The notes: generated from the sequence alone by a model not told the origin. A DNA stretch of 64,000 nucleotides from Oscillospiraceae bacterium (GCA_017468365.1 JAFUIS010000019.1:11009-75008), one strand, 5' to 3'; shown: positions 1-64,000, counted from the first letter of the stretch. A program made the numbers and translations.

Positions 1-993
1 AAACGCATTCTCAGCAAGATGGATACCGAGGATGTTGAGCTTCAGAAGAGCAACGTGCTTCTTCTGGGACCCACCGGTACCGGTAAAACCCTTCTTGCCC
101 AGACTCTTGCAAGGGTGCTCGGCGTTCCTTTTGCCATTGCGGATGCGACCACCATCACCGAGGCCGGGTACGTAGGTGAGGACGCCGAAAACGTTCTTCT
201 TCGCCTTATCCAGGCTGCAGATTTTGACGTTGAGGCAGCTCAGCGCGGAATCATCTATGTTGATGAAATCGACAAGATAACCAGAAAATCCGAAAATCCT
301 TCCATTACCCGCGACGTAGGCGGCGAAGGCGTTCAGCAGGCACTTCTCAAAATGCTTGAAGGTACCGTTTCCAACGTTCCGCCCCAGGGAGGAAGAAAAC
401 ATCCCCAGCAGGAATTCATCCAGATCGATACCACCAATATTCTTTTCATCTGCGGAGGTTCCTTTGACGGAATAGAGCCCATCATCGAAAAACGAATTGC
501 AAGTTCCGCAATGGGATTCGGTGCAACGGTGCTCAGCCAGAAATCGAAGGAAACCAAAGACCTTCTTAAAAAGGTAACTCCGCACGATCTTGTAAAATTC
601 GGTATCATTCCCGAAATGGTAGGCCGTCTTCCGGTTATCACCGCTCTTGAAAGCCTTGATAAACCCGCTCTTGTAAAAATTCTTACCGAGCCGAAGAACA
701 GCCTTGTAAAACAGTATCAGAAGCTGTTCAGCCTTGACGGAGTAAGTCTTGAATTCACCGATGCCGCTCTTGAGGCCATTGCCCAGAAGGCTATCGACAG
801 AAAGACCGGCGCAAGGGGACTTCGTTCCATTATGGAAGAGACTCTCGGAAAGCTTATGTTCGAGCTTCCTTCCGATGAAACCGCGGAAGCAGTGGTCATC
901 GGCGAAGCCTGCGTTACCGAAGGAGCAGCCCCGGTTATTGAAAGAAACCCCCTTAAAAAGAACGTACCGCTTGAAATTGCGGCAAAAGCATAA
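1..993 (+). CDS. clpX: ATP-dependent protease ATP-binding subunit ClpX, C-terminal ~330 aa (5' end upstream of window)
   Basis: Frame open from base 1; Walker A GPTGTGKT, Walker [10 protein letters not shown], ClpX-type C-terminal domain; clpX-lon-engB order as in other Firmicutes. Confidence 0.95.
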
Positions 994-1063
994 AAAATTA
1001 TAAAAGCGGCAGCCGCATCAGGGGTTGCCGCTTCCGATATTTTTATACCGGAGGTGAAAAAAC

Positions 1064-3487
1064 ATGCCTGAAAAAAGAGAACTTGAAATTATCACAATGC
1101 CCATGATAGCCATGAGGGGAATCGTTCTTTTCCCGAACATGATACTGCATTTCGATGTGGGCAGAAAAAAATCCATTGCCGCCCTTGAAGAAGCTATGAA
1201 AGGCAACAGAACGATTTTTCTTGTTGCCCAGAAGAACATAGAAGAGGACGAAATAAAAACGGATAATATCAATAAGGTCGGCGTTGTTGCCGAAGTGCGC
1301 CAGGTGCTCAAAAACAACGGCGGAACAACCAGAATTCTTGTTGAAGGCAAATACCGCGCAAAACTTGTTGACATTCTTGAAGAAGAACCTTTCCTCGTTG
1401 CGAACGTTCAGGAGTTCCCTCTTAAAGAACTCAGACCCAAACGCTCTATCCTTTGCGATGCGCTTATCAGAACGGTAAAGGATCTTTTCAACGAATATTC
1501 TTTCCTCGTTCCCAAAATGCCGAAGGAGCTTATGGTAAAGGCCTTCGGAATCGATGATCCTGCTCAGCTCGGCGAATTTATTGCCGGCAACCTCAATATC
1601 GACATTGAGGACAAGCAGGCTATCCTTGAGGAATCCAACTACGTAAAACGCCTTGAAATGCTTGCTGGTGTTCTTGAAAACGAGAACAATATCCTCGGCG
1701 TTGAAAAGGATATATACGAAAAAGTAAAGGAACAGATCGACCAGAACCAGCGTGAATATTACCTTCGCGAACAGCTCAAAGCCATTACCGAAGAGCTTGG
1801 TGAAAACGAGAACGTTCAGGATGAGGCAGATGCTTACAAGAAAAAAATCGAGGCTGCAGGAGTTACCGGTGAGGTAAAGGAAAAACTTCTTGAAGAGGTT
1901 GCAAGGCTTTATAAAATGCCTTTTAACAGCCAGGAAGCAAGCGTTATCCGCGGATATCTCGATACCTGTATTGCGCTTCCTTGGAACATAAAGACCGAAG
2001 AGAAGATTGACCTTGCAAAAGCTAAAAAGCAGCTTGACAAGAACCACTACGGTCTTGAAAAAGTAAAAGAGCGTATTCTTGAACTTCTTGCGGTAAGAAA
2101 ACTTCAGCCGGATATCAAAGGCCAGATAATCTGTCTTGTGGGTCCTCCCGGTGTCGGCAAAACTTCCATTGCTAAAGATATTGCGGCAGCCATGGGCAGA
2201 AAATATACCCGTATTTCTCTCGGCGGAATGAAGGACGAATCCGATATCCGAGGCCACAGAAAAACTTATATCGGCGCAATGCCCGGACGCATTATGAATG
2301 CGGTAAAACTTGCCGGAAGCAAAAACGCCCTTATCCTTCTCGATGAGATAGATAAAATGGGCAACGACTTCCGCGGCGACCCCGCTTCCGCAATGCTCGA
2401 AGTTCTTGACCCGGAACAGAATAATGCTTTCCGCGACCACTATATCGAAGTTCCTTTCGACCTTTCCGATATTCTTTTCATTACCACCGCAAACGACGCC
2501 AGCACCATTCCCGGTCCGCTTTATGACCGAATGGAAGTTATCGAGCTTGCTTCCTATACCAGGGAAGAGAAATTCCAGATAGGCAAAAAACATCTTCTCA
2601 AAAAAGAGATGAAACGCCACGGACTCGATTCCAAAATGCTCCGCATAACCGATGACGCCATTTATTCCATCATCGATTTTTATTCCAGGGAAGCCGGAGT
2701 AAGAAACCTTGAAAGAATAATCGGAAGTCTTTGCAGAAAAGCCGCAAAGAAAATTGTTGGCGGAGAAGCGGAAAAAGTTGTTATCAACGAAAACAACATC
2801 ACCGATTTTCTCGGAGTCAAAAAGTTCCGTCCCGAAACCATTGAGCAGAATGACAGCGTCGGTCTTGTAAACGGACTTGCATGGACTTCCGTTGGCGGAG
2901 ATATGCTTCAGGTGGAAGTTGCAGTTCTTGACGGCAACGGAAAAATCGAACTCACCGGTAACCTCGGCGACGTTATGAAAGAATCCGCAAAAGCTGCTAT
3001 AAGCTTTGTGCGCTCCTGCACCGAAAAATACGGAATAGAGCACGATTTTTATAAGACAAAGGATATACATATCCACGTACCCGAAGGTGCCGTTCCTAAG
3101 GACGGACCTTCTGCGGGCGTAACTCTTACCACCGCTATCGTTTCCGCACTTTCCGGAATTCCGGTTCGCAGAGACGTTGCCATGACCGGCGAGATAACTC
3201 TTCGCGGAAGAGTGCTCGCTATCGGAGGTCTTCGTGAAAAAACCATGGCGGCTTACAGAGCGGGCGTAAAGACCGTGCTCATTCCGGAAGAAAACCTTCC
3301 GGACCTCGAAGAGGTCGATCCGGTAGTCAAAAAAGCTATCACCTTTGTTCCGGCAAAAGAGGTCGAAACCGTGCTTGAAACTGCACTTATCAGACCTGCA
3401 AAAGCGGCAAAACACGAAAACCCGTTCATCGAGGAAATTTCCATGCTCGGAATCGAGCACGAAAAAAATCCGGTGAGCGTTCAGTAA
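1064..3487 (+). CDS. lon: ATP-dependent Lon protease
   Basis: 807 aa; Lon N-domain, AAA+ Walker [11 protein letters not shown]-terminal protease motif PKDGPSAG; GGAGG RBS upstream. Confidence 0.95.
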
Positions 3488-3499
3488 GCGAGGAAAAAT

Positions 3500-4123
3500 A
3501 TGAACTATAATCATGCGATTTTTGAAGCGGCATACGGCACTTCAAAACAGCTTCCGAAAGCGGATCATGTTGAATTTGCCTTTGCGGGACATTCCAACGT
3601 GGGTAAATCTTCGCTTATGAATGCGATTTTTGGAAGAAAGGCCCTTGCAAGGGTTTCAAGCCAGCCGGGAAAGACCGTTACCGTAAACTTTTATGATGTT
3701 GACGGTGTAAAGTTTGTTGACTTGCCAGGCTACGGATATGCAAAAGTTTCTCAAAGCGATAAAAAACGTTGGGCAGACCTTGTTGAGGGATACCTTATGA
3801 GCGACCGCGATATCCGCCTTATCGTTCAGCTTGTTGACAGCCGTCACGCACCCACTAAGGACGACGTTCAGATGATAGACTTTATGATCGACAACGAAGT
3901 TCCGTTCATCATTGCGCTTACCAAATGCGATAAACTCAACAAAACCGAGCGCAAAAAAAGGGAAGAGGCTTTCCTTACCGAAATTCCTTGCTTTGACCAG
4001 ATAACTTCCGTCTGGACGAGCACCACCACTTTTGAAGGAATTTCCGACCTTAAAGAAATTTTTGAGGAACTCAGTTCCGAAGATTATGAATTTGAGGATG
4101 AAGAGGAATCCGAAGAAGAATAA
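3500..4123 (+). CDS. engB: ribosome biogenesis GTP-binding protein EngB/YsxC
   Basis: G1 GHSNVGKSS, G3 DLPGYG, G4 TKCD; acidic C-terminal tail; position after lon. Confidence 0.9.
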   Translation: MNYNHAIFEAAYGTSKQLPKADHVEFAFAGHSNVGKSSLMNAIFGRKALARVSSQPGKTVTVNFYDVDGVKFVDLPGYGYAKVSQSDKKRWADLVEGYLMSDRDIRLIVQLVDSRHAPTKDDVQMIDFMIDNEVPFIIALTKCDKLNKTERKKREEAFLTEIPCFDQITSVWTSTTTFEGISDLKEIFEELSSEDYEFEDEEESEEE

Positions 4124-4132
4124 AATTAAAAA

Positions 4133-4160
4133 GGCACTTCTTGTTTGAAGTGCCTTTTTT
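4133..4160 (+). terminator. Rho-independent terminator after engB
   Basis: GGCACTTC-ttgttt-GAAGTGCC followed by TTTTTT. Confidence 0.8.
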
Positions 4161-4181
4161 GACCGCAAAGGGAGGGAAAAC

Positions 4182-4658
4182 ATGGACATTTCTTTCGGAA
4201 TCGAAAATCAGAAATTCAATTACCGCGTCTGCGCAATTATAATTGAAAACGGCAGGATTCTTGCCATGAAAGACGAAGGTTCGCCTTATTATTATCTTCC
4301 GGGCGGAAGAGTAAAAATCGGCGAAACCGCAGAAGAAGCTCTTTTGCGCGAATGCGAGGAAGAACTTTTGATAAAGCCGGAAATTATCCGTCCGCTTTGG
4401 CTTAACCAGGCGTTTTTTACCGAAGACGTCAGCAAAATGAGATTCCACGAACTTTGCGTTTATTTTCTTGTTGATGTTTCTAAAACGGATATCTTTTCGA
4501 GAGGGGATAAATTCGTTTTAACCGAAAACGGACAGAAACATCGGTTTGAATGGCTTTCTTTTGAAAAACTTAAAGACGAGTATTTCTATCCGGAATTTCT
4601 TAAAAAAGATATTTTTAATTTGCCGGAAAACTTTGAAATAAGAACGGAAATTGAATAA
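4182..4658 (+). CDS. NUDIX family hydrolase
   Basis: Nudix box GGRVKIGETAEEALLRECEEEL. Confidence 0.85.
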   Translation: MDISFGIENQKFNYRVCAIIIENGRILAMKDEGSPYYYLPGGRVKIGETAEEALLRECEEELLIKPEIIRPLWLNQAFFTEDVSKMRFHELCVYFLVDVSKTDIFSRGDKFVLTENGQKHRFEWLSFEKLKDEYFYPEFLKKDIFNLPENFEIRTEIE

Positions 4659-4765
4659 GAAATCATTGATGAAGTTAAAGATTGGATTTGTTCTGTCTAA
4701 TAAAAAAGGCCGCCCGAGAGTGCGGTCCAATAAAGCAGTATAATCAGGAACGAAGTGGTGCAAAA

Positions 4766-4798
4766 CAGCCCGGACATTCAGGTGTCCGGGCTGTTTCT
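4766..4798 (+). terminator. stem-loop with T-tract, probable terminator downstream of the NUDIX gene
   Basis: CAGCCCGGACA-ttcagg-TGTCCGGGCTG then TTTCT. Confidence 0.6.
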
Positions 4799-4901
4799 CG
4801 CAAGGCGCACAATACAGGCCAGCAGACACATGTATAGAAGTGCGCCCTTAGTAAACTAAGAAATGTATGAAAGGTTGGTCTATCTGTTGTCCATATGGTA
4901 C

Positions 4902-4929
4902 TTGATTTTCTCAGAAAAACATATATAAT
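4902..4929 (+). promoter_or_regulatory. candidate sigma-A promoter for the HNH islet (about 280-nt leader)
   Basis: TTGATT (4902-4907), 16-nt spacer, TATAAT (4924-4929). Confidence 0.45.
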
Positions 4930-5216
4930 TATGAACGTAGATTATGTTAAAATTGAGTAAAATTGTTTGACGGAACGACGAGAAATCCGAAGACAACAAC
5001 GGTACCAATTTTCCTACACTCAAAAATTTGTAATTCTAAGATACTCTCAACGCCGATTAAAATTCTCGTTACGTCGTTGAGAACCCACAAGATTGGTTCC
5101 GGGAGATTCTCCTCTCCTTGTTGCTATGCGTGTAAAGTGTCAATTCGGATCATTGAAGTCTGTACACGCAATAGTGTATGGGCTTTTTATTTTTGGTTCG
5201 AGTTGGAGGTGATACA

Positions 5217-5558
5217 ATGAAAATTTGCAAAGCACATGCACTTCGTTTGTGGGAGGAATGCTTCGGCAACGCTCAGTTTGCCGAGGACTTTCATGGCAAT
5301 CTTATGTGTCGTGATGGATATGGTAACTATAATTTCTGCGTTAATAGGTGGGGAACACTTATTTATTGCGGTTGGAACATCCATCACATCCTTCCGCTTT
5401 CCTGCGGTGGGACAAATGAAAAACACAATTTGATTTGTACGAACATTTACACAAACGATCAGGCGGAAGATAAGATTACTTATTGGATTGATGACTGCCT
5501 ATACCAAGTGCAAAAGGTTTATGGCACAAGAGAACATCAAATCGTAAGACTGAATTAG
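5217..5558 (+). CDS. small HNH (beta-beta-alpha-Me) nuclease, 113 aa
   Basis: GGAGG RBS 7 nt before the ATG at 5217, so the track start at 5178 is unlikely; motif GWNIHHILPLSCGGTNEKHNLICTNIYTNDQAEDK fits His-Me finger (HH...N...N). Confidence 0.75.
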   Translation: MKICKAHALRLWEECFGNAQFAEDFHGNLMCRDGYGNYNFCVNRWGTLIYCGWNIHHILPLSCGGTNEKHNLICTNIYTNDQAEDKITYWIDDCLYQVQKVYGTREHQIVRLN

Positions 5559-5569
5559 TGGGTAAAACG

Positions 5570-5749
5570 ATGAGTAAACATTTCTTTGATTATGAAGATG
5601 GAGATTTTTTCCACAGCATATCTGATAATATGGCGATTGATTCCGATGGAAATATGATGATGCGGATTTCAGATCATTTGGCCATAGATATGGATTCAGG
5701 AGATCTTCATTATACTTCTTCATGGGATAACAATGAAGATAATGACTAA
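5570..5749 (+). CDS. small highly acidic protein with tandem ISDxxAIDxDxG repeats (function unknown; candidate partner or inhibitor of the HNH protein)
   Basis: 59 aa from ATG 5570; an alternative GTG at 5558 overlaps the HNH stop as TAGTG. Repeats are SISDNMAIDSDGN and RISDHLAIDMDSGD; strong terminator follows. Confidence 0.55.
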   Translation: MSKHFFDYEDGDFFHSISDNMAIDSDGNMMMRISDHLAIDMDSGDLHYTSSWDNNEDND

Positions 5750-5763
5750 ATTAATCTAAAAAG

Positions 5764-5803
5764 CACTACCGAGAAGCGGTTAACTTCTCGGTAGTGTTCT
5801 TCT
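5764..5803 (+). terminator. Rho-independent terminator of the HNH/acidic protein pair
   Basis: CACTACCGAGAAG-cggttaa-CTTCTCGGTAGTG then TTCTTCT. Confidence 0.8.
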
Positions 5804-5920
5804 ATTCTCGCTTTCTGAGCAGAGGGAATTCCTATTTGAACATAGCCAGAACTTAATTAAACTTTAGCATTTGCATACTGTCCTATTGGAAATCACCCGA
5901 AAGGCGGTCTTTTTTATTTA

Positions 5921-6601
5921 TCAGTTATCTCTTGTTTCGATGACTTCGCCGTTGTGCAAACGAATTATTCTGTCAGCCATACCGGCGATTTCCATATCAT
6001 GGGTAACAAGAAGTATGGTCTGATGAAAACGCGCCGCAAGGGCTTTAAGGTGGCGCAAAACCTGGTCGCCGGTCTTGGGGTCAAGGTTACCGGTGGGTTC
6101 ATCAGCAAGGATTATGGCGGGTTTTGAAACCAGCGCACGGGCAATGGCAACTCGCTGCTGCTCACCGCCGGAAAGCTGGTCCGGATAGCGGTCGAGTTTA
6201 TCCGAAATTTCCAAAGCCTCAACAAGTTCCTTTACGAATTCAGGGTCGGCGTCGCGTCCGTCAAGATGAAGAGGCATAAGAATGTTTTCTTTAACGGTAT
6301 GTTCTTCAAGAAGATTGTAAGCCTGGAAAACAAAACCGATTCGCTGCCTGCGAAGGCGGCAAAGTTCGTTGTTGCCAAGGTCGAAAATGCTTTTATCTTC
6401 GATAAAAAGTTTTCCGCCGGTGGGACGGTCAAGTCCGCCCAAAATCTGAAGAAGGGTGGATTTTCCCGAGCCGCTTCGTCCGATTATGGCATAGAAAACG
6501 CCTTCCTCAATTGAAATATCAAGAGGCTTTAAAGCGTGAACTTCGTTTTCGCTGCCTTCGTTATATGTTTTATAAAGACCTTCGGTTCTTAAAATATCCA
6601 T
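5921..6601 (-). CDS. ABC transporter ATP-binding protein (MacB/LolD-FtsE type)
   Basis: Walker [10 protein letters not shown], signature LSGGEQQR, Walker [12 protein letters not shown]. Confidence 0.9.
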
Positions 6602-6610
6602 TCAAAAGCC

Positions 6611-9600
6611 TCACTTTCTGGTTTTGATGTTTTCAATGGGAAGATAACGGCGAAGATTATGCATAGGCATAATGTAAAGAAGAGTTATAATCGCCGCAAG
6701 CACTACGCAAAGAAGGGTGTGGAGAAGCCACGGATATCCCCAAAGAAGGTTTCCGAGCACGGCTTCGGTAAAAGCGGAATATATCGCAATCCCGCCCCAG
6801 AGCGCCGTATTGGCAATAAGAAGCGCACATCCGGAAGAAATGAGTCCGATATAAAGCTGACGCTTTATGAACTGGCGGTTGCTTACTCCGAGGGACTGAA
6901 GGATTCCTATGCGGTTGCGTTCCTGCTCAATATCGGAAATTACGGTGTTAGCAAAAATCATCAGCGCAAGCAGTACAGCGGTAAGACCGAGAAGGCAAAC
7001 CAGGAGGATGTTGTTTATTCCGTCCTGCAAAAGTTTGCTGTTGCTTTCGTGATAGAATTCGATATCCATATATTCATTTCTTGCATAGATAAGAAGCTTG
7101 GTGTCAACGTCATATTTGGAAAGTCCTTCCTTGGCGTTGATATAAAAATCGGTGTTTCCGTATCCGCTGGAAACGTACATTATCTTGAAGGAGCGTATCT
7201 CGTTGGAAGAACGGGTGCGTATAGAGTTGGGAAGAATATATCCCGCAAGTTTGGAGGAACAGACAATTTGATAACCTTCGTCGCTTCCGCTGATGGGCCA
7301 GATTCCTTCATCAGGGAAATAATAGATTATTGCTCCGACTTTTACGGTTTCGGTGATGATTTTATAATCATATTTGATTCCGCCGACGTATCTTGTCTGG
7401 GCACCGACGGTTATTCTGTCGCCGACGGAAAGTCCGCCGTCCTTTTTATAGATGTGTTTATATTCTTCATAGAAGGTGGTATCGATTCCGGAGGAAGAAA
7501 CGCGTTCCCAGCCGCTTCCTTCTGCGGTTTCGGCGCCTTTTCCGTTGTCTTTATAAAGAGGAATGAGAACGATTACCTCGTCGCCGGCATCAAAAGCTTC
7601 TTTGTTAACGTTGCCGACGGTGGCCGCGGAACTGAATTGTTCAAAAAGCTTGCTGTCGGAAGAGACCGCATAAAGGTCTATAGGGTAACCGACAAAATCT
7701 TCTGCGCCGAAGCTGTCGGTGATAACTTTAAGGTCATCGCCGTAGGCTCTTTCAAGAAGAACGCTTTCGACGGAATCCCTGCTGAGCACCGCATCAGAAG
7801 CGGTACGCTGGACCTCGATGCTTTCGCATACGCCCAAAGCTTCAAGCTCGGCTATATATTCCGGAAGCTGTCTGTCCGAAGCGGAAAAGGGAAGCTGAAG
7901 AAAATAGTCGGGACGGTTGTCGCGCTGCACTGTTTCGCGGTAAGGGGTCATAAAACGGAAGCCGATAAAAACGCAAAGAGTCGTTATGAACATCATAAAG
8001 ACGCAAAGTGCAAAGTTTCCGAGGGTGCGGCTTTTGTTTGCCATAAGTCCGCGAATGGTGACGTTGAGAAAATCCTGACGGGTCTCTTTTTTAGGCGGAG
8101 CAAGAGGCTTTTTGCGAGCGGTTCTTCCGGTGAGAGGAACGCCTATGGCCATGATGCTCGGTACCATCATTCCGATGAAAAGAGCAAAAGTTCCCGCAAG
8201 AAGCGCAAGGATAAGAATGAGCGGGTCGATAGTATAAAGGATATCTCTGTTCTGTGCCTTTTCAAGGAAGAAAGTGGTTATATATGCGCCGAAAAGTCCG
8301 AGCACAGTTCCGAAAGGAAGAGTGGTTATCCAAAAATAGATGAATTCCCAAAGGAGCATCTGACCTATCTGGCGGCTTTCGGCGCCGATGGATTTCATAA
8401 GAATGATGCGGCGCAGACGCTTGCGCATCTGGGTAAAGAAAATCTGGAAAACAGCGCAGACGGTGGTTACAAAAAGGATTATCGTTACAAGAGTAAGAGT
8501 CTGTTCGCTGCCTTCGGAAGAGGAAGGATAGGCAAAACGGTTGAGCCTTAAAACGGAAAGATCGTGAGGAGATTCAACAGAATCTTCGGCAATAAGGCTG
8601 CTTTCATTTTTTATTGCACTGTTGACGATAACGCGGCATTCTTCCCAAAGTTCACGGGGAGAAAGCTTTTCGGAAGAAAGGAAAACGACGTTTTCATAAG
8701 GTTTGAAACTGAAATAAGTATATTTATCAACGACTTTTTTCTGGGCATTGATAAAGGTGTTATAGTTTTCTTCGGTTACAAAACCGCTGGGAAGTGCGAG
8801 CATTCCGGTATCCCATCTGTCGGAAAAAGTTTCGACAACGCCGCAGACGGTATAAGTATAGGGAATGTTGATTATTATATCCCTTTTATTGACGGTGACG
8901 CGGATGTTGAGGTTTTCATAACCGATAAGGTCGGCGGTGGGACCGAAATAAAAAGCTTTTTCTTCATCAGTCATATGTTTGACCATATGTTTGGTAATGT
9001 TTGTTCCGGAATCGGAAAAAGCGTTTACAAAGAAAGAATATACCTTGATAAACTGTTCTTCGGTCATTTCGTCAAAAGGAATTATTTGTCCTTCGGGGTG
9101 TTTATCATCTGCAAGGACTTTTGCCACAAGGCTTCCTTCGCTCTGGGAAGGATAAAAAGTGAAGAATTCTTCATAAACTTCCTTGTTGAAGTTGAGAATG
9201 GAAGGGTTATAGTCTTTCCAGGATTTAAGGCGATAGATATCCTTTCCTTCGTTTATGATATCCTCTTTTGAAAGTTCGATTATTTCGTCAAGCCTTGCAA
9301 GATAATCGTCGTTTGCATCAATACGGATCTGAGAAATGACGGTGAAACTGTCGCCGAGTTTGAGGTTGAGCGAAGAAAGACGGGCATATTCAAGAGCAAT
9401 CTCGTTCTTTTCTTTCGGCCAGCTGCCTTCTTTAAGAGTGAGGTTTCCGGCTTTTACAAAATCTTCGGAAAAATGTGTGAGATAATATTCGTTGTCTCCG
9501 GAAAAATAATCGACTCCGAAAACCGAAACCATCGGAAGAACGGTGGTTTTGTCGGATTTTTCCGAAAGATCCGAAATAACTTCTTCTGTAAGAATTACGG

Positions 9601-9823
9601 ATGAATCATAACCGCCGATAGAAACACCGGTAAGAGCGGGATCCCCGGCCATTACCTGCCAGTTTCCGTAAGTGCCGATTCGCTGTTCGCGGTCCGTTTC
9701 CTGAAGCGATGTGATAAGTGTGGTGGAAAGAACAAGAAAAAGAAAAGCAAGAGTGACAACGCTCCACAAAAGAAGCGTGTCTCTTTTCTGACCTATAAGT
9801 CCTTTCAAGGCGATTTTTCTCAT
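6611..9823 (-). CDS. very large FtsX-family ABC transporter permease (~1070 aa, two FtsX modules with two large extracytoplasmic domains)
   Basis: Start moved to MRKIALKG (ATG 9823, AGAGG RBS). Hydrophobic helix clusters sit after ~aa 470 and at the C-terminus with long soluble inserts; 10 nt upstream of the ATPase gene. Confidence 0.8.
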   Translation of the reverse strand: MRKIALKGLIGQKRDTLLLWSVVTLAFLFLVLSTTLITSLQETDREQRIGTYGNWQVMAGDPALTGVSIGGYDSSVILTEEVISDLSEKSDKTTVLPMVSVFGVDYFSGDNEYYLTHFSEDFVKAGNLTLKEGSWPKEKNEIALEYARLSSLNLKLGDSFTVISQIRIDANDDYLARLDEIIELSKEDIINEGKDIYRLKSWKDYNPSILNFNKEVYEEFFTFYPSQSEGSLVAKVLADDKHPEGQIIPFDEMTEEQFIKVYSFFVNAFSDSGTNITKHMVKHMTDEEKAFYFGPTADLIGYENLNIRVTVNKRDIIINIPYTYTVCGVVETFSDRWDTGMLALPSGFVTEENYNTFINAQKKVVDKYTYFSFKPYENVVFLSSEKLSPRELWEECRVIVNSAIKNESSLIAEDSVESPHDLSVLRLNRFAYPSSSEGSEQTLTLVTIILFVTTVCAVFQIFFTQMRKRLRRIILMKSIGAESRQIGQMLLWEFIYFWITTLPFGTVLGLFGAYITTFFLEKAQNRDILYTIDPLILILALLAGTFALFIGMMVPSIMAIGVPLTGRTARKKPLAPPKKETRQDFLNVTIRGLMANKSRTLGNFALCVFMMFITTLCVFIGFRFMTPYRETVQRDNRPDYFLQLPFSASDRQLPEYIAELEALGVCESIEVQRTASDAVLSRDSVESVLLERAYGDDLKVITDSFGAEDFVGYPIDLYAVSSDSKLFEQFSSAATVGNVNKEAFDAGDEVIVLIPLYKDNGKGAETAEGSGWERVSSSGIDTTFYEEYKHIYKKDGGLSVGDRITVGAQTRYVGGIKYDYKIITETVKVGAIIYYFPDEGIWPISGSDEGYQIVCSSKLAGYILPNSIRTRSSNEIRSFKIMYVSSGYGNTDFYINAKEGLSKYDVDTKLLIYARNEYMDIEFYHESNSKLLQDGINNILLVCLLGLTAVLLALMIFANTVISDIEQERNRIGILQSLGVSNRQFIKRQLYIGLISSGCALLIANTALWGGIAIYSAFTEAVLGNLLWGYPWLLHTLLCVVLAAIITLLYIMPMHNLRRYLPIENIKTRK

Positions 9824-10007
9824 ATATAAACCTCTTTGAGTGAAATTTGTCCTAAATAATATAACATATTTCAATGAAGAAAACAACTTTATAAAAGGGA
9901 CTTTCTGTCAACCGCCGGTCGACTATTAAATTTTTATTAAATATCCGTTTTTTCGGTTGAAAAAATTATTTGCGGATTTATAATCTAATAAAAAGGAGGT
10001 GCGGATA

Positions 10008-11186
10008 ATGGAAAAGAAGAATATTTTCAACTCAAAGATTTTTAAAATCATCGCAAAAATCGTTCTTACTCTGTTTGCACTGGTTTTTACATATTTCTTC
10101 TTGGTTTTTGTTCTTGTTTTTTCTGCAATAGCAGAATTTGATATTGCGTTCATATATATCGCAACGCTTCTTGTTCCGGCGCTTTTGATCCCGCTTATCT
10201 GGGCAAAAAAGAGAAAAAGGGTTCTTATTGTCTGGTCCGTTCTTTTTGCGGCTTTTATCATAGCTTTGTGCGTAGATGTCGGAATAAAACGGTATAACAA
10301 AAGTATAACGATAAACACTACGCCGAATATAAATGTTCACGAATATCTTCCATTTAAAGAAGATTCCAAAATTGCCGTTCTTGAAAAGGAGGCAAGCCTT
10401 AAACTTTCAGAAAATCTTCCGATAGTTGACGGAGCAGCGGCTGTTTTTCCGGTTTATTCCGCTTTTGTAAACGCGGTATATCCCGAAAGCACAGAACTTT
10501 GGGACGGGGTTTTTGAATATAACAATACCGTCGGCGGATATAAACTTTTGGGAGAAAAAGAAACCGACATATTCTTTGGGGCATATCCTTCGGAAGAACA
10601 GATTTTTGCGGCAGAAGAAAAAGGAACGAAATTCGTTTATACTCCTATAGGATACGATGCTTTTGTTTTCTTCGTTCATAAAGATAATCCCATTGATAAT
10701 CTTACAACCGAGCAGGTTCAGGCAATTTATTCGGGCGAAATAACGAATTGGAACGAAGTGGGCGGAAACAACGAAAAAATTGCGGCTTTTCAGCGCAATG
10801 AAGGAAGCGGAAGCCAGAGCATGCTTATCCGTTTTATGGACGGAAAAGAGATAATGGATGCTCCGAGTGAAATGGTGAACGACCTTATGTCCGGAATAGT
10901 TGAAAAGGTTTCGGATTATAAAAGCAAATCAAATTCCATCGGTTTTTCTTTCAGATATTACCTTGAAGGAATAATTCAAAATCCGGACATTAAGATCCTC
11001 AGCATTGACGGAGTTGCGCCGACTCCGGAAAACATCAAAAACGGAACCTATCCCATAACCGGGCCGCTTTATGCAGTAACTTTTGAAGGAAACGACAACG
11101 AAAACGTTGAAAAACTTCTTGAATGGATACTTTCCGACGAGGGACAGTATATTATTGAAAAGACCGGATATGTAGGTATAAAATAA
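10008..11186 (+). CDS. membrane-anchored PstS-like (type 2 periplasmic binding fold) substrate-binding protein
   Basis: ATG 10008 after AAGGAGG; N-terminal ~90 aa hydrophobic; PstS-like core (PIGYDAFVFFVHKDNPIDNLTTEQVQAIYSGEITNWNEVGG, QRNEGSGSQ). Confidence 0.7.
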   Translation: MEKKNIFNSKIFKIIAKIVLTLFALVFTYFFLVFVLVFSAIAEFDIAFIYIATLLVPALLIPLIWAKKRKRVLIVWSVLFAAFIIALCVDVGIKRYNKSITINTTPNINVHEYLPFKEDSKIAVLEKEASLKLSENLPIVDGAAAVFPVYSAFVNAVYPESTELWDGVFEYNNTVGGYKLLGEKETDIFFGAYPSEEQIFAAEEKGTKFVYTPIGYDAFVFFVHKDNPIDNLTTEQVQAIYSGEITNWNEVGGNNEKIAAFQRNEGSGSQSMLIRFMDGKEIMDAPSEMVNDLMSGIVEKVSDYKSKSNSIGFSFRYYLEGIIQNPDIKILSIDGVAPTPENIKNGTYPITGPLYAVTFEGNDNENVEKLLEWILSDEGQYIIEKTGYVGIK

Positions 11187-11187
11187 A

Positions 11188-11218
11188 AACGGAGGGCATT
11201 TAGCCCTCCGTTTTTATT
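11188..11218 (+). terminator. Rho-independent terminator after the PstS-like gene
   Basis: AACGGAGGGC-attta-GCCCTCCGTT then TTTT. Confidence 0.85.
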
Positions 11219-11259
11219 TCAACAAATATTGTTTTGTTAGGAAAAAGTCTGTGTGCAAT

Positions 11260-11337
11260 TTTGAGCACCGTCAAAAGACGTTTTTTGTTTACCGAGATGC
11301 TCAAAAAGGAAATGTGGATGATATAACGGTGCTCAAA
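11260..11337. repeat. 12-bp perfect inverted repeat bracketing the dapA 3' end
   Basis: TTTGAGCACCGT (11260-11271) and ACGGTGCTCAAA (11326-11337); the second copy overlaps the dapA stop codon. Confidence 0.6.
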
Positions 11338-12220
11338 CAAGTCCATGGTGCTCGAGGACGCGGAAAAGCTTTTCTTTTTTATCTTCATTCATAATGCCGA
11401 GAGGCAGACGGCAAGGACCGAAATCATATCCGAGCATATTGAGCGCCGCTTTTACAGGAATGGGGTTTATATCCGAAAAAAGCGCATCAATAAGCGATAA
11501 AAGCGTTGTTTGCTTTCTTGAAGCCTCAAGAGTTTTGCCTTCAAAATAAAGGGAGCAAAGCTCGGTCATTTCCTTTGGAACTATGTTTGCGGCAACCGAA
11601 ATAACTCCTTTTGAGCCGATGCTCAAAAGAGGAACGGTAAGTTCGTCGTTTCCGGAATAAACGTCGATTTTGCCGCCGCAAAGGGAAAGTATGCGTTCGG
11701 ATTTTGCAACGTTTCCCGAAGCTTCTTTTACCGCACAGATAAAGGGATTTTCGGCAAGTTTTAAGAAGGTTTCGGGCTGAATATCCATTCCTGTTCTTGA
11801 AGGAACATTGTAAACGATTGTAGGAAGTTGGCAGTATTTTGTCACGAATGAATAGTGCTCCAAAAGTCCGCTTTCGTTCGCTTTGTTATAATAAGGTGTG
11901 ACGGAAAGAATCGCATCCGCACCTGCATTTCTTGCGTTCAGAGCAAGTCTTGCGGCGTGGTGTGTGTTGTTGCTTCCGGCACCGGCAATAAGCGGCACAC
12001 GATGTTTTATAACGTCCTTTGCACAGCATATGATATTATACTGTTCCTCGTCCGAAAGGGTTGCGGATTCGCCTGTGGTACCGTTTACGATTATGGCGTC
12101 GACGCCTTTTTCGATAAGTTCATCGATAAAGTCGGCATATTTTTTTAAATCTATCGAGCCATCGGCTCTCATGGGCGTAACAACTGCAACTCCGCAGCCT
12201 TTGAATATTGTGTTTTTCAT
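11333..12220 (-). CDS. dapA: 4-hydroxy-tetrahydrodipicolinate synthase
   Basis: 295 aa, full-length DapA-like (GTTGESATL, AVKEASGN); adjacent to asd. Confidence 0.9.
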   Translation of the reverse strand: MKNTIFKGCGVAVVTPMRADGSIDLKKYADFIDELIEKGVDAIIVNGTTGESATLSDEEQYNIICCAKDVIKHRVPLIAGAGSNNTHHAARLALNARNAGADAILSVTPYYNKANESGLLEHYSFVTKYCQLPTIVYNVPSRTGMDIQPETFLKLAENPFICAVKEASGNVAKSERILSLCGGKIDVYSGNDELTVPLLSIGSKGVISVAANIVPKEMTELCSLYFEGKTLEASRKQTTLLSLIDALFSDINPIPVKAALNMLGYDFGPCRLPLGIMNEDKKEKLFRVLEHHGLV

Positions 12221-12283
12221 AAAAAAATCCTCCGCGGTAAAGTTTAAGAAAACTTTATGCGGAGGAAAAATTTATTATGTTAA

Positions 12284-13363
12284 TTAATCAAAATAACCTT
12301 TTGCGGCGTAAAGTTCTGCCATAAGAACGTTGCCGCCTGCGGCACCGCGAAGGGTGTTATGAGAAAGGCTTACAAATTTATAGTCATACTGGCTGTCAGG
12401 ACGAAGACGTCCGATGGAAACGCCCATGCCTTTTTCAAGGTTGCGGTCAAGTTTTGCCTGGGGACGGTCCGGTTCTTCAAAATAGGTGAGAAAATGTTCC
12501 GGTGCGGAAGGAAGACCGAGAAGCTGGGGTTCACCTTTATATTCCTTCCAGAGTTCTTTTATCTCTTCTTCGGAAGGCTTGTTTTCAAAGCTTACAAAAA
12601 CCGCAGCGGTATGTCCGTCGGAAACAGGAACGCGAAGGCACTGGGTGGTAATGGCGGGAGCGGAAGCGTTGACGATTTTTCCGTCTTGGAGTTTTCCCCA
12701 GATTTTAAGAGGTTCGTTTTCGCTTTTTTCTTCTTCGCCGCCGATATAGGGGATAAGGTTATCCACCATTTCGGGCCAGCGGTCAAAGTTTTTTCCTGCG
12801 CCGGAAATTGCCTGGTAAGTGCAGGCAAGAACTTTAGTTATACCGAATTTCATAAGAGGATGAAGTGCGGGAACGTAGCTTTGAATGGAACAGTTGGATT
12901 TTACGGAAATGAAGCCGCGTTTTGTTCCGAGACGTGCTTTCTGGGCGGAAACAACTTCCATATGTTCCGGGTTTATTTCGGGAATTATCATCGGAACGTC
13001 GGAAACACCGCGGTTTGCGCTGTTGTTGGACATAACGGGACATTCGAGTTTTGCATATTTTTCTTCAAGTTCTTTGGTAGCCGCTTTATCCATGTTGACC
13101 GCGCAGAAAACGAAATCAACAAGCGAAGCGATTCCTTCTGCATCTTTTTCAGCGTCGAGAACGGTCATCTCTTTTACGGAATCGGGAATGGGAGCTTCCA
13201 TTGCCCAGCGGCCGCAAACGGCCTCTTCATAGGTTTTTCCGGCGCTTCTTCCGGAAGCGGCAAGAACTTCAATATGGAACCAGGGATGTTCGGAAAGAAG
13301 AGTGATAAGGCGCTGACCTACCATTCCGGTGGCACCGATGACACCGACCTTATAATTTTTCAT
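12284..13363 (-). CDS. asd: aspartate-semialdehyde dehydrogenase
   Basis: 359 aa; N-terminal GATGMVGQ NAD(P) fold, active-site region SNCSIQ. Confidence 0.9.
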   Translation of the reverse strand: MKNYKVGVIGATGMVGQRLITLLSEHPWFHIEVLAASGRSAGKTYEEAVCGRWAMEAPIPDSVKEMTVLDAEKDAEGIASLVDFVFCAVNMDKAATKELEEKYAKLECPVMSNNSANRGVSDVPMIIPEINPEHMEVVSAQKARLGTKRGFISVKSNCSIQSYVPALHPLMKFGITKVLACTYQAISGAGKNFDRWPEMVDNLIPYIGGEEEKSENEPLKIWGKLQDGKIVNASAPAITTQCLRVPVSDGHTAAVFVSFENKPSEEEIKELWKEYKGEPQLLGLPSAPEHFLTYFEEPDRPQAKLDRNLEKGMGVSIGRLRPDSQYDYKFVSLSHNTLRGAAGGNVLMAELYAAKGYFD

Positions 13364-13390
13364 GAACAGAGCCTCCTTTTATAAAATAAC

Positions 13391-13419
13391 TTGCAATAAA
13401 AGGCTTATTGCAATATAAT
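13391..13419 (+). promoter_or_regulatory. consensus-like sigma-A promoter for queA, embedded in a 9-bp inverted repeat
   Basis: TTGCAA, 17-nt spacer, TATAAT; TTGCAATAA-aaggc-TTATTGCAA palindrome spans the spacer. Confidence 0.6.
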
Positions 13420-13508
13420 ATATAAGTTATCTAAATATGTTTATGATTTTATCATTACATATTTTTCATGTCAATATTTTTATTAAAATTCAGATAAACG
13501 GTGATTTG

Positions 13509-14534
13509 ATGAAAACAAGTGATTTTTATTTTGACCTTCCGGAAGAGCTTATAGCACAGCATCCGGCAGACCAGCGCGACCATTCCAGGCTTATGCATCT
13601 TGACAGAGAGACCGGAGAGGTAGAGCACAAACATTTTTATGAAATAATTGACCTTCTTGAACCTGGTGACCTTCTTGTTCTTAACAACTCAAGGGTAATC
13701 CCTGCAAGACTTATCGGCGAAAGGGAAGACACCCATTCTCCCATCGAGTTCCTTCTTCTCAAACAGAATGATCTTGACGTATGGGAGATCCTTGTCCGTC
13801 CGGGAAAACACGCCAAGATCGGAAAAAGGTTTGTTTTTGGCGGCGGACTTCTTAAAGCGGAAGTTATCGACATCGTAGAAGATGGAAATCGAATCGTAAA
13901 ATTCGAGCACGAAGGCAATATCTATAACGTTCTTGACGAAATTGGACAGATGCCGCTTCCGCCATACATAACCGAAAAACTTGCGGATAAAGAACGTTAC
14001 CAGACCGTTTATTCCGATCCCATCGGTTCTGCGGCGGCACCTACTGCAGGACTTCACTTTACCAACGAGCTTCTTGAAAAGATTCGTGAAAAGGGAGTCA
14101 AAACTGCGTTTGTAACTCTTCATGTCGGTCTCGGAACTTTCCGTCCCGTAAAAGTTGAAGATTTTGAACACCACATCATGCATACAGAACATTACGTTCT
14201 TCCGGAAGAGACCGCAAAGCTTATCAATGAAACCAAAGCCGCGGGCCACCGCGTTATTGCTGTCGGTACCACTTCCTGCAGGACGCTTGAATCCGTTGCT
14301 GCAAAATACGGTGAAATAAGACCCGATGATGACGATACCAGCATTTTTATCTATCCCGGATTCAAATTCAAGGTTCTTGACGGACTTATCACCAACTTCC
14401 ACCTTCCGGAAAGCACCCTTATAATGCTTGTTTCTGCATTTGCGGGTTATGAAAACGTTATGAACGCTTATCAGGAAGCGATAAACGAAAGATACCGTTT
14501 CTTCAGTTTCGGAGATTCCATGGCGATTCTTTAA
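13509..14534 (+). CDS. queA: S-adenosylmethionine:tRNA ribosyltransferase-isomerase
   Basis: Start at [19 protein letters not shown] (typical QueA N-terminus); PLPPYI motif; upstream of tgt. Confidence 0.95.
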
Positions 14535-14543
14535 AAAATAAAA

Positions 14544-14570
14544 ACGACCGCTTTTGCGGTCGTTTTTTTG
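14544..14570. terminator. bidirectional terminator between queA and the rubredoxin gene
   Basis: ACGACCGC-tttt-GCGGTCGT flanked by an A-run and a T-run. Confidence 0.85.
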
Positions 14571-14596
14571 TTTTGAGAAAACTTATTATTTATCGA

Positions 14597-14770
14597 TTAT
14601 CCCTGAACGTCTTTTGCAACGTTTCTGAATTTGTCTTTGGGCATTTTGCAAAGGGGGCAATGAAAATCTTCGGGAAGGTCTTCAAATTTGGTTCCGGGTG
14701 CAATTCCTCTTTCGGGAATGCCTTTTTCTTCGTCATAGGTGTATCCGCAGATCATGCAAGTATATTTCAT
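14597..14770 (-). CDS. rubredoxin (57 aa; below the ORF-track cutoff)
   Basis: Hand translation: [57 protein letters not shown]. Two CxxC pairs in canonical rubredoxin spacing; GGAG RBS. Confidence 0.85.
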
Positions 14771-14864
14771 GGTATTTAACTCCTTTGTTTCAATTGATTT
14801 TTTATTGTGATTGTATTATACCCCTAATTTTTCCTTTTTTCAGTGACAAAGTCACATAAAAAAA

Positions 14865-15230
14865 TTATTTTTGCATTTTTCTGTAACTTTCAAGCTCTTC
14901 GGAGGTCATATGGTCTTCGAGTACGCCGAAGATGATTTTTCTGTCTCTGGCGCTTGCTCTTCCGAATGCGCTGAGCATAAGGCTTTCTTCGGTGCTCAGG
15001 GTTTTTATCGGAGCAGGGAAGCCGGTTATTCCCATAAGGTAGTCGAGCGATACGTCAAGGGCTTCCGCAATTTCGGCTGCGATGTCGGCCTGGGGCTTTC
15101 GGCTGTTATTGACATATCTTGAAAGGGTGGCTTCTGTTGCTCCTATTTTTTGGGCAAGCCACGCCTGGGTTATTCCGCGCTGCTTCATGATTTTTTTGAC
15201 TTTTCTTCCGAAATCCGCTATTTCTGCCAC
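14865..15230 (-). CDS. XRE-family helix-turn-helix transcriptional regulator
   Basis: N-terminal HTH ITQAWLAQKIGATEATLSRYVNNSRKP. Confidence 0.8.
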   Translation of the reverse strand: MAEIADFGRKVKKIMKQRGITQAWLAQKIGATEATLSRYVNNSRKPQADIAAEIAEALDVSLDYLMGITGFPAPIKTLSTEESLMLSAFGRASARDRKIIFGVLEDHMTSEELESYRKMQK

Positions 15231-15423
15231 TGTTATTTCCCCTTATATTGTAATTATACGAACTGTACTATAATAATACCACCTGAATTATACAATTGTC
15301 AAGAATTATTATCCAAATGGAAATATTGTTGAAAACATTATTTTCGAATTTATCACTTGAAAAGATTTCGCTATTAAGTTATACTTATATAGTTATATTA
15401 ATTTCCTATAAAAGAGGAGAACT

Positions 15424-16554
15424 ATGTTTACTGTTTTAAAAACTGAAGGAAGAGCCCGCAGAGCCGAGTTTGAAACCGTTCACGGAACCGTTCAGACTCC
15501 GGCATTCATGAACGTTGCGACCTGCGGAGCTATCAAAGGCGGCGTTGCCGCAGAAGACCTTAAAGAGCTTCATTGCCAGGTTGCTCTTTGCAACACTTAT
15601 CATCTTTCGCTTCGTCCCGGCGACCTTGTTGTAAAAGAACTCGGCGGACTTCATAAATTTATGAACTGGGACAGGCCTATCCTTACCGACAGCGGCGGCT
15701 TTCAGGTATTCAGCCTTTCCAAACTTCGTAAAATAAAAGAAGAGGGCGTTTATTTCAGAAGCCACCTTGACGGACATCGCATTTTCATGGGTCCGGAAGA
15801 ATCCATGCAGATCCAGTCCCACCTCGGAAGCACCATTGCAATGGCTTTTGACGAATGTGTTGAAAACCCCGCTCCCAAATCTTATGCAGCACAGTCCTGC
15901 CAGCGTACCACCAGATGGCTTCACCGCTGCAAAACCGAAATGGAAAGACTCAACTCTCTGCCTGATACCATCAATCCGCACCAGATGCTTTTTGGAATCA
16001 ACCAGGGCTGCACTTTTGAGGATCTTCGCGTTGAGCACATGAAAGAGATCGCAAAACTTGACCTTGACGGATACGCTATCGGCGGACTTGCAGTAGGTGA
16101 ACCCACCCTTGAAATGTACCGCATCATCGACGCCGTTGAGCCTTATATGCCCGTCAATAAACCCCGTTATCTTATGGGTGTAGGTACTCCGGTAAATATT
16201 CTTGAAGCTGTACACCTTGGCGTTGACCTTTTTGACTGTGTAATGCCCAGCCGTAACGCACGTCACGGCACCCTCTTTACCTGGCAGGGCATCCGCAACC
16301 TCAACAACGAAAAATACATCTATGACCAGGGACCCGTTGATCCGGAATGTGACTGTCCGACCTGCCGTCTTCACAGCAGAGCATATGTGCGTCATCTTCT
16401 TCGTGCAAACGAGCTTCTTGCGCACAGACTGACCGTTCAGCATAATCTTTATTTCTATAACACCCTTATGGAAAGAATCCGTGAGGCTCTTGATAACGGC
16501 ACTTTCGAGGAATTTTATCAGAAATACCGCGATATTCTCGGAAAAAGAATCTAA
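15424..16554 (+). CDS. tgt: queuine tRNA-ribosyltransferase
   Basis: 376 aa; TDSGGFQV and zinc site CDCPTC...H. Confidence 0.95.
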   Translation: MFTVLKTEGRARRAEFETVHGTVQTPAFMNVATCGAIKGGVAAEDLKELHCQVALCNTYHLSLRPGDLVVKELGGLHKFMNWDRPILTDSGGFQVFSLSKLRKIKEEGVYFRSHLDGHRIFMGPEESMQIQSHLGSTIAMAFDECVENPAPKSYAAQSCQRTTRWLHRCKTEMERLNSLPDTINPHQMLFGINQGCTFEDLRVEHMKEIAKLDLDGYAIGGLAVGEPTLEMYRIIDAVEPYMPVNKPRYLMGVGTPVNILEAVHLGVDLFDCVMPSRNARHGTLFTWQGIRNLNNEKYIYDQGPVDPECDCPTCRLHSRAYVRHLLRANELLAHRLTVQHNLYFYNTLMERIREALDNGTFEEFYQKYRDILGKRI

Positions 16555-16616
16555 AGCCTTGAAACAGATTTTTATTTAATTTATAATATCCATATAATCA
16601 ATCCGGAGGTAATAAA

Positions 16617-16973
16617 ATGAACAATCTTCCTTATCTTCTCAGCCTTTTCGGCACCGCAGAAGCTCCTGCAGAAGGCGGCGTACTTGAAAGCATTATCAGC
16701 TTTGCTCCCATTATCGTTGTACTCATCGTTTTCTATTTCATGCTCATCCGTCCTCAGCAGAAAAAAGACAAAGAAGACAGAGCGATGAGAGAGAATCTTG
16801 AAGTCGGCGACGAAATCGTTACCGCAGGCGGAATCATCGGTCTTGTTGTTTCCGTAAAAGAGGATACCGTCGTTATCGAAACCGGCAGCGACAGAAGCAA
16901 AGTCCGCATTGCAAAATGGGCTGTTGCACAGAACCTTACCGCAAAAGAAAAAGCAGACGCGGCTAAAAAATAA
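16617..16973 (+). CDS. yajC: preprotein translocase subunit YajC
   Basis: Single TM then FYFMLIRPQQKK motif; queA-tgt-yajC synteny. Confidence 0.9.
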   Translation: MNNLPYLLSLFGTAEAPAEGGVLESIISFAPIIVVLIVFYFMLIRPQQKKDKEDRAMRENLEVGDEIVTAGGIIGLVVSVKEDTVVIETGSDRSKVRIAKWAVAQNLTAKEKADAAKK

Positions 16974-17045
16974 GTTTTAAAAAGAATAAAGACGCTTCTT
17001 TCTGAATATCCTTTTGAAAAGGGATATCCGAAAGGAGCGTTTTTT

Positions 17046-17432
17046 ATGTCCGGAAAAATCATTAAAAAGATAGGCTTTTCGTCAGGTATCGGTGCGGGAA
17101 TCGGAATCATAATTTCATCGGTAATTATATTTCTCATTGCGGCGGTGCTTTCCGCAATGGATATACCCGCAATGATGATTGCACCGGCGACGGTTTTTGC
17201 CATTGCGGTCGGAAGCTTTTTTGGCGGATTCGTTTCGTCGAAAATATGCGGCGAAAAGGGAATAGTTTGCGGGGCTTTTTCCGGAGTCATTTTCTTTGCT
17301 GTTTTGCTTCTTGCGGGAACTTTTTTCGAAGGCGGAAATTTCGGAACCGGAGGAATTATAAAAACCGCGATGATAATGATATCCTGTATGACCGGCGGGA
17401 TAATTGGAGTTAATTATATTAAAAGAAAATAG
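17046..17432 (+). CDS. small polytopic membrane protein (YrzE/TIGR04086-like, by position and composition)
   Basis: 128 aa, Gly/Ile-rich, 3-4 predicted helices; sits after yajC as yrzE does in Bacillus. Confidence 0.45.
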   Translation: MSGKIIKKIGFSSGIGAGIGIIISSVIIFLIAAVLSAMDIPAMMIAPATVFAIAVGSFFGGFVSSKICGEKGIVCGAFSGVIFFAVLLLAGTFFEGGNFGTGGIIKTAMIMISCMTGGIIGVNYIKRK

Positions 17433-17500
17433 TTGCAAGCATTGAAATTATGTGCTATACTAACCATGTTGAAATGTATTATTTTCAGGAGGATAACATA

Positions 17501-17659
17501 ATGGAACACATTAAAACTGTTAACAACGCAAACCTTAAAGAATCTTGCGCAAAAGGCGGCTGCGGCGAATGCCAGGCTTCCTGCCAGTCTGCATGCAAAA
17601 CTTCCTGCACTGTTGCAAACCAGGAATGCGAAAACGAATCCCGCAAAGGCAACAAATAA
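17501..17659 (+). CDS. scfA: SCIFF (six-cysteines-in-forty-five) ribosomal peptide precursor
   Basis: ATG 17501 after AGGAGG; MEHIKTVNNANLKESCAKGGCGECQASCQSACKTSCTVANQEC; directly upstream of a radical SAM/SPASM gene. Confidence 0.85.
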   Translation: MEHIKTVNNANLKESCAKGGCGECQASCQSACKTSCTVANQECENESRKGNK

Positions 17660-17728
17660 TTATTATTGATTATTAAATTGCAGGTGTGCCAAACACGGCG
17701 CACCTGCCGTTTTTTTGGAGTAATTTAA

Positions 17729-19105
17729 ATGGTACATACTTTTTATCAAAACGGTTATTATATTGCTCTTGATGTAAACTCCGGCGCGGTACATGTTCTT
17801 GACAAGCTTGCTTTCGATCTTCTCAATAAGTTTGAGGACAAGCTTCCCGAAGAATGTCCCGCGGAGTTTGTAAAAGAGCTTTCCGGTGAATATCCCGAAC
17901 AGGATATTCTTGAAGTTTATTCTGAACTTCTCGGCCTTCAGAAAGCGGGCCAGCTTTTCAGCGAAGACGATTATGAGCGTTTTACCGATATGATGAAGGG
18001 CGCACCCATCAAATCCATGTGCCTTCACATTTCTCACGACTGCAACCTTCGCTGCAAATATTGCTTTGCTTCCACCGGCGACTTCGGCAAAGGCAGAAAA
18101 CTCATGCCCGTTGAAACCGGTAAAAAAGCGATCGATTTTCTTCTTACCCATTCCGGAAACCGCCACAACCTTGAACTTGACTTCTTCGGCGGCGAGCCTC
18201 TTATGAACTGGGACGCAGTAAAAGAGATCGTTGACTATGCAAGAAGCAAAGAAGAAGAATATAACAAGAAATTCCGCTTCACCGTTACCACCAACGGCGT
18301 TCTTCTTAATGATGACAGCATCGACTACATCAATAAAGAGATGAAAAACGTTGTTCTTTCTCTTGACGGAAGAAAGTGCGTAAACGACGCTATGCGCCTT
18401 ACCGTAAACGGAAAAGGAAGCTATGATATCTTTGTTCCCAAGTTCCAGAAGCTCGTTGAAAAACGTCTTCAGGGCGAAAACAAGGAATATTATGCACGCG
18501 GAACCTTTACCAAGAACAACCTTGACTTTGCAAAAGACGTTTATCATATTGCCGACGATCTCGGCTTTGATCAGCTGAGTGTTGAGCCTGTTATCGCAGA
18601 TCCCAGCGAGCCTTATGCTATCACCGAGGAAGATCTTCCAACCATTTTTGCCGAGTATGAAAAACTCGCGGTTGAAATGGTAAGAAGAAAGAAAGAAGAG
18701 GGCGGATGCTTTAACTTCTTCCACTTCATGATCGACCTTGACCAGGGTCCTTGTGCTATAAAGCGCCTTCGCGGATGCGGATGCGGCAACGAATACGTTT
18801 CCGTAACCCCCGATGGCGATATCTATCCCTGCCACCAGTTCGTAGGCAACGACGAATGGAAAATGGGCAATCTCGACGACGAAACCCTTGATATCGAGAT
18901 GAAAGATAAATTTGCGTGCTCGAATATCTATACCAAAGAAGGCTGCCGCGATTGCTGGGCAAGATTCTATTGCTCCGGCGGATGCAACGCAAACAACTAC
19001 AGTTTCAATAAGGATATCAACAAACCCGTTAAGATCTCCTGCGAACTTGAAAGAAAACGCGTTGAATGTGCTATCATGATAAAAGTTGCAATGGCAGACA
19101 AATAA
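17729..19105 (+). CDS. scfB: SCIFF radical SAM/SPASM maturase (thioether-forming)
   Basis: CNLRCKYC radical SAM cluster motif; Cys-rich SPASM C-terminus (CGCGNEY...CHQF, CRDCWARFYCSGGC). Confidence 0.9.
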   Translation: MVHTFYQNGYYIALDVNSGAVHVLDKLAFDLLNKFEDKLPEECPAEFVKELSGEYPEQDILEVYSELLGLQKAGQLFSEDDYERFTDMMKGAPIKSMCLHISHDCNLRCKYCFASTGDFGKGRKLMPVETGKKAIDFLLTHSGNRHNLELDFFGGEPLMNWDAVKEIVDYARSKEEEYNKKFRFTVTTNGVLLNDDSIDYINKEMKNVVLSLDGRKCVNDAMRLTVNGKGSYDIFVPKFQKLVEKRLQGENKEYYARGTFTKNNLDFAKDVYHIADDLGFDQLSVEPVIADPSEPYAITEEDLPTIFAEYEKLAVEMVRRKKEEGGCFNFFHFMIDLDQGPCAIKRLRGCGCGNEYVSVTPDGDIYPCHQFVGNDEWKMGNLDDETLDIEMKDKFACSNIYTKEGCRDCWARFYCSGGCNANNYSFNKDINKPVKISCELERKRVECAIMIKVAMADK

Positions 19106-19114
19106 AAAAACAAA

Positions 19115-19141
19115 AGCTCCGGAATATCCGGAGCTTTTTTA
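19115..19141 (+). terminator. Rho-independent terminator after scfB
   Basis: AGCTCCGG-aatat-CCGGAGCT then TTTTTT. Confidence 0.85.
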
Positions 19142-19190
19142 TTATATAATGATAGGGAAGTGGGAAAGGGAAGAGGGGAAGACCATAAAA

Positions 19191-19775
19191 ATGGACATTA
19201 AAAATATGCTGAACGTTGTTTTGAAAAACAGGATACTGATTTTTTGCTGTGCGGTGCTCATTGGAGGAAATGTTTTCGGAACGTGCGTGCTCAAAATTCT
19301 TCCGACTGAAGTTTGCAAAAATCTTTTCATTATAATTTCGCATAACGAAGGTGGTTTTATAAGCGAATTCATGAACAGATTCTGTTTTCCGGCAATAATT
19401 ATAACTGCGGTTTATTTTGCCGGATTCAGCATTTTCGGAAGATTTTCGGCACTCTTTTCAGTGTTTACATATGGAATTTATTATTCGTTTATAAATGGGA
19501 TAAATTATATGTTTTGCGGTGCGGAATATTTTGTAAAAAACGTGATTTCATATTTCAGTTTGCTTCTTTATTTCGGATTTTTTCTTATTCTTATGTCTGA
19601 AAATGCATTTTATTCGTCAAAAATATTATCGGATTCCGTAAAAATACAAAATGTCGAAAAACCGCATTTTAAAGCCAAAAACTTAACTGTAAAGTATATT
19701 AGTTTTACAGTGATTTTTGCGGTTTTTTCAGCATTTTCTTCTTATATTTCAATTATTCTTCAGCCGGTTCTTTAG
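19191..19775 (+). CDS. polytopic membrane protein, possibly SpoIIM-like
   Basis: Start at MDIKNML; ~5 hydrophobic segments in 194 aa. The SpoIIM idea rests only on size, topology and adjacency to a Xer-type gene. Confidence 0.35.
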   Translation: MDIKNMLNVVLKNRILIFCCAVLIGGNVFGTCVLKILPTEVCKNLFIIISHNEGGFISEFMNRFCFPAIIITAVYFAGFSIFGRFSALFSVFTYGIYYSFINGINYMFCGAEYFVKNVISYFSLLLYFGFFLILMSENAFYSSKILSDSVKIQNVEKPHFKAKNLTVKYISFTVIFAVFSAFSSYISIILQPVL

Positions 19776-20763
19776 GTTTTCTTTTGGGCGGCTTAACGTT
19801 TTTGAGGGGAGATTTGTTGGAAGCATCTTCGATTTGTTTGTTGCTTACATGGGTGTAAATTTCTGTGGTCGAAAGACTTTCGTGACCCAAAAGTTCTTTG
19901 AGCACGCGGATATCGACTCCGGCGTCCTGATAAAGTAAAGTCGCGGCAGTATGGCGAAGTTTATGAGGCGAAATTCCCATTCCGTCAAGCCCGGCTTCTT
20001 TCAGACAATGTTCCACGATTTGTTCCACACCTCGGGTGCTTATCCTTTTGCCGAAACGGTTCAAAAAAAGCGCGTTTTTATCGACTCTTTTGACTTTTTC
20101 GCCGGAATTGAGCACCGAAAGATAGCTTTCAATGGCATTCAGGCAGGAATTATTGAGATAAACAATGCGTTCTTTGTTGCCTTTACCAAGAAGTTTAAGC
20201 TGATTATCGCGTATATCATGAACATTGATTCCGCAAAGTTCCGAAACACGCATTCCACAGTTCAAAAACAGCGTAATTATGCAAAAATCTCGCTCTGTAA
20301 AGTTGGTTTCAACATGTGAAAGCAGTTCAAGCGACTGTTCAAGCGTAAGATATTTTGGAAGTGCTTTTTTAAGCTTTGGAGTTTCCAGATTGAGCATCGG
20401 GTTTTCCGAAAGCTTTCCGCTGGATACCGTAAGATATTTATAAAAGGATCTTATTGCGGAAACTTTTCTCGAACGCGCTTTGGCATCATTGTCATGGTTG
20501 CGCTGAAATTCCGAAAGAAATCTCATAGCATCGGTTCTTGTGGCGTTTTTTATCAAATCGAATGTTGCCGAACGTATTTTGATATCCTTATAATCAACGT
20601 CATCGGAAACCAGTCCGTTATCGATCATAAGAAATCTTATGAACGATCTTAAGTCAACGTAATAACCGTCGACGGTTCTGGGAGAGCGTCCTTTGATGGT
20701 TTCCATATAGAACAGAAAATCCTGAAGGAACTCCGGACAATCGTTAAGATGGTCTTTATTCAT
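19753..20763 (-). CDS. tyrosine site-specific recombinase, XerC/XerD family, with Lys/Pro-rich C-terminal tail
   Basis: 336 aa; SAM-like N-domain; catalytic signatures GMRVSEL, HKLRHTAAT, LLGHESLSTTEIYTH; tail KNVKPPKRKPKEPAEE; ATG 26 nt from the palindromic site. Confidence 0.9.
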   Translation of the reverse strand: MNKDHLNDCPEFLQDFLFYMETIKGRSPRTVDGYYVDLRSFIRFLMIDNGLVSDDVDYKDIKIRSATFDLIKNATRTDAMRFLSEFQRNHDNDAKARSRKVSAIRSFYKYLTVSSGKLSENPMLNLETPKLKKALPKYLTLEQSLELLSHVETNFTERDFCIITLFLNCGMRVSELCGINVHDIRDNQLKLLGKGNKERIVYLNNSCLNAIESYLSVLNSGEKVKRVDKNALFLNRFGKRISTRGVEQIVEHCLKEAGLDGMGISPHKLRHTAATLLYQDAGVDIRVLKELLGHESLSTTEIYTHVSNKQIEDASNKSPLKNVKPPKRKPKEPAEE

Positions 20764-20789
20764 AAAAATCCTCCTTTTCTTCTCCCCTT

Positions 20790-20819
20790 AACTTCGCTAA
20801 ATTTCTATTTAGCGAAATT
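20790..20819 (+). repeat. attL: dif-like recombination site
   Basis: AACTTCGCTAAA-TTTCTA-TTTAGCGAAATT; arms are inverted repeats with one mismatch; shares a 15-nt identical block with attR. Confidence 0.8.
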
Positions 20820-20849
20820 GACACTTACGTTTTAAGGGGGTACACTCGT

Positions 20850-22148
20850 ATGAAAAAATTTGTTGCTTTGGCTTTGTCTTTGGTGCTTGTTTTTTCTATG
20901 GGTGTACCCTCTTTTGGTGCAACATCTGTTTCTATTGATGAATCCGGTGTTTTTGCTCCGGATAAATCTAACACAAATTACTCTACAAATACTGTTTTTA
21001 CGAATTTAAACATTCTTGAAGCGATTCGCGTTCTTGCGGATAGTTCTGCTTATGATATTCATCAGCTTAAAGTTCTTTTTTCTACTGGCTCTTATAAAAC
21101 CGTTGCTGACGCATTAAATCTTTATTTTAGTGGTGCAGTCGCTGATGTTAATTCCTATGGTAACGGTAATCTTGGCGATATGATGAGCACTTTTGCTTAT
21201 TTGGGTAGAGAGATTCAAGGAATGAATTATTTTACTCCCTACTCCGGTGGCGAAGCAACTTCTCTTGATGAAGCATTAAACAAGAATCTTTTATATATTC
21301 AAAATCAGCTTCGAGTTATTTCGGACAGTATGGGTGCAACTTCTGCAAGTTCCGGTTTAATGTCCGGTTGGACTTTGTCCGGTGTTCCCTCTCCAGAGGG
21401 CTACGATTCTTCTTGGTATCGTCGTATTTTGATGAATCTTTATTCTTTCCGTCTTGACTTTGCACGTCTTTACGACGGAACTTGGGCGGATTCTACTAAT
21501 TATGCTGATAGTTTCTTTTATCAAACATATTTACAAAATAAAATTCAATCTGATAATGTAGAAGGCCTTTTAAATGGTTGGTCTGCTACATCTACTGCGT
21601 ATCCGGACGGATATGAAAACTCTTGGTATCGTGCTATTAATCAAAGATTATATGCTTTTCAAAGTTCTTGGGTTAATATAATGAATCAAGTTATGATTCC
21701 ACGTGTAAATTCTATTCAAAGTCATCTCTTTGATATCTTAGATGATACTGATATGTTGCAACAAGTTCTTGCCGATGAAGATGACCTTGCGATGAAAGAT
21801 TCTCTTGCATCTTCAAAAACCGAAGTTGTTGACTTTGTCGGAAATGGTATTACTTCCTCGAATGGTTCTTCCTTTTCGCTTATGTCCGGTATAACTGACG
21901 GAATCGGCTTTGCTACTGATTTCAATGAGTTTTTTTCAATGCCTGATATCGGTTTAGGTGATATATTTAAAGTATTTGATAATACTTCGGAATCCCTTTC
22001 GTGGTTTACGGAAGAAACTGCTTCAAATATAGATACCGTTCCGGCTACATATTCGAGAGAATCGAATCCGCAGACGGAAATTGTCACTTCGTATTATGAG
22101 GATAGAAAATCCGAATTCAACGATATGTGGGGTGATATAGTTGGTTGA
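20850..22148 (+). CDS. secreted phage protein with internal duplicated module (candidate adsorption or host-recognition protein)
   Basis: Signal peptide MKKFVALALSLVLVFSMGVPSFGA; repeated GW..S..P(E/D)GY(D/E)xSWYR..(N/L)..LY.F module. Confidence 0.6.
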   Translation: MKKFVALALSLVLVFSMGVPSFGATSVSIDESGVFAPDKSNTNYSTNTVFTNLNILEAIRVLADSSAYDIHQLKVLFSTGSYKTVADALNLYFSGAVADVNSYGNGNLGDMMSTFAYLGREIQGMNYFTPYSGGEATSLDEALNKNLLYIQNQLRVISDSMGATSASSGLMSGWTLSGVPSPEGYDSSWYRRILMNLYSFRLDFARLYDGTWADSTNYADSFFYQTYLQNKIQSDNVEGLLNGWSATSTAYPDGYENSWYRAINQRLYAFQSSWVNIMNQVMIPRVNSIQSHLFDILDDTDMLQQVLADEDDLAMKDSLASSKTEVVDFVGNGITSSNGSSFSLMSGITDGIGFATDFNEFFSMPDIGLGDIFKVFDNTSESLSWFTEETASNIDTVPATYSRESNPQTEIVTSYYEDRKSEFNDMWGDIVG

Positions 22149-22287
22149 CCCTATAATCAATGCTGTTGAAGTTTTTCTCGTTTTTTATGAGAATCTCCCT
22201 CAACCGATTATTGCTTTGTTTAATCTTGTTTTGTTTCTTATGGTGATTTTCTACATTATAAGAACAGTAGAAAAGGCGGGTTCGTGA
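22141..22287 (+). CDS. small hydrophobic phage protein (48 aa, TTG start; minor coat candidate)
   Basis: Hand-translated; GGGGTG RBS; one TM (IIALFNLVLFLMVIFYII); overlaps neighbours at both ends. Confidence 0.35.
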   Translation: MVDPIINAVEVFLVFYENLPQPIIALFNLVLFLMVIFYIIRTVEKAGS

Positions 22288-22430
22288 TGTTGTTTAATAT
22301 TTTTGATATTCTTTTCGGTCTTTTTCCTGCTTGGTTTGCTACATTTTTGATTATTGCTTTTTTTGTTACGGTTATAGTCTTGCTTATTCGTCTTGTTGTT
22401 TGGATTATTGAAATTATTCCCGGATTCTAA
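22287..22430 (+). CDS. small hydrophobic phage protein (47 aa)
   Basis: ATG overlaps the previous stop (TGATG); MLFNIFDILFGLFPAWFATFLIIAFFVTVIVLLIRLVVWIIEIIPGF. Confidence 0.5.
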   Translation: MLFNIFDILFGLFPAWFATFLIIAFFVTVIVLLIRLVVWIIEIIPGF

Positions 22431-22442
22431 AGGGGTGATTAT

Positions 22443-22634
22443 ATGACCGCTGACGGTCTTTCATTCATACAATGGTTTTTTCCTGCTATGTGGTCTTTTT
22501 TTACAAGTTGGCATATTCCCGGAACTGGTGTCAGCCCTGCCGGGTGGCTCTTGTTCTTGCTTCTTGCAGGAATTGTTTTGAAAATTGTATTTCATATTCT
22601 ACACTCCGGTTGGCTTTCCGGTGGAGGTAATTAA
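22443..22634 (+). CDS. small membrane phage protein (63 aa)
   Basis: Two hydrophobic segments; GGGG RBS; stop abuts the next ATG. Confidence 0.55.
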   Translation: MTADGLSFIQWFFPAMWSFFTSWHIPGTGVSPAGWLLFLLLAGIVLKIVFHILHSGWLSGGGN

Positions 22635-23228
22635 ATGAAGATTATATGTGTTTTGCTTTCAATCGTCTTTCTCTTTTCCTTTTCGGTAACAGCTTTCGCC
22701 GAAGTTGCATTGGACGAACTCGGCGAAGTTGTTCCGGTTGAAGATAGTACCCAGAGCGAAGAATCTGGCGAAGCTACTTCCGGAAATGAGTATCTCGATA
22801 TGGTTTTAAATAATATGCAGAATGATATTGACGATTTACAGTCTGATGTTGAGGTGCTTCAAGATGATGTATCTGCGATTTCTGAATCAGATGTTGTATC
22901 TGATTCGACAGTTGAAAATTCTACTTCCGAAGAACCGGAAGAAATCAACCCGGAATTAGGTATTGATGAAAGTACGCCAACGGCTGTAAATGTTTATGCT
23001 TTAAATCCGATAACTCCGGAAGATACAACGGGTTTGAAGTCCGTTCTTCTTTCTCTTATCGGTGATTATGACGCTATTGTAGTTGAATACGAATACACGG
23101 GTAGTAATAGCTATACAAACTATCTTCGTGAAGTTCAACCGGATTATGTTTGGTTGTGCTCTGCTGCAATATTCCTTGTTATAATCTATTCTGTGTTTAG
23201 GCTTGGGGGTGCTCTGTTCCGTGGATAA
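22635..23228 (+). CDS. acidic secreted phage protein with C-terminal membrane anchor (pIII-like minor coat candidate)
   Basis: Signal peptide MKIICVLLSIVFLFSFSVTAFA, D/E/S-rich middle, C-terminal TM VWLCSAAIFLVIIYSVF plus basic end. Confidence 0.55.
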   Translation: MKIICVLLSIVFLFSFSVTAFAEVALDELGEVVPVEDSTQSEESGEATSGNEYLDMVLNNMQNDIDDLQSDVEVLQDDVSAISESDVVSDSTVENSTSEEPEEINPELGIDESTPTAVNVYALNPITPEDTTGLKSVLLSLIGDYDAIVVEYEYTGSNSYTNYLREVQPDYVWLCSAAIFLVIIYSVFRLGGALFRG

Positions 23229-23229
23229 T

Positions 23230-23364
23230 ATGCAAGCTTTTGCCCTTTGGCTTTTGGAAGAAATTCCGAATTTTCTCTTGTCTGAACCGATATGTTACTT
23301 TGTCGGTATCGCTATTTTGTTCTTGGTAATAAAGCTGTTCGGCTCTATTATAAAAATTCATTAA
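23230..23364 (+). CDS. small hydrophobic phage protein (44 aa)
   Basis: Hand-translated MQAFALWLLEEIPNFLLSEPICYFVGIAILFLVIKLFGSIIKIH; starts 1 nt after the previous stop. Confidence 0.5.
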   Translation: MQAFALWLLEEIPNFLLSEPICYFVGIAILFLVIKLFGSIIKIH

Positions 23365-23379
23365 AAGGAGTTTTAATTT

Positions 23380-23559
23380 ATGGAAGGAAGTGTAACTGTG
23401 GCAACTATTCTCGAATCTGCAGGACTTATCGTCACCGAGGCTCTCTCTTGGCTCACCGAAACCGTTACCACCGTCGTAGGCTCTCCGCTTCTTCTTATGT
23501 TCGTAATCCTCGGACTTGTCGGAACTGGCGTCGGTCTTATGCGTAGAATCATTGGCTGA
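23380..23559 (+). CDS. major coat protein candidate (pVIII-like, 59 aa)
   Basis: AAGGAG RBS; amphipathic acidic N-part, TM PLLLMFVILGLVGTGVGL, basic C-end MRRIIG; strong terminator follows, as after gene VIII in Ff phages. Confidence 0.7.
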   Translation: MEGSVTVATILESAGLIVTEALSWLTETVTTVVGSPLLLMFVILGLVGTGVGLMRRIIG

Positions 23560-23569
23560 TGATTCCGTG

Positions 23570-23607
23570 GGGAGTGCACACGCTTTGCGTGATCGCACTC
23601 CCTTTTT
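23570..23607 (+). terminator. strong terminator after the coat gene
   Basis: GGGAGTGC ... GCACTCCC with nested CACGC/GCGTG pairing, then TTTTT. Confidence 0.8.
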
Positions 23608-23637
23608 CGCTATTTTGTATTTAGGTGGTGCACACTT

Positions 23638-24360
23638 TTGTATATTGTCTTTTTTCTACTTCTGTTTTTTGGCACAATATTTGCCGTTCTTGCTTATCGT
23701 TTCCGTAATCCTTTCAAGCTGTATTATATTTTCGGAAAAAAGGGCTCGGGAAAATCTCTGTTTATGGTTAAGTTTATGTTGAGGTATCTTCGTAAAGGTT
23801 GGACGGTTTACACCGATATTTCCGATGTAAATATTCCCGGTGTTCGTCTTATCAATGCGAAAGACCTCGACACTTTCCGTCCGGAAGAAAATTCCGTTAT
23901 ATTTCTTGATGAAGTCGGAATTACTTTCGATAATCGTAAATTCAAAACATTCACGGACGGTATGCGTGATTATTTCAAGTTTCAGCGTAAATATAAATGC
24001 GTTGTTTATATGAACTCCCAAAGCTTTGATGTTGATAAAAAAATTCGTGACCTTATAGACCGTTTTTACCTCGCAACAAGCCTTGGTAATGTTATTTCAA
24101 TATACCGACCTATAAATCGTAAGGTTGCCCTCGTAGAAGCTTCTGCGCAGGGTGAGAGCCGTGTTGCTGATAACCTTGTATTTGCTCCGATATGGGAATG
24201 GAAATTCATCTTTATGCCGAACTATTTCAAATGGTTCGACAGCTTCGAAGCTCCATACCGTGAACTTATCCCATTCAAAGAAATCCCCGGTAAACTTCCG
24301 AAAGACCCTACACCGAAGCAGGCTCTAAAATTGATTCATAAAGGACTGAAAAAGAAATGA
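23638..24360 (+). CDS. Zot/pI-like P-loop morphogenesis ATPase
   Basis: TTG start after GGTGG; Walker A GKKGSGKS, Walker B VIFLDEVG, then QRKYKCVVYMNSQSFDVDKKIRDLI resembling the Zot-family core. Confidence 0.75.
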   Translation: MYIVFFLLLFFGTIFAVLAYRFRNPFKLYYIFGKKGSGKSLFMVKFMLRYLRKGWTVYTDISDVNIPGVRLINAKDLDTFRPEENSVIFLDEVGITFDNRKFKTFTDGMRDYFKFQRKYKCVVYMNSQSFDVDKKIRDLIDRFYLATSLGNVISIYRPINRKVALVEASAQGESRVADNLVFAPIWEWKFIFMPNYFKWFDSFEAPYRELIPFKEIPGKLPKDPTPKQALKLIHKGLKKK

Positions 24361-24539
24361 TTAAACTATGGCTTGGAAATAAACTCCGCTTTCTCTCGCA
24401 CCTTGGAATGTTCCTCTGTGGCTTGTGCTCGCTCATTGCACCGTGGTATATTGCGCTTGTAATCTTCGTGCTTGCTTTCGTACTCGACTATGTCGCATTT
24501 TCTGCGGTAGCGCAGTATTTTACAACCGATGAGGGGTAA
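24357..24539 (+). CDS. small two-TM phage protein coupled to the ATPase gene
   Basis: ATGA overlap with the Zot-like gene; 60 aa, hydrophobic. Confidence 0.55.
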   Translation: MIKLWLGNKLRFLSHLGMFLCGLCSLIAPWYIALVIFVLAFVLDYVAFSAVAQYFTTDEG

Positions 24540-24564
24540 AGGGGGCTTTGCCCTCTTTATTCGC

Positions 24565-24638
24565 CTTTGAGCGCCGTGCTCAAAGTTCCGTGCTTGTCAT
24601 ATGCTCAACACATATCCCGTGCTCAAGCTGTGCGTGCT
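24565..24638 (+). repeat. hairpin plus iteron-like CCGTGCT repeats in the phage noncoding region
   Basis: CTTTGAGC-gccgt-GCTCAAAG (24565-24585); CCGTGCT at 24574, 24588 and 24617; GCGTGCT at 24632. Confidence 0.6.
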
Positions 24639-24660
24639 GTTACCTTATTCAGCATAAAAA

Positions 24661-24700
24661 GGCAGGATCACCGCCATAAATATGGCGGTGCCTGCCTTTT
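24661..24700. terminator. bidirectional terminator between the phage structural module and the RHH gene
   Basis: GGCAGG-at-CACCGCCATA-aa-TATGGCGGTG-CCTGCC flanked by A5 and T4. Confidence 0.85.
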
Positions 24701-24701
24701 C

Positions 24702-24842
24702 TTATTCTTGTTCCTCAAGATACTTTTTGATAATTTGTGCTATTAAATTAGATACGCTTCTGCCCTCTTTCTGTACCTGCTCTTTTAACTTCTCTGTAAT
24801 TTCGTCATCTAAAAATGTTGATATTCTGTTTTTGTCCGTCAT
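24702..24842 (-). CDS. ribbon-helix-helix (CopG/Arc-like) repressor, 46 aa
   Basis: Start at MTDKNRISTFLDDEITEKLKEQVQKEGRSVSNLIAQIIKKYLEEQE; RHH pattern (beta strand RISTFLD plus two helices); the only minus-strand gene in the element. Confidence 0.7.
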   Translation of the reverse strand: MTDKNRISTFLDDEITEKLKEQVQKEGRSVSNLIAQIIKKYLEEQE

Positions 24843-24879
24843 ATAAATGTTCCTTTCTTGCTGAATTTGCAAATTTCGG

Positions 24880-24908
24880 TTGACTTGGTGGTACAACCGT
24901 AGTACAAT
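24880..24908 (+). promoter_or_regulatory. candidate promoter of the phage replication module
   Basis: TTGACT, 17-nt spacer, TACAAT. Confidence 0.55.
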
Positions 24909-24914
24909 GCAGTT

Positions 24915-24940
24915 GTTCAAAAGTTGTCCTACTTTTGAAC
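24915..24940. promoter_or_regulatory. operator-like perfect inverted repeat in the divergent promoter region
   Basis: GTTCAAAAGT-tgtcct-ACTTTTGAAC, just downstream of the -10 element. Confidence 0.55.
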
Positions 24941-25033
24941 CCTCATATTATAGCCTGGGGAGTTGTGACCGGAGAATCCCTCTCCCCTCGCCACCTTATG
25001 AGGAAATAAAACTTGACGAAATGAGGTAAAATT

Positions 25034-25288
25034 ATGGACAGAAAGATTACTATCGTTGGTATTGAAGAATACGACTTCAAAACTCGTGAGAATGAAACTC
25101 TCGAAATGGCAAACATTCACTATCAGTATCAGAATCAGCGAGTTGAAGGCATAGCCTGCGGTCGTGTGACTGTATCTAAAAAAATGCTTGACCGTTATAA
25201 TATTCAGCTTAATGCAGAATATATCGGAGCGTTTTATCTTGACGCTAATAAACGCGAAAAACTTGCGGCACTTTTCGAGGAGGCTTGA
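25034..25288 (+). CDS. phage protein, 84 aa (position and size compatible with an ssDNA-binding pV-like protein; unproven)
   Basis: GAGG RBS; first gene of the replication module. Confidence 0.4.
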   Translation: MDRKITIVGIEEYDFKTRENETLEMANIHYQYQNQRVEGIACGRVTVSKKMLDRYNIQLNAEYIGAFYLDANKREKLAALFEEA

Positions 25289-25290
25289 AA

Positions 25291-25497
25291 GTGATTACTA
25301 CTTATGATTCCCTTCATACTATGAACGATAATATTTATGATGTTATTTACGATTCTGAACGTAAAGCCTTTGGTGTTATCGTAGCTTGGGACGATTTCAC
25401 CTGTGAACCACAGATTAAATATTGTGATTCTCTCGATAATGCAAAGCGCCTTGCTATTGGCTTTGTAATTGCTGAAAATAATATTTTTAATTTTTAA
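25291..25497 (+). CDS. phage hypothetical protein (~68 aa)
   Basis: GTG 25291 lies 8 nt after GAGGAGG; the track's TTG at 25285 is the alternative start. Confidence 0.45.
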   Translation: MITTYDSLHTMNDNIYDVIYDSERKAFGVIVAWDDFTCEPQIKYCDSLDNAKRLAIGFVIAENNIFNF

Positions 25498-25526
25498 TCC
25501 GCACGGACTACGAGAATGTGCGGATT
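25496..25526 (+). promoter_or_regulatory. candidate rolling-circle double-strand origin hairpin with nick-site-like loop
   Basis: AATCCGCAC-ggACTACGAgaat-GTGCGGATT, 40 nt upstream of rep. Confidence 0.6.
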
Positions 25527-25566
25527 GTAGCATGTAGCAAAATTAAATAAATTGAGGTTTTGATTT

Positions 25567-26151
25567 ATGAGTAGAAATTCAAATTTCAACCCGGAAACAT
25601 CAAAACGTCGTGTCTTTTTTATTGAACTTTATCCCGATTCTTCAACATATAATTGTGATGAACTTTTAGCTGTTGCTCGTTCTTTTCCCGAATATGCTTT
25701 GATTTGTCACGATAAAGATGTTAATTCGGTTACTGGGGAAGTTAAAAAACCGCATTATCATATTGTAGTGCGTGTTAAGCCTTCCCTGCTTTCTACGGTG
25801 GCGAATAAGTTTCCCGGTTTGGAAACTCGCTTTATTGAGGTAACACACGAATTTAGGTGGTGTTTACGCTATCTAATTCACTTGGACGATATAACAAAAT
25901 ATCAATATCCGCACGAAGCTGTTGAAACTAACATTTCGGATATCGAATCCTATTGGCGTATTTCTTCGGAATGGTCGCTTGTTCGTGAAATGATTCAGCT
26001 TCGGTTGACTGGTTCAACATGGTATCAAGTGTTTGACTTTTGCGGAAAAAATCAATGTTATGATGTCTTTCGCCGTAATATAGCGATAATCAAACTCGTT
26101 GCCGGAGAATCCGACTGCACCGATTATGGTGAATGGGATGAAACAATATGA
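25567..26151 (+). CDS. HUH rolling-circle replication initiator, pMV158 RepB (Rep_2)-like
   Basis: ICHDKDV...KKPHYHIVVRV (HUH motif) and CLRYLIHLDDITKYQY (catalytic Tyr motif); 194 aa. Confidence 0.8.
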   Translation: MSRNSNFNPETSKRRVFFIELYPDSSTYNCDELLAVARSFPEYALICHDKDVNSVTGEVKKPHYHIVVRVKPSLLSTVANKFPGLETRFIEVTHEFRWCLRYLIHLDDITKYQYPHEAVETNISDIESYWRISSEWSLVREMIQLRLTGSTWYQVFDFCGKNQCYDVFRRNIAIIKLVAGESDCTDYGEWDETI

Positions 26152-26181
26152 ACTTCGGAAAAGTTTCTATTTAGCGAAGTT
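26151..26181 (+). repeat. attR: dif-like recombination site
   Basis: AACTTCGGAAAAG-TTTCTA-TTTAGCGAAGTT; first base overlaps the rep stop codon. Confidence 0.8.
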
Positions 26182-26272
26182 GGCTCTATGGAAATTATAG
26201 CACAAAAAGCCTCTTCCCGTCAAGTGTTTGCATCAAAAAAAGCCTGATTTTATCAGGCCTTTTTGCTTATTG

Positions 26273-27019
26273 CTATTCTTCGCAAAGCGGCAAAATTCCG
26301 CCTATATCACGTAATGTTCTTCCGCCGAGGTTTTCTACGTAAATATTTCTGTTGCGAAGAAAATCTTTTATATTCTCATAATCTTTAATTGATTTTAAAT
26401 CACCGCTGGTTCCGAGGATCTTCTGTTCGACCATTCCCCCGCATCCGCCGATAAAACCGGTATCGTATCCTTCAAGGAATATTCCGCCTTCTTTTATTTT
26501 GAGAACTTCTATTTCTTTTTGTGTTAAAACTTTAGCAATACCCGGATCTGCGGTTATAACAGCATCTTCAGAAACTGCAAGCACCGAACATTTTGCATAG
26601 CCTTGCTTTACCGCAATGATGTTATAATCGTTCTTTTCTGCGAATTCCATCAGCTTTTTATCGATTATATCAGGGTTTACGATAATATTTCGGCCGATTA
26701 TCTCTGCATTTATAAGACAGTCGTCCGGATAGCTGAAATCAAGGTTTTTTTCTGTGGTTTCGGTAGCAAAACCCATCATTTTGAGCATATCGCTGCTCTT
26801 TTTTGAGCATCCTGCGGTAAGAATATGATTTCCGCCGAGATGCAGCAGCTGCAAATCGGCATGCGAAGCTATTCCCCGCGGAAGATTTTTGTTGGGTTCG
26901 ATAGGAACAACGGCTATTTTTGCACATTCCAAAGCGGCAATAACGTCCTCGGCCTGGGCGGAAACCGCGGCAACAATGACGTTTTTGTCCGGAAAATTGG
27001 GATTTTTTATAAAATTCAT
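26273..27019 (-). CDS. conserved hypothetical protein, abuts the radA stop codon
   Basis: 248 aa, no motif I can name (GYDTGFIGGCGG near the C-terminus); start is 1 nt after the radA stop. Confidence 0.6.
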   Translation of the reverse strand: MNFIKNPNFPDKNVIVAAVSAQAEDVIAALECAKIAVVPIEPNKNLPRGIASHADLQLLHLGGNHILTAGCSKKSSDMLKMMGFATETTEKNLDFSYPDDCLINAEIIGRNIIVNPDIIDKKLMEFAEKNDYNIIAVKQGYAKCSVLAVSEDAVITADPGIAKVLTQKEIEVLKIKEGGIFLEGYDTGFIGGCGGMVEQKILGTSGDLKSIKDYENIKDFLRNRNIYVENLGGRTLRDIGGILPLCEE

Positions 27020-28411
27020 TTATTTTTCCTCTTTTTTGCGTATTGCGGAAAAAGCCTCTCCGATGCTTGCAACTCCGGTGAGTTTGATTTTATAATCGGT
27101 TCCGCGAAGTTTTCCGAGACACTGTTTCGGAAGGATAATTTCGGTAAAACCAAGCTTTTCGGCTTCTTTTATGCGTGCCTCGGTGTTGGAAACGCTTCGC
27201 AGTTCCCCGCCGAGTCCGATTTCGCCGAAAGCGACGATACTGCTGTCAACAACGGTGTCGGTAAGGCTTGAAATAAGCGCAATAGCAACCGGAAGATCCG
27301 CAGCAGGTTCATCAAGTCTGAGTCCGCCGATGACGTTTATGTAGGTATCCATGCTTCCGAAATAATAACCCGCTCTCTTTTCAAGGACCGCAATAAGAAG
27401 CGCAGTGCGGTTAAAATCAAAGCCGTTGGAAGTTCTTCGCGGAACACCAAAACCGGTTTTAGAAACAAGAGCCTGAACTTCGGCGAAAATAGGTCTGGTT
27501 CCTTCTATAATGCAGCTTACACAGGTTCCCGAAACGTTTGTCGGACGTTCGGAAAGCAGCGCCATGGAGGGATTTTCGACCTCGTGGAGGCCGTCTTCAT
27601 TCATTTCAAAAATACCTATCTCGTTGGTGGAACCAAAACGGTTTTTTATGGAACGGAGTATGCGGTAACTCATAGTTCTTTCGCCTTCAAAATGAAGTAC
27701 GGTATCAACGATATGTTCCATTACCTTCGGTCCGGCAATTGCTCCGTCTTTGTTTACGTGGCCAACGATTATGATGGGAATTCCCGCTTTTTTAGCGACT
27801 TTTGTAAGTATGGAGGTACATTCCTTTACTTGGGTAATGCTTCCGCTGGAAGAAGCGATTCCGGAAAAACTCATGGTCTGGATAGAGTCCACCATAACAA
27901 TATCGGGTTTTTCTGCGTTTATGGCGTTTACTACCTGTCCGATATCTGTATAAGGCGCAATAAGAAGGTTTTTGCTGTCAACGCCGACCCTCTTTGCGCG
28001 GAGTTTGAGTTGGGATTTGCTTTCTTCGCCTGCAACATAAAGAATCTTGTTGTTTTCAGAAAGTTTTCCGCAAACCTGAAGAAGCATTGTGGATTTTCCG
28101 ATTCCGGGGTCACCGCCGAGAAGAATGACAGATCCTTTTACAATACCGCCGCCGAGAACTCTGTCGAGTTCTTCGATTCCGGTGATGTAACGCATTTCTT
28201 CATCAACATCAACGTCCGCAAGACTGGTGACTGTTTCGGATTCCGGCTCACCGATGACAAGACCGGCGGTCTTTTGTTTTGAAGGGGTCTCTTCAGCGCG
28301 GACGTCTTCAACAAATGTGTTCCATTCACCGCATTCCGGGCATTTTCCCATCCATTTCGGGGTTTCGTATCCGCACTCACTGCAAACAAAGATTTTTTTG
28401 AGTTTTTCCAT
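27020..28411 (-). CDS. radA: DNA repair protein RadA/Sms
   Basis: N-terminal zinc ribbon CSECGYETPKWMGKCPECGEW, Walker A GDPGIGKST, KNRFG motif, Lon-like C-domain. Confidence 0.95.
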   Translation of the reverse strand: MEKLKKIFVCSECGYETPKWMGKCPECGEWNTFVEDVRAEETPSKQKTAGLVIGEPESETVTSLADVDVDEEMRYITGIEELDRVLGGGIVKGSVILLGGDPGIGKSTMLLQVCGKLSENNKILYVAGEESKSQLKLRAKRVGVDSKNLLIAPYTDIGQVVNAINAEKPDIVMVDSIQTMSFSGIASSSGSITQVKECTSILTKVAKKAGIPIIIVGHVNKDGAIAGPKVMEHIVDTVLHFEGERTMSYRILRSIKNRFGSTNEIGIFEMNEDGLHEVENPSMALLSERPTNVSGTCVSCIIEGTRPIFAEVQALVSKTGFGVPRRTSNGFDFNRTALLIAVLEKRAGYYFGSMDTYINVIGGLRLDEPAADLPVAIALISSLTDTVVDSSIVAFGEIGLGGELRSVSNTEARIKEAEKLGFTEIILPKQCLGKLRGTDYKIKLTGVASIGEAFSAIRKKEEK

Positions 28412-28412
28412 T

Positions 28413-29129
28413 TTAAACTTCCCTTTCGGTAAGGTGTTTTATTGATGATAAGGCAATGGCAAAAGCCATTTCACTCTGATAGTTTTCATCGGTGAGCATG
28501 GCGGCTTCTGCCGAATTTGATATAAATCCGCATTCCACGAGCACCGCGGGTTTTTGAGCATTGTACAGTATATAAATATCTTTTGAAGACTCTTTTATAC
28601 TTCGGTGGTTTTCCGGTTGCAAAAGATTGGAAATTCCGCTTTGTAATGCAGTTGCAAGAGCTTTACTGCCGGGATTTTTACCACCATAAAAGACTTGAGC
28701 ACCGTGAGCATCTCCGCCAAAAATGTTTTGGTGGATAGAAACAAAACAAAGGCAGGGCGTTTTTTCAAGAAGCGAAAGACGGTTTTTTATGTCCGAAACT
28801 TTCTTTTCGCGCTGTGAAAAAAGCCCTTCGTCACAGGTCATAGTATCGGTTTTTCTTGTGAGCACGGTGTCATATCCGAAAAGAGAAAATAATTTTTCGG
28901 TTTTAAGAGTTATCGAAAGATTAAGGTCTTTTTCGATTATTCCGCCCGCTCCTATTGCTCCTCCGTCTTCACCGCCGTGACCGGCATCGAGTATGATCGT
29001 ACTGTTTTCGTCTACTGAAAAAGACGAAGCCAAAACTGCTTTTTCATCCGGAAAATAAATAAACGGCGCAGCAACGATAAAAAACGAACATATCATAAAA
29101 AGAAAAGCTTTCATAACGGTATATTTCAA
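28413..29129 (-). CDS. cwlD: N-acetylmuramoyl-L-alanine amidase (Amidase_3; CwlD-like)
   Basis: N-terminal TM, ILDAGHGGEDGGA, size ~238 aa typical of the germination amidase. Confidence 0.75.
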   Translation of the reverse strand: MKYTVMKAFLFMICSFFIVAAPFIYFPDEKAVLASSFSVDENSTIILDAGHGGEDGGAIGAGGIIEKDLNLSITLKTEKLFSLFGYDTVLTRKTDTMTCDEGLFSQREKKVSDIKNRLSLLEKTPCLCFVSIHQNIFGGDAHGAQVFYGGKNPGSKALATALQSGISNLLQPENHRSIKESSKDIYILYNAQKPAVLVECGFISNSAEAAMLTDENYQSEMAFAIALSSIKHLTEREV

Positions 29130-29355
29130 AAAACAACACTCCTTTTTGCTTTTTGAAATATACGCTGAAATAAAAAATTCTATGACGAGAATATTTTATC
29201 ACAAAACAATATGTTTGTATATCCAAAAAACGCACCATAAAATTGTACAACTTATTAATATATATTTTACGTTTTATTATTGACTTTCACACACTAAACT
29301 GGTAAAATGAAAGAGCTGAGTAATTCAGCGTATTAAAGTGTGAGGAGTGTTTCAT

Positions 29356-29658
29356 ATGAACAAACGTCTTAAAGACGAACGACTTGATTACCTTTTTGAG
29401 GCAATTCTTACTCTTGAAACCAAAGAGGAATGTTACAGCTTTTTCCGCGATCTTTGCACCGTTCCGGAACTCAAGACTCTTTCCCAAAGGTTCCACGTTG
29501 CAAAAATGCTTACAGATAAAAGAGTTTACAGTGACATCGTTGAAGAAACCGGCGCTTCTACTGCAACCATCAGCCGAGTAAACCGTTCCCTTTCCGAAGA
29601 TTATGATTCCAGCGGTGGTTATCAGCTTGTTTTCAGCCGTCTTGAGGAGAAAAAATGA
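29356..29658 (+). CDS. YerC/YecD-family TrpR-like protein
   Basis: ATG 29356 after GAGGAG; LTLETKEECYSFFRDLCT..EL..LSQRF.VAKML, STATISRV HTH. Confidence 0.8.
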   Translation: MNKRLKDERLDYLFEAILTLETKEECYSFFRDLCTVPELKTLSQRFHVAKMLTDKRVYSDIVEETGASTATISRVNRSLSEDYDSSGGYQLVFSRLEEKK

Positions 29659-30404
29659 GCGATTACGGTGATTTTGCCCGATTTTACGACAAATTTACAA
29701 ATAACGTTGATTATCCTGCAAGAGCAAGATATTTCGATGCGATAATCCAGAAATATAATCCGGATGCAGAGATCGTTCTTGACCTTGCCTGCGGAACCGG
29801 TTCTTTGAGCTTTGAACTTGAGCCTTTCGGTTACGACATTGTAGCGGTAGATAATTCCTATGAGATGCTTTCTGTTGCAATGGAAAAACGAGAAATGCTT
29901 GAAAGCAACGTCCTTTTCCTTTGCCAGGAGATGAACGAGCTTGATCTTTTCGGAACTATCGATGCAACGGTTTGCGCCCTTGACAGTATCAACCATATTC
30001 TTGACGAAGACGAACTTACCGAAGTTTTTGAAAAGGTTTCCCTCTTTTCCAACAAAGGCGCGGTTTTTGTATTTGACGTAAACACGGTTTATAAACATCA
30101 GGAAGTTCTCGGCGACAACTGTTTTGTTTATGAAAATGGAGATACCTTCTGTGCCTGGCGCAATTCTCTTGACAAAGACGGAGTCACCGTTGATATTTCT
30201 CTTGATTTCTTCGATAAAACCGAAAACGACGGTCTTTATTGCCGTTACAGCAGCGATTTTTCCGAAAAAGCTTATGAGATAGATGACCTTAAGGAGATGC
30301 TTTTTAAAACAGGTTTCCTCGTAAAAGCAGTTTTTGACGAGGATAGTTTTCTCCCCATCAGAAAGGACAGCGAAAGAGCTATTATCGTTGCGGTAAAAAA
30401 TTAA
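29655..30404 (+). CDS. class I SAM-dependent methyltransferase
   Basis: Motif I VLDLACGTG; start overlaps the yerC-like stop (ATGA). Confidence 0.8.
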   Translation: MSDYGDFARFYDKFTNNVDYPARARYFDAIIQKYNPDAEIVLDLACGTGSLSFELEPFGYDIVAVDNSYEMLSVAMEKREMLESNVLFLCQEMNELDLFGTIDATVCALDSINHILDEDELTEVFEKVSLFSNKGAVFVFDVNTVYKHQEVLGDNCFVYENGDTFCAWRNSLDKDGVTVDISLDFFDKTENDGLYCRYSSDFSEKAYEIDDLKEMLFKTGFLVKAVFDEDSFLPIRKDSERAIIVAVKN

Positions 30405-30435
30405 AAAATTTTTTGAAAAAATTTCAAAAAAACGC

Positions 30436-30464
30436 TTGACTTTTGGTGAATGACGAGTTATAAT
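30436..30464 (+). promoter_or_regulatory. sigma-A promoter for tRNA-Val
   Basis: TTGACT, 17-nt spacer, TATAAT. Confidence 0.7.
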
Positions 30465-30477
30465 AAACAAGTCGTCT

Positions 30478-30554
30478 GGGGGCATAGCTCAGCTGGTTAG
30501 AGCACCTGCCTTACAAGCAGGGGGTCATAGGTTCGAGTCCTATTGTCCCCACCA
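30478..30554 (+). tRNA. tRNA-Val (anticodon TAC), CCA encoded
   Basis: Cloverleaf folded by hand: acceptor GGGGGCA/TGTCCCC, anticodon stem CCTGC/GCAGG, loop CTTACAA, T-loop TTCGAGT. Confidence 0.9.
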
Positions 30555-30560
30555 GATTTT

Positions 30561-30591
30561 AACCGCAACCTTGTGTTGCGGTTCTTTTTTT
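30561..30591 (+). terminator. terminator after tRNA-Val
   Basis: AACCGCAAC-cttgt-GTTGCGGTT then CTTTTTTT. Confidence 0.85.
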
Positions 30592-30682
30592 ATCTGTTCC
30601 CTGCTGTTTTTGCAAGAAAAAAGCAAAAACGGCTCTTTTTATTATATTGGATTTATTGTATAATTCATTTGGGTGATTTTTT

Positions 30683-31651
30683 ATGAAACATATAGTAAAC
30701 ACAGTCAGCGAAAATCTTTGGCTTGAACAGTATAAAGACAAAGCGGATATGAATAAGTTTATTTCGGATTGCCTTTGCGACGGCTGCGAAGTTATCCGCG
30801 GCGGCGAAGATTCCACCGGAATTTACGATAAAGATAATGTGATCGGAGTACATCTTTTCTTTTATCCTGCCTGGCTGGATTTTTGGAACAACGACATTGA
30901 AAAACTTAAACTTCATTTCGGAACTCAGGAAACCTGGGAAGGATATTACCGTGCGAAAAACCGTGAAGAGTTCCTTCTGCCCTACCGTGCAGATATGGAA
31001 TATGCGGAAGCTATGGGAGCGGAATACGTTGTTTTTCACGTAAACGATGTTTCCAACGAGGAAGTTATAACCTATAAATGGGAACATTCCGATGAAGAAG
31101 TTATCAGAGCGGTTGCGGAGATTGTAAACGAGCTTACAAAGGGCAAAAATTACCATTTCAAGCTTCTTTTTGAAAATCTTTTTACCCCCGGTATGATGCT
31201 CTTAAAGCCCGCAGAAACGGCTCTTATGCTTGAGCTTACTGATTACGAAAACAAAGGTATTCTTATGGATACGGGCCATCTGATGTGCGCTCCGCAGAAT
31301 ATTATAAGCGAAGAACAAGGAATTGATTTTGTTCTTGAAACGGTAAGAAATCACGGTGAACTTGCTAAAGAATTCAAGGCACTTCATCTTCATAAATCAA
31401 CAACGGGAGAATATATCCAAAAACATAAAGCAACATTTATTGAACCTAAAGAAGATTTTTATGAGCGCTGGGCCCAGGGCTATGATATCATTCTCAATAT
31501 CGATATGCACCAGCCTTTTGAAAATCCGCGCGTTCAGGAAATCCTTGAGCTTGTTGAACCGGAATATGTAACACACGAAATTTCCGCAAAAAACCGTGAA
31601 GAAAAACTTGAAAAAGTGCTTGTTCAAATGAAGGCACTTGGAAGAATATAA
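30683..31651 (+). CDS. xylose isomerase-like TIM-barrel protein (sugar phosphate isomerase/epimerase family)
   Basis: VVFHVND, LLFENLF, MDTGHLM, HLHKS: spacing of metal ligands typical of the fold. Confidence 0.5.
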   Translation: MKHIVNTVSENLWLEQYKDKADMNKFISDCLCDGCEVIRGGEDSTGIYDKDNVIGVHLFFYPAWLDFWNNDIEKLKLHFGTQETWEGYYRAKNREEFLLPYRADMEYAEAMGAEYVVFHVNDVSNEEVITYKWEHSDEEVIRAVAEIVNELTKGKNYHFKLLFENLFTPGMMLLKPAETALMLELTDYENKGILMDTGHLMCAPQNIISEEQGIDFVLETVRNHGELAKEFKALHLHKSTTGEYIQKHKATFIEPKEDFYERWAQGYDIILNIDMHQPFENPRVQEILELVEPEYVTHEISAKNREEKLEKVLVQMKALGRI

Positions 31652-31659
31652 AGAAAAAA

Positions 31660-31684
31660 GACCCGCTCTGCGGGTCTTTTTTTT
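31660..31684. terminator. bidirectional terminator
   Basis: GACCCGC-tct-GCGGGTC flanked by A6 and T8. Confidence 0.8.
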
Positions 31685-31692
31685 AATGATAT

Positions 31693-31923
31693 TCAATCGA
31701 AATTATTTTCATAATCTGCCGTATCAATAATCAGTTTTTTACAGTTGGGGCAGCAATCACATTCGATATGATGCGGAGACATAAAAGGAACATCTAAATG
31801 TAATGTGTATTTTTCTTTATTATCAGGTAAAGTGCTTAGCTTATGTTTCCTTTCGCTCCAAATTATGTTTCCACAGTTCAGATATCCGTGAATCATTTCA
31901 GTATTACAAAAAGGGCATTTCAT
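31693..31923 (-). CDS. small zinc-ribbon protein (76 aa)
   Basis: Start at MKCPFC; CPFC...CPNC cysteine pairs. Confidence 0.6.
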   Translation of the reverse strand: MKCPFCNTEMIHGYLNCGNIIWSERKHKLSTLPDNKEKYTLHLDVPFMSPHHIECDCCPNCKKLIIDTADYENNFD

Positions 31924-31937
31924 ATAGATACCTTCCA

Positions 31938-32531
31938 TTAACAAAGTGTTATTTTTTCATAAGATACGGGTTTAAGATCATCGTCAAAAGTGATTTTATA
32001 TCCTTCGCAGGGTTTCGGTTGCCATGCATAAAAATGCTCGGCCGTTTCATCACCTGGAAACCAGGTGAGCATAAGTCCGGCGATGACCCCTCCGTGACAA
32101 ACGATAATGCAGTCGCTGCCGAGATAATCTTTCATGGCTTCGAGCGAACGGTTGAGCATTATTTCGCCGCTTTCCCCGTTGGGACATACGTTGCGCCAGT
32201 TGTCGCCGGTTATCCATGCCTGATAATCTTCCCTGTCTTTAAGCTGCTCATAACTGAGCATCTCAAAATCGCCAAAGCTGAACTCTCTCATTCGCGGATC
32301 GACAATATGCTCTTTTTCGCTTCCGTACATTTCAAAAAGCGTCTGTTCGGTGCGGCAAAGGTCGGTGGTGACCACCTTATAACCTTCGGTATCGGGATAA
32401 ATCCCGGCTTTTCTTCGTTCTCTTACGGCCTCTATTCCCTCTTCGATAAGCGGAATATCGGAGCTTCCGTAATAAAGGCGTTTTTTGTTGCCTTCGGTTA
32501 TGCCATGGCGAAAAAGATAAATTGTGCTCAT
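31938..32531 (-). CDS. cobC: histidine phosphatase family protein (alpha-ribazole phosphatase CobC-like)
   Basis: RHG motif (LFRHGITEGN); located in the cob cluster. Confidence 0.75.
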   Translation of the reverse strand: MSTIYLFRHGITEGNKKRLYYGSSDIPLIEEGIEAVRERRKAGIYPDTEGYKVVTTDLCRTEQTLFEMYGSEKEHIVDPRMREFSFGDFEMLSYEQLKDREDYQAWITGDNWRNVCPNGESGEIMLNRSLEAMKDYLGSDCIIVCHGGVIAGLMLTWFPGDETAEHFYAWQPKPCEGYKITFDDDLKPVSYEKITLC

Positions 32532-32532
32532 A

Positions 32533-32910
32533 TTATTTCAACCTCTGTGAAAGACCGCAAAAAATTCTAGTTACGTGCTTGGATTCTTTTGAAAGTTTTA
32601 TAAGAAGTCTTCCGTTTGCTTCGCGCCAGGCTCTTTCGGTTTTGTTTATGGGAACGACTCCACAGGAAATATCGTCCGAAACGATGATTTTATCCTGAAG
32701 GTTTTCTGCGTGCTCAAAAAGATATTCAGCCGGTTCAAAACCGTGCTCAACACACCAATAGCTGAATCTTTCTATATGCGCAATGCATTTTTTGTCAAAT
32801 TCCGGCGCAGAATCTTTTTCGCAAACGAAAATATCTTCATCGGAAATGACGAAATTTTCTTTTACATAAGCGGTTTTTCCCTGAAAAGCGCCGCCGATTA
32901 TAAGTTCCAT
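32533..32910 (-). CDS. short CobU-like P-loop protein (125 aa)
   Basis: Walker A-like GGAFQGKT at the N-terminus; ~55 aa shorter than the neighbouring CobU. Confidence 0.55.
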   Translation of the reverse strand: MELIIGGAFQGKTAYVKENFVISDEDIFVCEKDSAPEFDKKCIAHIERFSYWCVEHGFEPAEYLFEHAENLQDKIIVSDDISCGVVPINKTERAWREANGRLLIKLSKESKHVTRIFCGLSQRLK

Positions 32911-32922
32911 ATCAAAATCTCC

Positions 32923-33678
32923 TTAAAACACGTTAAGAGCGATTATTCCGCAAAGTTCCGCAATGGTATGGCCAAATCCGGTAACATCGCCGGAAAAACC
33001 GTCAAGGTTTTTAAACGCATATGCAGTAGCGATAACATATCCAAAAATGGTTGCAAAGGAAATTATTACGCCTCTGAGGCCGAAAAGATAAGCCGAAACA
33101 GCAAAAGAAATTATTAGAATAGCGCAAAGTGCCAAAATATTTCCTTTGCTTATTCCTTTCTGGAAGTTTCCGGCATATTCGCTGTGTCCCATGGGACGAA
33201 GGGTCGAAACGCCTATTGCGCTGCAGGCGCGGGAAACGGTGCAAATTGTTATAAGCGGCCAGAATTGATAGGAAAAGTCTTTGCTTGCAAAAGAAGCAAA
33301 GCTGAGCATCATGAGTATTGCAAGTCCGACAACCGCAAAAGAACCCACGTGGGAATCTTTCAGTATCTCACGTTTCTTTTCAAGAGGACGTCTTGAAAAA
33401 ATCGCATCGCAGCAATCCATATATCCGTCAAGGTGGATTCCGCCGGTAAGAAGATACGGCGTTACGGCAAGAATTGCCGCGCCGAGCATAAGCGGAAAGT
33501 TTATTTTACAGAGAAGGAACGCTATGACCGCCCAGATGGTTCCTATTACGGTTCCGACAAAAGGAAAAACCACAAGCATCAAAGAACGCACCGAATCTTC
33601 CCATACGTGAGAAAAAGGCGTGGGGATAGCACAGAACATACTGAAACTCATGCAGAATGCCTTCAAAAGTTTTTTCAT
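32923..33678 (-). CDS. cobS: adenosylcobinamide-GDP ribazoletransferase (cobalamin synthase)
   Basis: 251 aa polytopic membrane protein with HLDGYMDCCDA motif. Confidence 0.85.
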   Translation of the reverse strand: MKKLLKAFCMSFSMFCAIPTPFSHVWEDSVRSLMLVVFPFVGTVIGTIWAVIAFLLCKINFPLMLGAAILAVTPYLLTGGIHLDGYMDCCDAIFSRRPLEKKREILKDSHVGSFAVVGLAILMMLSFASFASKDFSYQFWPLITICTVSRACSAIGVSTLRPMGHSEYAGNFQKGISKGNILALCAILIISFAVSAYLFGLRGVIISFATIFGYVIATAYAFKNLDGFSGDVTGFGHTIAELCGIIALNVF

Positions 33679-34217
33679 ATGAGTTCAGCTCCTTTGTAAA
33701 AAATTATCTGTCCGCAGGAAAATTCCGCCACAACGTCACATTTTTCCGCCAAAGCGCGGTCAACAAAAGCAAGTCCCGCTCTGTAAGAATCGGTCCATTC
33801 GTCATAAAATGCCGCGTCGCAGTGGATATTATCGGAAACGAACACAACGTTTTCGGCCTTTTCGGAAAAATCAAGAAGTTCAGCCGCAACTTTCTGCGGA
33901 GCGGCTTTGTTGATATCTCCAGCCATTCCAACGAACATTTCATTGGATAAAAGTGCGGTCACACTATCGACAAGGTATGTACCTCTACAGTCAATTTCAT
34001 CGCTATGCAATGCGATATTTCTGCCCCATTCGGCAGTTTTGAACCCCCAGCCCGCTCTTTCATTTCTGTGGCGGGCAACTCTTGCAAGATCCTCATCATC
34101 ACGGGGTTCCATTGTTGCAAGATACCAGAGGTGGTCTTCTTTGGCAAGTTTTTTGGCGCATTCCTGGGCAAACATGGATTTTCCGTTTTTTGCTCCGCCT
34201 GATATGAATATTCTCAT
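33675..34217 (-). CDS. cobU: bifunctional adenosylcobinamide kinase/adenosylcobinamide-phosphate guanylyltransferase
   Basis: Walker A GGAKNGKS; 180 aa; overlaps cobS and cobT by 4 nt. Confidence 0.85.
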   Translation of the reverse strand: MRIFISGGAKNGKSMFAQECAKKLAKEDHLWYLATMEPRDDEDLARVARHRNERAGWGFKTAEWGRNIALHSDEIDCRGTYLVDSVTALLSNEMFVGMAGDINKAAPQKVAAELLDFSEKAENVVFVSDNIHCDAAFYDEWTDSYRAGLAFVDRALAEKCDVVAEFSCGQIIFYKGAELI

Positions 34218-35311
34218 CTTTCCACCGTAAAATGATCGCCGACTCTTATTTCGTCAAGATAGCTGTCGTCGATGCTTGCTTCATCAAAAGTTGCCATTTC
34301 GTTCATTATTGCATATGCCGCATCGAGCACGCGGAACATTATGGGACAGCCGCTTCCCTCTCCAAGGCGCATTTTCATAAGAAGAGGTGCTTCAAGTTCC
34401 AGTTCTTTAAGCGCATAAATATATCCGGGTTCAAAAGAAGCGTGGGAAGCAATAAGATAATCCTTTACTGCGGGACAAAGTTTTGCGGCACAAAGAGCCG
34501 CAACTACAGAAATAAATCCGTCTATGACAACGGGAATACGGTGTTCGGCAGCCCCGAGGAAAACTCCGCACATCGCAGCGATATCAAGTCCGCCTACTTT
34601 TGAAAGTACATCAATAGGGTCATTTGCGTTGGGTTTATGCTTTTCGATAGCTCCGTCAATGACTTCGATTTTGTGAAGATAGGCTTCATCAAGAAGCCCG
34701 CCGCCTTTTCCTGCGGTGGTCTTTGCGGGAATTCCGGTAAAAGCGGAAAGTACAGCGGAAGAAGTGGTGGTGTTTCCTATTCCCATTTCTCCTACGCCGA
34801 TGGCATCAACGCCGTCTTCAAAGCATTTATCTGCCATTTCAAGACCAACACAGATTGCTTTTTCGGCTTCTTCTTTTGTCATCGCGGGTTCGATATAAAG
34901 GTTTTTAGTGCCATAGGCAATTTTTCTGTTAATTACTGCAGGGCAGTTATAATCGCTCATAACGCCGACATCAACGACGACTATCTCGTCGCCGAAATGT
35001 TTTGCAAGCGAAGAAGCGCCTGTCATTCCACGGGTAAGGTTTATTGTCTGGGAAAGAGTGACCGATTGCGGAGTGCAGGAAACGCCTTCGTCACATACAC
35101 CATTGTCTGCGCAAAGAACGATAATACGGCATTTTTCGGCCTTATTATGTATTTTTCCGGTCATTCCGGCAACTCTTATTGAAAGATCTTCAAGAAAACC
35201 AAGGCTTCCGGGAGGTTTTGCAAGTTCCGCCTGGCGTTCTTTTGCTTTTGTCATAACCTCTTTGTCAGCGGGTTTTACACAGGATATGGCTTTTGCGATT
35301 CTTTCGTTCAA
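34214..35311 (-). CDS. cobT: nicotinate-nucleotide--dimethylbenzimidazole phosphoribosyltransferase
   Basis: 365 aa; GEMGIGNTT motif. Confidence 0.9.
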   Translation of the reverse strand: MNERIAKAISCVKPADKEVMTKAKERQAELAKPPGSLGFLEDLSIRVAGMTGKIHNKAEKCRIIVLCADNGVCDEGVSCTPQSVTLSQTINLTRGMTGASSLAKHFGDEIVVVDVGVMSDYNCPAVINRKIAYGTKNLYIEPAMTKEEAEKAICVGLEMADKCFEDGVDAIGVGEMGIGNTTTSSAVLSAFTGIPAKTTAGKGGGLLDEAYLHKIEVIDGAIEKHKPNANDPIDVLSKVGGLDIAAMCGVFLGAAEHRIPVVIDGFISVVAALCAAKLCPAVKDYLIASHASFEPGYIYALKELELEAPLLMKMRLGEGSGCPIMFRVLDAAYAIMNEMATFDEASIDDSYLDEIRVGDHFTVER

Positions 35312-35401
35312 ATAATCACTTCCAATCTAAAAATACATCTTAATTGTACCACATATCCACGTTAAATTCCATAGTAATATAATAATAAGCAAAACAGGAA
35401 T

Positions 35402-35431
35402 ATAAAACAGCGTGCTCATTTGAGCACGCTG
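35402..35431 (-). terminator. terminator overlapping the radical SAM gene stop
   Basis: CAGCGTGCTCA-aa-TGAGCACGCTG then TTTTAT on the minus strand. Confidence 0.7.
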
Positions 35432-36402
35432 TTTATATAGTTATCGATTTCGGTATCGTATTCCACTTCGTGAGAAGCTGATTTTTCAAGTATGTGCTCG
35501 TCTGCTTTTTTAAGAAGTTCGATATATCCGAAAAACTTTTCATCCATGGGGATTTTAAGGCTTTCATAAGCTTTTCCAAAGATAAAAGGATTGGACATAT
35601 TGTAAGAAAAACTCATATCGCCGTTTGGCCGCACACAAACCGAATGCCAGCAAAGCGAATAAAGCGGATTGTTTTTATATTCGTTTATCGATTCTTCTAT
35701 CTGTTCGCGGCAAAGGATATTGTCATCGCCAGCACAGAACGGGTATTTTTCGCAAAGTTCGCTGAGCTTTTTATGAAAATCTTCAAAGTGTTCGCAAGGA
35801 ACGATAAGGTTTTTGTTTTCTTCTTTTTCCGCTTCGGATTTACAGCCGAGGCTTGCAATGGGCGTGATTTTTACAGAACAATTCTGAAAACCGGAAAAAA
35901 GTTTAAGAATATCTTCCGCATCATCAAGATAGTCATTGCAAAGGGTCGATTGAACGAAAGTGGGTATTCCCTTTTCGTCAAAAAATCTGACCGCATTTAT
36001 TGCCGCATCAAAACTGTCTTTGCCGCAGATTGCCCTATGTTTTTCCGCAGTTGAGCCGAGAATACTTGTGAAATACTCTTCAAGACAGCGGTAAGATGCG
36101 AGTTTTTCAAGGCGCTCCTTGTTCATTCCAAGGCTGTTGGAAGCAAAAGTGAAACGAAGTTTAAGCGCTTCAAGACAATCGAGTAATTCAAAAACATCGC
36201 TTCGCATAAGCGGTTCGCCGCCGGTAAAAATAACGTATCTTCCGCCCTGGGCTTTGAATTCCGCAAAAATTTGCTTTATTTGCTCGGTCGTCATTTCTGC
36301 ACATTTTTTGTGGATACCGCCGTCAAGGTAACAATGTCTGCAATGCTGGTTGCAGGCATGGGTGACTTCGATATAGAGACTGTTGAGTTTATAAAATTCC
36401 AT
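35416..36402 (-). CDS. radical SAM protein with Cys-rich (SPASM/twitch-like) C-terminal region, substrate unknown
   Basis: Start at MEFYKLN; CNQHCRHC cluster motif, GGEPL, later CEHF..CEKYPFC..C..C..C cysteines. Confidence 0.75.
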   Translation of the reverse strand: MEFYKLNSLYIEVTHACNQHCRHCYLDGGIHKKCAEMTTEQIKQIFAEFKAQGGRYVIFTGGEPLMRSDVFELLDCLEALKLRFTFASNSLGMNKERLEKLASYRCLEEYFTSILGSTAEKHRAICGKDSFDAAINAVRFFDEKGIPTFVQSTLCNDYLDDAEDILKLFSGFQNCSVKITPIASLGCKSEAEKEENKNLIVPCEHFEDFHKKLSELCEKYPFCAGDDNILCREQIEESINEYKNNPLYSLCWHSVCVRPNGDMSFSYNMSNPFIFGKAYESLKIPMDEKFFGYIELLKKADEHILEKSASHEVEYDTEIDNYINSVLK

Positions 36403-36412
36403 TTTGAATACC

Positions 36413-36444
36413 TTTATAAAATGGCTCCGCAAAAACGGAGCCAT
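36413..36444 (-). terminator. terminator after tyrS
   Basis: ATGGCTCCG-tttttg-CGGAGCCAT then TTTTAT (minus strand). Confidence 0.75.
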
Positions 36445-36450
36445 AAATTT

Positions 36451-37671
36451 TTATTCGATGATAAGTTTTTTAAAGATTTTTTTGCCTTTTTTAAGGATTA
36501 CTTCGCCGTCGAATGCGCTTCTTTCAATGGTTGCAAAAACGTCGGTGATTTTTTCATCATTAACTGTGATTCCGCCCTGTTCGATAAGACGTTTGCCTTC
36601 GCCTTTGGATTTTGCGATTTCTGCTCTGATAAGAGCTTCGGTAACTGCAAGTTTTCCATCGTTGAAATCAGCTTCGGAGAAAGAAACGGTGGGCATGTTT
36701 TCGCTGGAACCGCTGCCGGCAAAAATTGCTCTTGCGGCTTCAAGAGCTTTGTCAGCTTCTGCTTCGCCGTGAACGATTTTGGTTACCTCGTAAGCAAGGC
36801 GTTCTTTGCAGGCGTTGATGTTTGCGCCTTCAAAAGTTTTTTCCATTTCTTCGATTTCCTCAACAGGAATGAAAGTAAGGAATTTGAGGCATTTGATAAC
36901 GTCATCGTCGCCTACGTTTCTCCAATACTGGAAGAAATCGTAAGGAGTGGTCTTGGTGGGGTTGAGCCAAACTGCGCCGCCCTCGGTTTTGCCCATTTTT
37001 TTGCCTTCTTTGGTGGTAAGAAGCTGGAAGGTCATGCCCTGAACTTCTTTCTGTTCAAGACGGCGAACAAGTTCGATACCGCCGATGATGTTGGACCACT
37101 GGTCATCGCCGCCGAGTTCCATGGTGCAGTTATAATCACGGAAGAGTTTAAGGAAGTCGTAGCTCTGCATGATCATGTAGTTGAATTCAAGGAAAGTAAG
37201 TCCGCGTTCAAAACGGCTCTTAACGCATTCAGCGGTGAGCATTTTGTTTACGGAGAAATGTGCGCCGACGTCGCGGAGAAGTTCAACGTATCCGAGTTTA
37301 AGAAGCCAGTCGCCGTTTCTCGCAACTATGCATTTGGAAACGTCAACGATCTGGTTCATCTGTTCAAGGAAGCGGTCTGCATTATAGTTGATCTCGTCAA
37401 CGGTAAGCATCTTTCTCATATCGGTTTTGCCGGTGGGGTCACCGACCATGGTGGTACCGGTACCGAGAAGAAGAATCGGGGTGTGTCCTGCTTTGATCAT
37501 TCTGTTGATGACCATAAGCTGAAGGAAGTGTCCTACGTGAAGGCTGTCTGCGGTTGCATCGAAGCCGATGTAGAAAACTACTTTTTCGTTTTCAAGTTTA
37601 CGTTTGATTTCTTCGGGATGAGTCATCTGGGCAATAAGGCCGCGGCGCTCAAGATCTTCATAAATAGTCAT
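36451..37671 (-). CDS. tyrS: tyrosine--tRNA ligase
   Basis: HVGH (HIGH) and KMGKT (KMSKS) motifs, C-terminal S4 domain. Confidence 0.95.
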   Translation of the reverse strand: MTIYEDLERRGLIAQMTHPEEIKRKLENEKVVFYIGFDATADSLHVGHFLQLMVINRMIKAGHTPILLLGTGTTMVGDPTGKTDMRKMLTVDEINYNADRFLEQMNQIVDVSKCIVARNGDWLLKLGYVELLRDVGAHFSVNKMLTAECVKSRFERGLTFLEFNYMIMQSYDFLKLFRDYNCTMELGGDDQWSNIIGGIELVRRLEQKEVQGMTFQLLTTKEGKKMGKTEGGAVWLNPTKTTPYDFFQYWRNVGDDDVIKCLKFLTFIPVEEIEEMEKTFEGANINACKERLAYEVTKIVHGEAEADKALEAARAIFAGSGSSENMPTVSFSEADFNDGKLAVTEALIRAEIAKSKGEGKRLIEQGGITVNDEKITDVFATIERSAFDGEVILKKGKKIFKKLIIE

Positions 37672-37957
37672 TTTGGGTTCCTCCGTTTTTATCTGAATCT
37701 AATTTTTTATAAAATAAAAACCCTCCGTCGGCAAAAACCGACAGAGGGCGAATTAGCGCGGTACCACCTCTGGTTCGTCAGTGAAACTGACCTTTAAAAC
37801 GCTGTAACCGGCGCACCGGATAAAACCTACTGTTATTTCGGAATTACGGCTCGGGAATGTATTCGCAACTTTTCTGCCCGCTTTCTTACACCGACCGAAA
37901 GCTCTCTTTGCCGCATGGAAAAGTGCTACTTTTTTCCTTCATAGCTTTTTGCAATAT
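37672..37957 (-). promoter_or_regulatory. T-box leader (Tyr specifier) controlling tyrS
   Basis: Minus strand carries AACCAGAGGTGGTACCGCG (T-box), terminator CCCTCTGTCGG-ttttt-GCCGACGGAGGG plus T-run, and GCGAATACATTCCC with UAC as the likely specifier. Confidence 0.85.
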
Positions 37958-37963
37958 GTTTGG

Positions 37964-37992
37964 ATTATACCTTAACAAAAAGGTTTTGTCAA
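37964..37992 (-). promoter_or_regulatory. consensus sigma-A promoter of the tyrS T-box leader
   Basis: Minus strand TTGACA, 17-nt spacer, TATAAT. Confidence 0.75.
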
Positions 37993-37994
37993 CC

Positions 37995-39653
37995 TTATTT
38001 TGAAAGCTCCAAAAGTTCCTCGGCACTCTTTCTGAGCGCTTCGGTCATAGTGCCTCCCATAATTCTTGCCAGTTCGTTTACCCTTCCTTCCTTATCAAGG
38101 CTTTCGACGGAAGTGAAAGTTCTTCCATTTTCGGTGCTCTTGGAAATAAGAAGGTGGTTGTCGGCATAAGCCGCGACCTGAGCAAGATGAGTGACACAAA
38201 TTATCTGGCGTCCGCCGGAAACCTGTTTGAGCTTCTGCCCTACTTTTTGTGCGGCAGAACCGGAAATTCCGGTATCGACCTCGTCGAAAATAAGGGTATC
38301 GACGTTGTCTTTATCAGCAAGAACGTTTTTGATACTGAGCATTATGCGGGAAAGTTCACCGCCGGAAGCGATTTTTGTAAGGGGTTTGAGCGGGTCGCCG
38401 GCATTGGTGGCAATATAAAATTCAATATTGTCACAACCGGATTCGCAGAAATCCGTTTTCTCAAAATTAACGCTGAAACGAACGTTTGGCATGTTGAGAT
38501 AAGAAAGTTCGTCAAGAACGGCCGTTTCAAAAGCCTTGGCGGCTTTGCAGCGCTTTTCAGTGAGGCGAGCGGCAAGTTCTTCGGTTTTGGCAAAACGTTC
38601 TTTACGCTCTTTCTGAAGCTTTTCAAGACGTTCTTCGGAAAACTCGATGTTTTCAAGCTCGTTTACCGCTTTTTCATAATATTTAAACATTTCCTCAACG
38701 CTGCCGCCGTATTTGCGTTTAATACGGAAAATCTGGTCAAGACGGCGCTCGGTACGGTTCTGAAGAGCGGGGTCAAAATCAAGTTCATCTGCGTTTTCTT
38801 TGATATCGTTTGCAAATTCCTCAAATTCATAATACATCTCTTTGAATTTTTCGGAAAGTCCGGCATACTGCGGGAAAAATTCCGCAAGTCTTGCGCTGTT
38901 TTCGATAGCGGTTTCCATGCCTTCAAGAGCACCGGTGCCGTTTTCATTTCCGTCAAGGGCTGAAACGGTTTCGGAAATCAGTTCCATGATATTTTCGGAA
39001 CTTTTGATGCGTTTGCTAAGGGCGAGAAGTTCTTCCTCTTCCCCTTCTTCAATTGCGGCCGCTTCGATCTCTCCAACTTGGAATTTGAGCATATCTATCC
39101 TTGCGGATTTATCGGAATCGTCCATGGTTATCTTTTTGATCTCGCGTTCGAGATTTTTGAGAAGTTTATAGGATTCGTGATAATCAGAGATTTCATTTTC
39201 GGTGTTGCCGAAAGAATCAATATAACCGATATGAAGTTCGGGATTTTGCAAAATTGCACTGTCGTGCTGACCGTGAACATCTATAAGCACGGAGGAAAGC
39301 TGTTTGAGCACGCCTGCGGTGGCGGGTCTCATATTGACCTTGCAAACGCTTTTTCCTTCGGAAGAAATTTCGCGGGAAATCATAAGTTCGTCTTCAACGT
39401 CATAGCCGAGTTCGGAAAGAAGATTTTCGGCTTCTTTTGAAATATCGGTAAAAACCGCGGAAACATGCGCTTTTTCTTCACCTGTACGGACAAGGTCGCG
39501 GCTTGTTCTTCCACCGAGCACCGCATTTATTGAGTCGATAAGGATGGATTTACCTGCGCCGGTCTCACCGGTAAAAACGTTGAACCCGTTTTCAAAATCT
39601 ATTGAAGCGCTTTCGATTATCGCTACGTTTTTTATAAAAAGCTGGGAAAGCAA
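37995..39653 (-). CDS. recN: DNA repair protein RecN
   Basis: 552 aa SMC-like; Walker A GETGAGKS, signature ASGGELSR, Walker B LIFDEVD. Confidence 0.95.
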   Translation of the reverse strand: MLSQLFIKNVAIIESASIDFENGFNVFTGETGAGKSILIDSINAVLGGRTSRDLVRTGEEKAHVSAVFTDISKEAENLLSELGYDVEDELMISREISSEGKSVCKVNMRPATAGVLKQLSSVLIDVHGQHDSAILQNPELHIGYIDSFGNTENEISDYHESYKLLKNLEREIKKITMDDSDKSARIDMLKFQVGEIEAAAIEEGEEEELLALSKRIKSSENIMELISETVSALDGNENGTGALEGMETAIENSARLAEFFPQYAGLSEKFKEMYYEFEEFANDIKENADELDFDPALQNRTERRLDQIFRIKRKYGGSVEEMFKYYEKAVNELENIEFSEERLEKLQKERKERFAKTEELAARLTEKRCKAAKAFETAVLDELSYLNMPNVRFSVNFEKTDFCESGCDNIEFYIATNAGDPLKPLTKIASGGELSRIMLSIKNVLADKDNVDTLIFDEVDTGISGSAAQKVGQKLKQVSGGRQIICVTHLAQVAAYADNHLLISKSTENGRTFTSVESLDKEGRVNELARIMGGTMTEALRKSAEELLELSK

Positions 39654-39686
39654 GCCGCAGGTCCCCTCCTTTCAGCAAAAGTAAAA

Positions 39687-40136
39687 TCAGCCGATGAGTT
39701 TTTTTATGTTTTCGGTAAGAGCTACCGCCATTTTTTCATCGCGCATAAGTACAAATATGGTGTCATCACCGGCAAGAGTTCCGACGACGCCTTCATGATT
39801 CATTGCGTCAAGAACAGCGCAGGCTGCGTTTGCCATACCGGTATAGCATTTGATAACGATCATGTTGTTTGCATAGTCAACGCTTTTTGCGGACTGGTTG
39901 AAAACAGCGTGTTTTGTACTTACGTCGGTATTTGCGTCGTTTGCCGCAGGAGTATAGCGGTATTTTCCGTCGCTGACCATGGTTTTGACAAGGCGAAGTT
40001 CTTTGATATCGCGGGAAACGGTAGCCTGGGTCACGTCAAAACCGCTTTCACGAAGATAAATAAGAAGATCTTCCTGAGTAGCAATGTCTTTTTCGGATAT
40101 GAGTTCTAGAATTTTGGAATGACGTTTTGTTTTCAT
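39687..40136 (-). CDS. argR: arginine repressor
   Basis: 149 aa; winged-helix N-domain (TQATVSRDIKEL), C-terminal GTLAGDDT motif. Confidence 0.9.
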   Translation of the reverse strand: MKTKRHSKILELISEKDIATQEDLLIYLRESGFDVTQATVSRDIKELRLVKTMVSDGKYRYTPAANDANTDVSTKHAVFNQSAKSVDYANNMIVIKCYTGMANAACAVLDAMNHEGVVGTLAGDDTIFVLMRDEKMAVALTENIKKLIG

Positions 40137-40149
40137 GACATTTATCCCC

Positions 40150-41028
40150 TTATCTTCTTCCTATAATTTTTTGGTTGAGGATCTCATAAAATCCTCTTCC
40201 GGAAAGGTTTACGAATTTAATGAATTTATCGGAACTTTTTACGGCGATTTTCTGATCTTTTTCAAGAGTGAAAACTTTTTCGCCGTCGACAACTACGTCA
40301 AGAGCTTTTTCACCGCCGCTGAAAGAAGAACCGACAGTAATAAGCTTTTCGGGAGAAAATACTACCGAACAGGAAATCAGCGAGTGCGGACAGACCGGAG
40401 TCATAATTATCGCGTTGAGATTGGTATCAAGAACCGGGCCGCCTGCGGACATGGAATATGCAGTGGAGCCGTCGGGAGTCGCAATTACGATTCCGTCGGC
40501 GCGGTAACGGCAAACTTCGTGGCCGTTGCATTCGACAAAAAGCTCGGCGGTTTTTCCGGGCTGGTTTTTTCCGACAAAAACATCGTTTATGGCAAAAGTG
40601 GTTTTTTCGCCGTTTTCAACTTCAAGAATGTTACGCTTTTCAATGGGACAGTATTCTTTTATAAGCTTTTCTGCCATTGAAATGCTTTCGGATTCGATAT
40701 CGGAAAGAAAGCCTAATCTTCCGGCGTTGATTCCGATTATGGGTTTATCGAATTTTACCGCATACTTGGCTGCTCTGAGGATAGTTCCGTCGCCGCCGAT
40801 GATGAACACCATATCCGTTTCGCAAAGGATTTCTTCCGGCGCGGAAAATTTAACGTATTCGGAAGAAATAAACTCTTTTGCCTGAGGAACCAGATAGGTT
40901 TCGATTTTGTTTTTTTCAAATAGTTTAATAAGTTTTTCAGTACATGGAAAAACGTTAGGTCTTGCAAGGTTTGCAAAAATGAAAACTTTTGATTTTCCCT
41001 TGCGAAGCTTGATTTTTTCTTCTTTCAA
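40150..41028 (-). CDS. nadK: NAD(+) kinase
   Basis: GGDGT motif (IIGGDGTIL). TTG start at 41028 sits 8 nt after GGAGGG; the track ATG at 41079 would overlap tlyA by 32 nt. Confidence 0.85.
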   Translation of the reverse strand: MKEEKIKLRKGKSKVFIFANLARPNVFPCTEKLIKLFEKNKIETYLVPQAKEFISSEYVKFSAPEEILCETDMVFIIGGDGTILRAAKYAVKFDKPIIGINAGRLGFLSDIESESISMAEKLIKEYCPIEKRNILEVENGEKTTFAINDVFVGKNQPGKTAELFVECNGHEVCRYRADGIVIATPDGSTAYSMSAGGPVLDTNLNAIIMTPVCPHSLISCSVVFSPEKLITVGSSFSGGEKALDVVVDGEKVFTLEKDQKIAVKSSDKFIKFVNLSGRGFYEILNQKIIGRR

Positions 41029-41047
41029 ACCGGAATCCCTCCTTTCT

Positions 41048-41854
41048 TTAATCGAGTTCGTTGTGGGAAGATTCCACAAGATTTTTGATTTCTTCGGAAG
41101 TTACGCAAAGTTCCGGTTCTTTTCTGGTTAGTACCATGAGGTATTCTATGTTGCCCTGAGGTCCTTTTATAGGAGAAAATTCAAGTCCAACAATGCCGAA
41201 ACCGGCGTTTTTTGCAAAACCGACAGCTCTTTCAAGAACTTCCATATGGGTTGCGGGGTCTCTTACAACGCCGTGTTTTCCAACTTTATCTTTTCCGGCT
41301 TCGAACTGGGGTTTTACAAGACAGACCATCATGGCTTCGTCTGAAAGGAACGGAACAAGAACCGGAATAACAAGTCCGAGAGAGATGAACGAAACGTCGA
41401 TACTTACGAAGTCAACGACATCCGGAACCTGCTCGGAAGTGATATAGCGAACGTTGGTCCTTTCAAGGTTAACTACCCTTTCGTCCTGACGCAGCTTCCA
41501 TGCAAGCTGGCCGTAACCTACGTCGATGGAATAGACCTTGGTTGCGCCTTTCTGGAGCATGCAATCGGTAAATCCGCCGGTGGAAGCACCTACATCCATG
41601 CATATTTTGTTATCGAGTTTAAAGCCATAAAGTTCCATGGCTTTTTCAAGTTTAAGTCCGCCGCGGCTTACGTATTTAAGGTTTTCACCGCGGAATTCAA
41701 TTTTATCTTCCGGGGTGACAGATTCGCCCGCTTTGTCGGCTTTCTGGTTGTTAACATAAACCTGTCCCGCCATAATAGCCGCTTTTGCCTGTTCACGGCT
41801 TTGAATTATTCCTCTTGCAACAAGTTCTGCGTCAAGACGCTGTTTTTCACTCAT
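41048..41854 (-). CDS. tlyA: TlyA-family rRNA 2'-O-methyltransferase
   Basis: N-terminal S4 domain, SAM motif DVGASTGGFTD. Confidence 0.9.
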   Translation of the reverse strand: MSEKQRLDAELVARGIIQSREQAKAAIMAGQVYVNNQKADKAGESVTPEDKIEFRGENLKYVSRGGLKLEKAMELYGFKLDNKICMDVGASTGGFTDCMLQKGATKVYSIDVGYGQLAWKLRQDERVVNLERTNVRYITSEQVPDVVDFVSIDVSFISLGLVIPVLVPFLSDEAMMVCLVKPQFEAGKDKVGKHGVVRDPATHMEVLERAVGFAKNAGFGIVGLEFSPIKGPQGNIEYLMVLTRKEPELCVTSEEIKNLVESSHNELD

Positions 41855-43680
41855 TTCAAAGCCTCCTTTACAGTGTTTATCATTGAGTCACGGTCAAGAC
41901 CGTGGATTTTCATTGCATTTTCTACTTTCATGTGAGGTACAAAACCCGAAACGCAATGGATTTTATAGTTTCCTTCAAATCCGTTTTCAAAAAGTTTTGC
42001 GCCGAGATGTTCGGCGATGCTTCCGTATTTGACGGATTCTTCAAAGAAATATACGTTTTTATAATTTTTGCAGATTTCGACGATATTATTTTCTATCGGA
42101 AAGACTTTTCCGAGTTTAAGAACGGAAGCGCCGGTTTCTTTCGATGCAGCGGCTGCTTCGGTAAAAAGTCTTCCGTAAGTGATGATAAGAGAGTCGCTGT
42201 TTTTATCAAAATAGTTATAATCGCCATATTCAGCGCAAAACTCTTCGGGAACTTTCCTTTCGCAGTCACGGGGATATCTTACTGCCTGAACGCCGCTTCC
42301 ATCAAAAGCTTTTTTGAGAGAAGAACGAAGTTCATCATAATCCGCGGGGCAGTAAATAACCGTTCCCGGAATGGAAGTGAGTATCGGAATATCAAAAGTT
42401 CCCTGATGGGTCTCGCCGTCGCCGCCGACAATTCCTGCGCGGTCGATTCCAAGTACCACGTGTTTGGGTTCAATGGAAGCATCGTGGAGAACCTGGTCAT
42501 ATGCCCTTTGGAGAAAAGTCGAATAAACGGCAAAGACCGGCTTCATGCCTCCTGCAGCAAGACCGGCGGCAAAAGTCATGGCGTGTTCTTCGGCAATGCC
42601 TACGTCAAAGAAGCGCTCCGGGTGTTTTTCGGAAAATTCTTTAAGACCCGTTCCTTCTGCCATAGCCGCAGTTATTGCACAGATTTTTTCGTCTTTTTCC
42701 GCGAATTCACAGATTATTTTTCCGAATTCATGAGAGAAAGAATCGGAAGATGCTTTTTTGAGTTCGCCGTTTTCTTTATAAAAAGGTGCAACGCCGTGGA
42801 ATTTGGAAGGATTTTCTTCCGCGGGAAGATAGCCTTTTCCTTTAACGGTGTTTACGTGAACGAGAACAGGTTTTTTGATGCTTTGAGCACGGCGAAGAGT
42901 CCTTATGAGCATTTCAATATCATGTCCGTCAACGGGACCGATATAGGTGAAACCAAAATGCTCAAAGGTGTTGCTCGAATAGAACATATCCTTGAAAAAA
43001 GTCTTTACGGAACGAAGAACCGTAAAAATGCTTTTTCCTATAAGCGGGATTTTAACAAGAGTGTGCTCAAGATTGTCTTTAAAGCGGAAATATCCCTCTT
43101 TGGAGCGAATGTTCGCAAGATATTTTGCCATTGCGCCTACGTTTGGAGAAATGCTCATTTCGTTGTCATTGAGCACCACAACGAGATTTGTTCCGCTTCT
43201 TCCGGCGTTGTTCATTGCCTCAAAAACCATTCCGCCGGATGCGGCTCCGTCGCCGACAACGGCAACAACAGAATTATCGTCCCCGGATATTTTTTTTGCC
43301 TGTGCAATGCCAAGAGCAGCGGAAACGGAAGTGCTTGCGTGTCCTGCAACAAAAATGTCGTGCTCGCTTTCTGCGGATTTAGGAAATCCGGAAAGACCGT
43401 TTTCGGTACGGATTCCGGTGATATCGCGTCCGGTAAGGATTTTGTGAGCATAGCACTGATGTCCTACGTCCCAGATTATGGGCTCATTGGGAGAATCAAA
43501 CACGTAATGAAGTGCAACGGTAAGCTCGATTGCTCCGAGATTCGAAGCAAGATGACCTCCGGTTTCGGAAACCTTATCGGTGATCTCATCGCGAAGTTCC
43601 TTGCAAAGCAATTTGAGCTGTTCGCTATTAAGTTTTTTAACGTCGCTTGCCAGCTTGATGCTTTCAAGAATTTTTCCCAT
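41851..43680 (-). CDS. dxs: 1-deoxy-D-xylulose-5-phosphate synthase
   Basis: 609 aa; GGHLASNLG, ThDP motif GDGA...NDN. Confidence 0.95.
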   Translation of the reverse strand: MGKILESIKLASDVKKLNSEQLKLLCKELRDEITDKVSETGGHLASNLGAIELTVALHYVFDSPNEPIIWDVGHQCYAHKILTGRDITGIRTENGLSGFPKSAESEHDIFVAGHASTSVSAALGIAQAKKISGDDNSVVAVVGDGAASGGMVFEAMNNAGRSGTNLVVVLNDNEMSISPNVGAMAKYLANIRSKEGYFRFKDNLEHTLVKIPLIGKSIFTVLRSVKTFFKDMFYSSNTFEHFGFTYIGPVDGHDIEMLIRTLRRAQSIKKPVLVHVNTVKGKGYLPAEENPSKFHGVAPFYKENGELKKASSDSFSHEFGKIICEFAEKDEKICAITAAMAEGTGLKEFSEKHPERFFDVGIAEEHAMTFAAGLAAGGMKPVFAVYSTFLQRAYDQVLHDASIEPKHVVLGIDRAGIVGGDGETHQGTFDIPILTSIPGTVIYCPADYDELRSSLKKAFDGSGVQAVRYPRDCERKVPEEFCAEYGDYNYFDKNSDSLIITYGRLFTEAAAASKETGASVLKLGKVFPIENNIVEICKNYKNVYFFEESVKYGSIAEHLGAKLFENGFEGNYKIHCVSGFVPHMKVENAMKIHGLDRDSMINTVKEALK

Positions 43681-43692
43681 TTTGTTTCTCCG

Positions 43693-44565
43693 TTATTTGT
43701 TCATGCGGTCAACAAGATAATCAAGAAGATCGCCGAGGTTAGTTGTATCAAAACCCTTTTCGGAAAGTTCGGAAAGGGCCGTTTTTGCATTTTGAATGTG
43801 AGAAAGTGCGTCTTCCCCAGCCTTTTCAAGTCCGTGTATTTTTACATAGGAATTGAGTTCACAGGTTTCATAATCGCCGTCAAAATCAAGGATATCGTCG
43901 ATGATCTGGAAAGCAAGACCGAATTCTTCGGCATATTTTTCGGAAAGAGCGCAAAGCTCAGCGTCAGCTCCGGCGGCGCTGCATCCAAGAAGTGCGGAAG
44001 CTCTTATAAGAGCTCCGGTTTTGAGCTTATGGATAAGCGAAAGAGTTTTTTCATCGGTAACTTTTTCAGCGGCTTCAAGGTCAAGGACCTGTCCGCCGAC
44101 CATTCCGCGAAAACCTGCATATCCGGAAAGGATACGAACGGCTTTTATAGCTCTTTCAGGGTGATTTTTTGCAGAATCGCTTTCAGAAATCGCGGTGAAA
44201 GCATGAGTGAGAAGCGCATCTCCGGCAAGAAGAGCATTTGCTTCGCCGAATGCGATATGGCAGGAAGGTTTTCCCCTTCTCATGTCGTCGTCATCCATGC
44301 AAGGAAGATCGTCGTGGATAAGAGAATAAGCCTGGATACATTCAACGCCGACGGCATAAGCCATGGATTCTGCGGTTTCACAGCCGAACATTTTTGCGAA
44401 TTCAAGAGTTAGGATACCGCGAAGACGTTTTCCGCCTAAAGCGGAATAGCGCATGGCTTCAACAATTTTATCATATTCGGAAGATCCGGCAAAAAGCGCC
44501 GTGCTCATGGCTTCATCGATGAGCATCTTATCGTCGTTAAGAAAAGTGAGCATTTTATCCTCCAT
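43693..44565 (-). CDS. ispA: polyprenyl (farnesyl/geranylgeranyl) diphosphate synthase
   Basis: DDLPCMDDDD (first Asp-rich motif) and IIDDILD (second). Confidence 0.9.
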   Translation of the reverse strand: MEDKMLTFLNDDKMLIDEAMSTALFAGSSEYDKIVEAMRYSALGGKRLRGILTLEFAKMFGCETAESMAYAVGVECIQAYSLIHDDLPCMDDDDMRRGKPSCHIAFGEANALLAGDALLTHAFTAISESDSAKNHPERAIKAVRILSGYAGFRGMVGGQVLDLEAAEKVTDEKTLSLIHKLKTGALIRASALLGCSAAGADAELCALSEKYAEEFGLAFQIIDDILDFDGDYETCELNSYVKIHGLEKAGEDALSHIQNAKTALSELSEKGFDTTNLGDLLDYLVDRMNK

Positions 44566-44567
44566 TA

Positions 44568-44753
44568 TTAAAGTTCGGCTTTTTCAATTTCAAGCTTTGC
44601 TTCGTCAAGTTTTTTTTGGCAAAGTTTGCTCAGCTCAAGGCCTTCTTTAAAAAGTTTTATGGATTCATCAAGAGAGATTTCTTCGGATTCGAGTTTTTCA
44701 TTGATTTCAGCAAGTTTTTCAAGTGCTTCTTCAAATTTTATATCCTTTTTCAA
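44568..44753 (-). CDS. xseB: exodeoxyribonuclease VII small subunit
   Basis: 61 aa helical protein; 4-nt overlap with xseA. Confidence 0.85.
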   Translation of the reverse strand: MKKDIKFEEALEKLAEINEKLESEEISLDESIKLFKEGLELSKLCQKKLDEAKLEIEKAEL

Positions 44754-45970
44754 ATTGAAATGCCTCCCTCTTTTTTGTCGGTGACGGTCGCTTTTATGTT
44801 TCCGTCGGAAAAATAAATATCGATTTCATCGTTTACCGAAAGATTATTTGAAAGAACAACGGGTTTGCCGTCAAGTTCGATCCGGCAAACTGATTTTTTT
44901 AATATCTTTGCCGGATTGTTGGAATCGAGTTTTGAAAGTTCGGGAATAAAGGAATTTTGCTTATTACCGAGCAGGTTTTTATAACTCAAAACCAGTTCTT
45001 TTTTTAATTTTTCGGTGTTTTCAAGCCGCGGCGATATGATTTTATCTGTAAAGCGTTCAAACTTAACAGATGTAAATCTATCCAAAACATCCGCGTAATC
45101 ATCGCATTTTCTTTGGATATAGTCCTTCATCCATTCAAGATTGTCGTCTATTGTCTGGCGAAGGCTGTTTATATCCGGACTTGAAAGTTCGGCAGCGGCA
45201 GAAGGTGTCGGTGCTCTCATATCCGCAACGAAATCGCAAATGGAAAAATCGGTTTCGTGACCGACGGCGGAAATTACCGGCGTTTTACAGGAGAAAATCG
45301 CTCTTGCAAGTTCCTCGTCGTTGAAAGCGGAAAGATCTTCCGAACTTCCCCCTCCTCTTCCGATGATAATAACGTCGGGTTTTATTTCGCTATCCTGTTT
45401 TTTTACTGCAGCAAGAAGCTGTTTCGGAGAATCTTCCCCCTGAACCGAAACCGGCGTGAGCACGATTTTGGCAACGGGCCACCTTCTTGTGAGCACGTTG
45501 ATTATATCCTGAACAGCGGCACCGGTCGCAGAGGTTATAACGCCGATTTTTTCGGGATATCGAGGAAGATTTTTTTTGAGCGAAGGATCAAAAAGTCCTT
45601 CTTTTTCAAGTTTTTCTTTAAGCTGTTCAAAAGCAAGGTGTTTCGCACCAAGTCCATCCGGCTGAATGTCATAAACGTAAAGCTGGCATGAGCACGATTT
45701 TTGATAAACGGAAAGGTCACATCTTACGATTACCGCCATTCCGTCTTTCGGCATGAAACGGATGCGCTCGGAATAGCTTTTGAACATGACGCATCTTATT
45801 TCAGAAGATTCATCTTTAAGCGAAAAATAAAAGTGTCCGGAATAAAAATTTGTCTTAAAGTCGGTTATTTCGCCTTTTATATAAATTCCGGAAAGTTTTT
45901 TGTTTTCGTCGATATATGATTTAAGATAGGAGTTTATCTGAGAAACAGTAAGAATATTGAATCCGGCCAC
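44750..45970 (-). CDS. xseA: exodeoxyribonuclease VII large subunit
   Basis: 406 aa; N-terminal OB fold, IIIGRGGGS motif. Confidence 0.9.
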   Translation of the reverse strand: MAGFNILTVSQINSYLKSYIDENKKLSGIYIKGEITDFKTNFYSGHFYFSLKDESSEIRCVMFKSYSERIRFMPKDGMAVIVRCDLSVYQKSCSCQLYVYDIQPDGLGAKHLAFEQLKEKLEKEGLFDPSLKKNLPRYPEKIGVITSATGAAVQDIINVLTRRWPVAKIVLTPVSVQGEDSPKQLLAAVKKQDSEIKPDVIIIGRGGGSSEDLSAFNDEELARAIFSCKTPVISAVGHETDFSICDFVADMRAPTPSAAAELSSPDINSLRQTIDDNLEWMKDYIQRKCDDYADVLDRFTSVKFERFTDKIISPRLENTEKLKKELVLSYKNLLGNKQNSFIPELSKLDSNNPAKILKKSVCRIELDGKPVVLSNNLSVNDEIDIYFSDGNIKATVTDKKEGGISI

Positions 45971-45989
45971 AGATAATTCTCCTTTCTTT

Positions 45990-46919
45990 TTATTTTTTGG
46001 AAGCTATGGAGGTAAGAACGGCTGTTCCGGCGGCGTTATCGGAAGAAAACTCCGGAAGAGCAAAAATTCCGGAATATTTTTCCTCGATGGTCTTACGGAT
46101 TATCTTGTCGGACATGACTCCTCCCGCATAGATAAGCGGAAGATTTCCGTATTCGGAAATAAGCGCATCTGTCATTCCGCAAAGAGCTGCTTCGACGGAT
46201 TTTAGACAGAAAAGAGCGATATCTTCAGGTTTGTCACCGGAATCAAGCATTTTTCTGCACTTGTTTTCTATTCCGGAAAGGCAGCATTCGGCGCCTTTCA
46301 TTGTGGGCTTTATTTTGAATTTTGCGGTGCTTTTGAGCGCAAGTTCTTCAAGATGCTTTCCTGCAGGAAAAGGAAGTCCGAGCATAACGCCGACTCTGTC
46401 CACCGCTTGTCCTGCTTTCAAATCGGCAGAACCGGCTATTTTTTCGCATTTTATAATTCTTTTGTCGTCGGGAGTCACCAGAAGTGCCTCTGTGGTACCG
46501 CCGGAAAGATGAAATGCAATGAATTTTTCGCCGATGAGGTCAAGCCTTTTTGCAGAAAAAAGTGCTGCGGCAATATGTCCCTGCTGATGAGAAAATTCAT
46601 ATCGCGGAACGGAAAGCACCGCAGAAAGAGTTTCGGTGACCATATCGCCCACAAGAAAGCAAGGCATATAAGAGCCCTCGATATCACGCGGACGGGTTGA
46701 AACGCCGATTGCATCAATGCAATATTTATTTTCTCCGAAAAGTTCCGAAACAATTTCGCCCAGCTGTTTTACATGGGCAAAGACAGCATCGGACTGGCGA
46801 AGACCCAGTTCCCCTTCTTTTACAGGAAGGAGTTTTTTTTGCTGGATAACTTCGCCTTTTTCTTCGTCATAAAGTGCCGCGGAAGTGGTGTAGTTGCTGG
46901 TATCGATACCGAGAAACAT
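45990..46919 (-). CDS. Kae1/TsaD-like glycoprotease (peptidase M22) family protein
   Basis: ASKHA-fold N-terminus [22 protein letters not shown]...N motifs. Confidence 0.6.
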   Translation of the reverse strand: MFLGIDTSNYTTSAALYDEEKGEVIQQKKLLPVKEGELGLRQSDAVFAHVKQLGEIVSELFGENKYCIDAIGVSTRPRDIEGSYMPCFLVGDMVTETLSAVLSVPRYEFSHQQGHIAAALFSAKRLDLIGEKFIAFHLSGGTTEALLVTPDDKRIIKCEKIAGSADLKAGQAVDRVGVMLGLPFPAGKHLEELALKSTAKFKIKPTMKGAECCLSGIENKCRKMLDSGDKPEDIALFCLKSVEAALCGMTDALISEYGNLPLIYAGGVMSDKIIRKTIEEKYSGIFALPEFSSDNAAGTAVLTSIASKK

Positions 46920-47338
46920 TATTCTTCGCTGCCTTCGTTTTTCTTTTTATAAACTGCGCCGAGAACGCCGTTTACGAAACCGGGGTCATCGTCACCGCCG
47001 TAAAGTTTTGCAAGTTCAACGGCTTCGTTGATGGAAACGCTTGCGGGAACTTCGTCACTGAAATTATACATTTCGCAAACGGAGATTCTAAGGATAGCAA
47101 GGGTGGCTCTTGCCATTCTTCCGGGTTTCCAGTGGTTGGAGCAGGAAGCGATTATTTCGTCGATCTCATCGCGTTTTTCGATGGTGATCCTTGCAAGTTC
47201 TTTTGCGAAAGAACCATCCGGAAGAGAAAGATCGCGGCCGTCGGCTGCGTTTTCAAGGATATAATCGAGTCCTTCGCTGTGGAAGCTGCTTTCAAAAACG
47301 ATCGCAAATGCAATTTCTCTGGCTTCTTTTCTAGTCAT
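46919..47338 (-). CDS. nusB: transcription antitermination factor NusB
   Basis: 139 aa; [12 protein letters not shown]-terminus typical of NusB. Confidence 0.9.
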
Positions 47339-47517
47339 TTTTATAATCCTCCATAAAAAAACCTCCCCGATTTTTACCGAGGAGGGAAAACTCGCTTTAA
47401 ATTTTCAAACAACAGAATTTCACGAGTTCAATTATACTATTTAATTATATTAAATACAATAGTTTAAAGATAAAAATTATGCAAAAATTTTATGAATATA
47501 CATTTTTTCGGAATGAA

Positions 47518-48150
47518 TTATTCGTTTACTTCAACGATTGAAATATTTTCTACCGGAACAGAAGTTTCTTTAATTATCGCTTCTTTGATAACTGCGGCTT
47601 CGGTCGGAAGAAGCCCGTCGGTATGCACCATGACGTCCGCATATTCTCCGGAAATATAGACGATGCATTCATCAAAACCTTTTGCTTTGATAAGAGACTC
47701 GACCTTTGTCTCAAGTTCCATATTTGCGGCTATTTCTCCTGCTTTTTCGGCAAGTACCGCAACTTCCGAGGAATCTTCTTTTGCAACGTCATAAAGGTTT
47801 TCGATTGTTGCAACCGCTTCGTCCCGGGACTGTTGCCTTGAAACCCTGGCTTCGCTGAAATAAGCGGAAACGTCTGTGATGCTTTCTTCGGCGGAACTGT
47901 CAACAAGAATGGAGTCGCCGTAGTTTTTTCCGGTTTCAACAGAGTCGATATCTCCGGCTGCATAAAGATAATTTATGTAAACCGCCGCCGAAAGCATGAG
48001 CATCATCGAAGCTACGGCGATATGTTTCTTTTTAACGGAAAAACCGAGTTTTTTTCCTTTTAACTTTTTGATAAAATCAAAAGGTTTTTTCTTTTCGTTT
48101 TTAATGGGCTCCGAAAGTTCGACGCTTTCATAATTTGTGATACTGGTCAT
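47518..48150 (-). CDS. spoIIIAH: stage III sporulation protein AH
   Basis: N-terminal TM plus YscJ/FliF-like C-domain; last gene of the spoIIIA operon. Confidence 0.8.
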   Translation of the reverse strand: MTSITNYESVELSEPIKNEKKKPFDFIKKLKGKKLGFSVKKKHIAVASMMLMLSAAVYINYLYAAGDIDSVETGKNYGDSILVDSSAEESITDVSAYFSEARVSRQQSRDEAVATIENLYDVAKEDSSEVAVLAEKAGEIAANMELETKVESLIKAKGFDECIVYISGEYADVMVHTDGLLPTEAAVIKEAIIKETSVPVENISIVEVNE

Positions 48151-48168
48151 AGGTTTTCCTCCTTATAT

Positions 48169-48714
48169 TTAAGCCATTTTTGCAACACTTATCCGATTTG
48201 ACGGAACATCCAGAAGCGCTCGCAAAGATTCGATTATTTTTTCGCTTACAAAAGGGTCGTCGCCGCCTTTGCAGATAACCAGAATCCCGCGGATTTTTGC
48301 TTCGGTTGTTTTTACGATGACCGGTGTTTCGGAAGAACCGTTTTCCACGGTTATTATTTCGGATTTCCTTGTGCTTTCGTTTTCAAAAATTTCTTCGGTG
48401 CTGTTTTGCGCATAGCTGAATTCTTCCGACGAATCAAGAGTGAGCATTACCGAAGTTTCACCCGCACCGGATATTTTTGAAATTTCATCCTCGATTCGCT
48501 TTTCGAGAAATTCCTCGTATTCCCTGCTGTTTTTAAAATAATCGTTTTCGGAAATTTCGATTTCTTCAGAATCCGGCGGAACAAGTTCGGAAAGTGATAT
48601 GAAAAGAATTCCGACAGCACCCAGAAGAATTATCAGAAACAGTTTTTTGTTTTGTTTTTTCTCAAGAAAGTTCCGTATTTTTTTATTGAGTTCGTTGATT
48701 TTATCCATTTTCAT
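48169..48714 (-). CDS. spoIIIAG: stage III sporulation protein AG
   Basis: N-terminal TM, C-terminal ring-forming domain (IRGILVICKGG). Confidence 0.8.
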   Translation of the reverse strand: MKMDKINELNKKIRNFLEKKQNKKLFLIILLGAVGILFISLSELVPPDSEEIEISENDYFKNSREYEEFLEKRIEDEISKISGAGETSVMLTLDSSEEFSYAQNSTEEIFENESTRKSEIITVENGSSETPVIVKTTEAKIRGILVICKGGDDPFVSEKIIESLRALLDVPSNRISVAKMA

Positions 48715-49177
48715 GTTCTCCGTAAAGGATTATTTCAGGTTCGATTCCGATTTTTTCATAAGCTATTTTAAAAGCCTTTTCCGATTTTGAATTGTCTTCA
48801 ATACAAAGGGCGAATTTGCTAATATATATGCTTCCATCTTCGGAAATATTAACTTTAGTCAAAATGTCTTTTGTTTTAATTCCCGCTTCGTCAAGTGCTT
48901 CTTTTACAGAAAGCGAAAGTTTGTTTTCAATGAATTTTATATAAGAGGTATCATCGCTTACAAAAACGTTTTCATTTGATTCATTATCATAAAAAAACTC
49001 TTTTATATCGGGGAATTTTACTTTTGAAAGCGGCGAAAACACCGTACAAAGAAAGAATATGCAAAGGACGGTTTTAAAAGTCTTTTGAACAGATCCTTCC
49101 GGAAGAAGGATAGTCATCACCGAGCCGACTATTGCGGCAGCACAAACTGAAAAAGCCCAGTTTCGTATAGTTTCCAT
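48701..49177 (-). CDS. spoIIIAF: stage III sporulation protein AF
   Basis: Start at METIRNWAF (ATG/TGA overlap with spoIIIAE); two N-terminal TMs. Confidence 0.75.
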   Translation of the reverse strand: METIRNWAFSVCAAAIVGSVMTILLPEGSVQKTFKTVLCIFFLCTVFSPLSKVKFPDIKEFFYDNESNENVFVSDDTSYIKFIENKLSLSVKEALDEAGIKTKDILTKVNISEDGSIYISKFALCIEDNSKSEKAFKIAYEKIGIEPEIILYGEHENG

Positions 49178-50295
49178 CAAAAGCCTCCTCCCGTCATCAT
49201 AAGGATAGAAACAGAAAAAATAAACATCATGGAGCAAACGACCAAAAGAGCAAGAACAATTCCCATTGCAGAGGAAGCCGAAGACAAAAGTCCGCAAAGA
49301 TTTTTATTTCCGGATATCTTACTGATTGAAGCTGCGGATGAAAGACAGATTTTCCAGCTCATTGCGGTGATTAAAATAGGAAGAAAAATCGCTGCAGTTA
49401 CGATTATTCCATATATTCCAAAGACATTTTTGGTAAGCGAAAGACAGCCTTTAAGCGAAACCAGAGCGTCAGAAACCGCGCTTCCGACAATGGGTACCGC
49501 CGAACCCACAAGAAATTTTGCGGTTTTTGAAACCGAGGCATCTGCGGACGATGAAACAAGGGTCCCCAGTCCCAAAATCGCTGAAAAAACGCTCATTGAA
49601 ACAGTGAGCACCCAGACCGCAAAATTTTTGAATGACTTTGCAACTTCGCCTATATCCACTTCAGAAACAGAACCCGCAATACACATTGCAAGAAAAATGC
49701 AGATAAGCGGAAGTACGGTTTCCGAAGCTATTCTGCCGATAAGTGAAGATGCCCCGAGCATCAAAGTTCGGTATCCGGCGGCGGAAGAAATGTTTCCGGT
49801 GGCAGCAACGGCAGAAGAATAAACCGGAATGAAACCCAGCATAAAATCAGAACATTCGCCGATGGCTTTTGCAGATAGGGTGAAAATTTCTTTTATCGGA
49901 AGCAGAATCGTCAAAGATACCGCAAGGGTCGAAACGGCATTTATAACAGGTCCCGTTTCAGAAAAATTATTGCAGAAGCAATTTATTACAGAACAAAGTA
50001 TTGCGGCGGAAAGGATATAAAAAACAGCTTTTAAAGGTTCTGTAAAGCTTTTTGCGGCGCTTTCGTAAACAAAAGAAATTATATCTTTGAATGAAAACGA
50101 AAGGATTTTTTCTGTGCTTATGTCGTCAAAACCGATAATTTCAAGTATTTCTTCGGTTTCTTCGGAAAGATATGACGATAAATCTGCACTTTTAATTTTT
50201 TCTGTTTCAGAGCGGATGAAATCTTCTTCCAAAGAAGCACCGCAAAGAAAAAACAGTAAAAGCGGAAGCAAAAATATAATGGTTTTTCTTTTCAT
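49177..50295 (-). CDS. spoIIIAE: stage III sporulation protein AE
   Basis: 372 aa polytopic membrane protein with signal peptide; operon position. Confidence 0.85.
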   Translation of the reverse strand: MKRKTIIFLLPLLLFFLCGASLEEDFIRSETEKIKSADLSSYLSEETEEILEIIGFDDISTEKILSFSFKDIISFVYESAAKSFTEPLKAVFYILSAAILCSVINCFCNNFSETGPVINAVSTLAVSLTILLPIKEIFTLSAKAIGECSDFMLGFIPVYSSAVAATGNISSAAGYRTLMLGASSLIGRIASETVLPLICIFLAMCIAGSVSEVDIGEVAKSFKNFAVWVLTVSMSVFSAILGLGTLVSSSADASVSKTAKFLVGSAVPIVGSAVSDALVSLKGCLSLTKNVFGIYGIIVTAAIFLPILITAMSWKICLSSAASISKISGNKNLCGLLSSASSAMGIVLALLVVCSMMFIFSVSILMMTGGGF

Positions 50296-50684
50296 AATTC
50301 AATAAAAATTCGGATAATTTCGGTTATTTCGGAAAAAAGCGGCAAAGATGCAACCAGTATAAGCGCTTTTCCCGCAAGATCTACTTTTGATGCAATGGAA
50401 TTCTGGCCGCAATCTCGGCAGCTTTCGGAAGCGATTTTTGTGACCATGCAAATCCCCATGCATCTGAAAAGAACAAAAAATTTTTCGTCATTGATACCTG
50501 AAAAAGATATTAGTTTTGAAAGAACGGAAAAAATTTCGCTGAAAAAGCCCATAGTATAAAGAAGTATTATAATTCCGGAAGAAAGAGCAATTCCGAAAGC
50601 AAGTTCGGGCTTGTACTGTTTTATAAGAATGACAAGGCTTGCGGATATGATTGCAATTCCGAAAAGTGTAAACACATCGTTCAT
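50292..50684 (-). CDS. spoIIIAD: stage III sporulation protein AD
   Basis: 130 aa, 4 TM; operon position. Confidence 0.8.
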   Translation of the reverse strand: MNDVFTLFGIAIISASLVILIKQYKPELAFGIALSSGIIILLYTMGFFSEIFSVLSKLISFSGINDEKFFVLFRCMGICMVTKIASESCRDCGQNSIASKVDLAGKALILVASLPLFSEITEIIRIFIEL

Positions 50685-50875
50685 AGGCCGAAAACTGATT
50701 TTACCGTATCAAAAAGGCTGCTTATTTCGCCGATGAGCATCATGAGCACGGCAATAAGCCCTGCAAGGGTTGTCATCATTGCCTGTTCTTCCCTTCCGGA
50801 TCTTATGAGCACCTGGTTGAGCACGGCAACTATTATTCCGATAGCCGCTATTTTGAAAATCATATCCACATCCAT
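50681..50875 (-). CDS. spoIIIAC: stage III sporulation protein AC
   Basis: 64 aa, 2 TM; operon position. Confidence 0.8.
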   Translation of the reverse strand: MDVDMIFKIAAIGIIVAVLNQVLIRSGREEQAMMTTLAGLIAVLMMLIGEISSLFDTVKSVFGL

Positions 50876-50896
50876 TTGTTTTGCCTCCGAATATAT

Positions 50897-51382
50897 TTAA
50901 ATTAATAATATCGCCGCAAGTATCCCTCCGAAAAAACCGGAATAAGCAATAAGTTTTGCTCTTGTTTTTATTTCATCTTCACTTTTTTTATAAAGAAAAT
51001 TAAGTTTGTTTCGGCAAAATTCGATTTCTTTTTCCTGATCTTCAACGGAATATTTTCCCAGTACGGAAAAAGCTTCACCGAAAATATCCGCGGCTGTTTT
51101 GTTTTTTATAAACCCGCATTGATATGCAATTTTTGAAGTATCGTTCAACTTTTCCGGCGAAATGAGCGAAAAGAATTCTTTTGTTTCAAAATCTTCTTCG
51201 GTACAGATTTTGTTAAAAATTTCCGTTGTTGTAAGATGCTCGTTTTTAATATCAAGAAGGATATTCCACAAATGTTTTTCGGCACGTTCGATACCTTTGA
51301 GCACGGAAAGTTGCCTTTTTGAAAAAACAAGTCCAATTGAAAAAACAGAAACAAAAACAAACATTATTCCGAGCAGCTTCAT
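50897..51382 (-). CDS. spoIIIAB: stage III sporulation protein AB
   Basis: 161 aa, TM at both ends; operon position. Confidence 0.8.
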   Translation of the reverse strand: MKLLGIMFVFVSVFSIGLVFSKRQLSVLKGIERAEKHLWNILLDIKNEHLTTTEIFNKICTEEDFETKEFFSLISPEKLNDTSKIAYQCGFIKNKTAADIFGEAFSVLGKYSVEDQEKEIEFCRNKLNFLYKKSEDEIKTRAKLIAYSGFFGGILAAILLI

Positions 51383-52236
51383 GATATAAGTTCCTTTGAG
51401 GTTTTTATTGTTTTGATTTTTTTATCCTTTCCTAAGAAAACAAAAAATTTAAAAATCCCGCTTTTTATGATTTCTTTTGAAAAAGGTTTGGTAATAAAAT
51501 CATCTTCATCAAATGCATGAGCGGAGGCAACTATAAAAACGCCGCTTTTCATTGCATAAAAAGCCGATTCAATGTCTTCGGTTCCGCCGAATTCATCGCA
51601 AACTATTATTTCCGGACCCATGGATCTTACCGCACGAATCATTCCGTCGCTTTTTTTAAATTCATTCATTATTGAAGCTTCGCCGATATCAAAAAACGGA
51701 ATACCGTGGTTCAAAGCGGCTATTTCGGAACGTTCATCGATTATAACTGTTTTCTTATCCATGCTGACTATTCTTGAAAAATCGCGTAAAACCGTTGTCT
51801 TTCCGCAGCAAGGCGGACCGACGATAAGTATTCCGCAGTTTTTATAAAGCTCGGCTATTTTTTCTGCAGAGCCGATAACTTCGTGAGGGATTCTGATATT
51901 CAGTGCAGAAATATCTTTTATTCCGATTATTTTTTCGTTTTGATATAATGCTGTACCGCAAATTCCGATGCGGAAGCCGCCTTTTGAAGTTATGTAACCT
52001 TCACATATTTCGTCCTTATATGTGTGTACGGAATATTCGCAAAGGGCAGCAAAAATATCTCTTATTTTATTTTGTGGTATTGGATTTCCGATTTTTATTT
52101 TTCCGTTTTCGGTATATAAAGCGGTTCTTTTTCCGGAATTTATATAAATTTCGTAAAGCGAATCAAAAGAAACTTTACTTTTCCTTATTTCTTCGCCGAT
52201 TTCCTCAAGATTAGAAAGAAGTTTTTCATATTCCAA
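51379..52236 (-). CDS. spoIIIAA: stage III sporulation protein AA (secretion-type ATPase)
   Basis: Walker A GPPCCGKTT, Walker B IVCDEFG. Confidence 0.85.
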   Translation of the reverse strand: MEYEKLLSNLEEIGEEIRKSKVSFDSLYEIYINSGKRTALYTENGKIKIGNPIPQNKIRDIFAALCEYSVHTYKDEICEGYITSKGGFRIGICGTALYQNEKIIGIKDISALNIRIPHEVIGSAEKIAELYKNCGILIVGPPCCGKTTVLRDFSRIVSMDKKTVIIDERSEIAALNHGIPFFDIGEASIMNEFKKSDGMIRAVRSMGPEIIVCDEFGGTEDIESAFYAMKSGVFIVASAHAFDEDDFITKPFSKEIIKSGIFKFFVFLGKDKKIKTIKTSKELIS

Positions 52237-52260
52237 AGTCTTGTCCCCTCCTTTTGAGAA

Positions 52261-52289
52261 ATACTATGTGGACAGGCAGAAAAATATGC
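52261..52289 (-). promoter_or_regulatory. candidate sigma-E-type promoter for spoIIIA
   Basis: Minus strand GCATATT, 14-nt spacer, CATAGTAT, ~25 nt upstream of the spoIIIAA ATG. Confidence 0.5.
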
Positions 52290-52318
52290 AAAAAAATACC
52301 GCAGAATAATCTGCGGTA
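52290..52318 (-). terminator. terminator after ligA
   Basis: TACCGCAGA-ttat-TCTGCGGTA then TTTTTTT (minus strand). Confidence 0.85.
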
Positions 52319-52334
52319 CTTTTTGTTTGGTATT

Positions 52335-54344
<2,010 letters not shown>

Positions 54345-54380
54345 TTAAATATTATAACACTTTTCAATCGTTAAATAAAC

Positions 54381-54410
54381 AAAAAAGGCGCAGAAAATCT
54401 GCGCCTTTTT
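54381..54410 (-). terminator. terminator after the isochorismatase-family gene (bidirectional shape)
   Basis: GGCGCAGA-ttt-TCTGCGCC flanked by A/T runs. Confidence 0.8.
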
Positions 54411-54422
54411 AATTGATTTGAA

Positions 54423-54953
54423 TCATCTGTTTATAACGGTGAACTGCATGCTTTCAAGAACATCAAGAGCCTTGTCGTTAAGGGATTTGTCGTTGCTTCC
54501 TACGCAAAGTGCGTCGATGATGATCTCCGCTTCGGGTTGAGCGGTTTTAAGAAGAACGGCGTTTGCCATTACGCAGATATTTGTGACGACACCGCAGATT
54601 TCGATTTCGTCATAATTATAATCTTTATGAAGAACAAGCATTGCAAGGTCGAAGCTTCCGAAAGTGTGTTTTCCGATTGTCATGGCATCTTTGCAGGCTT
54701 CACCGGTTTTTCCGTAAAGTTTCCAGCCTTCGGTGCCGTTCTGGCAATGTACAACGGGAAGTTTTCTTCCCTCCTGCATTTCAAGATATGCGGGGCCGTG
54801 GGTATCCATGGTATAGATAATATCGTGGCCTTCGGCGCGGTATTTTTCGACTTTTGCGGCAATGCGTTCGTCAAGAAGTTCTGCGCCGTCAAAACCGAGG
54901 CTTCCGGAAACAAAATCGTTCTGATAGTCAACTACAACAAGAAGTTTTTTCAT
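54423..54953 (-). CDS. isochorismatase-family cysteine hydrolase (nicotinamidase-like)
   Basis: VVVDYQNDF (Asp), central Lys, and TNICV (Cys) triad pattern. Confidence 0.8.
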   Translation of the reverse strand: MKKLLVVVDYQNDFVSGSLGFDGAELLDERIAAKVEKYRAEGHDIIYTMDTHGPAYLEMQEGRKLPVVHCQNGTEGWKLYGKTGEACKDAMTIGKHTFGSFDLAMLVLHKDYNYDEIEICGVVTNICVMANAVLLKTAQPEAEIIIDALCVGSNDKSLNDKALDVLESMQFTVINR

Positions 54954-54987
54954 GATAATTCTCCTTTATTTAAAGAAAATTTTATTG

Positions 54988-55992
54988 TCAGTCAAGTTCG
55001 CCGCAGATATCTTTTTCCATAAGTTCTTCGATTTTTTCCTTGCTGTATCCGCAGCTTAAAAGATAGTAAAGCTTTGCAACGGCGGTTTCTGTGGTCATAT
55101 TTTTTCCGCTTACGGCACCGGCTTTTTTAAGCGGACTGCTTGCGGCATAATGACCGAGGCTTACGGTACCGGTGGGACACTGCGAGCATACAACGACGAT
55201 ATTGCCGTGCTCATAGGCTTTTTTGATAATATCGGTAAGATTTGTGCAGTAATTCGGAACATTTCCTGCGCCGAAAGTTTCAAGAACGATTCCGCGAAGC
55301 TTGCTTGTAATAATGGGTTCGAAAAGATCGATCTGGATTCCGGGGAAAATCTTGATTACGCCAATTGGTTCCTCAAGAAATTTCTGCATCACAAAAGGTT
55401 CGTCGTTTTTTTTCATCAGCACGTTTTCACGGAACTTTATTCCGATTCCGGCATCCGCAAGTTTCGGATAGTTAGGTGAATCAAAAGCAATAAGGCTGTC
55501 CGCGGATTTTTTTATGGAACGGTTTCCTCTTAAAAGCTTTCCGGCAAAAAAGATGCAGACTTCAAAAACTTTTTCGGAAGCAGCTATCATCATCGAAGCG
55601 AGGATATTATCTTTTCCGTCGCTCCTGATTTCGCAAAGCGGACTCTGGGAACCGGTTACTATGACGGGTTTTTTAAGATTGCGAAGCATGAAAGAAAGTG
55701 CTGAAGCGGTATATGCCATTGTATCGGTTCCGTGAAGAACGACAAAACCGTCATAATTATCCATATTTTTGCTTATGGTTTCGCCTATAAGGTTCCATTC
55801 ACTTACGGTGATATCGGAAGAATCCAGAAGAGGAGAAAATTCGATTACGTCGTATTCAGGAAGTTCCGGTGACGAAAAATCACTTATTCTTGCCATTATA
55901 TCGGCAAAAGGTTCTTTTCCGGGTTCGTAACCGTTTTCACCGCGTTCCATTCCGATGGTGCCGCCGGTATAAATAATACAAATGCGTTTCAT
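54988..55992 (-). CDS. ansA: type I L-asparaginase
   Basis: TGGTIGM and HGTDTM motifs. Confidence 0.9.
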   Translation of the reverse strand: MKRICIIYTGGTIGMERGENGYEPGKEPFADIMARISDFSSPELPEYDVIEFSPLLDSSDITVSEWNLIGETISKNMDNYDGFVVLHGTDTMAYTASALSFMLRNLKKPVIVTGSQSPLCEIRSDGKDNILASMMIAASEKVFEVCIFFAGKLLRGNRSIKKSADSLIAFDSPNYPKLADAGIGIKFRENVLMKKNDEPFVMQKFLEEPIGVIKIFPGIQIDLFEPIITSKLRGIVLETFGAGNVPNYCTNLTDIIKKAYEHGNIVVVCSQCPTGTVSLGHYAASSPLKKAGAVSGKNMTTETAVAKLYYLLSCGYSKEKIEELMEKDICGELD

Positions 55993-56025
55993 GCTGTCCT
56001 CCGCATATTTGATATATCAATATTA

Positions 56026-56490
56026 TCACATATTTTTATAGAGGTAAACATATTTACGTTCAAAAATTTTCTTTTTGTTCGAATTTTCAGCCTGTTCTTC
56101 GGCGGGAACAAAACCCCGTTTTAAATAAAAATCAATGGCTTTGGTATTCGTATCAAGAACGGTTATATATGGATTTTTACAAAGAGAAAGAGCGTGGCTG
56201 AGAAGTTTTGTGCCGTATCCTTTGCCCTGGTTTTCCGGAGAAACATATAAAAGGCAGATTTCTTCGTCTGTCGGATTTATTCCGACAATCCCGACAGGAA
56301 TCTCATCAGCATAATAAATATAAATAACATATAAATCCTTTAACTTATCATTTAAATAGTTTTTCATATATTCAAGGTCGTGTTTTTCGATAAATTCGGC
56401 GGAGCAGATATCTTTATGAGATTCCTTCCAGGAATCCATATATACTTTTGCCGCTTCGGACAGGTTTTCTTTATTGACGGAAACTATCAT
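56026..56490 (-). CDS. GNAT family N-acetyltransferase
   Basis: Start at MIVSVNKEN; acetyl-CoA motif QGKGYGTKLL. Confidence 0.8.
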   Translation of the reverse strand: MIVSVNKENLSEAAKVYMDSWKESHKDICSAEFIEKHDLEYMKNYLNDKLKDLYVIYIYYADEIPVGIVGINPTDEEICLLYVSPENQGKGYGTKLLSHALSLCKNPYITVLDTNTKAIDFYLKRGFVPAEEQAENSNKKKIFERKYVYLYKNM

Positions 56491-56551
56491 TGAAACACTT
56501 CCTTTTTCGAAAAAAATAAGCACCGTCTCGTAATGAAACAGTGCTTGATTT

Positions 56552-56626
<75 letters not shown>

Positions 56627-56665
56627 ATATATTTTAAGCCCCACAAAATTATGGGGCTTAAAATC

Positions 56666-56741
56666 TGGAGCGGGTTACGAGGCTCGAACTCGCTACCTCG
56701 ACCTTGGCAAGGTCGCGCTCTACCAGATGAGCTAAACCCGC
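56666..56741 (-). tRNA. tRNA-Gly (GCC), CCA encoded
   Basis: Minus strand GCGGGTTTAGCTCATCTGGTAGAGCGCGACCTTGCCAAGGTCG...AACCCGCTCCA; anticodon loop TTGCCAA. Confidence 0.9.
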
Positions 56742-56744
56742 AAA

Positions 56745-56820
56745 TGGTGCCTTCGGTCGGAATCGAACCAACGACACGGGGATTTTCAGTCCCCTGCTCT
56801 ACCAACTGAGCTACAAAGGC
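56745..56820 (-). tRNA. tRNA-Phe (GAA), CCA encoded
   Basis: Minus strand GCCTTTGTAGCTCAGTTGGTAGAGCAGGGGACTGAAAATCCCC...GAAGGCACCA. Confidence 0.9.
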
Positions 56821-56846
56821 ATATCGCATCTTTCAGCGACTTTGAT

Positions 56847-56875
56847 ATTATATAACATATTTTTGGAAATGTCAA
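56847..56875 (-). promoter_or_regulatory. consensus sigma-A promoter of the tRNA Phe-Gly-Cys cluster
   Basis: Minus strand TTGACA, 17-nt spacer, TATAAT. Confidence 0.8.
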
Positions 56876-56894
56876 CTACTATTTTAAAAATTTT

Positions 56895-57284
56895 TCAATT
56901 AATTATACAATATTCTTTTAAAATTTCGACAGTTTTCTCTCCAATGCCGTCAACAAGCAAAAGTTCATCAAAATCAAGGATAGTTCCCTTGCTGTTTCGG
57001 TAGTCGATAATGAGTTCGGCGGTGGTCGGACCGATATTCGGAATAAGCTGAAGAAGGTCGGAAGAAGCGGTATTTATTTCAATAGGAAACGCGGTTCCTT
57101 CGAATTCAGGGTCCGGAACAAATATATCCTCAGGAGTCGATTCCTCAATTTTTGAAATAAATTCAGGTTTATAATATTTGGGAGAATTCATAAAAGCGAT
57201 AATGCTTGCGCCGATAAGAAGAATGATTCCGCCGGCAACAAGTATTATCATCATTTTTCTGCTGAGTTTTTCTTCACCACTCAT
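56895..57284 (-). CDS. comEA: ComEA-family helix-hairpin-helix DNA-binding protein
   Basis: N-terminal TM; INTASSDLLQLIPNIGPTTAELII...LLLVDGIGEKT (two HhH motifs). Confidence 0.8.
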   Translation of the reverse strand: MSGEEKLSRKMMIILVAGGIILLIGASIIAFMNSPKYYKPEFISKIEESTPEDIFVPDPEFEGTAFPIEINTASSDLLQLIPNIGPTTAELIIDYRNSKGTILDFDELLLVDGIGEKTVEILKEYCIIN

Positions 57285-58089
57285 ACATTTCCTCCAGGAA
57301 CTCTATAAGGTGCGCTATGGCGTTTTCTTCACAGGAAGGAAGAATCAGGTCGGCTTTTTCTTTAAGGCTTTCCTGGGCATTTTCAACCGCAGCGCCGATG
57401 CCGGCTGCAAGAAGCATGTCGGAATCGTTTTCGTAATCGCCTACGGCAACAGAATTTTCAACCGGAATATCGATCATCTCACAAAGATGCCTTAAAGCAT
57501 CGCCTTTTGAATTATCTTTCGGAAGTATCTCAAGGAAAAACGGGCTGGACTGGACTATCCTTACCTCTTTTCCGGCGGAAGATTCAACGAATTTTCTGAT
57601 TTCCGGCATATTTTCAGGATCGCAGCAGATTATGAATTTATAAACCTCTTCAGGGATATCTTCGATACTGCCGCTGAAATAATTGAATTCTCGGTATGGA
57701 ATATATTTTTTGAGATATTCACCGGAAGTAAGAAGATTTACCGAATCGAAGCTTGCAAAATGACAGTCGCAATAATCGAATTTTTCGTATACTTTTTTTA
57801 CGATATAACGGGCATATTTTGAAATATAATGCGGTTCGATGATTTTATCTTTGTTCCAATCGTAAAAATAGCCGCCGTTGAGATGAACGGATGGGGCGTT
57901 TATGGGAATATCCTTTAAAAGTTCCCTGGCAACGTCGATTGCACGGCCGGTGGATACTGTAAAGTGTCCGCCCTTGTCAGTGAATCTTTTGATAGCTTCA
58001 AGATTTTTAGGCGAAATTCCCTTCTCAGCTCTCATCAAAGTGCCGTCGACGTCGGTGATTATAAGAATATCCGAAAGGCTTTCGATCAT
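57274..58089 (-). CDS. Cof-type HAD-IIB phosphatase
   Basis: DVDGTL motif I, GDYENDSDM motif IV. Confidence 0.85.
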   Translation of the reverse strand: MIESLSDILIITDVDGTLMRAEKGISPKNLEAIKRFTDKGGHFTVSTGRAIDVARELLKDIPINAPSVHLNGGYFYDWNKDKIIEPHYISKYARYIVKKVYEKFDYCDCHFASFDSVNLLTSGEYLKKYIPYREFNYFSGSIEDIPEEVYKFIICCDPENMPEIRKFVESSAGKEVRIVQSSPFFLEILPKDNSKGDALRHLCEMIDIPVENSVAVGDYENDSDMLLAAGIGAAVENAQESLKEKADLILPSCEENAIAHLIEFLEEMYEW

Positions 58090-59003
58090 CAGATCTCCTC
58101 CAGTTTTCTTTCAAATTCCGTAAAATATTCCGGAAGCGGAGCAGTGAACTCCATATATTCCCCGGATCTGGGGTGTATGAAACCAAGAGTTCCCGCGTGC
58201 AGACACTGTCCTCCAAGCTGAGTTATGACGTTTTTCGGTCCGTAAACCGCATCTCCGGCAACCGGATGACCTATATACGCCATATGTACACGTATCTGGT
58301 GGGTTCTGCCGGTTTTCAGTTTGCACTGAACATGAGTGTATCCCTTATAACGTTTTACAACGGAATAATGCGTCTGTGCGCTTCTGCCGCCGTCTATGAC
58401 GGCCATCTTCTTGCGGTCTTTGGAACTGCGGCCGATAGGAGCATCAACATCTCCCTCTTCGGGCATATTCACACCGTAAACTATCGTCTGATAGATTCGG
58501 TTGAGGCTGTGTTCTTTAATTTGTGCCGCAAGAGAAACGTGGGCAAAGTCGTTTTTTGCAACAAGCAAAAGGCCGCTGGTATCCTTATCGATGCGGTGAA
58601 CGATTCCGGGACGAAGGATTCCGTTTATGCCGGAAAGGCTGTCTTTGCAGTGCCACAAAAGCGCGTTGACAAGGGTTCCGTTGTGGTTTCCGGGTGCGGG
58701 ATGAACGACCATTCCTTTTGGCTTATAAACGACCAGAAGGTCGTCGTCTTCATAATAAATATCCAGCGGAATTTCCTCTGCTTCAACATCAAGAGAAACC
58801 GCATCTGGAATTATTACCGAAACGTCCTCCCCTTCTTTTAAAACGCGGCTTTTTGCAATGGGCTTTTCATCGATAAGAACGTTTCCGGCGGAAATAAGTT
58901 TCTGCAGCGCAGAGCGCGTAAGGTGGTCTATCGCTTCCGCAAGAAACTTATCGGCTCTTGTTCCGTCAAATTCTTCCGGAACGGTAACGATTATTTTATT
59001 CAT
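58089..59003 (-). CDS. rluD: RluA-family 23S rRNA pseudouridine synthase (RluD-like)
   Basis: Start at MNKIIVTV; S4 domain; HRIDKDTSGLL catalytic motif. Confidence 0.9.
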   Translation of the reverse strand: MNKIIVTVPEEFDGTRADKFLAEAIDHLTRSALQKLISAGNVLIDEKPIAKSRVLKEGEDVSVIIPDAVSLDVEAEEIPLDIYYEDDDLLVVYKPKGMVVHPAPGNHNGTLVNALLWHCKDSLSGINGILRPGIVHRIDKDTSGLLLVAKNDFAHVSLAAQIKEHSLNRIYQTIVYGVNMPEEGDVDAPIGRSSKDRKKMAVIDGGRSAQTHYSVVKRYKGYTHVQCKLKTGRTHQIRVHMAYIGHPVAGDAVYGPKNVITQLGGQCLHAGTLGFIHPRSGEYMEFTAPLPEYFTEFERKLEEI

Positions 59004-59535
59004 CTTTTTTTGCTCCGCCGAAAAGTTTTTCAAGGTCTTTGTCTATCTCGTCAAATTCGTTTGTTTTTTCCGCTTTTGCTTTCTTTTCTTTTTTATCGGA
59101 AAGATATACGGAAAGACAAACAAGAAAAGCGCCTACACAGATGCAGATATCCGCGATATTGAAGATAGCAAAGTTTATGATTCGAACGTCGATATAGTCG
59201 ATAACGTAACCGAGGCTGATTCTGTCGATAAGGTTTCCCACACCGCCGGAAAGCATGAGCGCAAGAGCAATCTGCTCAAGCTTGCTGGTGACTTTTCCGG
59301 AAAGGAAAAACGCGAGTACGACAAGAAGCATGCCGGAGGTGACAAAGATGAGCATCCATCTGTTGTCGGAGAACATGCTGAAAGCAACGCCGGTGTTTTC
59401 GGTATATTTAAGGTAAAGAACATGTTCGATCAAAGTGATATCGCCTTTTGTAAGGACTTCAGCGGCCCAGTTTTTTACAATCTGGTCTATAGCGATAAAA
59501 AACACGGCGATTATTGTAGAAACAAGCTGAAACAT
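58996..59535 (-). CDS. lspA: lipoprotein signal peptidase II
   Basis: 4 TM; GNLIDR and FNIAD motifs. Confidence 0.9.
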   Translation of the reverse strand: MFQLVSTIIAVFFIAIDQIVKNWAAEVLTKGDITLIEHVLYLKYTENTGVAFSMFSDNRWMLIFVTSGMLLVVLAFFLSGKVTSKLEQIALALMLSGGVGNLIDRISLGYVIDYIDVRIINFAIFNIADICICVGAFLVCLSVYLSDKKEKKAKAEKTNEFDEIDKDLEKLFGGAKKDE

Positions 59536-59544
59536 TTTGCCTCC

Positions 59545-59580
59545 AAAAAGATTACGGGCGGAATTTCAAATCCCGCCCGT
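59545..59580 (-). terminator. terminator after ileS
   Basis: ACGGGCGGG-atttgaaatt-CCGCCCGT then AATCTTTTT (minus strand). Confidence 0.7.
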
Positions 59581-59595
59581 AGTATTTGTTTAAAA

Positions 59596-62361
59596 TCAGC
59601 CTACGATTTCTGCGCAGCGGGCACAAAGAGTAGGATGTTCGGCACATTCGCCGACGGTGTGGCTGTGGATCCAGCAGCGTTCGCATTTTTCGCCGGGAGC
59701 TACTTCAACTTTTACGTCTACGCCGTCAAATTCGGATTTTGCAATTTCGACTGCGGAAACGATGAAAGCGGAAACAAGGTCGCCTTCGGCGGATTTTGCA
59801 AATTCATACCAGTCTCTACCGCAATTGAGTGTGACTTTTGCTTCAAGGGATTTGCCGATAAGTTTCTGAGCACGGGCTTCTTCAAGTGCTTTATTGACAA
59901 TATCGCGAAGTTCGTCGATTTTTTCCCATTTTGCCATGAATTCTTCATCAGCTTCAATACCGCTCTTTTCAGGGATCTGGTTGAAGAATACGGAACCTGC
60001 ATCGTCTTTTTCGCTTCTGGGAAGGTATCCCCAGATCTCTTCAGCGGTGAAAGAAAGGATCGGTGCAAGGCAAAGAGTCATGCCGCGAAGGATGTTGTAA
60101 ATAACGGTCTGTGCAGCACGGCGGCTTGCGCTGTCGGATTTTTCAACATAAAGTCTGTCTTTGAGGATATCAAGATAGAAGTTGGAAAGATCAGTGGTGC
60201 AGAAATCGCGGATTGCGGAATAAACGATATGGAAATCGAATTTATCGTATGCGTTTTTGCATTTTTCAAGAATTTCATCCATTCTTGCAAGAGCCCATTT
60301 ATCGATGCCGTCAAGGTTCTCGATTGCAACGGAATCCTTATCGGGATCGAAGTCGTTGAGGTTGGAAAGGATGAATCTTGCGGTGTTTCTGATCTTACGG
60401 TAAACGTCGGAAAGCTGTTTAAGGATATCGGGAGAAATTCTGATATCTGCGTGGTAATCGGAAGATGCTACCCAGCTTCTGAGGATATCTGCGCCGAATT
60501 TATCGGTTACTTCATCGGGGCTCATGCCGTTGCCGAGAGATTTGTGCATTGCTTTGCCTTCGCCGTCAACAACCCAGCCGTGGGTGCAGACTGCTTTGTA
60601 AGGTGCGCCGCCTTTGGAAGCAACGGAAGTAAGAAGAGAGGACTGGAACCAGCCGCGGTACTGGTCTGCGCCTTCGAGATAAAGGTCTGCAGGCCATTTA
60701 AGACCGTGTTCTTCGTCACAAACTGCTGCATGGGAAACACCGGAGTCGAACCAAACGTCCATGATATTGTTATCTTTGGTGAATTCAGTGCAGCCGCATT
60801 CGCATTTGAAGCCATCGGGAAGAATCTCGTTTGCTTCATATTTGAACCAAGCGTCACTTCCCTCTTTTTCAAAGAGATCTGCAACAGCTTTGATGGTTTC
60901 TTCGTTGATGATAATTTTGCCGCAATCTTTGCAGTAGAAGATCGGAATCGGAACGCCCCAGGTTCTCTGACGGCTGATGCACCAGTCACTGCGGTCGTTT
61001 ACCATACCTTTAATTCTGTCGCCGCCCCATTCGGGAATCCACTGAACGGTGTCGATAGCTTTGCATGCGTCCTCTTTGAATCCGTCAACAGAGCAGAACC
61101 ACTGTTCGGTTGCGCGGAAGATTATGGGAGATTTGCATCTCCAGCAGTGAGGATATTGGTGGATGATTTTTTCGCTGGTGAAAAGTGCGTTGAGTTCAAC
61201 GAGTTTTGCGTAAATGGCTTTGTTGGCTTCGTCGGTGGTAAGACCTTCGAACTCGCCTGCTTCTGCAGTAAGTTTGCCGTCGCCGTCAACCGGTACGATG
61301 ATCGGAATTTCGGGATAGTGGTTTACGCAGACTTCGAAGTCTTCGACACCGTGGCCGGGAGCGGTATGAACACAGCCGGTACCGGATTCAAGAGTAACGT
61401 GATCGCCTACGATTACAAGACCGGTTCTGTCGATAAACGGATGTTTATAAACGATATATTCAAGGTCTTTACCTTTTACGCTGGTTTCGGAAACGGTGTA
61501 TTCTTCGATTTTTGCTGCTTTCATGGCGCTTTCAACAAGCTCTTTTGCCATGATGTAATATTCGCCGTTTGCTTTTACTGCAACGTATTCATAATCGGGT
61601 CCAAGGCAGATTGCAAGGTTGCCGGGAAGAGTCCAGGTGGTGGTGGTCCAGATTACGAAATAGGTTTTGTCAAGTTCGGTTCCGAGTACGGAAAGTTTGC
61701 CCTGGTCTTCTTCAACTTTGAATTTTACATAGATGGAATGGCAGGTATCTTCCTCATACTCGATTTCGGCTTCTGCAAGAGCGGTCTTGCATTCAGGGCA
61801 CCAGTAAACAGGTTTAAGACCTTTATAGATGAAGTCCTTTTTTGCCATTTCGCCGAAAATGCGGATCTGTTCAGCTTCGTGTTTATGCTGGAAAGTAAGA
61901 TAAGGACGGAAATAATCGCCGATGCTTCCGAGACGGATAAATTCTTTTCTCTGAACATCTACGAAATGCTCCGCGAATTCCTGGCAGACTTTGCGAAGTT
62001 CAATAGCGGAATGAATGTTTTCAACACCGACTTTTTTCATTGCTTTAAGCTCGATAGGAAGTCCGTGGGTATCCCAGCCGGGTACGAAAGGAGCTTTGAA
62101 ACCGCTCATGTTCTTATATTTTACGATAAAGTCTTTGAGAACTTTGTTAAGAGCAGTACCCATATGGATGTCGCCGTTTGCATAAGGAGGGCCGTCATGA
62201 AGAACATAAAGAGGAAGGTCTTTGTTCTTCTCCATAAGTTTCTGATAAAGTTCTTCTTTCTGCCATTTTTCGATCATTTCCGGTTCGCGCTGAGGAAGTC
62301 CTGCACGCATGGGAAAATCGGTTTTAGGCAAATTCATTGTTGCGTTATAATCAATTGCCAT
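59596..62361 (-). CDS. ileS: isoleucine--tRNA ligase
   Basis: 921 aa; PYANGDIHMGT (HIGH), KMHKS (KMSKS), C-terminal zinc-binding Cys pairs. Confidence 0.95.
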   Translation of the reverse strand: MAIDYNATMNLPKTDFPMRAGLPQREPEMIEKWQKEELYQKLMEKNKDLPLYVLHDGPPYANGDIHMGTALNKVLKDFIVKYKNMSGFKAPFVPGWDTHGLPIELKAMKKVGVENIHSAIELRKVCQEFAEHFVDVQRKEFIRLGSIGDYFRPYLTFQHKHEAEQIRIFGEMAKKDFIYKGLKPVYWCPECKTALAEAEIEYEEDTCHSIYVKFKVEEDQGKLSVLGTELDKTYFVIWTTTTWTLPGNLAICLGPDYEYVAVKANGEYYIMAKELVESAMKAAKIEEYTVSETSVKGKDLEYIVYKHPFIDRTGLVIVGDHVTLESGTGCVHTAPGHGVEDFEVCVNHYPEIPIIVPVDGDGKLTAEAGEFEGLTTDEANKAIYAKLVELNALFTSEKIIHQYPHCWRCKSPIIFRATEQWFCSVDGFKEDACKAIDTVQWIPEWGGDRIKGMVNDRSDWCISRQRTWGVPIPIFYCKDCGKIIINEETIKAVADLFEKEGSDAWFKYEANEILPDGFKCECGCTEFTKDNNIMDVWFDSGVSHAAVCDEEHGLKWPADLYLEGADQYRGWFQSSLLTSVASKGGAPYKAVCTHGWVVDGEGKAMHKSLGNGMSPDEVTDKFGADILRSWVASSDYHADIRISPDILKQLSDVYRKIRNTARFILSNLNDFDPDKDSVAIENLDGIDKWALARMDEILEKCKNAYDKFDFHIVYSAIRDFCTTDLSNFYLDILKDRLYVEKSDSASRRAAQTVIYNILRGMTLCLAPILSFTAEEIWGYLPRSEKDDAGSVFFNQIPEKSGIEADEEFMAKWEKIDELRDIVNKALEEARAQKLIGKSLEAKVTLNCGRDWYEFAKSAEGDLVSAFIVSAVEIAKSEFDGVDVKVEVAPGEKCERCWIHSHTVGECAEHPTLCARCAEIVG

Positions 62362-62384
62362 TTCTTGTTTGTTTCTCCTATCGA

Positions 62385-62987
62385 TTAATCTTGTACTTCG
62401 AGATCTATTCTTTTGGTCTCGGCCATGGAAACTTCGTCAAAATCGATATCTTCGGTTTCTTCGATAGTTTCTTCAACAACGGTTTCTTCTGCTTCAACAG
62501 GTTCTTCGGAAAGAACTTCTTCTTCGGCAGTTTTTTCTTCACCGTTTTCGGGCATGAGGCTTATAAGTTCAAGATGCTGTCTGTACATAGCCAGAAGGCG
62601 TTTTTTGAACTCGGCGGTTTCTTTCTGAAGACCGACAAGAGTTTCTTTTTCTTTGATGATTTTGGATTCGGAATCCGCAAAAACCTGTTTTACCTGATTT
62701 TCGGCATCTGCAATCATGACTTCGGCTTTTGCCTTGGAATCACGAACAATATTCTCGCCAAGTTTCTGTGCGCCGAGAAGAACGGTTTTAAGGCTGTCTT
62801 CGTTTGCGCGGTATTCTTCAAGTTTTTCTGCAAGAACTTCGAGCTTTTCTTCTGCTGCTGCTTTTTCTTCATACATCGCTTTATAAGAAGCAATGATATC
62901 GCCGAGGAATGCGTCTACCTCTTCGGGTTTATAACCGAAAGCGGCTTTTTCAAATTTTTTGTTTACAATATCGTTCGGGGTTATCAC
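62385..62987 (-). CDS. divIVA: cell division protein DivIVA
   Basis: MITPNDIVNKKFEKAAFGYKPEEVDAFL N-terminus; coiled-coil; acidic tail. Confidence 0.9.
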   Translation of the reverse strand: MITPNDIVNKKFEKAAFGYKPEEVDAFLGDIIASYKAMYEEKAAAEEKLEVLAEKLEEYRANEDSLKTVLLGAQKLGENIVRDSKAKAEVMIADAENQVKQVFADSESKIIKEKETLVGLQKETAEFKKRLLAMYRQHLELISLMPENGEEKTAEEEVLSEEPVEAEETVVEETIEETEDIDFDEVSMAETKRIDLEVQD

Positions 62988-63015
62988 AGATATTCACCTC
63001 CGCTAAAAATTTTAA

Positions 63016-63489
63016 TTAGAAGAATACGCCGCTGCTTTCGAGCTCATCAAGAAGGTCACCCATAATGTTTACATTATAAGGAGTGATGATGTAAGTGCTG
63101 TTTGCAACGCGTTTGATCTGGCCGTTGTTTGCATAAGCAACGCCGCTGAGGAAGTCGATGAGTCTTCTGGAAACTTCTTTGTTGGTTGCTTCAAGGTTAA
63201 GTACTACGGTGTGTTTGGAATTAAGGTGGTCTGCTACGGGTCTTGCATCGTCAAAACGTTCGGGTTTTACAAGAACGACCTGAAGCTGGGTGGTGGTATG
63301 GATGTTTACGACTTTGTTCTGTTTGGAATCTGCAGAAACGGATTTTCCGAAAATGGAAGTTTTGGCGGTGTCGCCTTCTTCGGTAAGGTCTTCGGTTTCT
63401 TCGCCTTCTGCAAGGTTTTCTTCGTCGTACATTTCGTCAGCATCCTCGGGAATTCCAAGCATACCTTTTACTTTGTCCATAAATGCCAT
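63016..63489 (-). CDS. sepF: cell division protein SepF
   Basis: 157 aa; conserved C-terminal domain (VVLVKPERFDDARPVADHL...VVLNL). Confidence 0.9.
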   Translation of the reverse strand: MAFMDKVKGMLGIPEDADEMYDEENLAEGEETEDLTEEGDTAKTSIFGKSVSADSKQNKVVNIHTTTQLQVVLVKPERFDDARPVADHLNSKHTVVLNLEATNKEVSRRLIDFLSGVAYANNGQIKRVANSTYIITPYNVNIMGDLLDELESSGVFF

Positions 63490-63523
63490 TTGTGTTTCCT
63501 CCTGTAAAAAATCTTTCGATTGA

Positions 63524-64000
63524 TTAGACTTTGTTATAATTTCTTTCGCCGAAAAGGCCGCGTCCGACTCTTACGATATTTGCGCCTTCCGAAACGGCAA
63601 GCTCAAAATCTCCGGACATACCCATCGACAATATATTAATATATATATTATCTATGTTTTTACTCTTAATGTCAACCAATAGAGCACGCATTTTTGCAAA
63701 ATATTGCCTTGTTTCTTCAATTTCTGCTCCAAAACGGCCTATTGTCATAAGTCCGCGCAGCCTGAGATGTGGAAATTCGCTTATTTTGACAGAAGCTTCA
63801 ACAACTTCTTCCGGCGAAAAACCGCCTTTGCTTTCTTCGTTTGCAATGTTGACTTCAAGAAGGATATCCATCGTTTTACCGATTTTTGCACAGCGTTTTT
63901 CGATTTCTTCCGCTAGTTTTATGGAATCGACGGATTCGATCATCGTCACTTTATTGACGATATATTTTACCTTATTCGTCTGCAGACTTCCGATAAAATG
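63524..64000 (-). CDS. yggS: YggS-family pyridoxal-phosphate-binding protein (N-terminus beyond window end)
   Basis: Frame stays open to base 64000 (HFIGSLQTNKVKYIV upstream of the track's GTG); C-terminal SMGMSGDFELA, RVGRGLFG. Confidence 0.9.
   Translation of the reverse strand, partial: HFIGSLQTNKVKYIVNKVTMIESVDSIKLAEEIEKRCAKIGKTMDILLEVNIANEESKGGFSPEEVVEASVKISEFPHLRLRGLMTIGRFGAEIEETRQYFAKMRALLVDIKSKNIDNIYINILSMGMSGDFELAVSEGANIVRVGRGLFGERNYNKV

Follow-up and report, generated by a model that had tools for sequence, protein, structure and literature searches.

A 30-bp palindrome that is split by a small prophage in the window (by which we mean the whole 64-kb stretch of Oscillospiraceae DNA that was analysed) is probably the chromosomal dif site of its host, located at the replication terminus with a linked xer gene, and the prophage is probably an IMEX (integrative mobile element exploiting Xer), as judged from the sequence of the window and of related loci. 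The original prediction for this locus had paired the two att sites and reassembled the palindrome from them; what it did not contain is that the recombinase is a host gene outside the element, the site most likely the terminus dif, and the phage most likely an IMEX. The features of the window are collected in Table 1.

TABLE 1 Features of the window, with positions counted from its first nucleotide
Feature	Position	Strand	Remarks
SCIFF peptide gene and radical SAM/SPASM maturase gene, with tgt, yajC, and DUF3792	17450-19105		Left of xer
Tyrosine recombinase (Xer), 336 aa	19753-20763	−	Outside the att interval; start codon 26 bp from attL
attL	20790-20819	+	AACTTCGCTAAATTTCTATTTAGCGAAATT, composed of host left arm AACTTCGCTAAA, TTTCTA, and phage right arm TTTAGCGAAATT
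Promoter of the first phage gene, TTGACA-17-TACACT	20818-20846	+	Sigma-70-like, consensus match only; −35 overlaps the outer end of attL
Prophage interval	20820-26150		5.36 kb
Secreted protein, 432 aa, candidate adsorption/minor coat protein	20850-22148	+	Signal peptide; without family match
Three hydrophobic ORFs (48, 48, and 63 aa), putative membrane/coat proteins	22141-22634	+	Assigned from size and position only
Candidate minor coat protein, 197 aa	22635-23228	+	Signal peptide and C-terminal hydrophobic anchor
Candidate major coat protein, 59 aa	23380-23559	+	Hydrophobic core, basic C terminus LMRRIIG; inferred, without family match
Zot/pI-like morphogenesis ATPase, 240 aa	23638-24360	+	Pfam Zot, 7.1e-6
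Non-coding region between structural and replication modules	24540-24700
Ribbon-helix-helix (CopG-like) regulator, 46 aa	24702-24842	−	Sole minus-strand phage gene
Two small ORFs (84 and 70 aa)	25034-25497	+	Upstream of rep; without family match
Rolling-circle initiator Rep_OBD, 194 aa	25567-26151	+	Pfam, 3.2e-16; the stop codon ends on the first base of attR
attR	26151-26181	+	AACTTCGGAAAAGTTTCTATTTAGCGAAGTT, composed of phage left arm AACTTCGGAAAAG, TTTCTA, and host right arm TTTAGCGAAGTT
Host promoter TTGACG-18-TGcTATAAT	26194-26223	−	11/12 consensus matches, extended −10; just right of attR
radA and DUF6873 genes	26273-28411		Gene order radA, DUF6873, dif, xer

Attachment sites, empty sites, and gene content of the prophage

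The sequences and coordinates given for attL and attR in the original prediction were exact on re-reading. With 11 of 12 positions complementary between its arms, attL is presumably still a functional dif adjoining xer; the phage left arm in attR is degenerate and one base longer (13 nt), an extra base that puts binding by Xer in doubt. The 15-nt block common to both sites, TTTCTATTTAGCGAA, occurs in two exact copies in the 64-kb window, both on the plus strand and spaced by 5,362 bp. When the window was scanned for the 12-6-12 pattern with at most three mismatches, attL was the sole match, compared to none in 100 shuffles, and no further copy of the site was found in the 64 kb besides the prophage junction. 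As had been proposed, the arrangement is one of integration and excision, since the repeats are direct and surround a discrete mobile element; an inversion switch is ruled out by the same direct orientation, and the predicted crossover inside the common 15-nt block held up as well. A reading of the site as a LacI-type operator was rejected. The reciprocal join, AACTTCGGAAAAG-TTTCTA-TTTAGCGAAATT, is attP-like as had been described: in this reconstructed attP, the spacer is that of dif, 11 of 12 positions of the right arm agree, and the left arm is degenerate.

Contigs encoding exactly the window recombinase were found in seven places (L001 to L007). Two of them (L001 and L003) carry the prophage. 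On L004, where the recombinase is likewise 100% identical, the right flank is followed by AACTTCGCTAAATAGAAATTTAGCGAAGTT and then by the recombinase leader; this junction is the left part of attL joined to the right part of attR, read on the opposite strand. The L006 contig, again with a 100% identical recombinase, begins with the same empty-type site, and the remaining three contigs (L002, L005, and L007) end inside the site, as is expected when occupied and empty alleles coexist in a sample; such breaks were seen in several samples. The L002 contig, like L089, is from sample SAMN15829981, and L004 is from SAMN15829951. Two GTDB species representatives (L008 and L009), with recombinases 94% and 92% identical to that of the window, also show an intact palindrome, flanked by the genes for DUF6873 and the recombinase. 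The empty-site palindrome reads AACTTCGCTAAA-TAGAAA-TTTAGCGAAGTT and lies between the recombinase gene and right-flank sequence. With the predicted join seen in L004 and the palindrome in L008 and L009, the empty site that had been postulated is directly verified: the reassembled 12-6-12 palindrome is real, being uninterrupted and having both correct flanks in L004, and the palindrome is also found in L006, L008, and L009. The search for an uninterrupted 30-bp palindrome elsewhere, which had been suggested as a check, therefore located it both in contigs with an identical recombinase and in two related MAGs. The recombinase gene is retained at the empty sites, and a phage-encoded integrase is ruled out because of this persistence.

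All genes of the prophage are encoded on the plus strand except for one small regulator. The small hydrophobic ORFs are typical of inovirus membrane or coat proteins, and the Zot/pI ATPase is an inovirus hallmark gene; the Zot gene of the prophage also matched the PHROG Zot-like family (6.9e-12) and M13 protein I (1.2e-7). No recombinase was detected in the prophage interval among 12 ORFs compared to Pfam and 10 compared to PHROGs, and the three unscanned ORFs (48 to 63 aa) are too short for one. The gene content and the lack of a recombinase match together identify the element as an inovirus-like prophage without an integrase. The inovirus traits present are the pI/Zot ATPase, a rolling-circle Rep, small membrane proteins, and a co-oriented genome of ∼5 kb, with coat proteins assigned by size and hydrophobicity; judged by its genes, the element is an Inoviridae-like filamentous phage (Tubulavirales). 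A filamentous virion with circular single-stranded DNA would be expected, for which the ∼5-kb circular relatives in faecal viromes give indirect support. One of the two small ORFs upstream of rep may, as a guess, encode a single-stranded DNA (ssDNA)-binding protein. In the non-coding region between the structural and replication modules, motifs similar to CGTGCTCAA recur and a hairpin rich in GC (GGCAGGATCACCGCC...GGCGGTGCCTGCC) is present; the region may be the phage origin or packaging region.

The features of an IMEX that were observed are the absence of a recombinase of its own, flanking dif-like sites in direct orientation, and a dif-like attP. According to the proposed mechanism, the double-stranded replicative form of the phage would carry attP with its canonical arm, TTTCTA, and its degenerate arm, and the host Xer would have joined attP to dif by an exchange in the spacer or at its edge. 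The dif concerned would be the 30-bp palindrome, a chromosomal site at the replication terminus and within the leader of the host xer gene. Recombination would yield a near-perfect dif (attL) adjoining xer, with the crippled attR at the other end of the element. Binding and cleavage of these sites by Xer, and the order in which the strands would be exchanged, we infer. No inverted second site was found in the window, so that integration most likely used the double-stranded replicative form, in the manner of VGJphi and TLCphi. IMG/VR does not contain the exact attP junction of the window phage, the degenerate attP pattern had no match in JGI metagenomes or IMG/VR, and the phage-side arm with its flank had none in JGI metagenomes. 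For Rep, the search for relatives in IMG/VR gave two pattern matches, neither of them confirmed, and a look-up of the exact window sequence returned no record.

The palindrome, the recombinase, and the replication terminus in Oscillospirales

We retrieved 80 species-level loci, all from Oscillospirales, with up to 21 kb per relative and the 64 kb of the window genome; the taxa sampled include Oscillospiraceae, Ruminococcaceae, Acutalibacteraceae, Faecalibacterium, Gemmiger, Ruminococcus, and Caproiciproducens. Of the 80 species, 47 have a perfect 11-6-11 palindrome no more than 2 kb (median, 90 bp) upstream of their xer homologue. One family accounts for about 45 of the 47, with arms that end in AAA and an AT-rich spacer (GC content, 0.13) that has T...A ends in nearly all cases; the site thereby has the layout of dif, i.e., 12-6-12 with an AT-rich centre and perfect arms in ∼45 species. 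Around 15 arm variants occur, each perfectly mirrored (for example, ATTTCGCTAAA, ATTATACAAAA, ACTCAACAAAA, AGTAAACAAAA, GTTTCACTAAA, and ATTGCGCAAAA). The arm class tracks the nearest neighbour of the Xer protein in 43 of 47 cases (permutation mean, 12.8; maximum, 29), which argues that gene and site diverged together.

The conserved spacer ends modify one part of the original prediction, which had described an asymmetric 6-bp spacer: the asymmetry stands, but as nearly all relatives have a T and an A at the two spacer ends, each arm effectively gains one position, which turns the dyad into 13-4-13 and confines the asymmetry to the central 4 bp. In a comparison of two groups of species with ATTATACAAAA arms (L024, L042, L043, L062, and L066 versus L026, L044, L052, and L067), whose sites are ∼25 to 160 bp upstream of xer, the spacer is TGAATA in some species and its reverse complement TATTCA in others. 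Such a flip means that the orientation of dif with respect to xer reverses, which would be tolerable only with equivalent arms.

The gene order radA, DUF6873, dif, xer is conserved in the window and in related loci. Of the 80 species, 40 have radA and 19 have the DUF6873 gene within 10 kb of xer; the surroundings of the terminus are unusually stable. DUF6873 is a family without known function. The SCIFF (six-cysteines-in-forty-five) locus to the left of xer marks the host as a member of the Clostridia.

The recombinase matched Pfam Phage_integrase (4.9e-39) and contains a SAM-like N domain. The full catalytic set (R, H-x-x-R, H, and Y) is present, with R171, H266, R269, H293, and Y302 invariant in an alignment of 14 homologues, and the top NCBIfam matches were all Xer models; by its sequence, this is a host Xer-type gene. 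The NCBIfam scores (bits obtained/cut-off) were 233/335 for XerC, 216/330 for XerD, 197/220 for XerA, and 149/267 for XerS. All of them are under the cut-off, and the protein is therefore not placed in any named Xer equivalog. The best matches in the PDB were XerA and XerD, with Pyrococcus XerA at the top (1.5e-33), and the XerH structure reached only 5e-15. A separate PDB match to Xer residues 6 to 320 (2.4e-27) was chain 14 of 9i5v, which has 401 residues and is labelled "Ribosome-associated translation inhibitor RaiA"; this label seems inconsistent with the sequence of the chain.

Because both arms are identical, one Xer most likely acts on both of them, and our comparison points to a single-recombinase dif, like those of XerS, XerH, XerA, and XerL, as the most likely arrangement. 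The adjoining gene might instead be one of two Xer paralogues that serve this dif, with an XerC/XerD-like partner encoded elsewhere, and both the higher scores of the protein against the XerC and XerD models and the name XerC that NCBI gives to its homologues would agree with that. We regard this as unlikely, since a heterodimer gives no reason for arms that are identical over 11 to 13 bp in ∼45 species and that change together, and the XerC and XerD scores are ∼100 bits under their equivalog cut-offs.

The dif reading is accompanied by signals of a replication terminus. All 27 species with 9 kb available on each side have a higher GC skew to the left of the site than to its right, in 24 of them the skew changes from positive to negative at the site, and long ORFs converge there. 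An unbiased search for 7-mers in 35 related loci and the window, which made up 8% of the data, found words that point toward the site from both sides, i.e., AGGGAAG (125:10), GGGGAGA (103:10), and GGGGGAG (66:3); their bias of at least 10:1 is far above the ∼2:1 bias of gene orientation, and the analysis marks them as candidate KOPS/SRS-like words for Oscillospirales. CAGGGGA also points strongly toward the site (at least 10:1). Within the window, polar words to the left of the site numbered 23 on the plus versus 3 on the minus strand, and those to the right 4 on the plus versus 15 on the minus strand, and the genes also converge. The window GC skew falls from +0.044 to +0.012 at the site without a change of sign, a signal so weak for this genome that the terminus call here depends on gene convergence and polar words. 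In a complete chromosome (CP181263.1), the site is at 74% of the record with the origin unplaced, so that this record is uninformative on the terminus. The Xer/dif-type core that had been predicted from the window is thus supported by the adjoining Xer-like tyrosine recombinase, by the palindrome that covaries with it across the order, and by the switch in skew and polar words at the site.

The tight linkage of gene and site resembles that of an integrase and its attP, and several different mobile elements use the site, as would be expected if recombinase and palindrome were a dedicated integration module (a resident or domesticated integrase) that is unrelated to dimer resolution and only incidentally at the terminus. 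We consider this very unlikely, given that the pair is vertically conserved across an order with the stable neighbours radA, DUF6873, and the SCIFF maturase, that it sits at the switch in skew and polar words in nearly every species, that the recombinase remains at empty sites, and that XerS and XerH have the same linkage of gene and site.

At the empty sites of L004, L008, and L009, a conserved TGnTATAAT is found ∼12 nt upstream of dif, so that dif is part of the xer leader, and autorepression by Xer through dif is conceivable. The prophage puts 5.36 kb between xer and this apparent native promoter. The separated xer promoter is now directed antisense into the phage rep gene, and no consensus promoter was seen on the minus strand by attL (positions 20764 to 20900). 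Lysogeny may therefore lower the expression of Xer, and for the dif reading the separation is awkward if Xer is needed continuously; it also hints at either a measurable cost of lysogeny or a way in which the prophage is stabilized.

The palindrome might also be a transcription signal, either an operator or a terminator hairpin between convergent or divergent genes, the phage having entered by another route such as Rep and the repeats being a by-product. In favour of this, the site has a strong promoter on one side and the start codon of xer on the other, so that it could double as an operator, and perfect hairpin terminators abound in these loci (47 further perfect palindromes in 1.3 Mb). It is nevertheless extremely improbable, since those other palindromes are of a different, terminator-type class (T runs behind GC-rich stems), an operator role would agree with dif and is hence no alternative to it, and the junctions are reciprocal host/phage hybrids with the exchange in a 6-bp spacer between inverted arms, a signature of tyrosine recombination and not of HUH Rep nicking or transposition. 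Rep-mediated insertion was rejected on account of this signature.

Other elements at the same site and relatives of the phage

In other hosts, inovirus prophages (L093, L096, L098, and L099) lie exactly between xer and DUF6873/radA. The degenerate left arm of the window attR is also present in L099 (CTTCGGAAAAG). The L098 prophage (positions 3245 to 7480 of that locus) keeps a perfect dif as its attL but lacks rep and a recognisable right junction, and has the appearance of a remnant that is decayed and fixed. A different kind of element was found in L031, from a distant species, where a 4.4-kb insert (positions 5060 to 9481) lies between dif-like sites (ATTATACAAAA-TGAATA-...) at the DUF6873/xer position. 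It encodes a Rep_1 rolling-circle initiator, a sigma-70 region-4 helix-turn-helix (HTH) protein, and a truncated tyrosine recombinase fragment and is probably a plasmid-derived IMEX. A half-site scan of all loci for second sites was too noisy, with plausible extra sites only in L031, L033, L072, and L087.

Two of these prophages have different spacers at their two ends, i.e., TTTCTA and TCTCTA in L093 (positions 556 to 583 and 5880 to 5907) and TTTCTA and ATCCTA in L096 (positions 3841 to 3868 and 10227 to 10259), each of which is kept with its own left arm. That the spacer stays with the left arm suggests that the retained crossover is at the right end of the spacer, by the conserved arm. These spacers would fit the exchange of one strand and subsequent replication, a hint from two natural cases.

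L092, a free circular genome of 5,556 bp with a 17-nt terminal overlap, is the one free member of this phage group in which attP was seen directly. Four arm-like segments (two inverted dif-like sites) are present in L092 (positions 5104 to 5181) and in L096 (positions 10188 to 10262). As ssDNA, they fold into two arm duplexes with an asymmetric unpaired centre, i.e., a forked hairpin, with z scores of −6.0 and −5.5, respectively. This fold resembles in its architecture the attP(+) of CTXphi, which is a folded single strand. The window phage differs from CTXphi in having a single site without an inverted partner and does not look CTX-like.

The Zot protein is 50 to 60% identical to those of the circular ∼5-kb "Inovirus sp.", bajarodino, and Dulem virome genomes in GenBank. 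These faecal genomes (porcine in the case of "Inovirus sp.") resemble the window prophage in genome size, circular form, and Zot, but differ from it in that no host or integration site is recorded for them. When five circular genomes (four from GenBank and the Logan contig L095) were searched for the known dif-like arm classes, only one-mismatch matches at chance level were obtained, so that these genomes are uninformative on attP.

Comparison with known Xer systems and implications

The closest parallels among integrating phages are VGJphi and TLCphi of Vibrio cholerae, which are likewise small and integrase-less, encode a rolling-circle Rep and Zot/pI, and integrate at dif via the host Xer; in both cases, attP has one good and one degenerate arm, and a usable dif is regenerated on one side. 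The window phage differs from them in its host, a gut anaerobe of Gram-positive lineage, in its palindromic target, probably served by one recombinase rather than by XerC and XerD, and in an attP spacer that is identical to the dif spacer. Its proteins share no close similarity with those of the Vibrio phages beyond the family level.

As in XerS/difSL of streptococci and lactococci and XerH/difH of Helicobacter and Campylobacter, a single xer gene is linked to the site at the terminus in a vertically inherited module, but the window protein is in neither family, and its perfect arms contrast with the only partly symmetric difSL and difH. In Legionellales, the dif of the single recombinase XerL was found through the att site of the IMEX LME-1 (PMC9765430). 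That system is similar to the present one in that the att site of a mobile element revealed dif and in its uninterrupted inverted arms of 10 to 12 bp, low GC content, and single recombinase; it differs in the distance between xerL and dif (>400 kb in Legionella versus 26 bp here), in the lineage of the recombinase, and in LME-1 not being filamentous (PMC9765430). Archaeal XerA, also a single recombinase, has in Pyrococcus XerA the best structural match to the window protein, but the host here is bacterial, and the score of 197 is below the XerA cut-off of 220.

The reviews and surveys searched name only XerCD, XerS, XerH, XerA, and XerL and describe IMEX in Proteobacteria only. Neither a dif/Xer system of Clostridia or Oscillospirales nor a filamentous IMEX of Gram-positive bacteria was found in the literature searched, an absence there that is not proof. 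Both kinds of system are known as such; the lineage, architecture, and host range appear to be new.

Taken as a whole, we lean somewhat towards the view that Oscillospirales, including Faecalibacterium, Ruminococcus, Gemmiger, and Acutalibacteraceae, rely for the resolution of chromosome dimers on an undescribed single-recombinase module whose perfectly palindromic 13-4-13 dif lies in the xer leader, and that gut inoviruses of Gram-positive hosts exploit this dif through both VGJphi-like (double-stranded) and CTXphi-like (folded single-strand) attPs. If true, this would extend the IMEX lifestyle beyond Proteobacteria and give a host to an orphan clade of ∼5-kb virome inoviruses, so that small faecal inoviruses, so far seen only as virome circles, would be linked to Oscillospiraceae and to a route of integration. 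It also suggests that the hijacking of Xer by a half-crippled dif mimic arose independently in phages of Firmicutes. For the hosts, the locus is likely the dif/Xer system of a large and medically relevant gut order, and the 30-bp palindrome and the 336-aa recombinase form a compact, loxP-like pair that might serve in gut anaerobes that are hard to engineer.
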